64,000 nucleotides of DNA from Methanotrichaceae archaeon (GTDB lineage Archaea; Halobacteriota; Methanosarcinia; Methanotrichales; Methanotrichaceae), in contig CAWDLW010000026.1 of the NCBI GenBank assembly GCA_963803145.1, positions 33,288 to 97,287 on the forward strand. The letters run 5' to 3'. Below, piece by piece: positions 1-64,000 of the stretch. A program made the translations under genes and the position numbers. Within the stretch, counting starts at the first letter, position 1. Every line of letters starts with the position of its first letter. Below the pieces are notes generated by a model. The model saw only the letters and a list, made by a program, of their open reading frames with translations, made no database searches and was not told where the DNA came from.

Positions 1-511
1 TGCTTGTGAATATGGAAACGTTAATCTTTCGATCTCCAGCCTCAAATTTAATCTCATATGGAGAGCTCTCGATAAGCCTGTAATCAGCTTCAGCCATGAA
101 ATCAGCCAGAAGGTCAATGAGGTTACGTCGTAGAATAGATTTAAGCTCAGGTAACGATATCAAGAAGTTCCTACAGGCGTTATCGAAGTCTTGCTTGCTA
201 TAACTTTGGGTATGCAGGAAATGAAAGATCCTTCCGTTTATTTGAGTATAAGTGTCAAGCATCGGCAGATCAAAAAAGATTGGAGAATCACTCAACATGC
301 TTGCGAAGATTCCCGGAGCGATCACTTTACCAACCATCTTCTGAAGCTCTTCCTTTTCCTCCGGAGTAAGGCTTGCATTTCGGACAAAATCATAAATTCT
401 GTTTAGAAGCTCACATCTAGCTATTATCTCTTTATCTTTGAGAAGCTCCCTTAGAGAGCTTTTGATCTTCTCTATTCCGGTGATCTTCTCTATTCCAGTC
501 ATCTTCAGCAT
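1..511 (-). CDS. Hypothetical protein, running off the left edge of the window (missed by the ORF track)
   Basis: Manual translation of the minus strand from ATG at 511 (AGGAGA upstream): MLKMTGIEKITGIEKIKSSLRELLKDKEIIARCELLNRIYDFVRN...KINVSIFTS, with no stop before base 1. An 18-bp in-frame duplication gives TGIEKI x2. Confidence 0.75.
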   Translation of the reverse strand, partial: MLKMTGIEKITGIEKIKSSLRELLKDKEIIARCELLNRIYDFVRNASLTPEEKEELQKMVGKVIAPGIFASMLSDSPIFFDLPMLDTYTQINGRIFHFLHTQSYSKQDFDNACRNFLISLPELKSILRRNLIDLLADFMAEADYRLIESSPYEIKFEAGDRKINVSIFTS

Positions 512-766
512 TTCTCCTGTAACCCTCTCTGGATATGCTGTTATCTCTAGGCGAGACCAATAAAGATCTCAAGCAGCACAGTTCTTCTTAACGGCCTTGA
601 TCCCTTTCAATCCTGGCGTCTTGATACCTATAAAAGCGCATTCATGATACTTTAGGTTCATGATCCTATAGGTGCGGGCCTAATATTAACTCAGGGCTAA
701 TCGTCATTAATAACAAGGCCAGACGCCATTGATATTAAGGCTAATCAGCAGATTGCCCAATTAGCC

Positions 767-1708
767 TCACCTACAGCTTGCGAGCTCTGCTCGCAGCTCT
801 CCCATCGTTGCTGTTCGCTCAGCAAAAGCATTGTGCTGATGAATGCTCTCCTCGTTTATCTGCTTCATTGTAACAGCAGCATCATCTGGAAGATCTACAA
901 AGGCCTGAACTACCTTCTGTGCCATTGTCCTCACGCAATCCTCCACGAACTTTGGGTTCTTGTGAGCCCTGGCGACTACAACAGCCTCATCAGGACGTTT
1001 TAAGAGGCCGTAAACCTTCGCGCTCATGGATTCTTCAATTATCCTGATGATCTTGTCTATTGAAACGCAACGCCTATCACGAACCTCAATGGATATGCTG
1101 CCCCTTCCTCGCTGGTTATGTGTGGCCACAGGTATTTTCTCTGCGATCTGAGCCGCATCCTCTGGCCCTATGCCATGTTTTGCAAGCTCCTGTCTGACCT
1201 GCTCCCTTATGATTTCCTGAGCGCATGGGCAGGCTGTTGTCCCCAAAACCTCTGCACCTACTGACTTCTTTACATAGCCTGAAGGTCCGGCCAAAGCTGT
1301 TGCTTCTGCGAAGATATCCACAACCTCCTGGCAGGTGACCTTTGTAAACGGCGTCTGCCTGCGGACAATGTACTCGCTCTTCATCTTGACCTCTGCGCGA
1401 GTAGCGTATTCGTGCCTTTCAAGAAGACGCTTTGCAATTTTGCCGCAAAGTTCTTCGATCTCATAAACTGGAAGATTTATCTCCTCTTCCAGCACCTCAT
1501 CTATGACCTCGAAGTTCCTGGATAGGTTGGCACCTTTTCTATCTGAAGGAAGGTCAACAAAGACCTCGAAGCTGGATATCAAGATAATAGGACGCTCATC
1601 TCCCCCGCGCTCAACCTTTACAAGCTTTTTAACACCTGTAACTCCTACACGCGTCAGATTTATAGGGAAATCAGGTACACAAGCCTGAATATCTGGTAGA
1701 GTATCCAT
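767..1708 (-). CDS. mptA: GTP cyclohydrolase MptA (FolE2-like; methanopterin biosynthesis)
   Basis: [46 protein letters not shown] and ESIHQHNA motifs. Confidence 0.93.
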
Positions 1709-1731
1709 AAGGTCTCACTTCCATTGTGCTT

Positions 1732-1965
1732 TTAGCATAATTCTTCAGGTTCATCTTCAGATGGCGCATCATTATCCTCGACATCATCCATGCGCAGCAG
1801 AAGCTCATCAACCTCTTCGAGAAGCTCATCAAGGGTCCTGCTAATTCTTTTGTCTCGCTCATCGAAGGCTTTTACTGCGCCATCAAATTGTGCAAGAAGC
1901 TCATCATCACCCATTTCGATGATCATCTCGCGTATTCTTTTCGTGGCCTCATCTGGACTGAGCAT
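1732..1965 (-). CDS. Small acidic helical hypothetical protein
   Basis: Co-oriented immediately upstream of mptA; likely start MLSPDE; D/E-rich tail. Confidence 0.6.
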   Translation of the reverse strand: MLSPDEATKRIREMIIEMGDDELLAQFDGAVKAFDERDKRISRTLDELLEEVDELLLRMDDVEDNDAPSEDEPEELC

Positions 1966-2092
1966 ATAGCATTTAATCCTAGGCAAATGTATTTGAGATT
2001 TTGCACTCTTATTTTAGATTTTGCACTCTTGATTCAACATGGTCAGATATATCTATCCGTACTGTCCTCCATACGAGGAGAGGAGTTGAGAG

Positions 2093-2734
2093 ATGATCAG
2101 GCGTTGCTCTAAGCATGGGTTTTTCAGAGGTGAAAGTTGCGAGTGCGGGTCTGCAGGCCAATTGGTATTGGATGAGGCAAAGACCGAGCAGCTCGGAAGA
2201 CTGGTGGCAGGCGCACTTAGGCATTTCCCCGGTGATCTTGGACTTGACATGGATTCTAGAGGCTGGGTCGATCTGACGAGTTTTGGCGAGATCGTTCACA
2301 AAAGGCATCGCTGGGCGGGCAAAGATACAGTAGTAGCCCTGGCAGAGTCTGACCCAAAGCACAGGTATGAGATCGAAGATAACAAGATCAGGGCAAGATA
2401 CGGCCATTCTGTGAATATCGATCTTGACCACCCCGAGAACAAGCTTCCAAAGCTTTATTATGGCGCAAGCGAGGAGGAGGCTGATCGATTACTAGAGATT
2501 GGGCTCAAGCCAGCGTCACAAAAGTATGTTCACCTCTCCACAACATCCGAAAAAGCCTGGCATGTTGCCACTTTCAGGACTGGCAATCCTAAGATAATCC
2601 AGGCGGATGCTGAGGCAGCACAGAAGGAAGGAGTGAAGATGATGACTGTAAACGACGACATCGTTATCTCTGAAACAATACCTCCCAAATTTCTGAGCAT
2701 ATTATCTTCCAAGGATATAGTCCGGCCACAGTAA
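2093..2734 (+). CDS. kptA: RNA 2'-phosphotransferase (Tpt1/KptA)
   Basis: LRH, RYE, IRARYGHS and YVHLS motifs; N-terminal CxxH...CxC motif as in archaeal members. Confidence 0.92.
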   Translation: MIRRCSKHGFFRGESCECGSAGQLVLDEAKTEQLGRLVAGALRHFPGDLGLDMDSRGWVDLTSFGEIVHKRHRWAGKDTVVALAESDPKHRYEIEDNKIRARYGHSVNIDLDHPENKLPKLYYGASEEEADRLLEIGLKPASQKYVHLSTTSEKAWHVATFRTGNPKIIQADAEAAQKEGVKMMTVNDDIVISETIPPKFLSILSSKDIVRPQ

Positions 2735-2808
2735 AAGCAACGTATAGAAACATCAACTATCAACTGTAGAAACGTCAACGTATGCCCTCAAGTACAATCA
2801 GCTTAGGC

Positions 2809-3435
2809 TCATCTGCCAAAGCGCCGCTCTCTCTTCTGGCAGTCTCTAATAGCCCTCAGAAGATCGATTTTGCTGAAAGAGTGCCAGTTTACCTCTGTGA
2901 AATAGAGTTCTGAATATACCGATTGCCAAATCATAAAATCGCTTAGCTGTTTGCCCCCTGCCCTGATGACTAGATCGGGTTTCTGCCTGAACCTGAGGTT
3001 TGCCTCGATGGTGCTTTCATCGATCTCATCAGGCTTTATGCGACCGGCCTCAACATCCTCCAGGAGCCTCTTAATGGCCTCTGTCACTTCTCTCTTACCG
3101 CCATAGCCGAGCGAGATCTCCACATTAATTTTTCCGCCCTTGCCAAGGCTTTCGATACCTGTACCTGTATGGAGGAGTATCTCCGCTGGGGCATCGGACA
3201 GCTCTGACACCAGCATCCTGTAAGTTTCCTGTGTATGCTCGTTTATGTAAATAGCCAAGGATTTCAAATTAATTGAACTGCTCCAATCAATCAAATCTCT
3301 CAGTAGCGCTAGCCCTTTTTTATCCAGATCGCCAGAACTCAGCACTATAGCTACACACGCCGGCAGATTATACATGGAAATGCGGAACTCCAGAAGCTGC
3401 TCATACAGGTAGCTGAGCTGACGAATTCGTATCAT
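2809..3435 (-). CDS. cis-prenyltransferase (UppS)-family protein, probably a Nus1-like non-catalytic subunit
   Basis: PDLVIRAGG, LSDFMIWQSVYSELYF and C-terminal RRFGR are present; the N-terminal IMDGNRR motif is absent. Confidence 0.8.
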   Translation of the reverse strand: MIRIRQLSYLYEQLLEFRISMYNLPACVAIVLSSGDLDKKGLALLRDLIDWSSSINLKSLAIYINEHTQETYRMLVSELSDAPAEILLHTGTGIESLGKGGKINVEISLGYGGKREVTEAIKRLLEDVEAGRIKPDEIDESTIEANLRFRQKPDLVIRAGGKQLSDFMIWQSVYSELYFTEVNWHSFSKIDLLRAIRDCQKRERRFGR

Positions 3436-3480
3436 TCCTTAGCATCCCGAGAGTGTGCTCCAAGGCAAAGTATTTTTGCG

Positions 3481-4707
3481 ATGGCGCGAAGTTTGGTGAT
3501 CATGCGTCAAGAGGACATTGCCAGGTTTGTAATAGGGCTGATGGTATTGCTCCTCCCCTACACAGGAACTTATACAGTTATCCCTCTGGCAATCATCTTT
3601 CTTTGGGACCGCGAATCAAGAATGCTTTCAGCATCTCTTGCTGCATTATTGATTATGCGGCCGGCGCTTGGCATAACCCACATCAACCTTCCCCTTTATG
3701 TCATTGCGATATCCTTTGTTGCAGCCACTTTTGCACTGCTGGCCTTCAAGAGATTCGATACTCTCGCAGGTAGCATAATTTATCTAATGATCACTATTGC
3801 TCTGGGCTACCCAATCGCTTCTATAATCTCATCAGGCAGCTTGTCTCCGGAACGAATTCTGTTTCTTTCTATTCTAGGAGGATTGAGCGGTGCCTTCCTA
3901 CATAATGTCTCTGAAGAACGCGATTTCACAGTGCCTTTCGGCACATGCATGGTGATGTGGCTATTCAGCTTCGATTATCCGCTGCCTGAGCTAGGGCGAA
4001 TTCTCATCATCTGTATTTTCGCGCTCGTCCTTGGAATCGGTGCCTACTGGGCAAAGGCGGCAGATTCCGATGCCGTCCTCAGCGAGACCATAATTTGCTT
4101 GCTGGTGATCCTCTTTGGAGGATTGCCGTGGTTCTTGCTTCTACTCGCGTTCTATCTTTTGGGTGGAGGCTTTACACGTTATGGTTATGCATGCAAGAAG
4201 AAGCTAGGCATAGCTCAATCCAAGGAAGGAAGACGAGGGTACAAGAACGTCTACAGCAACAGTCTCGTGCCTCTGGCTATGGCCATTTGTTATGGAATTT
4301 ACGGAAAAGAATTTTTTATCTACGCCTTTATAGCCTCAGTTGCTACAGCGAATGGCGATACCCTTGCAAGCGAGATCGGCGAGACGAGCAAGTCTAAACC
4401 AAGGATGATTACAAACTTTAAAGTCACTGAGCCGGGAGTAGACGGCGGTGTCACGCCTCTGGGCGAGGCTGCCTCAATAGCCGGGGCTACAATTATTGGT
4501 CTCCTCGCGACGGGCACTGGCATGACCGGCCCACTAGGCATAGTTGCAGGCATTGTTGGCGGTTTCCTTGGAACTAACTTCGATAGCTTCCTTGGTGCGA
4601 CGCTCCAGCGACGTGGCATTTTGAGCAATAACGGAGTCAACCTTTTTGCCACTCTATTCGGCGCAGCAGTTGGAGTTGCCTTCTGGTGGGTCCTGAAAAT
4701 TATTTAG
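3481..4707 (+). CDS. DUF92/TMEM19-family membrane protein (TIGR00297-like)
   Basis: GRRGYKNVYSN, ATANGDTLASEIG, GVDGGVTPLG and DSFLGATLQ motifs; many TM helices. Confidence 0.88.
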   Translation: MARSLVIMRQEDIARFVIGLMVLLLPYTGTYTVIPLAIIFLWDRESRMLSASLAALLIMRPALGITHINLPLYVIAISFVAATFALLAFKRFDTLAGSIIYLMITIALGYPIASIISSGSLSPERILFLSILGGLSGAFLHNVSEERDFTVPFGTCMVMWLFSFDYPLPELGRILIICIFALVLGIGAYWAKAADSDAVLSETIICLLVILFGGLPWFLLLLAFYLLGGGFTRYGYACKKKLGIAQSKEGRRGYKNVYSNSLVPLAMAICYGIYGKEFFIYAFIASVATANGDTLASEIGETSKSKPRMITNFKVTEPGVDGGVTPLGEAASIAGATIIGLLATGTGMTGPLGIVAGIVGGFLGTNFDSFLGATLQRRGILSNNGVNLFATLFGAAVGVAFWWVLKII

Positions 4708-4730
4708 CAAAGGAGTACAACTGGCCTTCC

Positions 4731-5549
4731 ATGAAGATCTATGGGATCTTTGGAGACCCCATCGGGCATAGCCTCTCGCCTGGCATGCAGAACGCTGCCT
4801 TCCGTGAACTCAACCTTGACGCATGCTATCATGCCTTTCGTGTTTCGAAAGGACTGTTGAGGGAAGCGATACTGGGTGCAGAGGCGATGGGCTTTGGAGG
4901 CCTGAACTTAACAATCCCTCTGAAAGAAACTGCTCTGGAGATTGTTCAGCCTGATGAGCTTGCAAGATCCATCGGCGCAGTAAACACGGTGGCATTTGAC
5001 CAAGGAATCCGGGGCTACAATACAGATGGCATGGGTGCACTCCTGGCTCTAGAAGATTCAGGAATCAGGATAAAAGGAAAAGCAGTGGTAATAATAGGAG
5101 CTGGTGGGGCCGCAAAGGCGATAGCCTATACACTCACAAAAATGGAAGCAGACATAACGATAATAAATAGGAGCCCTGATCGAGCCGCCGATCTGGCAGA
5201 TAACGTAGGCGGCGTTGGGTATGGGCTCGATTCGTTAGAAAGGCTTGTGCCAAAGGCAGATGTGATCATAAACGCGACCTCAGTAGGCATGAGGAAAGAA
5301 GATCCCAAACTGATCGATGGAAAGCTGCTACATAAAGGACAGGCAGTCTTTGATATTATCTATAACCGGCAGACTGAACTTTTGAAGGATGCCTCTAATG
5401 TAGGAGCCATAGCCATAGACGGCGTGATGATGCTTGTCTACCAGGGTGCAAAGGCGCTGGAGATCTGGACAGGACTCAAAGCGCCAGTAGATATAATGGA
5501 GAGGGCGGTTAGAGAGGGGCTAAGGAAGAGGGCAAAGGAGCAGAGATGA
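4731..5549 (+). CDS. aroE: Shikimate dehydrogenase
   Basis: GDPIGHSLSP, NLTIPLKE, GAVNT, NTDG, GAGGAA and MLVYQG motifs. Confidence 0.95.
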   Translation: MKIYGIFGDPIGHSLSPGMQNAAFRELNLDACYHAFRVSKGLLREAILGAEAMGFGGLNLTIPLKETALEIVQPDELARSIGAVNTVAFDQGIRGYNTDGMGALLALEDSGIRIKGKAVVIIGAGGAAKAIAYTLTKMEADITIINRSPDRAADLADNVGGVGYGLDSLERLVPKADVIINATSVGMRKEDPKLIDGKLLHKGQAVFDIIYNRQTELLKDASNVGAIAIDGVMMLVYQGAKALEIWTGLKAPVDIMERAVREGLRKRAKEQR

Positions 5550-6427
5550 CAAAGATTCTGATATTGGGAGGTACGGGCGATACCGGTTCATGGTTCGCCC
5601 GCTACTTTAAGGAGAAAGGCTTTGACGTTGCCGTCTGGGGGCCGAATGGGAAAACGGACGTCGCAGCAAGACTCGGCGTCCGCTTTGCTCATGATATGAC
5701 GAAGGAGGTTGAGGATAGCGATATTGTCCTACTTAGCGTGCCCATAGGGAAGACTGCTGAGATCGCAAGACAGGTCGCGCCGAAAATGCGCGCCGGCAGT
5801 TTGCTGATGGATGTGGCCTCGCTCAAGTCAGAATCTGTAAAGGCTATGAAGACATATGCACCCAAAGGGGTGGAGGTTTTGGGAACTCATCCCATGTTCG
5901 GGCCTACAATGCCGGCTATGAAGGGTCAGACGATAATCTTCACCCCTGTTCCTCGAAAAAGCAAAAAATGGCTTCCTGTGATTCGAGAGTTGTTTGAGTC
6001 TGATGGTGCGAGGATTGAGCTCTTAAGCCCGGAGGAGCACGATGAGATCATGGCAGTAGTCCAGGCACTAACGCATTTTGCCTACATCGGCATAGGCGCT
6101 ACATTGAACGCTCTGGACTTCGATGTGGAAAAATCAAGAAAGTTCATGTCTCCTGTCTACGAGATCATGATAGACTTCGTCGGCCGTATCCTCGATCAGA
6201 ACCCTGAGCTTTATGCAGCAATACAGAAGAATCCAAAGGCTATGCGCGTGCGGCAAACTTTTGTGAGCGAATGCATGCGTCTGTGCGAGATTGCAGATGC
6301 GAAAAACCAAGAGGCTTTCAAGAGGATTATGCATGAGGCTGCGATGCATTTTGGGGAGACTCATGAGGCGCTGGTGAGGTCAGATAGACTGATTAATGGG
6401 AGAATAGGAGAAAAGAAAAGGATATAG
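5546..6427 (+). CDS. tyrA: Prephenate dehydrogenase
   Basis: Rossmann GGTGDTG, DVASLK, GTHPMFGP and EEHDEIMAVVQALTH; ATGA overlap with aroE. Confidence 0.92.
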   Translation: MTKILILGGTGDTGSWFARYFKEKGFDVAVWGPNGKTDVAARLGVRFAHDMTKEVEDSDIVLLSVPIGKTAEIARQVAPKMRAGSLLMDVASLKSESVKAMKTYAPKGVEVLGTHPMFGPTMPAMKGQTIIFTPVPRKSKKWLPVIRELFESDGARIELLSPEEHDEIMAVVQALTHFAYIGIGATLNALDFDVEKSRKFMSPVYEIMIDFVGRILDQNPELYAAIQKNPKAMRVRQTFVSECMRLCEIADAKNQEAFKRIMHEAAMHFGETHEALVRSDRLINGRIGEKKRI

Positions 6428-6428
6428 T

Positions 6429-6836
6429 ATGGCTCGCAATAACGTGCAGAACGCAAATTTAGCTTCAGAATTTTATATTGCTTCACAGCTCTTCCGATTA
6501 GGGTATGTGGCGACTCTTACTTTAGGGCACACAAAGGAGATAGATTTAATAGTTGCCCATGAGGATAGAATAATCACTATAGATGTAAAGGGATTAAAGA
6601 ATACTACAAATTGGCCGATAAAATTGAAATTAAAAAGAGATAATCATTTTTATGTGCTTGTCTCTTATCACAATCAATTCGGGAATACAGATTTCCATCC
6701 AGAGGTATTCGTTATCCCTTCCATGGAAATTGAAGACCTTCTAACTAATTGGCCTAACAAATCAGTTACATGTATTAGATATTCAAAATTGAAAGATAGT
6801 AAATATAGAAATGCTTGGGATTTATTATCCAAATAG
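6429..6836 (+). CDS. Small PD-(D/E)xK-family endonuclease-like protein
   Basis: ASEFYIASQL...EIDL...TIDVKG pattern; markedly AT-rich relative to tyrA. Confidence 0.65.
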   Translation: MARNNVQNANLASEFYIASQLFRLGYVATLTLGHTKEIDLIVAHEDRIITIDVKGLKNTTNWPIKLKLKRDNHFYVLVSYHNQFGNTDFHPEVFVIPSMEIEDLLTNWPNKSVTCIRYSKLKDSKYRNAWDLLSK

Positions 6837-7280
6837 TCTTGGTTGCAGGATGAATTTGATAGCAAAAGCTGGTAAGGCGAAGCATGAATTCCTTCTGTAA
6901 CGTCACTTCGCCCCGAAAGTCCAAAATTAATACATCAAGCTACGGACCGAGAATAACCAACATTGATTGGTTGGTTAGCCCTTGAGCTGAATTATTCGCA
7001 TATCCCTGAATTATACTGTTTAAATATACCGGAGTCACATTGCCTGCAGAAGTCCACCAAGCACGCTGCCAATGGCGCCCATGCCAAATATAAGATACTC
7101 AGACTCGGCCTTCGAGCATTGGGCCATCGGTGATAAATCAGGATTTGCCTTTAATAAGCTTTTGCATTCTCTCAAGGGCTATCCGATCATCCGAAAATAC
7201 TGAAGAAGGACAGTTTTATCATCCAACAAATACTGTATCGAGGATAACCTAATTGGCTATATTAGCCTAAAGGCTATAAC

Positions 7281-8159
7281 TTGGAAATCCGGAAAGGACG
7301 TGCAGCCTTGAATACTCATGAAAGTACAAAAGAGCATTATCTGGCCCTATTATTTATTATCCTGGCTGTGCTGTTCTGGGGATATTCCTTCATAAGCACA
7401 AAGACAGTTTTGACTCAGATTCCTCCGATATCGATAGCCTTCTTTAGGCAAATCATTGCAACAATAGTGCTGAATCCTTTAGCTTTATACACAAGATGCA
7501 TGCCTAAAATGGCCTTACGCGATCTGATGTTAGCTGTAGGGGCTGGCTTTTTCGGGATAGTTATGTACTTTGTATTCGAAAATTCAGGCCTTCAATATAC
7601 AACAGCATCAAATGCCTCTATGATAGTCTCAGCATTGCCTGTATTTACTCTGATCAGCGAAGCGATTCTCTTCAGGCTAAATGTTAATTGGAAGATGATC
7701 GTTTGCCTCGCAATTTCAATAATCGGCGTCTCGCTAGTTGTAACTATCGATGATTTGCTGGGTAATATACAACATATTAAACAGGCGGCTGGATAAGAAG
7801 TATCCAAGCATAACAGTCATCGCCTACCAATCCATGGCAAGCATCTTTCTTTATATTCCCTTCGTCCTTTCTGAGAAAAATCGCTGGCATGGTCTCGGGG
7901 CGCTCTCAGTCCAATCTCTTGAGAACTTGTTCTTCCTTGGCATATTCTGCTCTGCAATTTCATACTTTTTTACGTGTATGCTGCTAAAAGGCTTGGCATA
8001 ACTATTTCCTCAACCTTCCTCAACCTGATACCAGTGATAACAACGATCTTCGGCTATATCGTTCTGCAAGAAAGATTGATCCCCATGCAGATATTCGGAA
8101 TGGGCCTTATTATAGCCAGCATCTACGAGTTGAACAGAACTGTTTCCAGACCTTCATAA
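7281..8159 (+). pseudogene. EamA/DMT transporter pseudogene (paralog of 62663-63643)
   Basis: Three consecutive ORFs (7281, 7750, 7974) align to the intact paralog. About 20 codons between VTID and MICWV are missing, and there is a further frameshift near 7970. Confidence 0.85.
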
Positions 8160-8180
8160 ACGATGAATGATGACGATACC

Positions 8181-9272
8181 TTAGTTCTCTGTTGCTTTTA
8201 GGTCCTGTATATTGCTGCTGTTCTGTTTATCGCTGCTATTATTGCTAATACAATTCTGCTCCTCAGAGACCGTTTGGTATATGCCCATCAATATGCCCAT
8301 TACAGCCGGTGCAATGAAAAAGCCGGCTATACCTGCAACTATTCCGCCTCCCAGAAAGGAGAGCAACACAAGCAAAGGATGTAGAGATGACTTGGTATAG
8401 ACAATGTAGGGCCTTATGACCAGCTCTGCCACATGCACCAATATAGAGCCAGCCAAAAAGAACAGTAATGCATCCACAGGCCCAACGGCAATATACCTGC
8501 TTATTGCAGTCGGGATGAAAACGAGCCAGGTAAGAAACGGCACAAGCCCGGCTAGGAAGACTATACATGCCATAGCAAAAGGCCTGGGAACTCCAAAGAG
8601 ATAGAAGATGCCTATAGAAGTGATTCCGCCTGCGATTGCTGTATAGATGCTGCCGAGATAGATACCGGATAGAATCGAGTCTATCCTCGTGAGGCATCTC
8701 CTTTGAATGCCAGTGTTTTCATATGGCAGAAGCAACATTGCAGCGTTCTCTAGCCTTCTTCCATCCATCAGGAGGAAGTAGCATACGGGCAGGGAGATCA
8801 GGAAGTTTATGATTCCCAGAGACAATGATCTGCCAATATTTGCAAAGGGAAGGCTCGCGATGAAAGGCGCTATAACCCCCAGTACATTCTGCAAGCTTCC
8901 AAATAGCTCACTAAGCATGAAATGAGATAGCGGAAGGGTTGATATGAACCCTAAAACTGCGCTGAAAATCTCTGCCCTGTGCGCCTCAATCCAGATCGTC
9001 TGGCTTACTGCCTCACTCACTCCGAGTGCAAAGATCAAGGATAGAGGTATCACAATGCATAGCGTTCCCGCAAGTGACCCGAGCATTCGTCTCTTCCCAA
9101 ATAGGTGTTTGATCGGTCGGCCAACGTAAGCAAAGACTACGCCCAGGACAATGCCGTCAAGTAAAGGAAATATTAAATAGGATATTAGAATGAACAAAGC
9201 TAAGGCTATAATTGAAAGCCATCCTCTCTCGCCAAGCCTTTGCAGATTGATTTTCATAGGCAGAATTATCAC
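8181..9272 (-). CDS. AI-2E/PerM-family transporter
   Basis: Typical TM layout; YFLLMDG, IRPYIV and LHPLLVLLSFLGG motifs. Confidence 0.85.
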   Translation of the reverse strand: MIILPMKINLQRLGERGWLSIIALALFILISYLIFPLLDGIVLGVVFAYVGRPIKHLFGKRRMLGSLAGTLCIVIPLSLIFALGVSEAVSQTIWIEAHRAEIFSAVLGFISTLPLSHFMLSELFGSLQNVLGVIAPFIASLPFANIGRSLSLGIINFLISLPVCYFLLMDGRRLENAAMLLLPYENTGIQRRCLTRIDSILSGIYLGSIYTAIAGGITSIGIFYLFGVPRPFAMACIVFLAGLVPFLTWLVFIPTAISRYIAVGPVDALLFFLAGSILVHVAELVIRPYIVYTKSSLHPLLVLLSFLGGGIVAGIAGFFIAPAVMGILMGIYQTVSEEQNCISNNSSDKQNSSNIQDLKATEN

Positions 9273-9339
9273 CTATCAGGACGCTATGAATATTTAGCTT
9301 TTGGGAATAAATCCTTAGAAAACCCTAAGAGGTAGAGCT

Positions 9340-9951
9340 ATGGATGATATAAAGCCAAGCCGCTGGTACTATGCGCTCGCCGCTTTAGTGGTCGTTGCCG
9401 GCGGGCTCATATTTTTCTTATATTTATTTTCTAGCCTTGATAACGTAAGTAAGGGCTTGACGCAGATCACAGTTCCCGGAAACGGAGACCTTCTCCTCCA
9501 AAATGGTAAGTACACAGTATTTTATGAGAGCGAGAGCATAGTGGGCAACAGGATCTATTCTACAGCAGGCCAGGATATTTCCGGCCTCCAGATTGAGCTT
9601 AAAAACAAATCTACAGGCATAAAAATTCCTGCGGATGCAACTCAAGGCAACACTACATACAGCATCGGAGGCCGTTCTGGAAGATCGGTAATGGAGTTCG
9701 TTATAGATCGACAGGGGATCTACGAGCTGTCTGCATGGTATCCCAGTGGAAGCGGACCAGAAATAGTCCTTGCAATTGAAAAAGATCCCTTTGATAACCT
9801 TATGTCGATGATAATAGTCGGGATTGCAATAGATTTCGGGTCGATATTAGTCGCTATAACAATCGTTGTAGCTGTTTACCAGAGGAGAAGAAGGGCGGGA
9901 CAAAGGCTCAAAGAAGAGGTAGAAGCCCTGAGAGGAAAAGGGCTGTCTTAA
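9340..9951 (+). CDS. Hypothetical membrane protein with two TM helices flanking a beta-rich domain
   Basis: N- and C-terminal hydrophobic helices, basic cytoplasmic tail, GAGGT RBS. Confidence 0.7.
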   Translation: MDDIKPSRWYYALAALVVVAGGLIFFLYLFSSLDNVSKGLTQITVPGNGDLLLQNGKYTVFYESESIVGNRIYSTAGQDISGLQIELKNKSTGIKIPADATQGNTTYSIGGRSGRSVMEFVIDRQGIYELSAWYPSGSGPEIVLAIEKDPFDNLMSMIIVGIAIDFGSILVAITIVVAVYQRRRRAGQRLKEEVEALRGKGLS

Positions 9952-10127
9952 ATGAGATATTATTTCTCTAAGCGTTATACTTCTTTATTTTATATTCTAC
10001 CCAAGCACTGTCTTAATTCTGAGGGCCACTCCTGCCGTATTGACAAAGACCTACAAGAAGATCATTGTGTTCATTTTTGCTACGTTTTGCGCCGCAAAAA
10101 ATTGATGAAAAAAAGATTGAAAATTGA

Positions 10128-11714
10128 TTAATTTATTCCTTTGAAGCACTCATTCAAATGCTCCTGGCTTGGAGGCTTGGTCATCAGACTCACTACTATT
10201 GTAGACAGGATTGCCAGCGGGAAGGCAATAACCAGCGGGTCGACTACAGGCCAGGGCATCTGAGTTATAAGGACATCTCTCCCCAAGAGCAGCTTCGCTA
10301 TTCCTAGAGGTGCTGATTCTGCCTTATGTATGAATAAGTACCAGAAGAGGGTTACGAATGCACCAGTGACCAGGCCTGCTATCGCCCCAGCCTTTGTTGC
10401 CCGCCTCCAGTATAGGGCAGATGTAAACATGGGCAGGAATGAAGCAGCGCAAAGGCCGAAGAATATAGCTGTGCCCCGGGCGATAATATTGCCAGGAAGT
10501 ATGTATCCAAGGATTACCGCAATTAGCACGGCCAGAGTGATGCCAATCCTGGATATTAGTACTGAACTCTTGCCCTTCTTGCCTGTTAAAGTCTCGTACA
10601 TATCCCTGCCTATTGCGATTCCTTGCACGTGGAACTGAGAGCTGGATGTGGACATGGCCGCCGCCAGAAGGGTCAGCAAAAAGACATAGACGAACCACTC
10701 GGGCATTGCAGCATTTATGAAAATAGGTATGATGCTGTCTGCATTTCCTCCCGCTGCTGCTATTGCGAGCTTTCCCTGAGTTTGTAGGAAAAAGACATTA
10801 GACAAAGCGCCGACAACGAAGGCAACCCCAGTCATGGCCAGGATGAATATGCCTCCGATAACCACGCCACGGTTGATCTCTCTATTGGACTTGACAGTCA
10901 TGAACCTGATGACCAGTTGCGGCATGGCGATGGCACCGATTCCTACGCCCATAACTATAGTCGACATCAAAGTCCACCACCACGGACTTCCGAAGATTGG
11001 CATTGACGTCCAGCCAGTTTGCCCTGCTGCTGCAGATGTTTTAGGCACCATTGAGGCCATGTTCGTCAGAGCCTGGTGAGCCGCAGTTATTCCTCCAAGA
11101 TGGGAATAAGTAAAGACCAGCAGTATGATCATGCCGACGAACATTATCGTTCCCTGCATGGCATCGGTGTACATGACTCCTTTTAGTCCGCCGAAAATCA
11201 CATAAGCTGCGATTATAATTGTGTATATCAACAACGCTATGTTATAATCTATATTCAGGGTTGTTTTAATGAACTGAGCCGCTCCTATTATTACGGCCGC
11301 TGCGTACATGGGCATGCCTACGAATATTACAAAACCGCTGAAATATTGGACGAACTTGCTGTCAAACCGCCTTGCCAGCAGCTCGGGAAAAGTCATGGCT
11401 CTCAGGTTGTGTCCCATCTTCCTGGTGCGCTTTCCGTAGACTATAAAGGCCAGGAATATCCCAACGAAGATGTTGAGCAGAGTCAGCCACAACAGGGCCA
11501 TGCCGTAGACGCCTGCAACTCCACCGAAGCCCACTATGGCAGATGTGCTGATGAATGTCGCTCCATAGCTCATGGCCATTATGTAGGGATGGGCTTTCCT
11601 GTCCGCCAACATGTAGCCTTCGGCACTCTTGGTCATCTTCCAGCCCCTGTAGCCCAGGAACGCGGTGAGCAGCAGATAAATCAAGATAATTACATCAAGG
11701 AGAAGAAAATTCAT
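10128..11714 (-). CDS. Sodium:solute symporter (SSS; PutP/PanF/ActP superfamily)
   Basis: ATFISTSAIVGFGG, TFPELLARRF, GGLKGVMYTD and LAAAMST motifs; about 13 TM helices. Confidence 0.92.
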   Translation of the reverse strand: MNFLLLDVIILIYLLLTAFLGYRGWKMTKSAEGYMLADRKAHPYIMAMSYGATFISTSAIVGFGGVAGVYGMALLWLTLLNIFVGIFLAFIVYGKRTRKMGHNLRAMTFPELLARRFDSKFVQYFSGFVIFVGMPMYAAAVIIGAAQFIKTTLNIDYNIALLIYTIIIAAYVIFGGLKGVMYTDAMQGTIMFVGMIILLVFTYSHLGGITAAHQALTNMASMVPKTSAAAGQTGWTSMPIFGSPWWWTLMSTIVMGVGIGAIAMPQLVIRFMTVKSNREINRGVVIGGIFILAMTGVAFVVGALSNVFFLQTQGKLAIAAAGGNADSIIPIFINAAMPEWFVYVFLLTLLAAAMSTSSSQFHVQGIAIGRDMYETLTGKKGKSSVLISRIGITLAVLIAVILGYILPGNIIARGTAIFFGLCAASFLPMFTSALYWRRATKAGAIAGLVTGAFVTLFWYLFIHKAESAPLGIAKLLLGRDVLITQMPWPVVDPLVIAFPLAILSTIVVSLMTKPPSQEHLNECFKGIN

Positions 11715-11720
11715 CTAATA

Positions 11721-11921
11721 TCACGCCCCTATTTCCTTTTCCTGCATTTCTTCCTCTTTTGCTTCCCAGGCTAACTCCTCGGCAGCCTCCTCAGCTTCGG
11801 CTTCTGCGCCTTTATTCCAGTTGATCAGACCATATACAACGCACAATAAAGTGCTTAAAATGCATAGGAGATATACAGCCAATATCACAGGATCATCTAT
11901 ACCCAGCACGATGACACCCAC
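11721..11921 (-). CDS. Small single-TM accessory protein of the SSS symporter
   Basis: LGIDDP...LLCVVYGLINWNKG with acidic tail, directly upstream of the SSS gene. Confidence 0.8.
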   Translation of the reverse strand: MGVIVLGIDDPVILAVYLLCILSTLLCVVYGLINWNKGAEAEAEEAAEELAWEAKEEEMQEKEIGA

Positions 11922-12196
11922 CTAACGCTTGCAGCTATCATTGCTAGCTTTGAATTCACTAAGCTGTGATAGCGTGCTACTTTTTACCATGATATTAAAT
12001 AGCATATTATAAGGATGTCGGTCAACATTAAACGTTAGGGATCAATAAGAAGATCAGAATAAGCTTCTCACTATAATAATTGCATTAGGTGACAGCGATC
12101 AATCTTGGGCTTTTTTTGGTCCATTGTTAGGGTTCACCTTTCTCAACTGTATGGAACCAAGCGCTTCCAGGTAAATATATTTTCAATCTGGCGGAA

Positions 12197-13027
12197 TTAA
12201 TTACCAAAGGCAGGTGGGATATCGCCTGCCGGGGTTTTTTCCATATGAAGAAGCACGGCATATTTGCCATTATACTCATCACTGCTCATAGTCAGCTCGC
12301 CTTTGCCTTCCAAGCCCTCCTCAGAAGCGGCTAATGTGACTTCAATGTGTCCCACGATTATTGTATTATCGATAGTATCATCTGGTTTTAGGTGAAGCTT
12401 GGCTACATCTGCATCAACAACGGTGGAGTTATTTTTGGATGGTAAGAGCTCAATATTTATAAGGGGATAATTGACTTCGTTTATTCCAATGCTCCCCCGA
12501 GCGGCAGTAGCTCCCGCCGCTGCACGGAGTTCACCTTTTATATCTTCTATGCTCTTATTGGAGGTCATTAGATCCCTCAAATGCACAGGATCCACATTTT
12601 TGATAAGATCAATGTTCATCATCAGAACATTTCTCTTATTAGCATTCGAGGCAAAGCCATTTCCGTTAAAGAGTTGAATTACAATATCGCCTTCATTTGG
12701 TTTTTCCTGGTTTGGCTTTCCTTCATTTGGCTTCTCTTGGCTTGGCCTTTCTTGAATTGGCGTTTCTTGAATTGGTTTTGCATCATTTGGCTTCGGCAAG
12801 ATATTATCGGACACAGGAGCTGGCCCAAAGGGCTGTGGAGAGCTCTCTTTTGTCACACCATCAGGCGGGGCTTCCGGCCCAAAACTAGTTGATGGCTCTC
12901 CGAATGCATTGACTACGCTAGGGCCCCCTACTTCGAGATTATTTTGTGGCGACTCAGCGAAGCTTGTCTCGAACACGCAGGCAAGCAGTAGCATTATCAG
13001 CCCTATATGAAGAACATCCGATTTCAT
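12197..13027 (-). CDS. Secreted hypothetical protein with a Pro/Glu/Lys low-complexity linker
   Basis: Signal-peptide-like MKSDVLHIGLIMLLLAC; QEKPNEG-type short repeats. Confidence 0.65.
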   Translation of the reverse strand: MKSDVLHIGLIMLLLACVFETSFAESPQNNLEVGGPSVVNAFGEPSTSFGPEAPPDGVTKESSPQPFGPAPVSDNILPKPNDAKPIQETPIQERPSQEKPNEGKPNQEKPNEGDIVIQLFNGNGFASNANKRNVLMMNIDLIKNVDPVHLRDLMTSNKSIEDIKGELRAAAGATAARGSIGINEVNYPLINIELLPSKNNSTVVDADVAKLHLKPDDTIDNTIIVGHIEVTLAASEEGLEGKGELTMSSDEYNGKYAVLLHMEKTPAGDIPPAFGN

Positions 13028-13933
13028 TCTAGCAGTGGCAGCGCTCCCTTTGAATCCAAATGGAACTAATATAAACTGAGTTACACCTCCAAGCTTCTGC
13101 TTTAGCTTTATATCCATTGGTGATTCCCCATTTCCTATAGCATATGCCAATCAAATATTTATTCGGCTCGCAAAGCCCCAGTACGATAAGGCTTTGCAGC
13201 TTTGTTCGCAGGATAGATGCCTGCCATTGCTGTAGTCTGCATCCCGAACATCAGCCCAACTAGTCTTGATATCATGGGTTTCATATATTACTTAATTCCT
13301 GTCAGACCTTTATATCATCAATACTTGCACTGTTTTTTGCCTGCCACCTCCTGCAGGCTCATTCCAACCGCCCCAAGCCTGTCAAAATAAGGCATATCCG
13401 ATAGAATACAGAAAGCCACATACCACCAGTAGAAAATCAATTTAAGTTATGGATAATCCCTTCGATAGCTCCATAAATACAGAATAGCCAGAACTTGTGC
13501 CGCGAGGGATTAAAGTATGCATTTCGTTTGCCCATTGCTACCATCCTGGCCCGACTAGAACAGCAATCAGGAAAATGCCGATAATTGCTCCGAGTACAAG
13601 AAAAGCTTCAACCAGGAATGCATTCACAAAACTAAGCCATCCTCTGATGAGGCTCTTGATGGACTGGATCGAGCTGCTAATTAAAATGCTGCCACTCTGT
13701 GCTCCTCGATAAATTTGGCTGCCGGTAAATTGCTTATTTGGTCTATTTCTTTCTATCATATCCAGTTCATTTATCTCAATCATTCTCTAATCACTTGAAG
13801 AGTTGGCCATCGGTAGGTGCCTCATAGTAATCTAAATGCTTAACTACCTCTGGCGGAAAGATGCGGGTAACCTGGTGGAGGCCTTTTCAGTTTTGCGAAT
13901 CAAGGGGAATCCATCAGGCCAATACCTTCAAAT

Positions 13934-14266
13934 TTAAGCGCTCTTATTAAGATAAACGTCACCGTAGTCCGTTTTGGTAACATTATAGTTCAGTTTAAGT
14001 GTTCTGTAGCCTGTCTTAGTGAATATGAACTGCCAAGTCCCAGGCTTACCGCTTAGGGCTGCAGCACCATTTGATTTTGTTGTGCCTGTAAAACTGTTCC
14101 CTGCAGCATCATGCCCAGTTATCTGGACGCCAGATAGAGCCGTACCATTGTAGCTTCCTTCATGGACGTATACTGTAAAGGTAACTTGTCCCTGAGCGAA
14201 TGCGGTTATCGTTATGCTACATATTGCTAGACATATTAATGCCGCTAGATGATAGCCATTTCTCAT
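13934..14266 (-). CDS. Small secreted protein with a carboxypeptidase-regulatory-like (prealbumin-fold) domain
   Basis: Signal peptide; ALSGVQITG...GTTKSNG...PGTWQFIFTKTGY pattern. Confidence 0.65.
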   Translation of the reverse strand: MRNGYHLAALICLAICSITITAFAQGQVTFTVYVHEGSYNGTALSGVQITGHDAAGNSFTGTTKSNGAAALSGKPGTWQFIFTKTGYRTLKLNYNVTKTDYGDVYLNKSA

Positions 14267-14334
14267 ATCAGTTTTCTCCTAATTTTGCGTCTCATATCAT
14301 TAACTTTTAATCCAAATGTTTCGAAAGTAAGTGG

Positions 14335-14917
14335 TCAGGAAAAACTATCCTGACCATAATTGTTGTCATCTGAGACTATAACTGCCCTGACGCCATCATG
14401 GTTACCCACGTCAACCATCATAGACTTAATCGGCCTATCGCATGGATTTGGCATGTCATCAGGTCCCATAGGCTTCTGCAATCTAAATGGGTCAAGGAAT
14501 CTCATCAGGTCCCATAGGCTGCTGACCATCGGACGGGAAAGGCATGCCATCAGGTCCCATCATCGGCTTAATAGGCTTATTATCTGGGAGCGGCATGCCA
14601 TCAGGTACTATAGGCTTTTGGCCATCGCATGGGAGCGGCTTACCGTCCGGTCCTATAACTATCGGGCCATCGCATGGGTTCCATTTGCCATCAGGTCCGA
14701 TGGGCTTCTGACCATCGGATGGGTTCCATTTATCATCTGATCCAATAGGCTTCTGACCATCGGATGGGTTCCATTTATCATCTGGTCCAATAGGCTTCTG
14801 ACCATCGGATGGGATCTGCTTGTCATTTGGTCCCATATTATTATCTGGCATCGAAAAGGCCGTCATAGTGAGAACACACATAACTGCCAATGCCATCAAG
14901 ATTTTTACATATTTCAT
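14335..14917 (-). CDS. Secreted protein with 15-aa Pro/Gly/Asp repeats; one apparent +1 frameshift near 14490
   Basis: Signal peptide, then GPDxxxxPSDGQKPI repeats. The repeats continue in the 14335-14550 frame after a unit 1 nt too long. Confidence 0.7.
14455..14835 (-). repeat. 45-bp coding tandem repeat
   Basis: Near-identical units CCATCGGATGGGTTCCATTTATCATCTG(A/G)TCCAATAGGCTTCTGA at about 14711 and 14756, degenerating outward. Confidence 0.85.
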
Positions 14918-14987
14918 AAAACTGTTCCTCCAATCAAGATAGACTCTAACTTTTTGGCTGAGCCATCTTGCAAAACCCTCTTTTTTC

Positions 14988-15049
14988 GAACGATATAAAA
15001 AAGGGTAGCTGAACGAACGCTGAACGAGCGATAAATTGAATCAGAACGA
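14988..15049. promoter_or_regulatory. Phased GAACGA direct repeats around a minus-strand TATA box
   Basis: GAACGA at 14988, 15011, 15022 and 15044; TTTTTATAT on the minus strand near 14993-15002. Confidence 0.45.
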
Positions 15050-15227
15050 CAACGATTAATTCCTCTAAAAAATGGGCCGTTTTTCCTGAAAATTGCTAAG
15101 ATGGGGCAGTTCGACTTATTTCGTACTTTCTCAGAGGTTATAAATCTATAATAGCTTCATCCCACCAGAAATAAAATTATCCAGTTAGAAATATATTAAG
15201 TCTTTATATAAATAAAAAGGATTAGGG

Positions 15228-16442
15228 TCATCTTTTCTTCGATAAGAACCATTCTGAAAGTTCTATTACGTTAGTCCGGCCCCATTCTTTCTTGGTTACG
15301 AGCTTTCGCCTCTCCAAAGAGTTAATTATGCCTGCCAGGGATGACTTGGCCATGTGAGTCTCATACCTCAGATCTCTCTGGGTGCTCCTGCCGCCACGGT
15401 CAATCAGTGCCTGAAGTATGGCGCGCTCCCTTGGAGTCAGGGTCTCCATCACAGCGGCCATATCGCTGGAGACCTCGATCTTCTCTATAGAGGTCGTAAG
15501 ATCTGGATTCTCTGCCTCCGTCATTGCTTCTTCCTCATCCTCTACTTCCACTTCTTCTGACTCCTCGAGCTCAGAAGGTATGTGCTCTTCATAATGAGGC
15601 GCCTGTCCCGATGACAGTTCCAGAGGCGCAATATTTTCTACCAAGGCTCCTGTCTCAGAGACAGTATCGCTGGTGCTCTCGGCCTCTGCTATAAATGTAT
15701 TCGAGTGCTGTGTTCCTGCTCCAGCCATCACATCTTTCATCTCTGTGGACTTTTCAGATTCCACAGATTTAGCAGATATAATCCCTTTAGAAGGCTTAGC
15801 GCTATCCAGGCCTGAAACTGGCTTTTCGACATCCTCTATGGATGGGCCTTGTGGTCGCCGGGTTATGTAGCGCCATCCTAAAGCAGCTGCAGCTCCCACG
15901 ACCAGTATCAAAATTAGGAGTAACAGATCTGTTGGTCTAAATATTGGGGGGGGCCTAGCTTCCAAGGGCTGCATGTACTCTATGCTAGCTACTGGATCCA
16001 AAACACCATATCCCTGGAAGTCCAGGGTCAGCGAATCGTTGGAAGTAGTGACAAAATATTCCAGCCCTTTAGAGCGGCTTACATTCTTAACCTTGAAGTC
16101 ACTGGGAAGGTAAAAGGTAACGCGATAATCCTCATAGCGGCCGGGTGACTCGAAAATTATAGCCCAGGTATCACCCTCTTTTCGGGTCAAAGCATTAGTT
16201 AGGGCGTAAAGCTGGGAAGTCTTATTCTCGTAGCTATACTGCGAGGAGTTTAGAAAAGCCCACCTTTCTGGGTTTTCGGCATAGCCTGTCACTAAAGCGT
16301 TTCCCGTGCCATCTAGATATATGTTGAGGCTCAGCTTAGAAGCCTCTTCTGAGCTAATGCCCTGCCCTAGAGCAAGTAGGGCTTCTGTGGCGAAGGCTAT
16401 GGAGAAAAGAAATACTGTGACTATGTAAATTCTCCTCATCAT
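15228..16442 (-). CDS. Membrane-anchored winged-HTH regulator (COG2512-like)
   Basis: Signal peptide, extracellular domain, one TM helix, acidic linker and C-terminal wHTH (LTPRERAILQAL...TQRDL...KSSLAGIINSLERRKLV...GRTNVI). Confidence 0.8.
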   Translation of the reverse strand: MMRRIYIVTVFLFSIAFATEALLALGQGISSEEASKLSLNIYLDGTGNALVTGYAENPERWAFLNSSQYSYENKTSQLYALTNALTRKEGDTWAIIFESPGRYEDYRVTFYLPSDFKVKNVSRSKGLEYFVTTSNDSLTLDFQGYGVLDPVASIEYMQPLEARPPPIFRPTDLLLLILILVVGAAAALGWRYITRRPQGPSIEDVEKPVSGLDSAKPSKGIISAKSVESEKSTEMKDVMAGAGTQHSNTFIAEAESTSDTVSETGALVENIAPLELSSGQAPHYEEHIPSELEESEEVEVEDEEEAMTEAENPDLTTSIEKIEVSSDMAAVMETLTPRERAILQALIDRGGRSTQRDLRYETHMAKSSLAGIINSLERRKLVTKKEWGRTNVIELSEWFLSKKR

Positions 16443-16675
16443 GGCAGAAACCTTCAGCCATTTCTTTGCCTTAAGCTATTTAAATTGCAGAGTATGAGGT
16501 TAGATACCGCTGACAAGTGTTAGAATGAATGATTATATGCCAAGCCTGTGAGAACTCAAGATCTTAATGTCTAAGTTCAATGTTTACTCGTAAATTCGCT
16601 GGGATTCCCGTCCTGCATATCAGTTGAATCTGGCAGAAGGGATGCCCAAGATGCAATCGATCAATAATCTACGTC

Positions 16676-16975
16676 TTATGCGTAACCTATATCGAAAGCT
16701 ATTGGCGTAGATTTGGATATGCAATCTTTCCCATAATCAAGCGAGTCCTCCGCAACCTTTCTGAGTAGTGGAGGATATACTTCACCTACGATCTCCTGGA
16801 CAGGACGCCCTCCACAGAAGAACTTAAAGGTCGGCGTGGCCATAAAGCCATATCTTCCCACACTATACAATGCGAACATAGAGGATTGTAGAACATGACA
16901 GCAACAGGCAGCTTGCTTTTCTCGACAGCATCCTCCCAATGGCATCATCCAATTCTATAACGCTTCTCTCAAATA
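16676..16975 (-). pseudogene. Thioredoxin-family pseudogene
   Basis: One frame gives WEDAVEKSKLPVAVMFYNPLCSHC (CxxC). Another gives RYGFMATPTFKFF (cis-Pro loop). The intervening ~30 aa are missing. Confidence 0.75.
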
Positions 16976-17240
16976 TAGAAACTCCATTTATTTGTTATAT
17001 TCAGGAGTTACGCAGTTGAATTTCACATTGCTGATCTATGGATATAAAGTAGATAATTACGAGACTAAATCAGAATAATTGCCATCATTTAGGTAATTAT
17101 TTTGAAAATAAGTATCCTTCACTTGCTCAACTGAGTAACTCCTAATATTATGTCCATTTATCCTTTGCCATCAGCTTTTTCAACCATCAAGTAAAACCAC
17201 AAGCCTTCCAGCAGGTTTGAGAGCGAGGGATCGATCTCGG

Positions 17241-18476
17241 GTGTATTTGGAGATAAATATATCAGCAATTGCCCTGGCAGCAGTTCTTGTTCTTATAGCA
17301 ATAAGGCAAGTGGGCGGTCTCACGCTGCAGATCTGGCAGATAATGCTAGTAGGAGCCATCGCTGTTGTCCTGACAAACCAGATTTCTATCCAAGCAGCTC
17401 TGAAAGCAATCAACCTTGATGTAATGATATTTCTGGCGGCTATGTTCATAATTGGAGAGGCGATGCAGGAAAGCGGATATCTCCTTCATGTCTCTTACAA
17501 GCTCTTTGGAAGAGCGCGAAGCGTGGACGAGCTGATATTGCTTATCCTCTTTGGAATCGGAAGCCTGTCCGCACTGCTGATGAACGATACACTGGCGATA
17601 GTAGGCACGCCTCTGATGCTCTATCTATCCAGAGTCCATCAGATAACTCCCAAGCTGCTTCTTCTGTCCCTGGCATTTGCCGTCACAACAGGAAGCGTAA
17701 TGAGCCCTATTGGCAATCCCCAGAACCTTCTGATAGCGATAAATGGAGGACTCGCAGATCCTTTCATAGTATTTTTCAAGTTCCTCCTCATACCCACGGC
17801 TATAAACCTCCTTATCGCCTACTTGATATTGAGGCTCTTTCATAAAGAGCAGTTCAGAAGCAGGCCTATAAACTGTATCCAAGAGCCTATTAAGGATCAG
17901 AGGCTTGCATTCTTATCAGAGATCTCATTTGCTTTACTGATAGTACTTGTAGCAGCAAAAATAGCTGCAGTGCTTCTTGGTGTTGGCGCTGAGTTCAGGC
18001 TGACTTATATAGCCCTGTTGTCTGCCCTGCCCATAGTACTTTTGAGCAAAAAAAGACTGGAGATCATAAGGAAGATAGATTGGCATACACTAATCTTTTT
18101 TGCGGCTATGTTCGTGCTGATGGAGAGCGTTTGGAGGTCGGGCCTATTCCAGTCCATCCTGGCCAATGCGAGTATAGACATTTATTCAACACCTACCATA
18201 CTTGCGACGAGTGTGCTTCTAAGCCAGCTCATTTCCAACGTGCCATTTGTCGCACTTTATCAACCGCTTTTGACTGGAGCCTCCGTAAAAGATCTAATGG
18301 CTCTGGCAGCAGGCAGCACCATTGCGGGCAATCTCTTTATCCTTGGGGCAGCCAGCAATGTGATAATAATCCAGAATGCTGAGAAAAGCGGGGAGACTTT
18401 GACCTTTCTGGACTTTGCCAAAGTTGGCATACCTCTAACTGCCGTCAACATACTGATATATTGGCTTTTTCTTTGA
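17241..18476 (+). CDS. ArsB/NhaD (SLC13/CitMHS-like) anion permease
   Basis: ALLMNDT, GSVMSPIGNPQN, SQLISNVP and STIAGNLFILGAASN motifs. Confidence 0.9.
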   Translation: MYLEINISAIALAAVLVLIAIRQVGGLTLQIWQIMLVGAIAVVLTNQISIQAALKAINLDVMIFLAAMFIIGEAMQESGYLLHVSYKLFGRARSVDELILLILFGIGSLSALLMNDTLAIVGTPLMLYLSRVHQITPKLLLLSLAFAVTTGSVMSPIGNPQNLLIAINGGLADPFIVFFKFLLIPTAINLLIAYLILRLFHKEQFRSRPINCIQEPIKDQRLAFLSEISFALLIVLVAAKIAAVLLGVGAEFRLTYIALLSALPIVLLSKKRLEIIRKIDWHTLIFFAAMFVLMESVWRSGLFQSILANASIDIYSTPTILATSVLLSQLISNVPFVALYQPLLTGASVKDLMALAAGSTIAGNLFILGAASNVIIIQNAEKSGETLTFLDFAKVGIPLTAVNILIYWLFL

Positions 18477-18564
18477 TATTCTACCTTTCTTTGATATTCT
18501 CTCGTCCTCTGATTATCAGCCAGCGCAGTGAAGTTAAATACAGGGTACAGCTAGCTTTAATGCA

Positions 18565-19290
18565 ATGATAGAGGACGCAACAGTATCATGCTACGATAGC
18601 CATTCAAACGATTATGATATATACCAGTCAACAGTGGTGCCGCATTATCAGGATATGCTTGAGATTGTTGCCGAAACCTGTAAAAGATGCATAAAGCCCA
18701 ATTCGAAAATAATCGACCTTGGCTGCGGGACCGGCAATGCATCCCTTGCCCTTTTAGGGAAACTTCCAGCCAGGATATTCTTAATCGATGGCTCCAGCCA
18801 CATGCTTGATATCGCCTTAGGAAAGATCGGCCAAAAGCACGAAAATACCATCACAGGATATAGAACTGCAGATCTAAACGATGATAGCTGGGACAGTGAA
18901 CTTGGGGCTGGAGAGTATGATGCCATTGTGTCTACGCTAGTGCTCGAGCACCTGCCATTTGTCGAATACAAATCAGTCTTAAGTAAGTGCTATGAGCTCC
19001 TCAAGCCAGGAGGCTGGCTCATAGCCGTCGAGGGCTATGATGAAGAGGGAAGCGATATGCTTGAGTGGTTCAACCAGGAGATGGATGCTCGTAAGCAAAA
19101 ACTCGACCCTAAGTTATCTGATTTTATAGCAAGATTGAGAACTGAGAAAGAGGTGCATTACTATTCTACCAAAGCCCAGAAAGAGGCCTGGTGGAAAGAG
19201 GCAGGCTTTATTCAAGTTCATGTGCTATGGCAGTATCTCTGCATTGCACTGATGGTAGGGAGAAGACCTGATTCGATTGGGACTAAGTAG
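18565..19290 (+). CDS. Class I SAM-dependent methyltransferase
   Basis: IIDLGCGTG, YDAIVS and LLKPGG motifs. Confidence 0.9.
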   Translation: MIEDATVSCYDSHSNDYDIYQSTVVPHYQDMLEIVAETCKRCIKPNSKIIDLGCGTGNASLALLGKLPARIFLIDGSSHMLDIALGKIGQKHENTITGYRTADLNDDSWDSELGAGEYDAIVSTLVLEHLPFVEYKSVLSKCYELLKPGGWLIAVEGYDEEGSDMLEWFNQEMDARKQKLDPKLSDFIARLRTEKEVHYYSTKAQKEAWWKEAGFIQVHVLWQYLCIALMVGRRPDSIGTK

Positions 19291-19589
19291 TATTATTAAG
19301 CAGTATTACAAGCCTCATATTTTGCTGTTGCAATATATGGCGGAAGCCGGTCCTAATAGCATCATGTCTCTACAAATATGTCATCCATTCTGGAGTTCGT
19401 ATACAGGGTCATAACCTGAACAATAAAATGCTATTTGAAAAAGCCATTTCCTAAAGAGCCATTTCCAAATATCCAGAAAATCACCATTATCTTCAGGTTA
19501 TTACCAAATCGTTTCTTTAATCCCATCAGCCCCGACAGATAATTAAACAGGTAATGCATAAGTAATGTCATTGATTTTAGGGAGCGAAT

Positions 19590-21518
19590 ATGACACAGGA
19601 CAGGGTCACAATAAGCCTGATCCAGACCTCTGTCTCAGAGGATCTCGGCTTCAATCTAAAAAAGACTTTGAAAAATGTCGAAAAGGCTATAGCAAGAGGG
19701 GCAAAGATCATCTGCCTCCAGGAGCTTTATAGAACACGCTATTTTCCCCAAAGTGAGAACGAGGATGCATCGCAACTATCAGAGACCATTCCCGGAGAAT
19801 CCACAGAAGTGTTCTCAAAATTGGCCAGAGAAAATGAAGTAATAATAATAGTGCCAATATTCGAAAAAGGCGAGGACGGCAATTATTACAACACTGCGGT
19901 TGTAATCGATGCAGATGGACTCCGTCTTGATGCCTATCACAAGATCCATGTTCCTCACGATCCGCTGTTTTACGAGAAGAGCTACTTCAAACCTGGAGAG
20001 GAATATAGGGTCTATGATACTCGCTATGCCCGGTTTGCGGTTCTTATCTGCTATGACCAATGGTTCCCCGAGGCTGCCAGGATTGTGGCCCTGAAGGGAG
20101 CCGATATTATCTTCTATCCAACTGCCATTGGATGGATTGCGGGAGTTGAGCCTGTTGAGGGCGATTGGCATGATGCCTGGGAGACCGTACAGAGAGCACA
20201 TGCAATAGCCAATGGAGTTCATGTAGCGGCAGTGAACAGAGTCGGACGTGAAGGAAACCTTGTTTTTTGGGGAAGCTCATTTGTTTGCGATTCCTTTGGA
20301 AAAGTGATAGCAAGAGCTAGTGATAAGGATGAGGAAATCCTGGTGGCAGATCTCGATCTCAGCCTGAATGAAAAGGTCCGTGAGGGGTGGGGCTTCTTGA
20401 GGAACAGATGCCCAGAAACATATGGGATTCTGACTGAGCCAGAAGCTGGAAAGATATGTACCAGGCAGACGCCATCGATCTGCATGGAGAATACTCCAGC
20501 CAGGCTTGGCTACTTCATGCCTGCTGAATGGGAGCGGCACGATGCCGTCTGGCTGTCGTGGCCATATGACCTTGATAGCTTCCCTGAGATCAATAAGGTT
20601 GAGAAGGCTTACGTCTCAATAATAAAGGCCGTTCATGAGGGCGAGTTCGTCAACCTTCTTATCAAAGATGAGCTGATGCAGGCCAGAGTCACAGATCTCC
20701 TAAAACAGGCCGAAGTTAACCTTAGAAGGCTCAAGTTCCATCTAGTAAACTATGCGGATGTCTGGTTCAGAGACTACGGCCCAACCTTTGTGGTCAAATG
20801 CGATGAAAAGAAGCTTGCTATGATCAACTGGATCTTCAACGCCTGGGGAGAGAAATACCCTGAGCTGATAGGGGACAGCAAAATACCGTCCATCATAAAC
20901 GATGACCTGAAGCTGGAATGTTTCAGACCCGGGATAGTGCTTGAAGGTGGATCAATCGAGGTGAATGGATGTGGAACCGTCATCACCACTGAGCAGTGCC
21001 TCCTGAACAGGAACAGAAATCCTGTGATTGATAAGGAACAGATCGAAGCCTATCTGAAGGAATATCTCGGCGTATGCAATATAATCTGGCTGAAGCAAGG
21101 AATAGCGGGCGATGATACAGACGGGCACGTAGATGATATCGCCAGATTTGTTGATCCCACAACTGTTCTCTGTGCCTATGAGGATGACAAAGACGATGAT
21201 AACTACCAGGCATTGAAAGAGAATTACGAGATACTATCCTCGGCAACCGATCAAAATGGGAATAAGCTAAAGGTGATCAAGCTCCCTATGCCCGGTTTTA
21301 TCGGCGATGAGCGCCGCCTGCCTGCGAGCTATGCCAACTTCTACATAGGAAACGGCGTAGTTCTGGTACCGGTCTTCGGTCATAAGAACGATTCCAAGGC
21401 ACTGAAGATAATTCAGGAGGCATTTCCCCAAAGAAAGGTAATAGGAATAAACTGCAACGAGATGGTCCAAGGTTTAGGAGCGATTCATTGTATTTCCCAG
21501 CAGCAGCCTGCTCTGTGA
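19590..21518 (+). CDS. Fusion of N-carbamoylputrescine amidohydrolase (nitrilase family, AguB) and agmatine deiminase (AguA)
   Basis: N half: LQEL / HKIH / ICYDQWFPE (E-K-C triad). C half: MPAEWE, RDYGP, EGGS, DTDGHVDD and GAIHCISQQQP. Confidence 0.92.
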   Translation: MTQDRVTISLIQTSVSEDLGFNLKKTLKNVEKAIARGAKIICLQELYRTRYFPQSENEDASQLSETIPGESTEVFSKLARENEVIIIVPIFEKGEDGNYYNTAVVIDADGLRLDAYHKIHVPHDPLFYEKSYFKPGEEYRVYDTRYARFAVLICYDQWFPEAARIVALKGADIIFYPTAIGWIAGVEPVEGDWHDAWETVQRAHAIANGVHVAAVNRVGREGNLVFWGSSFVCDSFGKVIARASDKDEEILVADLDLSLNEKVREGWGFLRNRCPETYGILTEPEAGKICTRQTPSICMENTPARLGYFMPAEWERHDAVWLSWPYDLDSFPEINKVEKAYVSIIKAVHEGEFVNLLIKDELMQARVTDLLKQAEVNLRRLKFHLVNYADVWFRDYGPTFVVKCDEKKLAMINWIFNAWGEKYPELIGDSKIPSIINDDLKLECFRPGIVLEGGSIEVNGCGTVITTEQCLLNRNRNPVIDKEQIEAYLKEYLGVCNIIWLKQGIAGDDTDGHVDDIARFVDPTTVLCAYEDDKDDDNYQALKENYEILSSATDQNGNKLKVIKLPMPGFIGDERRLPASYANFYIGNGVVLVPVFGHKNDSKALKIIQEAFPQRKVIGINCNEMVQGLGAIHCISQQQPAL

Positions 21519-21533
21519 TCAAATGAAAGCAAT

Positions 21534-21577
21534 GCTGAATTAAGGCTGAATTAAGGCTGAGTTAAGGCTGAGTTAAG
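21534..21577. repeat. 11-bp tandem repeat x4 between convergent genes
   Basis: GCTGA(A/G)TTAAG repeated four times. Confidence 0.8.
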
Positions 21578-21605
21578 TTAAGAGGTCTGAATCGATCTCA
21601 CGATT

Positions 21606-22043
21606 TTAGTCTCTGCGCATTTTATTCTGAATCTCCTCATAGGTCCATAGGCGGCCCCTGTTCATCCCAGGGCATCTCGAGTGCTGTCTCTTCCATGAGT
21701 GCTGGCTGGCCAGAAACCTTGACCAGAATGGATATGTGCTGCACTGACTGGGGCGCGCCGGATATATTTTGCAGTGACCCGTCTCAAGATCGAGCATGAA
21801 GCATTCGCCCTTCTTTGTTTCTCCAATAGAAAGACGTCCACAAACCTCTCTTATATAGTTCTTTCTGAAATCGGAGTATCCGAGTCCCAGATAGTTCGCC
21901 ATTTGCGCTATCTCCGCCGAATTGACCCAGACTACTCCATGAATTTTGCAGCAATCCCCGCACTGCTGGCACTCGAATCTGAGGCCATCCTTGTACCAGG
22001 CAGAAGGATCGTTTAAATCTACATGTTCAGAATTGCCAGCCAT
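21606..22043 (-). CDS. YkgJ-family CxxCxxCC cysteine-cluster protein
   Basis: FECQQCGDCC, CFML...CKIYPARPSQCSTYPFW and CPG motifs. Confidence 0.9.
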   Translation of the reverse strand: MAGNSEHVDLNDPSAWYKDGLRFECQQCGDCCKIHGVVWVNSAEIAQMANYLGLGYSDFRKNYIREVCGRLSIGETKKGECFMLDLETGHCKIYPARPSQCSTYPFWSRFLASQHSWKRQHSRCPGMNRGRLWTYEEIQNKMRRD

Positions 22044-22259
22044 GACTAAACTATATCTGCTTTTCTTACTACTTGAAAATCTCGCTGATAGTCAGATCAA
22101 TCCAGTGCCAGTAGCCTTGTTATATGAATTCAGACAGCCGCCGACAAAAGTCCATATATGGATCTACGCTTTTTCAGCTTTCCTAAGCTAAAGGATGTCG
22201 TTTACCTGAAACTCTACAGCTCAACTAGCATAAATTTTTATAAGATTAGACATACATCT

Positions 22260-22847
22260 ATGAATATGTTTCACACAAGAGCCATAGTTTTATTAACAAT
22301 GCTAGTGCTCCTTGTACCGGCACTAGCAGCCGCACAGAGCACCAGTCAAGCTGGAAGTACAGTGACTATAGATCTAACGGCCAAAAACATAGCATTCAAT
22401 GTAAATAGCATAACTGTGCCTGCTGGATCAAATGTCGCCATAAATTTTAATAACCAAGATAATGGAGTACCCCATAACTTTGCGGTTTATACGGATAGTT
22501 CAGCCAGCACTACAATCTTCAAGGGCCCGATAATTACTGGCCCCAATATGACGACCTACACATTCACAGCTCCTACAACTCCTGGGACCTACTTCTTCAG
22601 GTGCGATGTCCATCCTACGCAGATGAACGGCCAGTTCATTGTATCATCAGCCAGCACAGTCTCCACGCAGTCTAATGTTAGCGTGACTGGGCCTACCAAC
22701 GTGACCAATAGTGTAACTAATATAACGATAATAAACTCAACCAACGTAACTCGAACATCATCTCCATACGCACCGGGATTCGAGGGCATCTTTGCAATAA
22801 CCGGCCTGCTCGCGGCTGCGTACCTAGTCTTCGGAAGAAAACAGTAA
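22260..22847 (+). CDS. Cupredoxin (plastocyanin/azurin-like) with S/T/N-rich linker and PGF-CTERM sorting signal
   Basis: Signal peptide; PHNF...FRCDVHPTQM ligand set; NxT/S sequons; PGFEGIFAITGLLAAAYLVFGRKQ tail. Confidence 0.88.
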   Translation: MNMFHTRAIVLLTMLVLLVPALAAAQSTSQAGSTVTIDLTAKNIAFNVNSITVPAGSNVAINFNNQDNGVPHNFAVYTDSSASTTIFKGPIITGPNMTTYTFTAPTTPGTYFFRCDVHPTQMNGQFIVSSASTVSTQSNVSVTGPTNVTNSVTNITIINSTNVTRTSSPYAPGFEGIFAITGLLAAAYLVFGRKQ

Positions 22848-22981
22848 GCTGGAATTCTAGGTTGAAATGCTAGAGAACAAGAGCTCTAGCATCAGCCTCT
22901 TTCTATTTTTGGCTTATCTTATGGGCAAACTCCAACAATAGAGACGTAAAGTTTATTCGAACCTAAATTAACTTGTAAAAT

Positions 22982-24022
22982 ATGAACCTGCGCCTCGATT
23001 ACTACACTGTAGCTGCGATCATTTTCATTCTATCGATACTTGCAACTATCTACCTGACTACAGTATTCCTAACTACCCTTTTACTTAGTGTCTTCTTTGT
23101 ATACCTTCTTGAGCCAGTGTATTTAAATCTCCTTCAATTTACAAAAAATAGGCAGGTTTCATCTTTTCTTACTATACTTATGGCAGCTAGTGCTATTTTA
23201 TGCCTTATGTTATTTGTGGCCGACCAGCTACTGGCAGAGGTATCCAGCCTGATCGGCACTAATGGTACAACACACCTGCAGGCGTCTAACCTTTCCGCGG
23301 CCATTACAAGTTCTATCGCGTCTGTCTTCCCCGCCTCAATAGTTTCTTTTTTGGGCGGCGTGCCTTCTAGCGTAGTCTCCTCTGTAGTCACTGTTCTACA
23401 AAGCAATATATCAGCATTCGTCAATAATACCCCGATATACATCACTCAGCTTATCTTATTGGTGTTTTTCACCTATTACTTCTTTACCGATGGAAGGGAT
23501 AGTATAATTAGATTTATCGACATAACGCCTAAAAAGGATATAACCTATCATTTCCTGAAGGAATTAAATCTCATCTATAATGTCTTTTTCAGAGTCCAGT
23601 TCGTTATCGCAACAGTGAGCGCAATAATAGCGATGGTGGGGTTTTTCTTTATAGGCATACCCTATCCGATCACGTGGGGCATTATACTGGGCTTCTTTGC
23701 CTTACTTCCAGAGCTTGGGCCGGCTACGCTCTTCGTGCCCATGGCCATATATTTCCTTATTGCTCATGATTTTGCTAAGGCTCTGGAAGTATTCGTCTTT
23801 GGAGAGATCTTTCTCGTCCTTATATCCGAGTATATTCTTCGGCCACGACTAGTTTTAATGGGCGCTTCAGTTCACCCGGTCTATACTATTTTGGCCTTTA
23901 CGGCTCCGATATTCATCATAGGGCCTTCAGGCATTATCGTCGGTCCTGTAATCTTCGGCTTTACGCTTGCCGGCTATAGGACTATCTTGTACCTCAGAAA
24001 AACGCGAGATCTATCGGAGTAA
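22982..24022 (+). CDS. AI-2E/PerM-family transporter
   Basis: YYFFTDG, ALLPELGP, ILRPRL and VHP motifs. Confidence 0.85.
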   Translation: MNLRLDYYTVAAIIFILSILATIYLTTVFLTTLLLSVFFVYLLEPVYLNLLQFTKNRQVSSFLTILMAASAILCLMLFVADQLLAEVSSLIGTNGTTHLQASNLSAAITSSIASVFPASIVSFLGGVPSSVVSSVVTVLQSNISAFVNNTPIYITQLILLVFFTYYFFTDGRDSIIRFIDITPKKDITYHFLKELNLIYNVFFRVQFVIATVSAIIAMVGFFFIGIPYPITWGIILGFFALLPELGPATLFVPMAIYFLIAHDFAKALEVFVFGEIFLVLISEYILRPRLVLMGASVHPVYTILAFTAPIFIIGPSGIIVGPVIFGFTLAGYRTILYLRKTRDLSE

Positions 24023-24023
24023 G

Positions 24024-24096
24024 TTATAGCATGAGTTCTCCAAAACCTTCCCTCGAAGAGGGGTTAGGGGTAGCCCGCACGGCGACTGAGTGCGCT
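24024..24096 (-). repeat. Dispersed GC-rich repeat family A, copy 1
   Basis: Reverse complement AGCGCACTCAGTCGCCGTGCGGGCTACCCCTAACCCCTCTTCGAGGGAAGG...CATGCTATAA matches 25192 and 46771. Confidence 0.85.
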
Positions 24097-24154
24097 GCGT
24101 AACCGCTAGTAGTAGTCCCAAAAGGAAGTAAAAGGACTTGAATTATAGTAGTTC

Positions 24155-25030
24155 CTATAATGTCCCTCTATAAAACGCGAGCTGCTTGGCATAAGGTCTG
24201 AAAAGCTCCACAAGATTGTTCTCACCCTCAGAAGTCAGCGGCTCAAACTCCCTTCCTGCCTTGGCAAGAGTCTGGACCTCTTGAGGGCTGGAGCAGCCAA
24301 CAATCGCAGTTGTGATCCTCTGTGAGAGAGCATATCTTAAGAGCAGCTCAGGTGTAATCCCTGCCTTCTCCGAGATATAATGAGATGCGCCAAGAACTTT
24401 CATCCCAATTATTGCAATCCCTTTATCCTCAGCCGCCGCCAAAACGGAGTCCAGAAATCCGCCAACGATTGCCTCCAAAGGATTTATGGGCATGAGCACA
24501 GAATCCACAGGCCAGTTAGCAACAGCATGCTCCAGAATCTCAGGATTAAGATGGCCTGTCACTCCAATAAATCTTGTCACACCTGTATCTCTAGCCTCAA
24601 TGAACGCCTCCAGTGCACCGCCAGGGCTCTCTATCCTCTCTATATCTTCCATGGTTCTGACATCATGTATCTGCCATAGATCCAGGCGGTCTACGCCCAT
24701 TGTCGTTAATGTCTGAACCAGATCTCCATTTGCCCCATCTTTATCTCTGGATGCTGATTTGCTCGTCTGAAATATCCCTTGTCTCAGGGTCGAATGCTCA
24801 GACCAAAACGCTCCATAATAGCTCTCGCTGCCCGCATAAGCATGAGCTGAATCGAAGTAAGTTATGCCCTGTGCAGCTGCTTCCTCTATGACCGGCAGTG
24901 CCTCCGCTGCCCTGCCGTAGGTGCGCAGGACGCCTTCGCCGCCAAGGCCCACCTGGGTGACAGTCCGATCAGTCTTTCCGAATAGCCTCGTCCCTATTGC
25001 CATACAATTACCAGATATCGTATTTGGCAT
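24155..25030 (-). CDS. Aldo/keto reductase
   Basis: GITYFDSAHAY, TSKS, LDLWQIH, FIGVTGH and IIGMKV motifs. Confidence 0.9.
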   Translation of the reverse strand: MPNTISGNCMAIGTRLFGKTDRTVTQVGLGGEGVLRTYGRAAEALPVIEEAAAQGITYFDSAHAYAGSESYYGAFWSEHSTLRQGIFQTSKSASRDKDGANGDLVQTLTTMGVDRLDLWQIHDVRTMEDIERIESPGGALEAFIEARDTGVTRFIGVTGHLNPEILEHAVANWPVDSVLMPINPLEAIVGGFLDSVLAAAEDKGIAIIGMKVLGASHYISEKAGITPELLLRYALSQRITTAIVGCSSPQEVQTLAKAGREFEPLTSEGENNLVELFRPYAKQLAFYRGTL

Positions 25031-25157
25031 GCTTACTATAAAAGAGTCTTTGATATGTTGAATATTTACTTTTAGCGCACGAGGATGTATCCAGCAAATC
25101 CTATGAAATAACTGCCGCTTACGGGTTCCGCCTGCGGATAGCGGCTTGAAAAAATAA

Positions 25158-25252
25158 CCCCACCCCCAGCCCCTCCCGCGGGGAGGGGAGTAGCGCGCTC
25201 AGTCGCCGCGCAGGCTGCCCCTAACCCCGCAAGCGAGGGACATTTTATCACA
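25158..25252 (+). repeat. Dispersed GC-rich repeat family A, copy 2 (with an extra REP-like hairpin)
   Basis: CCCCTCCCGCGGGGAGGGG hairpin followed by AGCGCGCTCAGTCGCCGCGCAGGCTGCCCCTAACCCC. Confidence 0.8.
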
Positions 25253-25277
25253 CGAATCTATATTATTCTTCTTTCAT

Positions 25278-27410
25278 TTATTCTTCTTTCATCGATAAAG
25301 ATATCCTCTTTCTATCGAGGTCCACATCCATAACCCTCACCATCACCTTCTGATGGACTTTCACAACGTCAGACGGGTTTCTAATAAATTTATTTGATAT
25401 CTGACTGATATGAACAAGACCATCCTGATGAACGCCGATATCAACAAAAGCTCCAAAAGCTGTGATGTTGGTTACAATACCAGGAAGCTTCATTCCGACC
25501 TTCAGATCCTCTATCTTCTCCACGCCTTCTTGAAAGCTGAATGCCTCAAACTGCTCTCGTGGGTCCCGCCCTGGCATGGCCAGCTCAGAGAGTATATCCT
25601 CCAGAGTTGGCAATCCGATCTTATCGGTGACATACTTCTTCAGATCTATCCTCTTTTGAAGTTCCTTATTTTGCACCAGCTCTTGGATTGATACTCCCAG
25701 ATCTTCCGCCATGGCGCTCACTATCTCATAGCTTTCAGGATGCACCGCGCTGGAATCCAGAGGATTATCGCCTCCCCTGATCCGAAGGAAGCCTGCCGCC
25801 TGCTCAAAGACCTTCTGTCCCAGCCGAGGAACTTTTCTCAGATCTCGCCTTGACATGAACGGCCCATGCTCATTCCTATATTTCACGATCGCCGTAGCGA
25901 GCTTCGGTCCAAGGCCTGAGACATAAGCCAGAATCTCCTTGCTTGCGGTGTTCACGTCTACACCCACAAGGTTGACACAGCTTTCAACCACATCGTCCAG
26001 CTTTCGCTTCAGCGCAGATTGATCAACATCATGCTGGTACTGGCCTACACCCATGGCCATAGGTTCTATCTTCACAAGCTCAGCAAGGGGATCCATGAGC
26101 CTGCGGCCAATTGAGACTGCTCCTCGTACTGTCGCATCCTGGTCCGGGAACTCCTGCCTGGCGACCTCAGAAACGGAATATACTGATGCTCCCGCCTCGC
26201 TAACCATCAGAACAGGGATCTGCCAGGGGAACTTCTGTTTGGTCAGAAATAACTCTGTTTCCCTGCCTGCAGTTCCATTCCCTACGGCTATCACCTCTAT
26301 ACCAAATCGTTTGCATATCTCAAGGACTTTCTCTGCGGCTTCATTCGATCTGTTATGCGGCTCATGTGGATAGATCGTATCGCTATGCATGAGCCTCCCT
26401 GTGGAGTCAAGGACTGCTAGCTTGCAACCTGTCCTAAAACCCGGATCAACAGCCAGTATATTCTTCTGACCCATTGGAGCTTCGAGCAATAATTGGCGCA
26501 GGTTCTCGGCAAACACGCCGATCGCCTGCTCGTCTGCCTTCTCTCTTGCCGCAGAGAGCATTTCAGTTTCCATCGAGGGCGCAAGGAGCCTCTTGTAGCC
26601 GTCCTTTGCGGCAAGGCGAACTTGCTCTGATGAAGGATTCGTCCTGCGAACGAAAAGGTCATCCAGAATTTCCAGTGCTTCATCTTCAGGCGGTGCCGCA
26701 TGCAAGCTCAGCAGCCCTTCCTTCTCCGCACGCATCATCGCCAGCAGCCTATGGGAGGGCAACTTTGAAATCGGCTCTGACCAATCGAAATAATCTCTGT
26801 ACTTGGCTGCTGCAGATTCTTTACCTGAGATTGTCTTCGATTTGAGAACGCCCTCAGTCTCGGAAAGAGTTCTCATTTGAGCCCGCGCATCTGAATCCTC
26901 GCTTATCCATTCTGCGATGATATCTCGTGCGCCGGAGAGTGCCTCATCCTCAGATTTGATACCTTTTTCTTGATTTACGAAAGATTCAGCCTCAGATATC
27001 ACATCTATATCATCTTGGGCAAAGATTAGCTTCGCCAGCGGCTCAAGCCCTTTCTCTCGCGCCGCAGTTGCCCTGGTGCGGCGTTTCGGCCTGTATGGGA
27101 GGTAGATATCCTCAAGTGCAGAGAGCGTTTCGGCTGCCGAAATTTTGCTTTCGAGCTCTGTAGTGAGCAGGTCACGTTCGGATAAAGAACGAAGAATAGC
27201 CTCCCGCCTCTTGTCTAACTCGAAAAGCTGCGTCAAACGATCGCGGATGGCAGTAATTGCTACCTCATCAAGGCTGTCCGTAGCCTCCTTTCTGTACCTG
27301 GCGATGAAAGGTACTGTCGCGCCTTCCTCAAGAAGCTTTGAGACTGCATGCACCTGCTTCTCAGTCAGTGCCATCTCGCCTGCAATCTTCAAGATATGTG
27401 ATTGATTCAT
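25278..27410 (-). CDS. tex: Tex-family transcription accessory protein (YqgF-like, HhH and S1 domains)
   Basis: GATVPFIARYRKE, DPGFRTGCK, VSEAGASVYS, GVGQYQHDV and a C-terminal S1 domain. Confidence 0.95.
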   Translation of the reverse strand: MNQSHILKIAGEMALTEKQVHAVSKLLEEGATVPFIARYRKEATDSLDEVAITAIRDRLTQLFELDKRREAILRSLSERDLLTTELESKISAAETLSALEDIYLPYRPKRRTRATAAREKGLEPLAKLIFAQDDIDVISEAESFVNQEKGIKSEDEALSGARDIIAEWISEDSDARAQMRTLSETEGVLKSKTISGKESAAAKYRDYFDWSEPISKLPSHRLLAMMRAEKEGLLSLHAAPPEDEALEILDDLFVRRTNPSSEQVRLAAKDGYKRLLAPSMETEMLSAAREKADEQAIGVFAENLRQLLLEAPMGQKNILAVDPGFRTGCKLAVLDSTGRLMHSDTIYPHEPHNRSNEAAEKVLEICKRFGIEVIAVGNGTAGRETELFLTKQKFPWQIPVLMVSEAGASVYSVSEVARQEFPDQDATVRGAVSIGRRLMDPLAELVKIEPMAMGVGQYQHDVDQSALKRKLDDVVESCVNLVGVDVNTASKEILAYVSGLGPKLATAIVKYRNEHGPFMSRRDLRKVPRLGQKVFEQAAGFLRIRGGDNPLDSSAVHPESYEIVSAMAEDLGVSIQELVQNKELQKRIDLKKYVTDKIGLPTLEDILSELAMPGRDPREQFEAFSFQEGVEKIEDLKVGMKLPGIVTNITAFGAFVDIGVHQDGLVHISQISNKFIRNPSDVVKVHQKVMVRVMDVDLDRKRISLSMKEE

Positions 27411-27669
27411 GATTGGTTCATTATACTCTATGGGTTACATTGAGGATCAAGGGTATTTTATTTGAGTTTTTCCTTGAAGGGATGATAATGGATGATAATA
27501 TATCACGATGTTGGCGATATTGATAATATGACTAGTAATGATGTACATTAATAAAAGATTGCCGATATCTGAATTGCCGCTCAATTAATTGTTATGAATT
27601 AAACTAAAAAATTATGATTTAAAAGAGAAACAGGATTAGATCCTGCCTTGATGCGGAAATATGATGATC

Positions 27670-27864
27670 TTAAGCTTTTCCTACTTTATCTGCCTTAGGG
27701 CCCTTCTCGCCCTCAACTACCTCGAAGCTTACCTTGTCGCCCTCTGTGATAGTGACGCCGGGGTTAAGTCCAGTGGCGTGCACAAAATAATCCTTTCCGT
27801 CATCTCCAGCTATAAAACCAAAGCGTTTGGTTCTGTTAAAGAACTTTACTGATCCGGTTACCAT
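27670..27864 (-). CDS. Cold-shock domain protein
   Basis: GSVKFFN, RNP1 KRFGFI, RNP2 YFVH and GEKGPKA. Confidence 0.93.
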   Translation of the reverse strand: MVTGSVKFFNRTKRFGFIAGDDGKDYFVHATGLNPGVTITEGDKVSFEVVEGEKGPKADKVGKA

Positions 27865-27938
27865 TACGATTCCTCGTATTAATAGGAGCATAGCAGCCGT
27901 ATATTTAAACTTACTGGGTGTAGACGAGTTGTTGCCGT

Positions 27939-28349
27939 CTATCCATTGAAGTAATCTCCCGATGGTATCTCCTTAAGGCCTTCTATGGCGCGATTGTAGA
28001 TATATACCCAGGCAAGCACACTCTTCCCGCTTTCCAGAAATACGTTTGCCTTTTTGCGGCAGAACTCGCCTCTTGAGGAGCCATCGATGATACAGCCCTC
28101 AAATCTGTCAAGGATTTCGAGTACCATACCAGGATCAGGCAGCAGATAAACATCGCCTCGAACAAAATCCGATTTGCTGCTCGAAGGGATTGCGCCCGGA
28201 TAATGGCCGATATCATACAATTTTCCCCTGAATATCCCATCTCCAATGAAGATTCCGCGCTGGTTTAAGATGCAATTGATAATTCTTCCCCGACCTCTGC
28301 GCAATATTCCATAGACGAAAAGGTAATCTACATTATGAGCTGAGAGCAT
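27939..28349 (-). CDS. Gamma-glutamylcyclotransferase (AIG2-like) family protein
   Basis: LFVYGILRRG, LYDIGHYPG, LDRFEG and AWVYIY; GAGGAGG RBS before ATG 28349. Confidence 0.88.
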   Translation of the reverse strand: MLSAHNVDYLFVYGILRRGRGRIINCILNQRGIFIGDGIFRGKLYDIGHYPGAIPSSSKSDFVRGDVYLLPDPGMVLEILDRFEGCIIDGSSRGEFCRKKANVFLESGKSVLAWVYIYNRAIEGLKEIPSGDYFNG

Positions 28350-28772
28350 GTTTCCTCCTCGTTCTCGGGTAGCACATAGTACACCGATTAGCCAAGCCCC
28401 AAGGCATGAAAACATTAGGTCGCTGGCAGGCGCTGTTCTATCCGGAATGCAGAACATTTTATCTTTTTACTAAATGATAGTATAAATATGTTTTTGGATA
28501 TGCTCATTACTGGCATCCGCACTGTATTCTATTGGTAGATAGTAGTATAATGATGGTCGAAGTTATTACCCGTAAGCCAAAAATAGTTATATAGGAATAC
28601 CCTTCTGTCTACTCTGGGGAAATGATGAATAAGAGACTGATCTTCTGGCCTGAACCTTTTGTTATGGAATGCTCAGCGAAACCTATAGGCATCTGGAGAA
28701 GGTTGAAGTTAGCATGGTCCTGCCTATTCAGAGAAGATGTACGCGGGCTATGCCTTCAAGCGCCCGAATGGG

Positions 28773-29978
28773 CTAGGGAGAGGGGAAAGTAGAGCTGCTT
28801 ATTTTTTTATATTTCTCTTCGCTCTCCTGCGACTCCTGACCGATCATATACCTCATCACACCCAGTGTCAGGATATTCACGCCTAGCCCCAGCAGCCCGT
28901 AGAACTGATAATCGAAGAACGTAAAGACTTGGACAAAGAAGATATATATCAAGACCGAGTTTTTGAAATAGTTATAGGCTTTTAACCGGTCCTTTCTTAT
29001 TCTGGATATCCCTGCCACGGCAAACATTCCTGCCAGAATGGTAAAGCCTATCTGCATCCAACCCATGATAGGAAGTGCCGGCAACTCTAAGCCAACAAAC
29101 GAATCGGCTAGTGCGGATACCAGCATTAAAGTGGCCAAGACATAAAATACTCGTATCAATTTTGACTTTCTGGACTGAAACGATCTATAAATTCCCATGA
29201 GTATAACTGCAATGATAGTCCAAAAGATTCCGTTGTAGATTCCGATTGTTAGATCCAGCGAGACCAAGAGCGATACCACTGCCTGGACTAAGAAAAAGCC
29301 CACTAGCACTTTGGTAAACCACCTCTTCTTAACTATGTCCTGGTAAAATCTGCGCGCCTGTCTCTTTGTCTGTGCATATATCCCAGGACCTTCCTCAGGC
29401 GCTGACTCTATTGTGCCCATGAGATCCTTAAGCGATTTTACAACAGGATCCAATTGATCGCTATCGGCAAGGAGATCCATGGATATCTGCTTCTCCCTCA
29501 TATCCATGTTCTTGAGAACGGCCTCTTTGGAGATCTCCAGCACATTAATGAGCCTTTCCTCCTCAGTAAGCCACCTTCTGCTGTTGATTTTCTTTACAAG
29601 AGCATACAGAAGTATAAATGTGACATATATCAGGCCAACTGTCGGCAGGAAGAAGTAGTTGTTATCGCTGGTTATAAACTTCCCTAGCTCATCGATGAAG
29701 GCGCCAAAGCCGAAACCGCCCAAGATAGCAGCCAGATTGCGTGCAGATCTGTTGAGGAAGGAGAGGAGGATCACAATGCCTATAAGCATAAATATTCCGC
29801 CGATGAGCACATGGGCAATATGAAGGCCATGGCCACCCACCTGCGGATAGCCGGTCATTGCCAGAAAGAAGCGTATGCCAAGGATAGAGGCTACTGCAGT
29901 GACCAGGAAAAGCTCGATGATGTTCTCTCCCTGGATGTCGCGAACAAACTGCCCATCTAAATAGCCGCGGGAACTCAT
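28773..29978 (-). CDS. Conserved hypothetical polytopic membrane protein
   Basis: GYPQVGGHGLHIAH, FIDELGKFITSDNNYF and multiple TM helices. Confidence 0.75.
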   Translation of the reverse strand: MSSRGYLDGQFVRDIQGENIIELFLVTAVASILGIRFFLAMTGYPQVGGHGLHIAHVLIGGIFMLIGIVILLSFLNRSARNLAAILGGFGFGAFIDELGKFITSDNNYFFLPTVGLIYVTFILLYALVKKINSRRWLTEEERLINVLEISKEAVLKNMDMREKQISMDLLADSDQLDPVVKSLKDLMGTIESAPEEGPGIYAQTKRQARRFYQDIVKKRWFTKVLVGFFLVQAVVSLLVSLDLTIGIYNGIFWTIIAVILMGIYRSFQSRKSKLIRVFYVLATLMLVSALADSFVGLELPALPIMGWMQIGFTILAGMFAVAGISRIRKDRLKAYNYFKNSVLIYIFFVQVFTFFDYQFYGLLGLGVNILTLGVMRYMIGQESQESEEKYKKISSSTFPSP

Positions 29979-30135
29979 CTACACCAAGTTTCTAAATTTA
30001 GTATTGATAAGTCTAATAAATATTTGTTGCGATTTGGAGAAAGTCTAGGATCATTCCCAGTAAAAGCCAGATAAATATGCTACAAGATGGTATCCAAGCA
30101 TTATTGCAGGCAAAACTTCAATTTAAAGGTTTATG

Positions 30136-31509
30136 TCACGATATTATTTTGGCGTCATTTCCGATGATCAGTCTATCAAGTCTGCTAACCATTATCAAGA
30201 GCACTGCAGAAACTGCCATACCCAGTAGAGGATATATCTGGCCGAAGAGCAGCGCCGTAGTACCCCCGCCAATAAGCGCAGCCAATGCACCATGCGGCGT
30301 AAGGCCGAGCTGCTTGTGATAAAAGCCTGCTATCACAGGAATAAGCATGCCATTTGTAAAGACTGTATAGACTATCAGGAGTGTTTTAATTATATTCGGC
30401 AGGGAGATCGCTAATATTAGAGCCGAGAATCCAATCAATAAAACTCCAAGCCTTGAGATCGCCATCAGAACTCTCTCACTTGATTTTGGCTTGGCTTTCC
30501 TATAGATATCCAATGTTAGGATTGATGTAGCTGTCATAAGGCTCGTATCTGCAGAAGACATAAAGGCTGCAAGAAGCGCCGCTGCTACTACACCAGCCAT
30601 AGAAGGCGATAAAAGTCCTGTCATAAGCACAGGTATAGCCTGCTCTGGCGATATATTCGGGTAAATGGATCTCGCGAAAATGCCCAATGAAGTTATGAGG
30701 AACGCCAGAGGAATAAGAATAAATGCTGATATCATAGCAGATTTCTTTGCAATCTCTGCGCTTTGTGCCGAGAAGAGGCGCGAGTACATGTCAGGCCCTA
30801 CAAGGTAGACCGAGCCCACAACGATCAGCATGGATGTGACATCCCATATACCCATCTGCGCCGACGTCGGAAAGCTCTGGCGAATAAGTGCGCTTGGCCC
30901 TACAGCATCCATCGACTTTGAGAACAGGATCAGGATTCCAACTATTATTATCAGGAACTGTACTAAGTCGGTTTTTACAACCGATACCTGTCCTCCATGG
31001 ATCGTATAAAGGATGAAGACTGCAGTACAGACTGCCATATAAAAGATTTCACTACCACCGAGAAGCGCAACGAGCACCTTTCCTGAGGCAACTATCTGAA
31101 CTGCGATGACACCAAGCCAAGAGATGGCTATGAGGATGGATGCAACTGCTCTCGCTTTATCCCCATAAAAGGAGCCTACCAGCTCAGGCAAAGTGTAGCA
31201 CCCGGTTGCCCTGATCTTTCCTGCAAATAAAGCCGATAGAACAATAAGGCCCACTGTGCCTGAGAGCATCCACCAGGCGCCAGGGAGGCCCTTGCTGAAG
31301 CCTAGTCCTGCCATGCCTAAAGTAGCGGAAGCACCCAATATGGTGGCACAGAATGTGCCTGTAAGAAGGATAGGTTTTAGGCTTCTGCTGGCAACATGGA
31401 ACTCATCAAGCCCTGGCCTTACTAGTCCTATGGCATCTATAAAAAGCATCAACAACAAATACACTACTACTATTACCGCAGCAATGTTTATGCCCAGGTC
31501 CACGCTCAT
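30136..31509 (-). CDS. Sodium:solute symporter; candidate biotin transporter
   Basis: ATILGASATLG, YTLPEL, GGQVSVVKTD and AAFMSSADT motifs; upstream BirA-like operator. Confidence 0.88.
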   Translation of the reverse strand: MSVDLGINIAAVIVVVYLLLMLFIDAIGLVRPGLDEFHVASRSLKPILLTGTFCATILGASATLGMAGLGFSKGLPGAWWMLSGTVGLIVLSALFAGKIRATGCYTLPELVGSFYGDKARAVASILIAISWLGVIAVQIVASGKVLVALLGGSEIFYMAVCTAVFILYTIHGGQVSVVKTDLVQFLIIIVGILILFSKSMDAVGPSALIRQSFPTSAQMGIWDVTSMLIVVGSVYLVGPDMYSRLFSAQSAEIAKKSAMISAFILIPLAFLITSLGIFARSIYPNISPEQAIPVLMTGLLSPSMAGVVAAALLAAFMSSADTSLMTATSILTLDIYRKAKPKSSERVLMAISRLGVLLIGFSALILAISLPNIIKTLLIVYTVFTNGMLIPVIAGFYHKQLGLTPHGALAALIGGGTTALLFGQIYPLLGMAVSAVLLIMVSRLDRLIIGNDAKIIS

Positions 31510-31524
31510 CTAAGTCCACCGAAG

Positions 31525-31559
31525 ATTGTAAACCCCTTTTGCGGAAGTAGGTTTACAAT
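31525..31559. promoter_or_regulatory. BirA-type operator (bioO-like palindrome)
   Basis: ATTGTAAACC-N15-GGTTTACAAT between the TATA-like TTATAA (31561-31566) and the start codon (31509). Confidence 0.8.
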
Positions 31560-31804
31560 GTTATAAAGCTTGCGCCATAATCTAAGCCATAACATCCTAT
31601 TTCATAACATATATCATAGCCTATGTATGTGCCTCCATAACTTCCAAAGAAGCATTATTCCCTTGATTACTTATCCGAAAATATGAATTATCAGCCAATT
31701 CCATTTGAGTCTTTAAACGGATATAGATAAAATAATTAGGCTTATCTAGATATGCTCTAACTATACACAATCTTTATATTCAAAATATTGCTATAAAGAC
31801 ATGG

Positions 31805-32206
31805 GTGAGTAGGATGGAGCTTCGTTTAGAGAACTATGTTCTCAAGGCATTTCTAGCCTCTACACTTCTATCCCTGGTAATGATAGCGCTCGCTATGGGG
31901 CTGATCTATCTCTTCAAGTTTGGATCATCGCTTCCTGTATCTATAATTTTAATCCTTGCAGCGGTATCCTTCGTCCTTTCGGCATCATTCTTTGAGAGGT
32001 ATGAGGTTGGATCAATAATTTGGTCTATGCTCGTCTCGATAATAATCACGCTCATACTGACACTTATATCCGGAGGCATGATCTACTTCATCTCTCTGAA
32101 CAGGCCTGGCTGGGAGGAAATGCTATCTGGCCTAGCGGTATCCATGATCGTATCTATGACACTCCTTAATTACCTCAAGCGCAGCTTGGGAGAGATTGAA
32201 TACTAA
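31805..32206 (+). CDS. Small 4-TM hypothetical membrane protein
   Basis: Four hydrophobic helices; upstream TTTATA box near 31773. Confidence 0.7.
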   Translation: MSRMELRLENYVLKAFLASTLLSLVMIALAMGLIYLFKFGSSLPVSIILILAAVSFVLSASFFERYEVGSIIWSMLVSIIITLILTLISGGMIYFISLNRPGWEEMLSGLAVSMIVSMTLLNYLKRSLGEIEY

Positions 32207-32250
32207 CAGGAAATATATTTTTAAAAATTAAAGCGATATTGACATTATCG

Positions 32251-32913
32251 TTATGGGCATGGCAATGTCAATACTGATTGGTTACCGGCCACAACCTCAG
32301 AATTAATTTCAGTATACCCGAGGTAGTTTCCACTCATGATAAAGGAAGGCACTGTTTGAGCGTTCTTCTGCACCCTTGTGCCAATATGGGCCGTTCCCTG
32401 GACCTCCGAATCGATATCGTAGATTGAAGTGTTGTTGTTTTCGTAGATGGTTGTATCTTTGATCAGATTTTGGATATTAGAATAAGATTCCGAGAACACT
32501 GAGCCTACTGCATAGTTTTTGGCGCAGAGGGCATTTCGCAGATCGCTCTGCGTAAGAGGCGGTGTATAGGGCTTATAATCGTATTCAGCCGATTCTGTGA
32601 TGTCTGCCTCATTCATACAAGAATCGCTATAGACCGACGAATCTATGGTCCTCGTAGAAGTTCCGCTGCCACTAGCCGTGAGGGCGATCTTCGAGCCGCT
32701 AAAGCCCATTTGAGTCTGAAGTACTCTCGAGTCGGACATATAGCCATTATTGAAAATCCATGAGTGCTCCGTGTAGTTTTGAGCAATAGTATCCGTAGCT
32801 GCGGAGCCCATTGAAGTAATAATAATGTATGCTATGAATACCAACAATGCAGTAAGCGACCGTCTCAGCACTTTTCCACCCTCTGGGCTATAGTGAAGAT
32901 ACAGGAATATCAA
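32251..32913 (-). CDS. Secreted S/T-rich hypothetical protein
   Basis: Signal-like segment (RRSLTALLVFIAYIIITSMGSA), beta-rich composition, C-terminal PCP; the true start may be downstream of 32913. Confidence 0.7.
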   Translation of the reverse strand: MIFLYLHYSPEGGKVLRRSLTALLVFIAYIIITSMGSAATDTIAQNYTEHSWIFNNGYMSDSRVLQTQMGFSGSKIALTASGSGTSTRTIDSSVYSDSCMNEADITESAEYDYKPYTPPLTQSDLRNALCAKNYAVGSVFSESYSNIQNLIKDTTIYENNNTSIYDIDSEVQGTAHIGTRVQKNAQTVPSFIMSGNYLGYTEINSEVVAGNQSVLTLPCP

Positions 32914-33142
32914 TTTGATCCTTGGGCGTATTCAGCATGATTTCGTCTTATTCCTAGTAGAGATCTAATATTTGGCATATAGTAGCGGTCTGCTATTGAT
33001 ACGTGTAGATGGGAGAATATTAATGCTAATATTATGCAATGATTGCAAAATCGGCTGATAATTCCACTTGGATCTGGTATCGGTTAATCGAAAAAGTTCT
33101 TATATGATTAATGGTTATTAAACCCCGGGGATGGAATAAATT

Positions 33143-34084
33143 ATGGAAAAAATGCTATCTCTGGCGGTAATAGGGCTTTTGCTGCTATCTTTTAATGCTA
33201 ATGCCGGATGGCAAAAGCTATGGACCGAGCCTGTATCCTTAGTTGTTGTAAACCATGATCAGTATCATAATACGACCGATCTCTTTGCTGTAAAGAAGAG
33301 CACCAAAGAGATTTATGAATACAAAGGTTCGCCTAACGATTGGCAGCGCATAGGGACTTCCAGCAAAATGTATGCTGCAGCTGGAGGAGATCTATTTAAG
33401 ACCGACCTAGGTGGCGTAGGCGTTTTCGTCTATTCTGGTCAGCCTGACTATTGGAAGCAGATCGGAGGGCCTGCAGGCAATATCTATGGCGGCGGCGGTA
33501 AGCTCTATGCAACTAATCCCGATACAGGAGAGATTTATGAGTATAAGGGAACGCCCAATGAATGGACAAAGATAGGCGGGCCCGGCAAGACCTTTGAGGC
33601 AGGAGGAGCTTATGGAGTCCCTATTCCCGGTCCAGGGGGGGATGTAGGTAAAGCCACGCTCTACAGCATATCTCCGGCGGGAGAAGCAGTATGGGAGTAC
33701 TCCGGCACACCTGAGCAGTGGCGGCAAATAGGCGGGCCCTCTAAGGAAATTTATGCCGGAGGATCCCACCTCTATTCAATTGAGCCGACAAGTGGCGATA
33801 TCTACTCATACTCTGGAACTCCTAATAACTGGATAGATATAGGCATGCCTGGAAGGGATTTCGTTGTGGATGTCATAGGATGCGGGGAGATCCCACTAGG
33901 AAAGACAACTCTTTACGGCCTCTCAGGCGACGGAAAGCAGATATGGAGATATGAGGGAAAAGCAGGCCAGTGGACGCAGATAAAGACGAGCGGCTTCAAC
34001 ACTCCTCTGAAGAAAATTTATGCCGGAGGCGGTCAGCTTTTCACGATCACAGAGAATGACATGTTATACAAATATGTTCCTTAA
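33143..34084 (+). CDS. Secreted tectonin/tachylectin-like beta-propeller repeat protein
   Basis: Six YxGxPxxWxxIG(GP)-type repeats; signal peptide. Confidence 0.75.
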   Translation: MEKMLSLAVIGLLLLSFNANAGWQKLWTEPVSLVVVNHDQYHNTTDLFAVKKSTKEIYEYKGSPNDWQRIGTSSKMYAAAGGDLFKTDLGGVGVFVYSGQPDYWKQIGGPAGNIYGGGGKLYATNPDTGEIYEYKGTPNEWTKIGGPGKTFEAGGAYGVPIPGPGGDVGKATLYSISPAGEAVWEYSGTPEQWRQIGGPSKEIYAGGSHLYSIEPTSGDIYSYSGTPNNWIDIGMPGRDFVVDVIGCGEIPLGKTTLYGLSGDGKQIWRYEGKAGQWTQIKTSGFNTPLKKIYAGGGQLFTITENDMLYKYVP

Positions 34085-34251
34085 GATCAAACCTAGGCAT
34101 CTATGGCAGGGACAAATCTGCCCCTTCTTTTTAGGCTGAAATTAGCAAATGCTATTTAAATGAAAGATCTGATATTCACCGTTTGCGATCTATAAGTTAT
34201 ATCCCGTACACTAAGATACTAATACTAGTCATTATGTAGCAGCTGATTAAA

Positions 34252-35169
34252 ATGACTCTGGTGGACTGCTTTGGCCGGAAGGCAACTGGCCTCCGAGTGG
34301 CCCTCACTGCCCGATGCAACCTCAGATGCATCTACTGCCATCATGAAGGTGATGTACCGCATGAGAGCGAGATATCTGGCGAGATGGTGGCGAGCATAGC
34401 CAGAGCTGCTGCGGATCTGGGCATGCATGCCATAAAGTTCACCGGAGGAGAGCCCTTGATGCGCAAGGATCTTGAGCACCTGATCTCTCAAATTCCCAAG
34501 GGTATAGATACCTCAATAACCACCAACGGTATATTCCTGGCTGAAAGGGCGCAGCCATTGGCCGATGCTGGTCTCGGAAGGGTCAACGTAAGCCTGGATT
34601 CGTTGAGGCCGGAAGTTTTCAGATCGATTACCGGATGCAAAGAGGGCGACCTTGAGAGGGTGATCGCAGGAATAAATTCAGCCAGAGATGCAGGCCTTGA
34701 GCCGATAAAGCTGAATGTTGTCGTTCTCCGCAAAAACGAAAAGGAGATTCCTGAGCTGATCGAGTTCGCCAGGCAGAACGGCATGATACTGCAGCTCATT
34801 GAACTGCTGGACCTAAAGGGTCTTGGGATCTCAGGGGATATCGATAGGATAGAACGAGGCCTTCAGGCCAGCTCCGATCGCGTCCTTACAAGAGAGATGC
34901 ATCGCAGGAAGAAGTATTTCCTGGATGGCGCTGAGGTAGAGGTCGTGAGACCAATAGATAACACTGAATTCTGCGCCAACTGCACTCGTCTGAGGATAAC
35001 ATCCGATGGCAAGATCAAGCCATGCCTTCTTAGGAATGATAATCTGGTAAACATCGATTCCTGCGATTGCGAGCGTATCAAGGAGCTGCTCAAGGTTGCA
35101 AATGCACGCAGGGAACCTTACTTCGGGAAGAAGACGCAGGACGATGTGGTTGTGAGAACGATCGGCTAG
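34252..35169 (+). CDS. moaA: GTP 3',8-cyclase (molybdopterin biosynthesis)
   Basis: CNLRCIYCHHEG, FTGGEP and FCANCTRLRITSDGKIKPCL motifs. Confidence 0.95.
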   Translation: MTLVDCFGRKATGLRVALTARCNLRCIYCHHEGDVPHESEISGEMVASIARAAADLGMHAIKFTGGEPLMRKDLEHLISQIPKGIDTSITTNGIFLAERAQPLADAGLGRVNVSLDSLRPEVFRSITGCKEGDLERVIAGINSARDAGLEPIKLNVVVLRKNEKEIPELIEFARQNGMILQLIELLDLKGLGISGDIDRIERGLQASSDRVLTREMHRRKKYFLDGAEVEVVRPIDNTEFCANCTRLRITSDGKIKPCLLRNDNLVNIDSCDCERIKELLKVANARREPYFGKKTQDDVVVRTIG

Positions 35170-35181
35170 ATAGGGCAAACG

Positions 35182-35682
35182 CTAACGTGATGCTCCCGAA
35201 GACTCCATAGTGGAAATACAGCTTCCATTAACGCAGGTCGTGTTAGAATGACAGATCTTCTTGCACCCACCGCAGTTTTGGTCGTCATAGCCGATATATA
35301 GGCATGTTCCATTGCAAGGAATAGCTCCTTCCGGACATGAACATTCACCATTTATACAATAAAGGCCGCTAGGACATCTGTTTCCACATGAACCACAGTT
35401 AGCAGGATCAATGCTTATATCGACACAGGTCCCATTACAAATAGGCTGCCCAGACAGGCATGAACATGTTCCATTGATGCAGGTCTTTCCTAGAGGACAA
35501 GTATTCCCACATGAGCCACAGTTCAATTCATCCATCTTAGTATTTGCACACTCTCCACCACATAAGGTTGAACTTGCTTGGCATGAGGATGCATCGGATT
35601 CAGCCGTGAAATTATTATTAATCCCCAATAAAAGCAATGCAAAGATTACAAGCATTATACATTTTAAATTTGCTTTTACCAT
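35182..35682 (-). CDS. Secreted Cys-rich repeat protein (Stig1/MXAN_6577-like)
   Basis: Three C-x-G-x-C...D-x-x-NCG-x-C...C...C-x-NG-x-C repeats after a signal peptide. Confidence 0.75.
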   Translation of the reverse strand: MVKANLKCIMLVIFALLLLGINNNFTAESDASSCQASSTLCGGECANTKMDELNCGSCGNTCPLGKTCINGTCSCLSGQPICNGTCVDISIDPANCGSCGNRCPSGLYCINGECSCPEGAIPCNGTCLYIGYDDQNCGGCKKICHSNTTCVNGSCISTMESSGASR

Positions 35683-36093
35683 TACCTCACCTTTAGAGAT
35701 ATTATTTTTCGCTACATTCAGAGATTGATGCAGTAAAACTCAATACATATTATTCTTTTTTCCATATAAGGATTGTCTTGATGATTTGTAAAATTGGTTT
35801 TATGCTAGATCTCAGTCTTAATCATTCCTCAAAGCCTACCTGATGAGATCCATTGGGCGCTAATCAGTTATGACCAAAGGATGAAAAGAGTGAGCTGAAA
35901 GCGGCAATATTGGATTAATGCCGAATGAGCTAGTAGATGAAATGAATAGTTTCCACTCTCCTCTTTCACTGCCATGAAATCATAGAAGACATATTCCCTA
36001 TCCGAATAACATAGGTCATGTTAAAACCGCATTCCGAGCAAAAGTATTTTCATATAGCAGTAGTAAACTTACCAAATCAGTTGGGTGGGATAA

Positions 36094-36510
36094 ATGAGGA
36101 ATATCTTACTAATATTTGCCCTTATCTTGGCTTTGATCTCCCTGGCAGCGGCTGTAGGCACGCCGGGAGTCGAGATGAAGCCAGGTGAGGCTCAGGCTGA
36201 GAAACTCTTTGAAAAAGGCATTGGCCAGCCCTGGGTTGGAGGAAATCCGCCATGGTATCAGGGATCTTATGGAAAATATAATCCGCCTTTAACTCTGCCG
36301 ATCAAGAAGAGCATTGCAAGCAGCATTCACTACTATCCGCTGGGAACAGTCTATGGCAATGGATACCTGACGATCGGTTATGGTCCGGGCGCATTGACGA
36401 TACCCTACAGCCCTTCAGGCTATTATCAGGTATTCGGATGCTATGATAATAGCGGAAGACTTATTGGGGTTTACATTGATCTTGCAGGATATTATAGCGG
36501 AGGATACTAA
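36094..36510 (+). CDS. Secreted Gly/Tyr-rich hypothetical protein
   Basis: Clear signal peptide, GGTGG RBS and a downstream hairpin. Confidence 0.7.
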   Translation: MRNILLIFALILALISLAAAVGTPGVEMKPGEAQAEKLFEKGIGQPWVGGNPPWYQGSYGKYNPPLTLPIKKSIASSIHYYPLGTVYGNGYLTIGYGPGALTIPYSPSGYYQVFGCYDNSGRLIGVYIDLAGYYSGGY

Positions 36511-36573
36511 GAACAATTAGGGTGACATACCTCACCCATTTCTTGGGATAATCTAAATCAAAATCATCGAAAT

Positions 36574-37525
36574 CTATTTTGGCTCACACCTTCCGATTCT
36601 GTGCTCGTATCCCTTAGGCTGTATCCTTTTTCTCTTTCCATGAGATTCCATCAAGATTCCCTCCTCAATCACCGCTCCAATTATCGTGAAATCGCACGCA
36701 TCTCTTGCAGCCTCCAACCTGTCCGGTTTTACTGTGAACACCAGCTCGAAATCTCCGCCAGCGCTGAGCACTAAGTTTAGCGCTTCTTCATGACCGACCA
36801 TCTCCTCGATCCCCGGAGCAATTGGAATAGCCTCCTCTTCGACAGCGAATCCAACGCCGCTTACCTCCGATAAATCGGATAGCGAAAGCGCAAGACCATC
36901 GCTGTTATCCATCATTGCTGTAGCTGCCCTGGAGAGCGCCAGAGCACGCCCCTCCTTCATCCTGGGCTGCGGCTCAAGCAGGTTTTTGACGAACTTATTT
37001 TCCGGATCGCCATGCTTCCAGGCCCATAACCCTGCGCCTGCACCACCCAAAGCGCCTGTGGTGCACAGCAGATCTCCAGGCTCGAGCGCCGCTGCGCCTC
37101 AAGACAAGATCCTTCTCGACAAATCCAAAGGCACAACCCGTGAGGTTCAGCTCTTTCGGCGAATCCATATCTCCGCCCAGAACTTTTGTGCCATATTTAT
37201 CAGCACAGTCTTTGAAGCCCTGGAAAAGCTGATCAATGAAGAAGAGCTCAGTCTCGGGAGGAATGCCTGCGGCTATTAAAATGCCTGCGGGCTCAGCTCC
37301 CATGGAAGCGACATCGCTCAGATTGACTGCAACAGTCATCCAGCCGATCTGCCAGGGCGTCATAATCTCAGGAAAATCGGTTTCGCGATGGAGCATATCT
37401 GTAGTTACCGCAAAAAAGCGATCGCCTGAATCTATCAAGGCGCAATCATCGTTGACTATACCGCCAAGGATTTTGGAAATACGCCTTATAAGCTCCCTTT
37501 CGCCTAGCTCTCTGCAGTTGGACAT
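36574..37525 (-). CDS. thiL: Thiamine-monophosphate kinase, split by a +1 frameshift near 37080
   Basis: DDCA, VNLSDVASMGA, LGGD and RSGA in ORF1; MMDNSDGL, GGDFELVFT and GYEH in ORF2. Confidence 0.88.
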
Positions 37526-37590
37526 CGTGAACCTCTAAACTCTGGACTCTATTTAAATTTCCTTATCTTGCCTAAGCAGTCACAAGGTTC

Positions 37591-38547
37591 GTGAACTACC
37601 CCACCCTGAAGGGCAAGGCTTCCCACTTCATCGCCAGAACTTTCATCACAGATATGTGATGTAGAGGTTTTGGCTCTATGGGCGCTACGGGCTGTTCCAT
37701 CCCTGCGATGAGTATGTTTCTAGAAGCATTATAGTCTCTATCACATGTGAACCCGCAATAAAGGCACTTATGTACCCTATTAGAGAGTTCTTTCCTAACA
37801 ATGCTTCCGCAATTGGAGCACCTCTGAGTAGTGTTCCTGGGATCTACTTTGATCAGCCTTCGACCAGCACTTTCAGCCTTGTACGAAAGCATGAATATGA
37901 ATTTTGACCAGGCTGCATCGTGGATATTCCGATGCATATCTTTGTTATGGCCTTTTTCCTTCAGGCCCTTGACATCCAGATCTTCAACACAGATGTAATC
38001 ATAGTTATTGACATAGAATCTTGATAGCTTATGTCACCTATCTTGGAAAGGTGTAATCGGCCATGATCCTGATCTATCTTGAAGCCTGATTGGTTATAGT
38101 TCAGTGTCTTGTACCAGCCATATCCCTTGAACCGGAGAGTACCAACATCATAACCTTTTCTTTTCAAGGCGGCCAAACTCGAAATGTTGCTATGCAGTGT
38201 ATAGTTGACCATCTGAAGAGCTTTAGAGTAGACCAAGTTCAGCCTGGGATTCTCAAGCTTCAGAGAAGGTATCATGTTCTGAGTTTCATATGTACTGAGC
38301 TTGATGCCGTTCTCTCTGGCATCGTTCATCTTCTCAAGAAGTTTGTTATATAGCCATCTACAGTCATCCAAGGCTTCAGCTAACTTTTGTTGAGTCGTCC
38401 CATCGGGAAATATGGGATACTTGTAGCTGATAGCCATCGAATTCTATTCATTATAATTTATCATTATATTGATTACCCGCGCAGAGCGAAAGTAAGGGGA
38501 TAGGACTCCACTTTCATCCCAGCCCTGAAGGATGGGAGGTTCTCACT
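37591..38547 (-). mobile_element. tnpB: IS200/IS605-family tnpB-only element, internally deleted
   Basis: N-terminal HTH/REC ORF (37961-38437) and C-terminal EDL, CxxC/CxxC zinc finger and DRDYNA. The right end ...CCCTTCAGGGTGGGGTAGTTCAC ends at 37591, with a similar left hairpin near 38513-38547. RuvC-I is missing. Confidence 0.88.
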
Positions 38548-38606
38548 CCGTCCTCTCCACTCTTGCAAGCTAATTTTGTTTTATTGCTGACATAGAAACG
38601 ATATCC

Positions 38607-38647
38607 AACCACAAAGAGCGCAAAGTACACAAAGGACGTACAAAGAA
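38607..38647 (+). repeat. Dispersed repeat family B, half copy
   Basis: ACCACAAAG...CGCAAAG...CACAAAG periodic motif resembling 39826-39906. Confidence 0.55.
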
Positions 38648-38879
38648 CTTTTAATGAAGTCATAAGTGCTTTACCCATACTAAACACCGAAGAGCCTAAA
38701 TTTTAAATCGCTTTTATGGGATAATATGACCTTGGGCTTCATCCTTCAATCTTCTTAGCATCTTATTCTAGCTATTTATTCTAGCTCTTCCTCTTAGCTC
38801 AATTATCCCTGCTCAAGCAGAGATCCACGTTTGTGCACAGGGATGTGACCAGAGCAGCGTACAGTCTGCTATAAACGCT

Positions 38880-39710
38880 ATGAATGTTTCAGATATTAGG
38901 AATATCTCAGATGCCAAGAGTGTTCTGGATGCTTTTTACACATTAGGCATCACAGATACCGCCGACACAATAACAGTAGAAAGTGGAACCTATAACGCGG
39001 ATCTGAAAATAGATAAGCCAGTAATATTGCATGGCATTGATACAGGCAGCGGAAGACCTATCTTTAGCAGGAACAGCATAGTAATAACGGCGAATGGCTT
39101 CATTCTTCGAGGCTTTGAGATAGCCGATGAGCACAGCCTTGACATCGAGGGAGCAGGATATATTTTCCTCAACAACTTTCCGGCTTCTGGCGGTATTCTA
39201 GCCGAAAGCCGATGCCTTTGGAACTCAAGCCAGCCGATAAATTATCAGTTCGAAAGCAAGGTTCTCAGGAGCCGTTTCGGCAACTACTGGGCAGATTATA
39301 CTGGAAAAGATGAAAACCATGATGGAATCGGCGATGAACCGAAGGTAATAGATTCTCATAACATAGATTATTATCCTCTGATGCAGCCCGTCGATAGCTA
39401 CTTGATCGAGGGTGAAAAGGAGGATAGGATGGATACAATTAAGGCCACAATAAATCAGCCCTTCACTATAACTCTGAATTCGAATCCAACAACCGGCTAT
39501 AAGTGGTATGCAGATTATGATTATGATTTCCTGAGGCTGGATAATCAGAGTTACGAGAAGAGTCCATCAAATGCCATCGGAAGCGGAGGCAAAGATGTAT
39601 TAACGTTTACGCCTTTGAAACGGGGCCAAACTAAAATTTCATTAGTCCACAGGCGGCCCTGGGAGAATATCGCAGGCGATGTGAGAACTTTCCAGGTACA
39701 AATATCCTGA
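38880..39710 (+). CDS. Secreted NosD/CASH-like beta-helix remnant fused to a chagasin-family (I42) protease inhibitor domain
   Basis: GNYWADYTGKDENHDGIGD...DYYPL; C-terminal SNPTTGYKW, GSGG and RPWE. The reading frame extends upstream (EIHVCAQGCD) to an in-frame TAG within a signal-like segment. Confidence 0.8.
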   Translation: MNVSDIRNISDAKSVLDAFYTLGITDTADTITVESGTYNADLKIDKPVILHGIDTGSGRPIFSRNSIVITANGFILRGFEIADEHSLDIEGAGYIFLNNFPASGGILAESRCLWNSSQPINYQFESKVLRSRFGNYWADYTGKDENHDGIGDEPKVIDSHNIDYYPLMQPVDSYLIEGEKEDRMDTIKATINQPFTITLNSNPTTGYKWYADYDYDFLRLDNQSYEKSPSNAIGSGGKDVLTFTPLKRGQTKISLVHRRPWENIAGDVRTFQVQIS

Positions 39711-39825
39711 TGAGTTATTGATCTACTCAGTGCTGGTCCAAGTACCTAGAAATTAATGGCTCCTCGCTATTTCCTGTGGTTGATTCTCGGACGCTTGAAG
39801 TCTTTGGGTAGGGTTTAGTAGACGT

Positions 39826-39906
39826 TCACCACAGAGGCACAGAGACAAGAGAGACGAAAACATAATAATATTAAAATCCCTCTGTGCCTCGGTGTCTCTG
39901 TGGTGA
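39826..39906. repeat. Dispersed repeat family B, full palindromic copy
   Basis: TCACCACAGAGGCACAGAG ... CTCTGTGCCTCGGTGTCTCTGTGGTGA inverted arms around an AT-rich loop. Confidence 0.85.
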
Positions 39907-40325
39907 GTTCGTAAGTACAGCGTCGCCCACACGTCAGCCCGTAAAAATATTCTGATCTGCGATAAGTTCTTTAACTATTACGATTAAAATGCTCGGAACT
40001 GCGATAGGAGCAATAATACATGCCTCGCAATAATCCCTCTCAAAGACTCTCAGGAATTTCGGATTGTGTAGAGATTCTTCGTTCTAAGGGCCTGGGCCAT
40101 CTCGATAATAACGGTCGGGACTCTTCTTGGCAGCCGGGACTGCATTTGGTCAGTCTGGAAGGGCTAACTACCTTAGGGGGGGGGGGGCACGACCGAGGCA
40201 GAGCAGGACGCTTTTGTTGAGTGTATGTTTTTCGGATGCTCTCAGGCGATCAAAGCCTCAGGCAAAATTCTGCAACGATCTGCAAATCAGCCTTTATGAA
40301 CTACAGAACCCCCAGGAATAGAACA

Positions 40326-41335
40326 ATGCTAAAGAATGCCCTTGCTGCAATAGCTATCATCGCTGTGATAGTATCGATTGGATCGGCTGCATGGCCCTTC
40401 CCGAATTTCGGGACAACTGATCCGGGAGCGCCCTTATCGATCACTGTAGGTACCCAGCCTGTTGAACTGGCCTCATTAATCTTTATCGCCGAAGATCAGG
40501 GCTACTTTGCTGAGAATGGTCTCAAAGTGACCATAAAGACCTATGATACTGCACTTGCAGCAGTCGGTGGGATGAAGAAGGGTGACGTGGATATTTCAGT
40601 ATCAACCGAGTACCCTGTTGTCACGGCGGCCTTCAATAAAGAAAATATCAGCGTGATTGGAAGCATCGATAAGTATGAGACTACTTATCTTGTCGGCCGG
40701 AAAGACCTGGGAGTAAAGAGTATAACGGATCTCAAAGGGAAAAAGATAGGCTTGACAAGAGGCGGGATCGGAGAATTTTATCTAGGGCGATTCCTCAATT
40801 TGCATGGAATGAGCTCCAGGACGTAACTCTCATGGATGTCAAACCGGCACAACTTATGGGAGCCCTTACAAACGGCAACATCGACGCAGCCATGATTTGG
40901 AATATCGATATCAATACGGTCGAAGCACAGTTGAAGGGCAATGCGATAGTCTGGCCAGCGCAAAGCAGCCAGGCGACCTATTCGGTCGTTGCCTGCAGGG
41001 ACGATTGGGCTGCCGGTCACCCTGAGGAGATAAACCGTTTCCTGAAATCAGTTGGTCAGGCAGAGGAGTTCCCCATCAATCATCCGGATGAAGTAAAGGC
41101 GATCTTACAAAAAAGGCTGAATTACACTGATGCATATGTTTCAACTATCTGGCCCAATCACCAGTTCTCGCTTACTCTCGATCAGTCACTTATTGCTGCC
41201 ATGGAAGACGAGGCTCGGTGGACAATCAGCAACAACCTCACTGCCGAGAAGACTGTACCCGATTTCATGAAGTACATCTATACGAAAGGCATTAAGGAAG
41301 TTAAGCCGGACTGCGGTGAATATTTAGTGAATGAG
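40326..41335 (+). CDS. NMT1/THI5/SsuA-like substrate-binding protein 1 (frameshifted)
   Basis: N-terminal TM/signal; IAEDQGYFAENGL, DLKGKKIG and LTLDQSLI motifs; split near 40815. Confidence 0.8.
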
Positions 41336-41360
41336 ACCATGAAGTCGAAGCTAGGGAACC

Positions 41361-42385
41361 ATGAAAAAAATTATAGCCTCGATAGCTGTCGTCGTTGCCT
41401 TAGTGATGGTAGGGTCTGGTGCATGGCCTTTCCCGAATTCCGGATCAACCGATTCAGGAACGCCAGAATCGATCACCATCGGGATAACGCCCTCTGAAGC
41501 ATATACGTTAATCTATATCGCTGAAGATAAGGGCTACTTTGCCGAGAACGGCCTCAATGTGACTATGCAGAAATTATGAATCAGCACTTAAAGCTATCGA
41601 TGGATATGTTGAACGGTGATGTGGATATAGCGTATTACAGGCGAGTATACCTGCCGTCACGAGAAGCATTCGAAAAGAAAGGTATTAGCGTGATTGGGAG
41701 CATCGATAAGTACAAGGCAATATATCTTTATGGCCGGAAAGATCGAGGAATCGAAAACATTTCTGATCTGAAGGGAAAAAGGATAGGTATAACCCGGGGA
41801 GCCATAGATGAATTCTACCTTGGGAGATTTCTCGACCTGCACGGCATGAGCATAAAGGATATAACGCTTGTAGATTTCCACAGCCTTCACAATATGTCAG
41901 ATGCCATTACAAATGGAAGCGTCGACTGCGATATTAGCTGACGAGATATCTTTATCGATCAATGTAAAGAGCATTCGGCAGCAATCTGTATACTATGGCC
42001 GATTCAAAGCAGCCAGAATGGGTTATTTACGTCATAGCCTGTCAGGACGACTGGGCAGCCAGCCATCCTGAGCAGATAAAGCGGCTTCTGAAATCGCTTG
42101 ACCAGGCAGAGGAATATCACCATCAATCATCCGACCGAAGCAAAGGCGATCTTACAAAAAAGGCTGAACTTCACTGAGGAGCGATATGGCGACCGTTTGG
42201 CCAGAGCACCAGTTCGCTCTCACCCTCGACCAGTCTCTCCTCATCGCCATGAACGACGAAGGGCATGTGGATGATAAGGAACAACCTCACTAAGGAAAAG
42301 ACGCTGCCCGACTTTAGCAAATATATCTACACGCAGGGTCTTGAGAGAGGTAAAGCCGGAAGCGGTAAATATCACGGTGAATTGA
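41361..42385 (+). CDS. NMT1/THI5/SsuA-like substrate-binding protein 2 (multiple frameshifts)
   Basis: Paralog of SBP1 (AWPFPN, IAEDKGYFAENGL, DLKGKRIG, DDWAASHPEQI) spread over several short ORFs. Confidence 0.75.
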
Positions 42386-42391
42386 GGAATC

Positions 42392-45300
42392 ATGAAAATC
42401 AGGACTCAGTTGATCATCAGCATGGTTTTCTTCGGAATAGCCCTGGCAATCATCTCGGCATCGGTGGTTATCACAAACCAACAGGTAGAGCGGCTGAATA
42501 AGCAGGAAGAGCTCGCCAGAAATATCGAACTAGAAATCGGTGAGCTCAACTATATATCGAACAACTATCTTCTGTACCACGAAAGCCAGCAGACCGATCG
42601 ATGGGAGTCCAAATACTCTTCGATCTCGGCAGATATATCGAATTTAAGCTGTCGATCAGCCTGAGCAGCTGGTGCTTGTCAATAATCTCAAGAACAGTCA
42701 GCAGCGATTGAAGGAAATCTTCGGCGATATAACATCAAAGATTGAGAGTGCATCAAAAGCTCAGAGCAATACAGCGGATCTGCAATCTGTTCAGGTCTCA
42801 GGCAGCAGGATTGGAGTTCAAACCCAGGGAATGGTCTTTGATTCTGCACGCCTGGCGCAGATGTTAAATCAGCAGGCAGAAGAGACGAAACAGAGGAATA
42901 ACCTTTTCATCTTCGCACTTATTGGAGCCTTCTTAGCATTTCTTCTTACCGATTACCTCCTGATTAACCGGCGCACTCTGACATCTTTATCGAATCTCCA
43001 GGCCGGAGCAGAAGTTATCGGTTCAGGTAACCTGGATTATTCAATCGCTGAGAGAAAAGGTGATGAGATCGGTGAACTGGCACATGCCTTCAACAAGATG
43101 ACGGCCAACCTGAAAACCGTTACAGCTTCCAAAGCGGATCTTGAGAAGGAAATGACCGAACGAAAGAAGGCTGAAGTGGAGATCCAAAAACTGATGTTAT
43201 CAGTTCAACGGGAAAAAGATAGGCTCTTAACCTTGGTGAATAGTATTCCGGACGAAGTCTGGTTTGCCGATGCACAAAAGAAGATTTCTTTAGTTAATCC
43301 AGCGGTTCTAAATGAGTTTGGCTCCAGCACCTTTGATAATCCGGATGCCGAAACGATTGCTGGGAGCTCAGAGGTGTATCGTCCTGATGGCACTCTGCGT
43401 CCTGTAGATGAAGCCCCGCCTTTGCGCGCTCTAAAAGGAGAGATAATAAGAAATCAAGAAGAGATTGTCCGAACTCCGGCCGGTGGAGAGATTCGTTATC
43501 GGCAAGTTAATGCCGCACCAGTAAAAGACGCCGATGGAAATATTATCGGCTCGGTATCTGTAGTACGTGACATCACCGAGCACAAGCAGGCGGAGGTGGC
43601 GCTTCAGGAGAGCGAGCAGAGATTCAAAGATGCCATAGATAACTTTCCCAATGTCTTCGTTATCTACGATTCAGATAGAAGGATTCGGTACATCAATTCA
43701 AAGGGCCTCCAGATCATCGGCCTCTCTGAGCCGCAGGTGGTCGGTCGGAGGGATGAGGAGATTTTTCCGCCTGAGATGATCGATTCTTACCTTCCAGCTT
43801 TGAAGCGTGCTGTCGAGAGCAAGACGCCTCAGATGCTTGAACGAACCAGGCATGCCAGTATGGGAGGTCAGGTAATCATCGTTAACATTATTCCATTGCT
43901 GGATGAAAATGGCAATCTCTCTCGGATCCTTGGTATAACTCATGATATTACAGAGCGCAAGCAGGCCGAAGAGCAGCGCCAGCGCCTGGCACAAGAGCTG
44001 GCCGATCGCGCCTCTGAACTCCAGGCCGTGCTGAATGCAGCACCAGTCGCCGTCTGGATAGCTCATGATCCAGAGTGCCGTCGGATCACCGGCAACGTCT
44101 ATGCAGATCAAATCCTGCAGACTTCGCATGGCGGCAATGTCTCCCGCAGTGCCCTGCCCGGCGAAGCGGCAGTCTCCTACAAGGTCTTCCGCAATGGTGT
44201 AGAGCTACAGCCCGAAGAGATGCCAGCCCAGGTCGCCACTGCCACAGGCAGGTCAGTCCTGGGTGATGAACTGGAGTTGATCTTCCCCGACGGCCGAGCT
44301 ATCCACCTGATCGAGAGCGCCGAGCCTCTCTTCGATGCTGAAGGCCAAGTGCGAGGCGCGGTCATCGCTGGGGCGGATGTGACACAGCTCAAGCTGGCTG
44401 AAGAGGCATTGCGAAGGTCCAGGGACGAGCTTGAGCTGAGGGTCCAGGAAAGGACCGCAGATCTATCTGAGGCGAAAGAGAACCTTGAAGTCATAAATGA
44501 GGAGCTTCAGGCCGCCAATGAGGAGCTTCAGATCGGGATTACAGAGCATGAGAAGATGGAAAAAGAGCTGCAGAAGGCCAAAGAAGCCGCCGAAGAATCT
44601 GTCAGAGCCAAGGCTGCATTCCTGGCCAACATGTCCCATGAGCTCAGGACTCCCATGAACTCGATAATCGGTTTCACAAGCCTTCTCTTAGAGGAGCCTC
44701 TGTCGCTTGAGTACAAGGATTGGCTTGATACCATGAAGATGAACGGCGATGCACTCCTGGCCCTGATCAACGATGTTCTTGACTTCTCGAAGCTGGAGAA
44801 GGAGAAGATTGAGCTTGAGCTTCATCCCTTCGACCTGCGTCAGCGCGTCGAGGAGTCACTCGACCTGGTATCTACAAAGGCAGCCGAGAAGGGGCTCGAC
44901 CTTGCCTATACGATCGATAGCAATGTTCCTGAAACCATAATAGGCGATTCGGCAAGGCTCCGTCAGGTATTGGCCAACCTGCTTAGCAACGCCGTCAAAT
45001 ATACCGATAAAGGTGATGTCGTTATCTCGATCTCTTCGGAGCCCGAAGAGGAAGGCCATGAGATCCATTTCGCTGTTCAAGGATACGGGCATTGGAATAC
45101 CCCTGGATAAGATGGACAGACTCTTCAAGCCCTTTGCACAGCTCGAATACGTAATAAGCCGTAAACGCGATGGCGCAGGACTTGGACTTGCCATAAGCAA
45201 GAAGCTTGTAGAACTCATGGGCGGAGAGATCTGTGCAGAAAGCGAGGAAAGAAAAGGTACGACTTTCAGGTTCACTATTCCAGTAGAGACTATCCCAGGA

Positions 45301-45747
45301 AAGCAAATGGACTCAGTTAAGAATGTTAAGGCAACTGATTACGAGAATTTGTCAGCGCAGAAGCCTCTGGCAATCCTCGTAGCCGAAGACAATCCCTCAA
45401 ACCAGAAAGTCCTCGTTGAGATGCTGAAACGCCTGGGCTACAGGGCTGATGCTGTTGCAGACGGCGTTGAGGTTTTGCAGGCGCTTCAGATACGGCCATA
45501 TGATTTGATCTTCATGGATATCAGGATGCCTGAAATGGATGGACTCACAGCCACCAAAGAAATACGAAAGCTTCGGCCTGAAAACGGGCCCAAGATTGTA
45601 GCTATTACAGCATTTGCAATGGATGGTGATAAGGAGATTTGCCTTGAAGCAGGTGCGGATGAATACATTGCGAAGCCTGTAAAGGTAGATGACCTTGCCG
45701 CATTATTGCGAAATATTATCCCTCCCAATAATAAGAAGAGCCAATAG
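42392..45747 (+). CDS. Hybrid sensor histidine kinase (TM-sensor-TM, HAMP, three PAS/PAC, HisKA, HATPase, REC); frameshifts near 42650 and 45080
   Basis: DEIGELAHAFN (HAMP), RDITE/HDITE (PAC), FLANMSHELRTP, NLLSNAVKYT, DTGIGI, GLGLAI, AEDN and FMDIRMP. Confidence 0.9.
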
Positions 45748-45847
45748 GTCATACCAATAGTGCAGAATTAGATTGCGTAAAATGATAACACCGCAGCTTG
45801 CAAAAGGGTTTATACCACTACTGCTAACGTTAGTTGAGGATGTCATT

Positions 45848-46561
45848 ATGAGGATAGGACACAATCTTATGCCACTCTTTATAGCATTAGCGCTGCTGCT
45901 TCTAGCAGGAATAGTATATGCAGAAGATGGTAATGTGACTACGGGTGCAGGTCAGGACATACAGTTCGTTGGAACTCTTCTCAACCTAACAGAAGGCAAC
46001 GTGCCGGGAGCACCAGACTATTGGATCGTGAAAGTAGATGAGGGGCTTTTAGGTCCTCAGCCATGCAACGATACAATAAAAGTTGTGACTTATCAGTCAA
46101 CTTCGCCGCCATGGGGAACAGCGGATAAGGATGTGAAGCCGGGAGACAAGGCATGGATCAGCGGAAGATATATTCCAAAGGAATCCGGATGCGAGGTTAC
46201 ATTGCAGGGCTCGGATCAGTATTACCTGAGAAAATACCCCGACGAGATCAAGTTTGTGGGAACTCTATCAGGCTTCAACAACATGGCAATTCCAGGCGGC
46301 GGGCCGCGCTGGATGGTAAACGTTGATAAGGTTCTGAGCGGGCCTAAGCCCTGCAGCAATCAGCTGTCAATTACAACCTTCCAGGCTCTCTACCCATCGG
46401 TTTGGGGAAATACCACTCCAGGCATTAAATCAGGCGATAAGGTTGAGGTCTTTGGTGCCTATCATGAGAACGAAGCAGGGGGCACTTGCGCCGTTACATT
46501 ATACGGCTCGAGGAGTTACTATATCAAAAAGCAAGGTAGCGAAACAAACTCCACTCCATGA
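45848..46561 (+). CDS. Secreted protein built from two copies of a ~95-aa beta-rich domain
   Basis: Signal peptide; two IxFVGTL...WxVxVD...GPxPC...WG...GDK...C-x-VTL-x-GS-x-x-YY units. Confidence 0.75.
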   Translation: MRIGHNLMPLFIALALLLLAGIVYAEDGNVTTGAGQDIQFVGTLLNLTEGNVPGAPDYWIVKVDEGLLGPQPCNDTIKVVTYQSTSPPWGTADKDVKPGDKAWISGRYIPKESGCEVTLQGSDQYYLRKYPDEIKFVGTLSGFNNMAIPGGGPRWMVNVDKVLSGPKPCSNQLSITTFQALYPSVWGNTTPGIKSGDKVEVFGAYHENEAGGTCAVTLYGSRSYYIKKQGSETNSTP

Positions 46562-46650
46562 TGAGAATATAGGCTCCTATCCTCCCCTTTTAAGTTCTAT
46601 AGTTCCCCTTTCGACGAATTGCCTAATGGATTCGATCTGCCAAGCATAAT

Positions 46651-46678
46651 TCTTTGTGCCTTCGTGTCTTCGTGGTGA
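46651..46678 (-). repeat. Dispersed repeat family B, half copy
   Basis: CTTTGTGCCTTCGTGTCTTCGTGGTGA resembles the right arm at 39880-39906. Confidence 0.7.
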
Positions 46679-46769
46679 GCGCTCAGGATTCAGAATTTGC
46701 ACATGCTATTTTCTATTATAATTCAATAGCCCTTACACTTATTTTTGGGGTTAACACTAATGGTTTTAC

Positions 46770-46842
46770 TAGCGCGCTCAGTCGCCGCGCTGGCTGTCCC
46801 TGACCCCTCTCCGGGGGAGGGTTTGTAAAACACATGCTATAA
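46770..46842 (+). repeat. Dispersed GC-rich repeat family A, copy 3
   Basis: AGCGCGCTCAGTCGCCGCGCTGGCTGTCCCTGACCCCTCTCC...CATGCTATAA. Confidence 0.85.
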
Positions 46843-46918
46843 GGTTGAAGGGAATTGTCGTTCTAAAGCGCTAAAGGCTTTGGCAATCAAGATATATCTG
46901 CCGGTACATGGGCTATCT

Positions 46919-47815
46919 ATGCGCTTTGGAATCGTTGTCTCTGATCCCAATGATTGGACTGCTCAAGCACTTCATTCAGCCTTTGTGAGGAGAGGGACGG
47001 AAAGTTCCTTCCTGAATTTTTCAGATCTGGCAGCGACAATAGGTGAAGACTTTTCACTTATAAGTAGCAGCATGGATCTCCTTAAGTTCAACGGCATTGT
47101 GGTTAGAGATATGGGCAGGCAGGGGGCAGAGGATGTTGGTTTCAGGTTTGAGGCTCTATGCGCTTTAGAAAGGCTAGGAGTAAAGATCATAAACCCCCCA
47201 AATGCAATTGCCAGAGCGGCCAATAAATTCGCAACCTCTCTTGCTCTTAAGCATGCGGAAGTTCCCACGCCATCTACTGTAATTACAACTAGCAAGGACG
47301 CGGCATCCAAAGCTTTATCGGACTTTGGAAAGGCAGTCTCGAAGCCTCTATTCGGCTATAAAGGAAAGGGCATAAAGCTTTTGAAAAGAGGCGACGATGG
47401 CAGGCTTCAGGATATCATAAACAAGCAAGGCATGGTTTACCTTCAGGAGTTCATCGAATCCGCGAGTCCAAGGGATATCAGGGCATTTGTTGTTGGCGAT
47501 GAGGTTGTGGGAGCTATCTACCGAGTGGCGCCACAGGGCCAATGGATCAGCAATCTGGCACGCGGCGGAAGTGCAGAGCCGTGCACTATAACGGATGAGC
47601 TGAAAGATCTGGCAACCAGGGCTAGTGCAGCTGTTGATGCATTCTACAGCGGCGTTGATCTGCTTGAGACTGCTGACGGCCTGAAAGTAATCGAAGTTAA
47701 TGGAACGCCGTCAGGTAAGGGCATATTCGACGCTTGCGGGATCAATGTGGCTGAAATAATAGCGGATAAGGCACTTTGCCTTAGGTATCAAAACGGTTAT
47801 CTACATAGGTGCTAG
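46919..47815 (+). CDS. mptN: RimK-family ATP-grasp ligase, likely tetrahydromethanopterin:alpha-L-glutamate ligase
   Basis: DPNDWTA start, KPLFGYKG, YLQEFI, DIRAFVVG, WISNLARGG and EVNGTP motifs. Confidence 0.8.
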   Translation: MRFGIVVSDPNDWTAQALHSAFVRRGTESSFLNFSDLAATIGEDFSLISSSMDLLKFNGIVVRDMGRQGAEDVGFRFEALCALERLGVKIINPPNAIARAANKFATSLALKHAEVPTPSTVITTSKDAASKALSDFGKAVSKPLFGYKGKGIKLLKRGDDGRLQDIINKQGMVYLQEFIESASPRDIRAFVVGDEVVGAIYRVAPQGQWISNLARGGSAEPCTITDELKDLATRASAAVDAFYSGVDLLETADGLKVIEVNGTPSGKGIFDACGINVAEIIADKALCLRYQNGYLHRC

Positions 47816-47825
47816 CTTGAGGAGC

Positions 47826-49109
47826 ATGTTCACGATACTCACCGGTGCACAGTTCGGAGATGAAGGCAAAGGCAAAATCGTAGATCTTCTGGCAGAGAAC
47901 TACGACATAGTAGTCCGTTTCCAAGGAGGAGACAACGCAGGCCACACAGTTGTGGTTGCGGACAAGAAATATAAACTGCACCTTGTTCCCAGTGGTGCGC
48001 TCTTTGGAAAAAGGCTTCTGATTGGACCGGGAGTAGTCCTGAACCCACGAGTTCTCTGGGGAGAGATCCAGGAGCTGGAGTCTGAAGGGATTAAGCTCAA
48101 TTTAGGCATAGATGCGAAGACCAGCATCATAATGCCATATCATATAGAGCTTGATAGCCTGCGGGAAAAGGAAAGGTCGCAGAAGATAGGCACTACCAAT
48201 AGAGGCATAGGATTTGCCTATATGGACAAGATCGCCCGTGAAGAGGTCAGGATGGAAGACCTTGTAGACCCTGCGCTTCTTGAGGCTAAGCTGAATGATA
48301 TCGGCCCTGCCAAGGAGAAGGCGATAAAAGACATGGGCGGGGATCCATCTGTTGTGAAGTTTGGTCCTTTTATCGATGAGTATCTGGAAATAGGCAAGCG
48401 CCTCAAGGACAAGGTCACGGACGTCTCGAGAGATCTCAACATCGCGCTTACTGAAGATCAAAGCGTACTTGCCGAGGGCGCACAGGGAGCATTCCTCGAT
48501 GTAATTCACGGCACACAGAAGTTCGTCACCTCCAGCTTTACAACGGCAGGAAGCGCCTGCGCCAATCTTGGAGTCGGCCCTGTGATGGTGGACAATGTTG
48601 TGGGAGTAATAAAAGCATATATCACCCGTGTAGGCGAGGGACCAATGCCCACAGAGCTAAATGATAAGATTGGAGAGCACATGAGGGAAAAAGGCGGGGA
48701 ATATGGAACTACGACTGGACGCCCAAGAAGGTGCGGATGGTTTGACGCTGTGCTGGGGCTGAAATCGATTTATCTGAACGGCTATACTGAACTTGCATTA
48801 ACCAAGCTGGATATTCTTACAGGAATTGATCCAATCAAGATTTGCATAGGCTATGATCTGAACGGCAAGGAGATAGGTTATCCGCCGGAGAGCACTAGGC
48901 TTCTGGCGGAGTGTAAGCCTATTTATGAGGAGATACCCGGTTGGACTGAAGATATTTCGGGTAATCAAGAGTATGAGAACCTGCCTGAAAACGCCGCAGC
49001 ATACGTCGAAAGAATTGAGGATCTGCTGGGCGTGGAGATCTCAGCGGTCTCCACTGGGCCGGGGAGAGAACAGATGATATACAGAGAGATATCCGGGGCT
49101 GAGGACTAA
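47826..49109 (+). CDS. purA: Adenylosuccinate synthetase
   Basis: GAQFGDEGKGK, GGDNAGHT, EGAQG and TTTGRPRRCGWFD motifs. Confidence 0.97.
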   Translation: MFTILTGAQFGDEGKGKIVDLLAENYDIVVRFQGGDNAGHTVVVADKKYKLHLVPSGALFGKRLLIGPGVVLNPRVLWGEIQELESEGIKLNLGIDAKTSIIMPYHIELDSLREKERSQKIGTTNRGIGFAYMDKIAREEVRMEDLVDPALLEAKLNDIGPAKEKAIKDMGGDPSVVKFGPFIDEYLEIGKRLKDKVTDVSRDLNIALTEDQSVLAEGAQGAFLDVIHGTQKFVTSSFTTAGSACANLGVGPVMVDNVVGVIKAYITRVGEGPMPTELNDKIGEHMREKGGEYGTTTGRPRRCGWFDAVLGLKSIYLNGYTELALTKLDILTGIDPIKICIGYDLNGKEIGYPPESTRLLAECKPIYEEIPGWTEDISGNQEYENLPENAAAYVERIEDLLGVEISAVSTGPGREQMIYREISGAED

Positions 49110-49369
49110 GCTCCCAAATTCTTCTATGGTACACTTGCTTTAGCTTGCTGGTGTACCTATTACTATTTTATCATATATTTATGGTATCTGGCTTTCTGTC
49201 AGTAGCTATTTCTCTATTTGTGGCCAGCCGCATAACGATTAAGTTCTCATAAATAGTGACTCTTGGGTATTCTAAAGGCAAGTTCGATAAGAGCGTCAGA
49301 AGGGATGCAAGTCCCTGGATCACGACTGATATTAAGGAGCTTCCTATGCATATGACCTAGATAAAGTAA

Positions 49370-49809
49370 TATCCCTCTTCGAAAATCGATTTTGAAAAGT
49401 ACTGTTTGGTTCTATTATCTGACGATAATTTCAAATTCAATTGATAAATTAGGAAAAACTTGTGGGACAAGGCTTAATTGACAAAACAATCGATTTTATC
49501 TAATTTCTCGGCATTTAGTTCTGATGTACATCCGATTATTCTAATTTAGCCTACATTATAAGCTATTTCAGATAGACGCCTCATTGCTATCGATCTATTA
49601 GGCTAAACTTACATATACAGCAACTTTGCGATATATACTAGTAACATCGAACCGAGGGTGTAAATGGCTTAAAACCATAAATTTAGATCCTAATCCCCAA
49701 ACAAATGTTGTCCCACAATTTAATTCTTAATTAACTCCAAAATCGGTGAAAAAATGGTTAAATATCCATTGAAACATAGGTTTAGAAAGTGGGAATTTGA
49801 AGAGAGGTA
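49370..49809. mobile_element. MITE-like non-coding element sharing termini with the adjacent IS
   Basis: Ends TATCCCTCTTC...GAAGAGAGGTA; flanked by a 9-bp direct repeat ATAAAGTAA (49361-49369 and 49810-49818). Confidence 0.65.
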
Positions 49810-50957
49810 ATAAAGTAATACCCCTCTTCAAACTCTCTTTAAAACAAACTAATTCTATTAATTTAATTTAAATTTACTTAGAAATTTTAACTTCGATTAG
49901 AAAACAAATTATGGGTCTTGATTTGATCTGGAATTAAACTTTCAATAGTTAATTTTAAGTAATTTGGGCGCTTATAACTAGGTTGCACCACCAAAGGAAG
50001 GTATTATTGATGTTATCTCCTCTGATTCCTAATTATAAGCACCCAAAATGGATAATAGTGCTCAAAATACTTGAAATTATCGGATCTCAGCGATCTAAGA
50101 AAATTGCATCCAAGTTAAAAATATATGATATAGATAATTTCGTATTAGCAATAAAAATTATAGTCCTATCAAGCTTGTTTGAAAAAGATATTTCCTCTAT
50201 AATTTCAGAAATAAATATGAATTTAGAGTTACAAAAGCTATTGGATATTGATTCAACGATAAATGCGCAAAAAGTCTATAAATCTATGTTTGATTTAAGT
50301 TATGACTCATTGTTCCATTTTTTTAGCAAAACATTCCAGTCTGAACGCCGTAAAAGAGATAAAAAGCAAAGAACTATAATTATTGATACCTCTCCAATCG
50401 TAATTGACCTTAATATTTGGAGAAACAAGGATAAAATAGGTAAGAAGAATAAAAAATATAAATGGTCTTATTACCCTTCCATAGGCTATTTCGTAGGATT
50501 TAAGTTAATTTTGGCTATAGATCTTGATGACAATCTTATTGGATTTGAAATTCATAAAGATTGTCCTAATGATTCAAAAATACTTATTCCTTTTGTAGAA
50601 AGGCTTTTCAATTCAAGAAAAATACATTCAGGCGATTTAATCATCTGTGATAAAGGCTTTACGTCAAAAAAGAATTATCATGCGTTAATCAATCAATTTT
50701 ACTTGATTCCGATTATTTATCCAAGGAATAACACCAATTTAGATCAAATAATTTACGAACTTAATCCGCCTTTAGATGCATTTTCTCACAATAAAAAAAA
50801 TATAAATTAGAAAAATGGATTCATATTGTTAACGAATTTAAGAATTTAATCTATCAATGGAAGAGTTTTAAGTATTATAGGCTTGAAATAGAAGTTTTCT
50901 TCAATATAGCTAAAAATACATTAGGATTGAACAAAATACATCAATATACACAGCCTA

Positions 50958-52140
50958 GTAGTTCGTAACATTAGTTTCTTATCCTATGGTAATGGCTAGA
51001 GAACTTCTCTCTGGCTTTAGTTTTAGTGAACTGCCATCTAACCTTTGCTTTAATCTTGTTTCGATCACGTTCCCAAGCGTATGCCTCTCTTGCAAGTGTT
51101 TTGATATTTCCGATTCTTCTGTTTAGACATTGCCTTGAAAGAGCAGAGAATTCAATTTCAGCCATATTGAGCCAGCTGCCTTTCTTTGGAGTAAAATGGA
51201 ACTCAAACTTCTTTGATAGCTGAAATGCCTCTTCAGGAGAGAATGCCTCATAAAACGAACCCGCCGAATGAGTATTAAGGTTATCCTGAACAACCCTAAG
51301 GGATTCTGCATCAGTGTATTTCGATACAACTTCTTGCATAAAATCAGCATAGTCTACTTTAGTCCGATGCTCTTTAACACGTATCATCCTCATCCCTAGA
51401 TGGGGATCAAAGGCGATGAATATGCAGCATGTGCCGTTACGGCGATATTCATAGTCAATTTTCTGTGGCCTTCCCGGTTTAGGAGGGACTGGAACTAAAA
51501 CGTTATCTATCAGTTGACATGGCATCTCGTCCATGCAGATTAAAGGATGTTTAGGATCATAGGGTTGCTCATATTGATCCAGCACGTCTTCCATATGCAT
51601 GATGTAATCGCTTGTTATCTCGCCAATACACCATCTAACCTTCTGCCAAGGCTTGGTCTCGCTTTTTTTAAGATCCTCTGAACGGTCATGGTAGATATGG
51701 ATTCTATTACCTCCATTTCCACGAGCCTATCGGCTAAAAGCTTCAGAGTCCAGGTCGATTTGCCTTCCGGTGGTTTCGAACAGGCAAGAAGGGTAACTTG
51801 TGTCTCAATCCTTCCATCTATCTTTGGAGGTGCGCCGCTTCTTGGTTTATCGTTTATTGCAGAGTCCAAACCTTCCTGGCAGTACCTTTTCCTTGTACTG
51901 TTAACCGTAGGTCTGGTTATTTTTAGAATCTTTACGATATCTTTATTGGAGTAACCTTCGTCTGCCATGAGCAGTGTCCTGGCACGAGTCACGCTTCTTA
52001 CAGATGCCTTTCCATGGCGAATAAACTGGTTCAGATATTCCCGATCCTCATCTGTCAATTTTACGACGAATATTGTTTTCCTCGACATGATTAGCGATCA
52101 TAAGGACTTGCTAGGATAAAAAACTTGTGTTATGATGTAC
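50958..52140 (-). mobile_element. IS630-family insertion sequence, apparently intact
   Basis: Imperfect TIRs GTAGTTCGTAACA / TGTTATGATGTAC; TA duplication (50956-57 and 52141-42) at a CTAG target. Confidence 0.92.
50971..52088 (-). CDS. IS630 transposase (HTH ORF plus DDE ORF joined by a probable programmed -1 frameshift)
   Basis: ORF1 51615-52088 carries the HTH (RSGAP, WTLKLLA). ORF2 carries CMDE, QDNLNTH and SWLNMAE. A -1 shift at the A7 run (51663-51669) gives KSETKPWQKVRWCIG. Confidence 0.9.
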
Positions 52141-52278
52141 TAGTGTCGAAAAAAAGGTTGTCCCAATAGTTTTCTTAGCTACAAAGTTAGTTTCTTTAGT
52201 GAATTCTCTAAATATCGGAAAAAAGGCTATACCTTCCTGGTAGGTCACGAAGAGGGGTAATATCGCTAAAGTTCAGGA

Positions 52279-53451
52279 TTAAATATACCATATACCCTGC
52301 GGCAGCTTATTCAGCCTCAGCGCCCCATTTGCTGCAGTCAAGAACGTATCCTCGACCCCTACAACGCCTACGCCGGGATAGATCATTTTCGGCTCTATTG
52401 CGATAGTCATATTCTCTTGTATGGTGTGATCTAGCGGACCCAGCACCGGGTATTCATCAAGCTCTAGACCAACTCCGTGGCCAACGAATCCGCATTTATT
52501 CCCGACTGGGCCACCCAGGCAATCCTGGTAGCCGAGCCTTGCACCTTCAGACTCAGATAGATCGAAGAGATCTCTCCCATTCTTCTTGGGGCGAAGCTCC
52601 TTTGCCAAGGTCATTTCAATTTCTAAAGCAGCATTATAGGCATCCTCCAGCTTTGGTGAAAGCTTGCCGATGGAGAATATCCTGGTCGCATCTGCGATAT
52701 ATCCGTTGTATATGCCCACAGTATCCACGAATACAGGCTCATTCCTTTTTATCTTCCGAAATCCTGCTCCCTGGGGAAACAATAGGGATGTGCCTCTGCC
52801 TCCGGTTGGCGAAGCAAGAAAGCTTGGGGCTGCAGCATCCGGGCCGGACATGAAATGCCCTAAGGGAACTATGCTGTTAAACCTCCGAAACCGGAGCGAC
52901 CCTTGATGTCCCATCGATCTCATCACAGATTCCACATGGCATGCCAGGTCAACCTCTCTTATCCCTTCCTTCAGGCATTCAGGAACTGATGAAATGCCAG
53001 TGTCCAGCATCCTGGCAGCTTCTTTTATCAGTCCGATCTCGAAGTCGGACTTTACAGAGCGTATCTGCCTGATCCTTTCGGATACGTCAACGAACTTAGC
53101 ATCGCCTAATACCATTTCCAATCTAGAGTAAATGCTGTATGGAAGTATGTCCTGCTCGAGCCCAATCACGCTACCTGACTGTACTCCCAAGTCCGATTTG
53201 AGGTTTTTGAGACTCTTAAGCGGCCGAATATTCAGAGGTGATTCATCAACAGCCCTCTCCAGGCTCCTTTTCACCATTACAACAGGCTCGGAATCCCTTG
53301 GGATATAGACCAGCCCGTCCTGAGCAGTGCCGGAAAAATAGCACATATCAACGGAATTAAACAGTATGGCTCCAGTCATGTCTCCCATCTGGGCCTGAAG
53401 CCTCTTTATCCGGGCATCGATCTCAGATTTCGGATGCAGTATATATTCCAT
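52279..53451 (-). CDS. M24-family Xaa-Pro peptidase-like protein
   Basis: Creatinase-like N domain; GYIADATR, GHGVGLELDE, AIEPK and GVEDT motifs. Confidence 0.9.
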   Translation of the reverse strand: MEYILHPKSEIDARIKRLQAQMGDMTGAILFNSVDMCYFSGTAQDGLVYIPRDSEPVVMVKRSLERAVDESPLNIRPLKSLKNLKSDLGVQSGSVIGLEQDILPYSIYSRLEMVLGDAKFVDVSERIRQIRSVKSDFEIGLIKEAARMLDTGISSVPECLKEGIREVDLACHVESVMRSMGHQGSLRFRRFNSIVPLGHFMSGPDAAAPSFLASPTGGRGTSLLFPQGAGFRKIKRNEPVFVDTVGIYNGYIADATRIFSIGKLSPKLEDAYNAALEIEMTLAKELRPKKNGRDLFDLSESEGARLGYQDCLGGPVGNKCGFVGHGVGLELDEYPVLGPLDHTIQENMTIAIEPKMIYPGVGVVGVEDTFLTAANGALRLNKLPQGIWYI

Positions 53452-53672
53452 TTTTTAACTCCTGTTCTTCTCACAAGGTCCGTTGGACGGATCTCTCGCA
53501 TAGTGATAAATCTTTTGGCAGGCATAGCTGCAAGCCGGATGATTATAGGTCGAGAAGAGTATTAATTTGCGCATTGATCACAGCAGATCACTGAACATAA
53601 ATTACTCTGAATAAAAGTTGGGATGCAAATCCAATCACCTGGTTGCATCCCGCTCGAGCTTGGCTTGCTGAT

Positions 53673-55607
53673 CTACTTCAAAGTACTTGTACCATTGACA
53701 ACGTCCATTTCTCCACTGTTGGTATCAGCATTGATGGGTGCTGATGTATCATCGATTAACTCGCATGCATGGCATCCACTGCTGGTAACGGGTTCGCTGG
53801 CTTGGACAGGAGCTGCGTCACTATAAGGTTTTGTGCAAGGTATCTGCACGCAGTCTTGTCCGCTGATTCTCTTGGTCCCGTATTCTTTGTAGAGAACGCC
53901 GGATATGGTCAACGGGAGCTTCACTGAATGGTCCGCTGAAACTGGCAGATTTAGACTCCTGTCGATTTCTGGTATACTGAACTCAAGGATTAAGTCCAGC
54001 ATGCCATCAGATCCCTTATCTGTGCAGTCGCATAACGTTCCGTTGAACGGTGTCGCTTCGTCTGCATAGTAGAATCCAACAGGAGAGATTTGGCTTCCGT
54101 TATAGCCCAATCTGACTGAGGCTGGATCTATGCTCTTTACATCGAAGTCCTTAGCGCCTAGTATCGCTATAGGGATATTTCCATTAACCTTTAGGTTGAG
54201 ATAGTTAGGACACAGTCCCGGTTTAATATCTACATGGACCTTAGTTGTATGGCAATTTACCCCCATAAGTTCATAGCTAATCCAATCGCAGACCTTTCCA
54301 AATGAGATGAAATTTACATTGCCCTGTTTATCAGGATAGACTGGATCAATGGTGCCGCAATATGCCTTTTTAGCCGGATCGTATGTTAGGTTATATTTAG
54401 TCCCCACTGGCATTTTATTAAGGTAGTATTGAATAGATCCCTGTAACGTGACCTCACATCCGGAACCCTGGGATATATATTTACCATATACCCATACTGT
54501 GTCTCCAGCTTTGACATCATTTTCTGCTGTTCCCCATGGAGGTGATGTTGATTGGGAAGTCACGACCCTTATTGTATCGCTGCAGGGATTTGGTCCACTG
54601 ATAACCTTGTCAACCTTCACATTCCAGTAATCAGGTGCTCCTGCAAGGTGGCCTTTCGTAAAGTTGATGAGCGTTCCCACGAACTTTATACTATTGTTCA
54701 TGCCATCAGGGTAATCTAAAACTATCCAGGCACTTGTCTTTTTTGCATCATGGGGTATTAATTGTCCATCTTTGCCTGTGAGCTCCACACAGATGTCTAG
54801 CTTATTTGATGCGCATTTGGCATCTGTATTTAAGTTGAATGAACATTTCATGTGTGAAGTTATGTTCTTCAAAATCGGCTGAAGTGTTCTTATTAAGCAT
54901 ATACTATAGAACTTTCCGCCTGTGCTGTTGGTCAAATTCGTTGCCCATCCGGGTGGAATTTGCCCATAACCGCTATTATCGCCGACGATATATAAAGTTA
55001 CTCCGTTAGAAATAAGCTCGGATTTAATACCATGGAAAGTATCTCCTTCTGCATTACAGCAATCTCCATCTGGATGAGGAACGCCATCGGATATCAAGAT
55101 GGCTATCTTTTGAACGCCATTTCCTCTCCATTTCTGATCGTTAGTTGTATGGTTTAAGGCCGCCAGGATAGATTCAGGCCTATCTCCTCCACAATGCGCA
55201 GTTAAACCGTTTATCCATGAATCGAATGTGTTGAGATCGCTTACTAAATTACCGTTGTTATAGATTCTGTATGGTACATCGCCACACGAACTATTGCCGC
55301 ATCTTCCATCACATACATCAGTAAAATCATCGAACTCCGTTAAACCTAATCGAAAGTCGATGCCTGATGAGTTTAACTTTTCGGCAAAATCTTTCGAAAT
55401 GGATTTCATACTCTGGATTTTATCTTGCATAGTATGAGTGGTATCAAATACCAGTACTATATCAGCCTTAACTGGATCACAATTTATATATTTCCTAAGT
55501 TCGTCACAAGTAAGCGCATTCACCGAAGCACACATCACAATTAGAATTAGAGGTATAGTTAGCGCTCTAACTAATTTGAGATGTCTCCATGGGTACCCCT
55601 TAATCAA
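53673..55607 (-). CDS. Secreted vWA-domain protein with an inserted ~92-aa module and a Cys-containing C-terminal domain
   Basis: ADIVLVFDTTHTM (MIDAS-like), GGDRPES and ILISDG; C-terminal VDIKPG...IPIAILG...DG-x-x-DL motif. Confidence 0.82.
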   Translation of the reverse strand: MIKGYPWRHLKLVRALTIPLILIVMCASVNALTCDELRKYINCDPVKADIVLVFDTTHTMQDKIQSMKSISKDFAEKLNSSGIDFRLGLTEFDDFTDVCDGRCGNSSCGDVPYRIYNNGNLVSDLNTFDSWINGLTAHCGGDRPESILAALNHTTNDQKWRGNGVQKIAILISDGVPHPDGDCCNAEGDTFHGIKSELISNGVTLYIVGDNSGYGQIPPGWATNLTNSTGGKFYSICLIRTLQPILKNITSHMKCSFNLNTDAKCASNKLDICVELTGKDGQLIPHDAKKTSAWIVLDYPDGMNNSIKFVGTLINFTKGHLAGAPDYWNVKVDKVISGPNPCSDTIRVVTSQSTSPPWGTAENDVKAGDTVWVYGKYISQGSGCEVTLQGSIQYYLNKMPVGTKYNLTYDPAKKAYCGTIDPVYPDKQGNVNFISFGKVCDWISYELMGVNCHTTKVHVDIKPGLCPNYLNLKVNGNIPIAILGAKDFDVKSIDPASVRLGYNGSQISPVGFYYADEATPFNGTLCDCTDKGSDGMLDLILEFSIPEIDRSLNLPVSADHSVKLPLTISGVLYKEYGTKRISGQDCVQIPCTKPYSDAAPVQASEPVTSSGCHACELIDDTSAPINADTNSGEMDVVNGTSTLK

Positions 55608-55687
55608 AGTAAATCCCTCTCAGTATTTTTACTCCTTTAATTTAGTTATAAAATGATAGCAATCAAGTATATAAAGCTTCTTAATTT

Positions 55688-57123
55688 GTATGTGTTTAGC
55701 CCCTATAGTATCATCCTTATGGATTTAGACCCTTTTAGCCATGACCTTATATAATATGCCTATAATATTCTGCTAGCTGGCATATGGATAAAGACGAGAT
55801 CATCAGGCAACCCCAAGAGCCAAATGACCTATTAAGACGCGAGAATGAATTTCTCAAAAGGCGCATAGAGGAACTTGAAGCTCGATTAGCTGATCTAGAA
55901 GCCCGATTGGCTAAGTATGAGAATGCTCATACTCCGCCGAGTCTGAGACGTGGCGGCAATCGAAGAAATGATCAGAATGAAACGGGAAAGCCTGGTCAGA
56001 AGAAAGGACATAAGGGTCTGACAAGGCCAATAGCCAAGCCTGACAAGCAAGTGCAAGTCACAAGAGATCGATGTCCTGATTGCGGTATGAAGCTTGGTGA
56101 TCCGTTCAGAATAGAATCGAAGATTATCGAGGAAATTCCCGAACCACAACCAGTTACAGTTACCGAGTACAAAATCTGCCATTACATATGCCCTCACTGC
56201 CTGAAAGAGGTTGTTGGAACCGATTCTGGTTGCCCAAGCGAAGGCATGTTCGGTAACAATACAATTGCACAGGCGACGTTACTGAAATACAAGGACAGGT
56301 TGCCTCATAGGAAAATCAGAGATGCACTGAAGCGACTGTATGGTCTGGATATAAGCCCTGCAACGATACTTGACTTAACTCGCCGTGCTGCAGATGCCGT
56401 TGCACTGGAATACAATACTATTTTGGAAAGAATTCGAGCTGCACAGGTTCTTTACGTAGATGAGACATCAATTGATGTTCAGGGTAAGACTCACTGGCTA
56501 TGGGTATTTGCAACTCTGGCTGAAACTTTTGTCGTGATTCGCAAGAGCCGGGGCATGAAGGTCCTGGTAGAGGTTTTGACGAGAAAGTTCAAGGGAACCA
56601 TCGTTTGTGATGGTTGGAAACCTTATGTACGTTTCTCAAAGCACTTACAGAGATGCTGGGCTCACTTACTTCGAGAATCAAAAGATCTAGCAGAGAAGAT
56701 TCCGGAGGCGGTTCCATTACATGGAGCACTCAGAAAGATCTATGATCTACTAATCGATGCTCTAAAGAACGATCCTCCGCCAGAAGTCCGAAGAGTGCTA
56801 TGGTATCTGGCAAGAGCTACGCTCAAGCAGCTGGTTAATGGCAAATATGCCAGCGAGAAAGTCAGAAAGCTTATTGGCAAAATTAGCAATGGCTTTGAGT
56901 ACTGGTTCACTTTTATCATTCAGCCAGGTGTAGAGCCAACCAATAACAGAGCTGAAAGAGCGCTCCGTGAACATGTTGTACAGAGGAAGATCATAGGAAC
57001 TTTGCGCAATAGCAAAGGAACGACTATTCATGAAAGGCTCATGACTGTGATCGCAACATGGTCACAACAGGGACTCGATAGTCTACAGATGCTAAGGCTA
57101 AAATTGTGTAGCTAAACACATAC
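55688..57123 (+). mobile_element. IS66-family (single-ORF) insertion sequence, intact
   Basis: Perfect 13-bp TIR GTATGTGTTTAGC / GCTAAACACATAC; 8-bp TSD CTTAATTT at 55680-55687 and 57124-57131. Confidence 0.95.
55784..57115 (+). CDS. IS66-family DDE transposase (TnpC-like)
   Basis: Leucine zipper, CPDC/CPHC zinc finger, YVDET, VCDG, QRCWAH and PTNNRAERALR. Confidence 0.93.
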   Translation: MDKDEIIRQPQEPNDLLRRENEFLKRRIEELEARLADLEARLAKYENAHTPPSLRRGGNRRNDQNETGKPGQKKGHKGLTRPIAKPDKQVQVTRDRCPDCGMKLGDPFRIESKIIEEIPEPQPVTVTEYKICHYICPHCLKEVVGTDSGCPSEGMFGNNTIAQATLLKYKDRLPHRKIRDALKRLYGLDISPATILDLTRRAADAVALEYNTILERIRAAQVLYVDETSIDVQGKTHWLWVFATLAETFVVIRKSRGMKVLVEVLTRKFKGTIVCDGWKPYVRFSKHLQRCWAHLLRESKDLAEKIPEAVPLHGALRKIYDLLIDALKNDPPPEVRRVLWYLARATLKQLVNGKYASEKVRKLIGKISNGFEYWFTFIIQPGVEPTNNRAERALREHVVQRKIIGTLRNSKGTTIHERLMTVIATWSQQGLDSLQMLRLKLCS

Positions 57124-57404
57124 CTTAATTTGAGTATCTAAAGTAACTTAGCTATTTCATGGTATTACTTGAATTTAATTTATGATGGCCAAATTATTAT
57201 AATTAAATGCCCAATCTTTAAAACGCTGAAATGAATTCCTTTTCCAATAAATATTTCTTCATATAGCAAAAATAAATTAACTCATTTTTACTGATGGGGG
57301 CGATAAATTTATATAAAATAAGAAAGAAGGTTAACTCAGAAGCCAAACATACCAATTTATTATACAAGGATTGGCATTTAGATATCCTAATGGGGGAATG
57401 AAGA

Positions 57405-58214
57405 ATGAAGGGAGTAGCAGTAGCGATAATCATAGCGGCTCTTCTAGCCGCTTGCGGTATTGTGGTGGCAACACCGCCACTCATTCCGCCAGTGCAGTTC
57501 GAGCAGTTCTGTGATAACCAGAAGGTATCAGGAACAGGTGTAGTCGATGTGAGCACGTCAATAGTAGACAAGAAGATAGCTCTTGAATATTATAACACTA
57601 TGGCCGGTGACGGTGACATAGAGCTTAACCAGGAGCATGCCTATTCTCAAGATGCCGATAAGCTCAAGAGGAATGTATCATCGGTCAACGGCGGAAATAA
57701 GTCTGCGCTGAATCTATACGAGAATACCAAGCTTACATATTCGGGCCAAACACCATTGACAGGTGGAAAATACCTCAACTCAAAGGAGTTCTATGGAGGA
57801 ATAGGTGCCGATGTCCAGGAAACGTTCTCGGTAAACCAGATGGAGAAGGAGGAGACAGGGTTCTTCGCTTCAACAACGCCATATGATCCTCCATATGAAT
57901 GCACACCAGAGGATCTCTTAAAAGATCTCAAGAGTGCTGGCAGGAATACAAAGCAAGTAGATGAATTGATGAATACTTTAGACTATAATACGGGAGAACT
58001 AACACCTGATCCTGCGCATCTAATCGGCATAGAGACCAAGAACACATTCAATGGTACCTGGGGCACAGACGCCAAGTGGCATAAGATATTCTACAAGGAC
58101 ATAAAGTCCCATGAGATGTTCACTGGACAGTTCGAGGCTGAGAAGACAATCAAGTTCCATGAGAATCCCGTGCCTGAGAATGAGCATCCCGTCTGCGAAG
58201 GCATAGACTGCTAG
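57405..58214 (+). CDS. Secreted hypothetical protein
   Basis: Signal peptide, beta-rich body and C-terminal CEGIDC. Confidence 0.75.
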   Translation: MKGVAVAIIIAALLAACGIVVATPPLIPPVQFEQFCDNQKVSGTGVVDVSTSIVDKKIALEYYNTMAGDGDIELNQEHAYSQDADKLKRNVSSVNGGNKSALNLYENTKLTYSGQTPLTGGKYLNSKEFYGGIGADVQETFSVNQMEKEETGFFASTTPYDPPYECTPEDLLKDLKSAGRNTKQVDELMNTLDYNTGELTPDPAHLIGIETKNTFNGTWGTDAKWHKIFYKDIKSHEMFTGQFEAEKTIKFHENPVPENEHPVCEGIDC

Positions 58215-58250
58215 GATAAAACCCAGCAGTCCATTTTTTTTATTTTTATG
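58207..58250 (+). terminator. Hairpin plus T-tract terminator
   Basis: GACTGCT...AGCAGTC stem followed by a T-rich run. Confidence 0.6.
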
Positions 58251-58356
58251 GAAATTGATACGTAATAAAAAATGATGTTATGCCTGGTTATATCATATCA
58301 GAATTGAAGAGAGCACAATAAAGCTATATACTCGACTAAAAATTCGCTCTTTAATC

Positions 58357-59868
58357 ATGTTCCTCTTCCATCGTCCAAATATGCTAGAGCCTAGGATTTC
58401 AGAGAGTCCCCCGGTGAACTATCTTGAGCTGAAGAACGGGCCTTACTACATAGTGGCCTCTGTAGAGGTCGGAAATACTACCACAAAATCAATTCTCACT
58501 GCAACAGATATGGAATCCGGTAAAACCTATATTGTAAATAAGACTGTGAAGATGACCCGAGACGTGCGGTCCCCTAGGCCCGGTGAGGAGGTATTCGCTC
58601 GCACAATCAACGGCACAGCTCTGACAAAAGAATCAGTGGCAGAACTGGTAAGAGACACACTTATCGAAAGTCACGATAGGGCACGTCTAGATATCAAGAC
58701 AGATTTGCATTTCGTCGTAAGATCTACCGGCGTCGTGGCAGAGCTAGATTCCCCAGACGAGATAGGAATCTTCATCCAGGCGTTAGCACAGGGCTGCCTG
58801 ATGGCAGGCGTTCCGCCGAGGCTTATGACTCCAGCAATGTCCATTCATAATATCATAGGAAAGTTCAGACCTTACACCATGATAGATAATGTCGTATTCA
58901 ATGGTGCTGTGGCATCCTGTTATCCTCCGCAAGGATCAACTGGCATAGAGATTGTGGCCAATGAGATGGAGGGGGAGCTTGCGACTGCTGGCATAAAGGA
59001 GGGAAGCAGGTGGACTGATGTAGATTTCCGCAATCCCTGCCTTTCAATGGATTTCGGCACTACTCTCAAAGGAAGGATTACTAGCGATGAATTACCTTAT
59101 GCCCATACGATAGGCAACATCCTAGGGTTAGCTGGAGCGATACCCGATGCAGTAGTCCAAGGAACGGGTCTTGTAGATAGGCAAACAGGAGCTTGCCTGG
59201 ATATCTTTGATCCTAAGATAAAGCCTGATTACGGAGAAAATGCAGAGGGATATGCGGATCAAATTGAAGAGCTAGTCACAATCGAAAAGGTGCCTATGGG
59301 CCGAACAAAATACGGACTTGTACCCGTAAATCCGCGGGCTGCCGAAATGAATAACGTGGTTCTGATAGGCTGTGATGTTGGGGTAAATGGGTCCGATTTG
59401 TGTAAGCTATCTAAAATCGGCGAAGACCTGTACATATCGAGAGGCCTGAAGGTGCTATTTGGGGCCATGGATATAATCAGTGCCCGTATGGCACGGAGGC
59501 TGGTTGAGGTCGGTATAGAAGAGGGTATTGTGACCGATAGAACGGCCATTGGAGTTACAGGACGTGCAGGAATAAGCGGAAATAAGCCTCGCATGATCCT
59601 TGAGGAGATAGATAAACTCGGCCTTTATGACAGGCCCGAGAAGAACGTTGTATTCGTAGATGATGGCTTAGCACGTGGTGCTGCTGTAATGGCCCGTTGC
59701 ATGAACTCCATGGGAACCCCTAGAAATCCATTGGGGGGATTGAGGTTTGGTAAGTGTATCCTGAAGCAGAGGATGGATTATCAATCCAAGAAAGGTCAAA
59801 CGCCCATACCACCGGATAATGGTTCATCTGAGAAGCATAGGACATACTACAGAGGAGGCCAACCTTAG
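58357..59868 (+). CDS. Methanogenesis marker 14 protein (actin-like/ASKHA fold)
   Basis: YYIVASVEVGNTTTK, MTRDVR, FVVRSTGV, NEMEGEL, DFGTTL and VDDGLARGAAVMARCMNS. Confidence 0.9.
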   Translation: MFLFHRPNMLEPRISESPPVNYLELKNGPYYIVASVEVGNTTTKSILTATDMESGKTYIVNKTVKMTRDVRSPRPGEEVFARTINGTALTKESVAELVRDTLIESHDRARLDIKTDLHFVVRSTGVVAELDSPDEIGIFIQALAQGCLMAGVPPRLMTPAMSIHNIIGKFRPYTMIDNVVFNGAVASCYPPQGSTGIEIVANEMEGELATAGIKEGSRWTDVDFRNPCLSMDFGTTLKGRITSDELPYAHTIGNILGLAGAIPDAVVQGTGLVDRQTGACLDIFDPKIKPDYGENAEGYADQIEELVTIEKVPMGRTKYGLVPVNPRAAEMNNVVLIGCDVGVNGSDLCKLSKIGEDLYISRGLKVLFGAMDIISARMARRLVEVGIEEGIVTDRTAIGVTGRAGISGNKPRMILEEIDKLGLYDRPEKNVVFVDDGLARGAAVMARCMNSMGTPRNPLGGLRFGKCILKQRMDYQSKKGQTPIPPDNGSSEKHRTYYRGGQP

Positions 59869-60001
59869 GATGTATATCCTGGACTGATTAGCAGTGAAGA
59901 AACTTGCATTACTAAGTCTCATTCAATTCACAAATTATCATAAATATTCATAAATTATCCTAAATAACTATTTACTGTCCTGTTCGCCATAATAATTTTA
60001 G

Positions 60002-60322
60002 GTGCAAATTATGGCAGAGGGCACAGTTCGACCACCACCTGGGAACTACTGTTGTGGTTCGTTAAATGGCATCATCAAAGATCCGATGTGTGCCCAAGGT
60101 TGTAATAATATATCGAAGACCTGGATCAAAGGGGGCGAATTGTTCCGATGCGAATTATGCAAGGAAGCCCTTATTGCATACGATAAAGCAGATGAAACTT
60201 GGCCTTGGGTTCGTTCTTTGAGAAGAGGCAATAACTCGAAACGAAGTTTCTCAGCAGATGCCCCAGAAAAGAGAACTCAGTTTATAGAGTACTTAAATAA
60301 ATGGCTATCTCGGTTTTACTGA
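60002..60322 (+). CDS. Small Cys-containing hypothetical protein
   Basis: ORF with an AGGTG RBS; short TPR-like segment (EALIAYDKA). Weak support. Confidence 0.45.
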   Translation: MQIMAEGTVRPPPGNYCCGSLNGIIKDPMCAQGCNNISKTWIKGGELFRCELCKEALIAYDKADETWPWVRSLRRGNNSKRSFSADAPEKRTQFIEYLNKWLSRFY

Positions 60323-60654
60323 GCTCAATCTAATTCAAAGCCAATAGCAAAACAAGACAGAATAGATGAAGATTCGCAAATCAACTATCGCACATACCTT
60401 ATCACAATTGCTCATATTGCCTCTTAATTATTATTTCATGTTCTCAAATAATTCAATATAACATTTTGCAAGCTGAATGATCTGGAGAGTGACCTGAAAT
60501 AAACACTAAACTGGTTGAATCTTCAGATCGAATCAAGGCCAATGGTCCGCGCGGACAGGAGGTGACCGATAACCTCAACCTCTTTTACGCCAATTTTTAA
60601 GATAAACAATATCAATCTTATCAGGTATTCAGGGGCAAGATTTTTGTCATTGCA

Positions 60655-60745
60655 AGTAAAGAGAGAAAACGGGGAGTCCTTGGTGGTAACATGTTTTGTT
60701 ACAGACTCCCCGACAGTGTGCCCACAGCATGGGCACATTTCCTAT
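60655..60745 (-). ncRNA. Candidate small RNA divergent from amtB
   Basis: Two strong hairpins (60717-60737 and 60670-60712), followed on the minus strand by TTTTCTCTCTTT. Confidence 0.4.
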
Positions 60746-60939
60746 TTACGTTGTAACATATCAATATAATTGGGATAATTTGAGAAAAGTTCATACTAGA
60801 ACATATTTTTTATGAGAATGTATCAAACATCTTTTTGTATCCCGCAGAAAAGGAATTATTGTAAGCTTTGGACAGCACTTCTTAGATGAGGGAGTCTGCG
60901 GGAATAATGAGAATAGATAATTAATTTAATTAGGTTAAG

Positions 60940-62573
<1,634 letters not shown>

Positions 62574-62662
62574 ACATCAAAAGGTTCGGGCTATCTTTAT
62601 ATATTTTCTTCTAAATTAAATCTTGACACTCATACTAGCGAGTTACATGTACCAATCGAGCG

Positions 62663-63643
62663 TTAGAGTCGCAAAATCGAGAGGATAGCTCTTAGGGCGA
62701 AACCCGAAAGTTTCTTTCCCTTGCTAGCGATTGCAGAAGAATGCCGCGGCTTCATTACTGTTTCTGATGCTGTCTTAAGGTTGGTCGTGACTTTGTTCAG
62801 CATGTAAATGCTCCCCATTATAAGACCCATGCCCAAGATCTCTATTCCGAGCAGCTTCTCATGTAATAAGAGAGAGCCGGAGACCACGGTTACGACTGGG
62901 ATCAGGTTCAAAAAGGTCGTTGAGACCGTTGCACCCAGCTTTTTTACTGCATAAATGTAGCAGAGATATTCCATGGCTGAGCAGAACACACCCAGAAATA
63001 CCAGATTTGCCAGTATCGAGGGGGTGATAGAAGCAAGCTCAGGCCATCTTTTGATCTCTGGAATGACAAAAGGCATGAATACGAAGATGCTCGCCAGAGA
63101 TTGATATGTGATAATGGTCAAACCCGAATACTTTTTATCTAGATTTTTATTTAAAAAGGTGTAAACAACCCAACAAATCATGGACCCCATCATTAGCAGA
63201 TTGCCATAGAACCTGGCTGACGAAAAGTCTAAGCGGCCATCGACTGTCACCACCAGATAAACCCCAACAATCGATAGCAAGATGCAGACCGCCATCTTCC
63301 AGCTTATCCTTTGTCCGAAGAAGAGAGCTTCTATAATGACCGCAAATAAGGGCATGGCAGCCACGAGCATGGATGCGTTGGAGGCCGTAGTGTACTGAAG
63401 GGCATTATTTTCAAAGATGAAGTAGAGTACGATTCCTAGCAGGCTGGTGATTAAGAGGGTTCCCAGATCTTTAAGGGTTATCTTAGGTAGGGAATGAGTG
63501 AGTAGGGCCAGAGGAATTAAAATGGCCGTGGCAATTGAATACCTAAAGAAGGCTATCGAGACTGGTGGGATTTGGGCCAGGACAACTTTGGTGCTGATTA
63601 TGGACAAACCCCAGAATACCACAGTCAATACCATTAGAAGCAA
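62663..63643 (-). CDS. EamA/DMT-family transporter
   Basis: About 10 TM helices; FWG, ENNALQYTTASNASML and FLNLIPV motifs. Confidence 0.9.
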   Translation of the reverse strand: MLLMVLTVVFWGLSIISTKVVLAQIPPVSIAFFRYSIATAILIPLALLTHSLPKITLKDLGTLLITSLLGIVLYFIFENNALQYTTASNASMLVAAMPLFAVIIEALFFGQRISWKMAVCILLSIVGVYLVVTVDGRLDFSSARFYGNLLMMGSMICWVVYTFLNKNLDKKYSGLTIITYQSLASIFVFMPFVIPEIKRWPELASITPSILANLVFLGVFCSAMEYLCYIYAVKKLGATVSTTFLNLIPVVTVVSGSLLLHEKLLGIEILGMGLIMGSIYMLNKVTTNLKTASETVMKPRHSSAIASKGKKLSGFALRAILSILRL

Positions 63644-64000
63644 AGCTAAATGGCGTTCTTTCTTTCCTTCTTTTATTCCTTCGACGATTTGCTACGGCAG
63701 GCCCAAGAATGCTCACCATATTAGTTGCTAGGTTGTGGCAGGCTGTAATCCCTATATATCTTCTTTTATGAAAAGTTATGAAAATTGCCCAGCTAGAACT
63801 GGATGGGGATGAGCTGAAAGATACTGATTTTCAATGATGTGGTATATTTAGTAAGCGTTGTAAAAAATAAAGTCCGAGAAAGATTGCAGCGAGAACTAAG
63901 ACATCTAAGATTATGTGAAGCGCGATTTTACGGGCAGAGCCAACTTCTCTTTTGGCGTCTTTGATAGTTTCCTCATCATGTTTACCTATGTACTCTGGCA

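Follow-up and report, generated by a model that had tools for sequence, protein, structure and literature searches.

The described system closest to the locus reported here is the operator bioO of Escherichia coli with its repressor BirA, and in strain K-12 an exact TTGTAAACC-N16-GGTTTACAA is located between bioA and bioB. A BirA regulon was reportedly described for Bacteria and Archaea by Rodionov, Mironov and Gelfand in 2002 (Genome Res 12:1507), and the biotin transporter gene bioY is under BirA control in many bacteria. In mammals biotin is carried, together with pantothenate and lipoate, by the Na+-dependent multivitamin transporter SMVT (SLC5A6). The prokaryotic biotin importers named in a 2013 review are BioY, the S component of an ECF transporter, and YigM/BioP (PMC4049904). 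Our literature search covered open-access papers and bioRxiv, with subscription journals, RegPrecise and SEED outside its range, and in these sources we found neither a protein of the sodium:solute symporter (SSS) family linked to prokaryotic biotin uptake nor a biotin transporter of Methanothrix (Methanosaeta); a comparative-genome paper on Methanosaeta (PMC3349665) contains no mention of biotin, vitamin, symporter or auxotroph. The combination described below, a BirA-type operator preserved family-wide in front of an SSS gene in a methanogen with neither biotin synthesis nor BioY, points to a prokaryotic biotin importer of a new type, for which no description was found in open-access papers or bioRxiv.

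We analyzed a window of 64,000 nucleotides (the whole stretch of DNA under study) from a Methanotrichaceae archaeon, which contains the following features:

30136..31509, minus strand: gene of the sodium:solute symporter (SSS) family encoding 457 aa, proposed to import biotin (ORF, Pfam)
31510..31804, no strand assigned: intergenic region 5' of the SSS gene, with its predicted operator and promoter (ORF list)
31515..31520, minus strand: putative Shine-Dalgarno-like GGTGGA, 5 nt 5' of the ATG (from the sequence)
31526..31558, no strand assigned: predicted BirA-type operator, TTGTAAACC-N15-GGTTTACAA (sequence match)
31561..31567, minus strand: TATA-like box, TTTATAA (from the sequence; presumed promoter function)
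31805-32206, plus strand: divergent ORF, 133 aa, without Pfam match (ORF list, Pfam)

On the plus strand the layout reads ...cgaaga TTGTAAACC ccttttgcggaagta GGTTTACAA tgttataaagc..., with the half-sites at 31526-31534 and 31550-31558 separated by a 15-nt spacer; the palindrome grows to 31525-31559 when the flanking A/T pair (31525/31559) is counted, just as the preliminary description had it. The likeness to E. coli bioO claimed there was borne out as well, both 9-bp half-sites being the same in the two operators (with N16 in the K-12 bioA-bioB region) and the N15 spacer falling into the range of 14-16. Read on the minus strand, the TATA-like box TTTATAA (31567-31561) is followed by one base, the palindrome, 16 nt including GGTGGA, and the ATG at 31509, and this order puts the operator between the TATA-like box and the start codon, in agreement with the repressor position that had been suggested. 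With one base separating it from the TATA-like box and 16 nt from the ATG, the operator has a position from which a protein bound to it would prevent transcription from initiating at the predicted start. A search for TTGTAAACC-N13-17-GGTTTACAA gave one match in the window and none in 100 dinucleotide-preserving shuffles. In the 4,132,845-bp assembly (G000) the site of the SSS gene is the sole copy of the palindrome without mismatch; two matches with one mismatch stem from a single site that is present twice through a duplication (C25 and C41), and elsewhere two matches were found at two mismatches and six at three. From the five neighbouring ORFs in the window no biotin-related Pfam match was obtained, as four of them showed no family or a weak unrelated one and the fifth matched GGACT, so that calling the SSS gene an orphan was fair.

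The SSS protein matches the Pfam family SSF (PF00474, TC 2.A.21) with an E value of 5.9e-36, a full-length match that spans positions 1-406 of the 406 in the profile, and it reaches 127.3 bits with TIGR00813, under the cut-off of 184. None of the NCBIfam equivalogs scored above its cut-off. The highest score was that of panF, the best-scoring specific prokaryotic SSS model, which describes a vitamin carrier of similar length. Membership in PanF, the Na+/pantothenate symporter (TIGR02119, 93.6 bits where 328 are required), and in PutP (TIGR02121, 90.1 bits against 515.5) was rejected, and as the two scores are nearly equal neither match is specific. Almost every genome of the order contains an ortholog, with identities of 46-92%. 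Using the family profile of these orthologs we obtained 37.8 bits (E 8.7e-9) for SMVT (26va), which ranks 15th among the 18 solved sequences matched, whereas vSGLT reached 97.3, a choline transporter 94.6, SGLT1 93.7, SiaT 69.4 and NIS 55.9 bits. The archaeal protein was therefore rejected as an ortholog of SMVT, and of the parallel drawn in the preliminary description the common SSS superfamily, in which SMVT carries biotin with Na+, stands while close kinship does not; if the archaeal protein carries biotin, this specificity would have arisen independently within the SSS family. With no specific family cut-off reached and SMVT being distant, the substrate is not indicated by the sequence of the protein itself. 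Two serines, S318-S319 in the motif MSSADT, are invariant in ten of ten aligned orthologs and correspond in the alignment to the MSS of human SGLT1, and they may form the putative Na+-binding Na2 site in TM8.

The preliminary description had proposed to look for a BirA with an N-terminal HTH and for bioY in the genome, and the former was found while the latter was not, both outcomes favoring the interpretation given there, as does that of the upstream scan below. G000 encodes a single biotin protein ligase of 322 aa (PF03099, 74.5 bits; TIGR00121, 206 bits with a cut-off of 83.1), whose N-terminus matches TIGR00122 (birA_repr_reg) with 56.4 and 53.3 bits, under the cut-off of 70. This BirA-type HTH match covers residues 10-70, immediately ahead of the ligase domain, and the protein aligns over its whole length with bifunctional BirA models, so that the archaeal operator has a cognate ligase with an N-terminal HTH just as bioO has. 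The ligase gene lies directly 3' of the gene for a biotin carboxylase subunit; genes for biotin-dependent carboxylases are present, and one protein with a biotinyl domain is encoded. In this 99.3%-complete genome no BioY was found, and the best matches to BioB (35.9 bits, cut-off 225) and BioD (29.7 bits, cut-off 83.3) lie under their cut-offs. Of the 105 genomes that represent the order, none yielded BioY, one BioB and 96 the BirA HTH, the HTH match lying under the curated cut-off in 103 of the 105; the search for known transporters covered BioY, with YigM-type carriers outside it. These gene contents indicate that the whole order is auxotrophic for biotin, and the lack of BioB in G000 and in the order makes biotin itself a better candidate than a precursor for the substrate of the transporter.

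To take a closer look at the conservation of the operator, we examined 85 copies of the SSS ortholog from 84 genomes belonging to 14 genera out of 16, all except g5 and g15, and determined the best site within 250 nt 5' of each copy. In genomes with a BirA HTH the palindrome is found with at most four mismatches 5' of 77 of the 79 copies, and the scan upstream of orthologs that had been proposed thus revealed a motif kept family-wide. The best site shows 0, 1, 2, 3, 4 and 5 mismatches in 10, 30, 11, 19, 7 and 1 copies, respectively, and one copy has none, with a background in G000 of 0.0013 hits per 500 bp for at most three and 0.009 for at most four mismatches. Among the 78 sites with at most four mismatches G3, T4, A7 and C8 never vary, nor do the mirror positions of these bases, the spacers vary between genomes, and the operator is present in all 14 genera examined. 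Counting 7-mers in the 150 nt upstream, the commonest were GTAAACC (59/85 against 0/85 control regions), TGTAAAC (56/85 against 0/85) and GTCAACC (48/85 against 1/85), and the operator motif therefore emerges without being presupposed. A whole-genome scan with the strict pattern gave 50 sites in 42 of the 105 genomes compared to one for the reversed control, and by their coordinates 35 of these 50 are located directly 5' of an SSS ortholog. CTTTATA is likewise enriched upstream (26/85 regions against 1/85 controls), and in 14 of 18 listed loci a TATA-like element adjoins the operator; in the remaining four it is degenerate, offset or absent, with a TATA-like run within the spacer in G098.

The sites are restricted to genomes with a DNA-binding domain in BirA (77/79 against 0/5), leaving aside G081, a 75%-complete assembly in which a site is present and birA was not found; this too is a likeness to the E. 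coli system. In G034, G043, G045, G061 and G083 the alignment of the BirA homologue with the G000 protein starts no earlier than about residue 57-67 of the latter, showing that the homologue has lost its HTH, and in none of these five genomes was a site with at most five mismatches found 5' of the SSS ortholog. This clade retains the SSS gene without the operator, which fits a transporter that would still be needed and might have turned constitutive. Five other genomes that are 91-99% complete (G026, G046, G065, G088 and G104) carry the BirA HTH, and in them no SSS ortholog, BioY, BioB or relaxed-core site anywhere in the genome was found; either the locus was often lost in assembly, or these organisms have another uptake route.

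Outside the family, G313 from family f6 possesses an SSS ortholog with 43% identity, preceded by TATA, TAGTTAACC-N13-GGTTTACAA and 5 nt in front of the ATG. This operator is the sole relaxed-core site in the G313 genome, where the BirA HTH is present and BioY was not found, and G313 is an independent lineage with the same predicted arrangement, represented by this one ortholog. As the half-sites are kept amid diverged spacers and flanks in 14 genera and in this second family, selection appears to act on the site. BioY is present in 73 of 81 genomes of f6 and in none of the five of the genus of G313, and in the other four genomes of this genus neither BioY nor an SSS ortholog was found, so that the two are not cleanly complementary in f6. 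Bacterial orthologs with 42-47% identity occur in Dehalococcoidia, Chloroflexia and Thermodesulfobacteriota, and among the 13 of them in our site scan, which covered the last 16 of 80 listed loci, none shows a site with at most five mismatches within 450 nt. Their flanking genes are varied and include FabH-like, RibH-like and MBL-fold hydrolase-like ones (translations judged by eye). Since two of the five bacterial genomes tested contain both a BirA HTH and BioY and still have no site, a link to BirA does not hold throughout the SSS clade.

Sites similar to the operator also precede the gene for a two-repeat HTH-like protein of 175-189 aa in two genera. For this protein Protein Atlas gave weak HTH leads only, with scores of 0.75-0.81, and beyond genus g1, part of g13 and G003 no full-length form of it was found. 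Furthermore, a 52-aa membrane peptide ORF, likewise preceded by sites of this kind, adjoins the transporter gene, and we observed a unit of about 70 nt that ends in a terminator hairpin and encodes no protein; for this RNA-like unit Rfam gave no match at E values up to 1. It is conceivable, if rather doubtful, that the SSS importer replaces BioY and that BirA controls a small biotin-responsive network reaching beyond uptake, with the two-repeat protein, the 52-aa peptide and the 70-nt unit among its members. If this were true, no small RNA under BirA control would have preceded this unit.

It could also be possible that BirA regulates the gene while the symporter transports pantothenate or lipoate, in the manner of a multivitamin carrier, or a carboxylate tied to the biotin-dependent pyruvate carboxylase, which we regard as unlikely. 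PanF is indeed the best specific NCBIfam match, though far under its cut-off, the bacterial orthologs scanned have no site and occur alongside BioY in two of the five genomes tested, and BirA regulons elsewhere are said, by Rodionov et al. in 2002, to include genes for neither biosynthesis nor transport. However, BirA responds to biotinyl-AMP alone, the SSS gene is the one gene almost always bearing the operator, and the nearly equal scores of panF and PutP make neither of them specific; moreover, with BioY and BioB missing across the order a biotin importer is still needed.

Two further explanations concern the site instead of the substrate. That BirA binds with little regulatory effect to what is now a relic, biotin entering by another route, would agree with the five near-complete genomes devoid of gene and site and with the clade that has kept the gene without the site, but the preservation of the half-sites next to diverged spacers and flanks in 14 genera and a second family implies selection, and the retained gene in the HTH-less clade fits a needed, now constitutive transporter, so that we consider a relic site quite improbable. 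Even less can be said for a coincidental likeness to bioO, with the palindrome being bound by another regulator such as the two-repeat protein: similar sites do precede the gene of this protein in two genera and weak HTH leads exist for it, but both 9-bp half-sites are those of bioO, the site is missing exactly where the BirA HTH was lost (5/5), and the restricted occurrence of the two-repeat protein contrasts with an operator found in 14 genera, which makes this explanation highly improbable.

We therefore favor the SSS gene as a BirA-repressed and probably Na+-coupled biotin importer, a reading that we hold to be likely and for which comparative genomics gives good support. What the data show directly is the site with its position and conservation, its joint occurrence with the BirA HTH and the lack of BioY and BioB; from these we infer the binding and repression as well as the substrate and the coupling ion. 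The palindrome would be the operator of a bifunctional BirA, acting as group II biotin protein ligase and as repressor. When biotin is plentiful, BirA with biotinyl-5'-AMP would dimerize on the two GTAAACC half-sites, and since the operator starts a single base past the TATA box and spans the predicted transcription start, bound BirA would block the assembly of the archaeal pre-initiation complex at the SSS gene. Under biotin shortage the adenylate would be spent on the apo-carboxylase, the operator would be freed and the symporter produced. The latter may then serve as the biotin importer of the cell, probably coupled to Na+, standing in for BioY in a lineage unable to synthesize biotin. In contrast to E. 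coli, the target would be an SSS transporter and not the bio biosynthesis genes or bioY, and with the operator abutting an archaeal TATA box repression would affect the assembly of TBP, TFB and RNA polymerase and not a sigma-70 RNA polymerase. The proposed role resembles that of BioY in being a BirA-controlled, high-affinity biotin uptake in an auxotroph, whereas the protein belongs to a family unrelated to both BioY and YigM/BioP (Pfam SSF, a LeuT-fold secondary carrier).

In summary the analysis singles out an SSS gene family as the candidate for the missing importer of an apparently biotin-auxotrophic order without BioY, the known importer that the search covered. If confirmed, prokaryotic biotin transporters would comprise a third family unrelated to the others, biotin transport would have a second independent origin in the SSS family beside animal SMVT, and few cases of a bacterial-type repressor and its operator at work on an archaeal TATA promoter would be as clean as this locus, for which the clade without BirA HTH and operator offers a natural comparison group. 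In digesters, wetlands and rice soils much of the methane made from acetate comes from Methanothrix (Methanosaeta) and its relatives, which belong to the main producers of this kind, and the way in which these archaea acquire vitamins shapes both their dependence on partners and their cultivability.

In front of the sodium:solute symporter (SSS) gene of the window we found a BirA-type operator, whose elements are listed here together with the gene:

31526-31534, + strand reading: left half-site, TTGTAAACC
15 nt between the half-sites: operator spacer, ccttttgcggaagta
31550-31558, + strand reading: right half-site, GGTTTACAA
31525/31559: A/T pair lengthening the palindrome
30136-31509, minus strand: SSS gene, a 457-aa ORF adjoining the operator

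On the + strand the region near 31520 reads cgaaga-TTGTAAACC-ccttttgcggaagta-GGTTTACAA-tgttataaagc, and on the coding strand TTTATAA, one base, the operator and 16 nt with GGTGGA precede the ATG. The palindrome at 31526-31558, which the preliminary description had placed between a TATA-like box and the SSS start codon, is real and seen in the sequence itself. Archaeal transcription begins some 25 nt past the TATA box, which would put the predicted start of the SSS transcript inside the operator. A palindrome of this kind with a 13-17-nt spacer occurs once in the window and in none of 100 shuffles, and the copy in the window (G000:C26:33288-97287) is the only one with 0 mismatches in the whole 4.13-Mb assembly (G000). 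The claimed match to bioO was verified on the E. coli K-12 bioA-bioB intergenic region and not from recall: the sequence there is TTGTAAACC-N16-GGTTTACAA, with the same half-sites as in the window, where the spacer is N15. It is a standard BirA operator set on an archaeal promoter. BirA sites in archaea were reportedly described by Rodionov et al. in 2002. The 457-aa protein matches Pfam SSF over the entire profile (E 5.9e-36) and reaches no NCBIfam equivalog (panF 93.6 vs 328, PutP 90.1 vs 515.5); public sources give it no name more specific than 'sodium:solute symporter family protein' and the like.

G000 (completeness 99.3%, contamination 6.8%) encodes a single biotin protein ligase (BPL) of 322 aa. 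Its residues 10-70 match the birA_repr_reg HTH model with 53-56 bits (cut-off 70), the remainder matches birA_ligase with 206 bits (cut-off 83.1), and it aligns with bifunctional BirA models from end to end, so that a BirA with an N-terminal HTH, the proposed repressor, is indeed present. A biotin carboxylase subunit gene lies directly upstream of the BPL gene, and one biotinyl-domain protein, within a 574-aa open frame, was found in the assembly. BioY was not found there, and the best matches for BioB (35.9 bits vs cut-off 225) and BioD (29.7 bits vs cut-off 83.3) stay far below threshold. Biotin is thus used, with no recognisable synthesis and with the usual importer missing. Among 105 genomes of the order Methanotrichales (G000 included; one family, 16 genera; named Methanothrix, Methanosaeta or Methanotrichaceae in source records) BioY was found in none, BioB above cut-off in one (G039, 80% complete and without SSS ortholog) and a BirA HTH match in 96. 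The SSS query gave matches at E <= 1e-20 in 103 of the 105, in eight of which the best match is only a paralog of ~27% identity; 95 genomes have a true ortholog, complete or fragmentary, at 46-92% identity, and beyond these G062 has an N-terminal SSS fragment at a contig end. The preliminary description had left open whether biotin or a precursor is imported. A cell that lacks BioB could make no use of dethiobiotin or of anything earlier in the pathway, so the substrate is likely to be biotin as such.

For the conservation of the operator we compared the upstream regions of 85 SSS ortholog copies from 84 genomes. These represent every genus except g5 and g15 (14 of 16) and all ortholog-bearing genomes but about a dozen, mostly fragments or contig-end cases.

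Best BirA-type site upstream of SSS ortholog copies, by state of the ligase
BirA HTH genomes, 79 copies, <=250 nt upstream: 0/1/2/3/4/5 mismatches in 10/30/11/19/7/1; none in 1
Intact BPL without HTH, 5 copies, within 250 nt upstream: no site in 5/5
G081, birA not assembled, 1 copy: site with 2 mismatches

The motif is thus found at <=4 mismatches upstream of 77 of the 79 copies in BirA HTH genomes. Background hits per 500 bp in G000 are 0.0013 at <=3, 0.009 at <=4 and 0.08 at <=5 mismatches, and because of the last value the lone 5-mismatch site is not significant by itself. Only one of these BirA HTH genomes lacks a site, G047 (L103/L089, G047:C121); there the expected operator position just upstream of SSS is taken by a transposase-like ORF. 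The spacers, which differ in sequence, are 14 nt long in 30 sites, 15 nt in 46 and 16 nt in three, and all 78 sites with <=4 mismatches agree at G3, T4, A7 and C8 in the left half and at the mirrored positions, both counts being made on sites picked by the motif itself. A motif-independent count over 150 nt upstream returned GTAAACC as the commonest 7-mer (59/85 vs 0/85 controls), along with TGTAAAC (56 vs 0), TTGTAAA (55 vs 0) and GTCAACC (48 vs 1); the TATA word CTTTATA (26 vs 1) came next. Over all 105 genomes the strict pattern TGTMAACC-N13-16-GGTTKACA occurs at 50 distinct sites in 42 genomes, 35 of them by coordinates directly upstream of an SSS ortholog, vs one site for the backwards pattern. 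Of the 18 loci listed, 14 have a TATA-like element directly against the left half-site, and in G098 (genus g14) a TATA-like run lies within the operator spacer; the gap between operator and ATG is merely 2-5 nt in several genera.

The BirA HTH match is missing in nine of the 105 genomes. In three of them (G081, G039 and G077, 59-80% complete) the whole BPL domain is missing and in G052 a contig end cuts the BPL. The BPL homologs of the other five, G034, G043, G045, G061 and G083, align with the G000 protein from about residue 57-67 on, with no HTH upstream in the open frame, and none of the five has a site at <=5 mismatches before its SSS ortholog. Loss of the operator therefore coincides exactly with loss of the DNA-binding domain, with the SSS gene retained, and this joint loss identifies BirA as the predicted partner of the operator. 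The HTH-less genomes form a sub-clade of genus g13 (L081-L085; L075, L076, L078, L086, L087) and have similar upstream regions in which a TATTTAAAT box is retained; the BPL of G083 is additionally split over two frames.

Five genomes that are 91-99% complete (G026, G046, G065, G088 and G104) have the BirA HTH, and neither an SSS ortholog nor BioY, BioB or a relaxed-core site was found in them. Gene and site are missing jointly, which is consistent with poor assembly or binning of the locus, and many SSS ortholog loci lie on 3-10-kb contigs; a second biotin uptake route in these five genomes is also possible. Evidence against the importer reading also comes from bacteria, where no BirA link of the SSS orthologs was seen. 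A one-genome-per-species scan returned 80 loci, the last 16 of which were checked for sites: the three archaeal-type loci (L187, L192, L197) all have one, and no site at <=5 mismatches was seen in the 13 bacterial ones, which come from MAGs of Dehalococcoidia, Chloroflexia and Thermodesulfobacteriota (42-47% identity). In two of five bacterial genomes tested a strong BirA HTH and BioY lie side by side on one contig; no relaxed-core match was found anywhere in these two, so their BirA motif may differ. The bacterial SSS neighbours (within L188-L202), judged by eye, are varied, being FabH-like and MBL-fold hydrolase-like in L189, L191 and L193 and RibH-like in L199 and L200; no convincing ORF was found in the ~650 nt upstream of SSS in L194, L195 and L198. 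L187, on a 1.23-Mb contig of a record titled Candidatus Roizmanbacteria bacterium (Patescibacteria), is ~1.5 kb of Methanothrix-like DNA with a 134-aa neighbour ORF, a 1-mismatch BirA-type operator and the first ~287 SSS codons (66% identity), followed by an unrelated ORF; either a chimeric assembly or the transfer of a fragment could explain it.

When 401 genomes spread evenly over the phylum were sampled, G000 among them, SSS matches at E <= 1e-50 came from G000, from each of the 12 family members in the sample and from a single further genome, G313 of family f6 (43% identity). G313 has, in this order, TTTTATAAA, 6 bases, TAGTTAACC-N13-GGTTTACAA, 5 bases and ATG, and its site is the only relaxed-core pattern match in that genome, where the BirA HTH is present and BioY was not found. 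The site of L192 is identical and may be the same locus; we counted it once. BioY occurs in 73 of 81 genomes of f6 and in none of the five of G313's genus, the other four of which have no SSS ortholog.

BirA-type sites also occur elsewhere. A second near-perfect site with one mismatch (G000:C25:157341-157373, duplicated at G000:C41:1435-1467; further loci L209-L211, L214-L219) lies between the gene of a 181-189-aa protein with two internal repeats and that of a SAM-dependent methyltransferase, and is kept in all three g1 genomes. The two-repeat protein has no Pfam or NCBIfam match, and Atlas gave weak HTH leads only. A BirA-type site precedes nine of the 11 listed full-length or near-full-length orthologs (all three from g1, and those of the g13 genomes G050, G053, G066, G092, G071 and G090); none was found at <=3 mismatches in G072 and G080. 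By coordinates, the gene lies within ~1 kb of SSS in G050, G053, G066, G092, G072 and G080, and it is likely a second member of the BirA regulon. The stretch around the duplicated site, several kb long, is present on two G000 contigs, C25 (~155.9-159 kb) and C41 (1-3.1 kb). This duplication, an assembly of 4.13 Mb vs 3.0-3.3 Mb in the two same-genus genomes and the contamination of 6.8% point to a mixture of two strains or to differential collapse of a repeat. In G003 (76% complete, without SSS ortholog) a TATA box and BirA-type site much like the SSS promoter (L108, G003:C5:526965-526994) are followed after 64 nt by a 149-aa CMD-family (carboxymuconolactone decarboxylase-like) gene, with a two-repeat gene fragment ~700 bp away.

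Two smaller elements with BirA-type sites were found in relatives:

L018 (oriented) ~2870-3115; L215:1031-1189; L217:1044-1202: 52-aa ORF
L018, L020, L023, L024, L111, L112, L121, L122, L215-L217 (alignments A2, A3): small unit

The strongly hydrophobic 52-aa ORF (MQTSGM...) lies directly downstream of SSS in G050, G053 and G066 with its own TATA box, BirA-type site (2 mismatches) and SD-like sequence, and its product could be an accessory transporter subunit. The small unit, with 11 copies in eight genomes of g13, has a TATA box, a site with the conserved spacer GCCCAAYGCYATGG, ~45 conserved nt, a hairpin with two pairs showing compensatory changes, and a T-rich run; neither a conserved reading frame nor an Rfam match was found. 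A tandem copy precedes the SSS promoter by 150-240 bp in six genomes, and in two the unit is on a separate contig. Its role may be that of a small RNA under BirA control or of a decoy operator. A possible counterpart in G000 lies at C38:10701-10734.

The animal biotin carrier SMVT, which had been cited as a parallel, shares the SSS superfamily with the archaeal protein, yet it is not a close relative: a ten-ortholog profile gave SMVT 37.8 bits, below vSGLT (97.3), a choline transporter (94.6), SGLT1 (93.7), SiaT (69.4) and NIS (55.9). An MSSADT motif is invariant in the aligned SSS orthologs and aligns with MSS of SGLT1, whose serine pair we take to be part of the Na2 site, which makes Na+ coupling of the candidate importer plausible. 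In open-access full texts and bioRxiv we found no paper that connects SSS proteins with biotin uptake in prokaryotes, or Methanothrix with a biotin transporter; an earlier mention by Rodionov et al. or in a regulon database is possible. A 2013 review (PMC4049904) names BioY/ECF and YigM as prokaryotic biotin importer families, and the SSS protein lies outside both.

From the anatomy of the locus and comparative genomics we infer that holo-BirA, the form charged with biotinyl-5'-AMP, would sit on the operator as a dimer and cover the start site and the region beside the TATA box, and that the importer would be repressed under sufficient biotin. Control of the SSS gene by BirA is strongly supported by these sequence comparisons, and its predicted role as the biotin importer is well supported.
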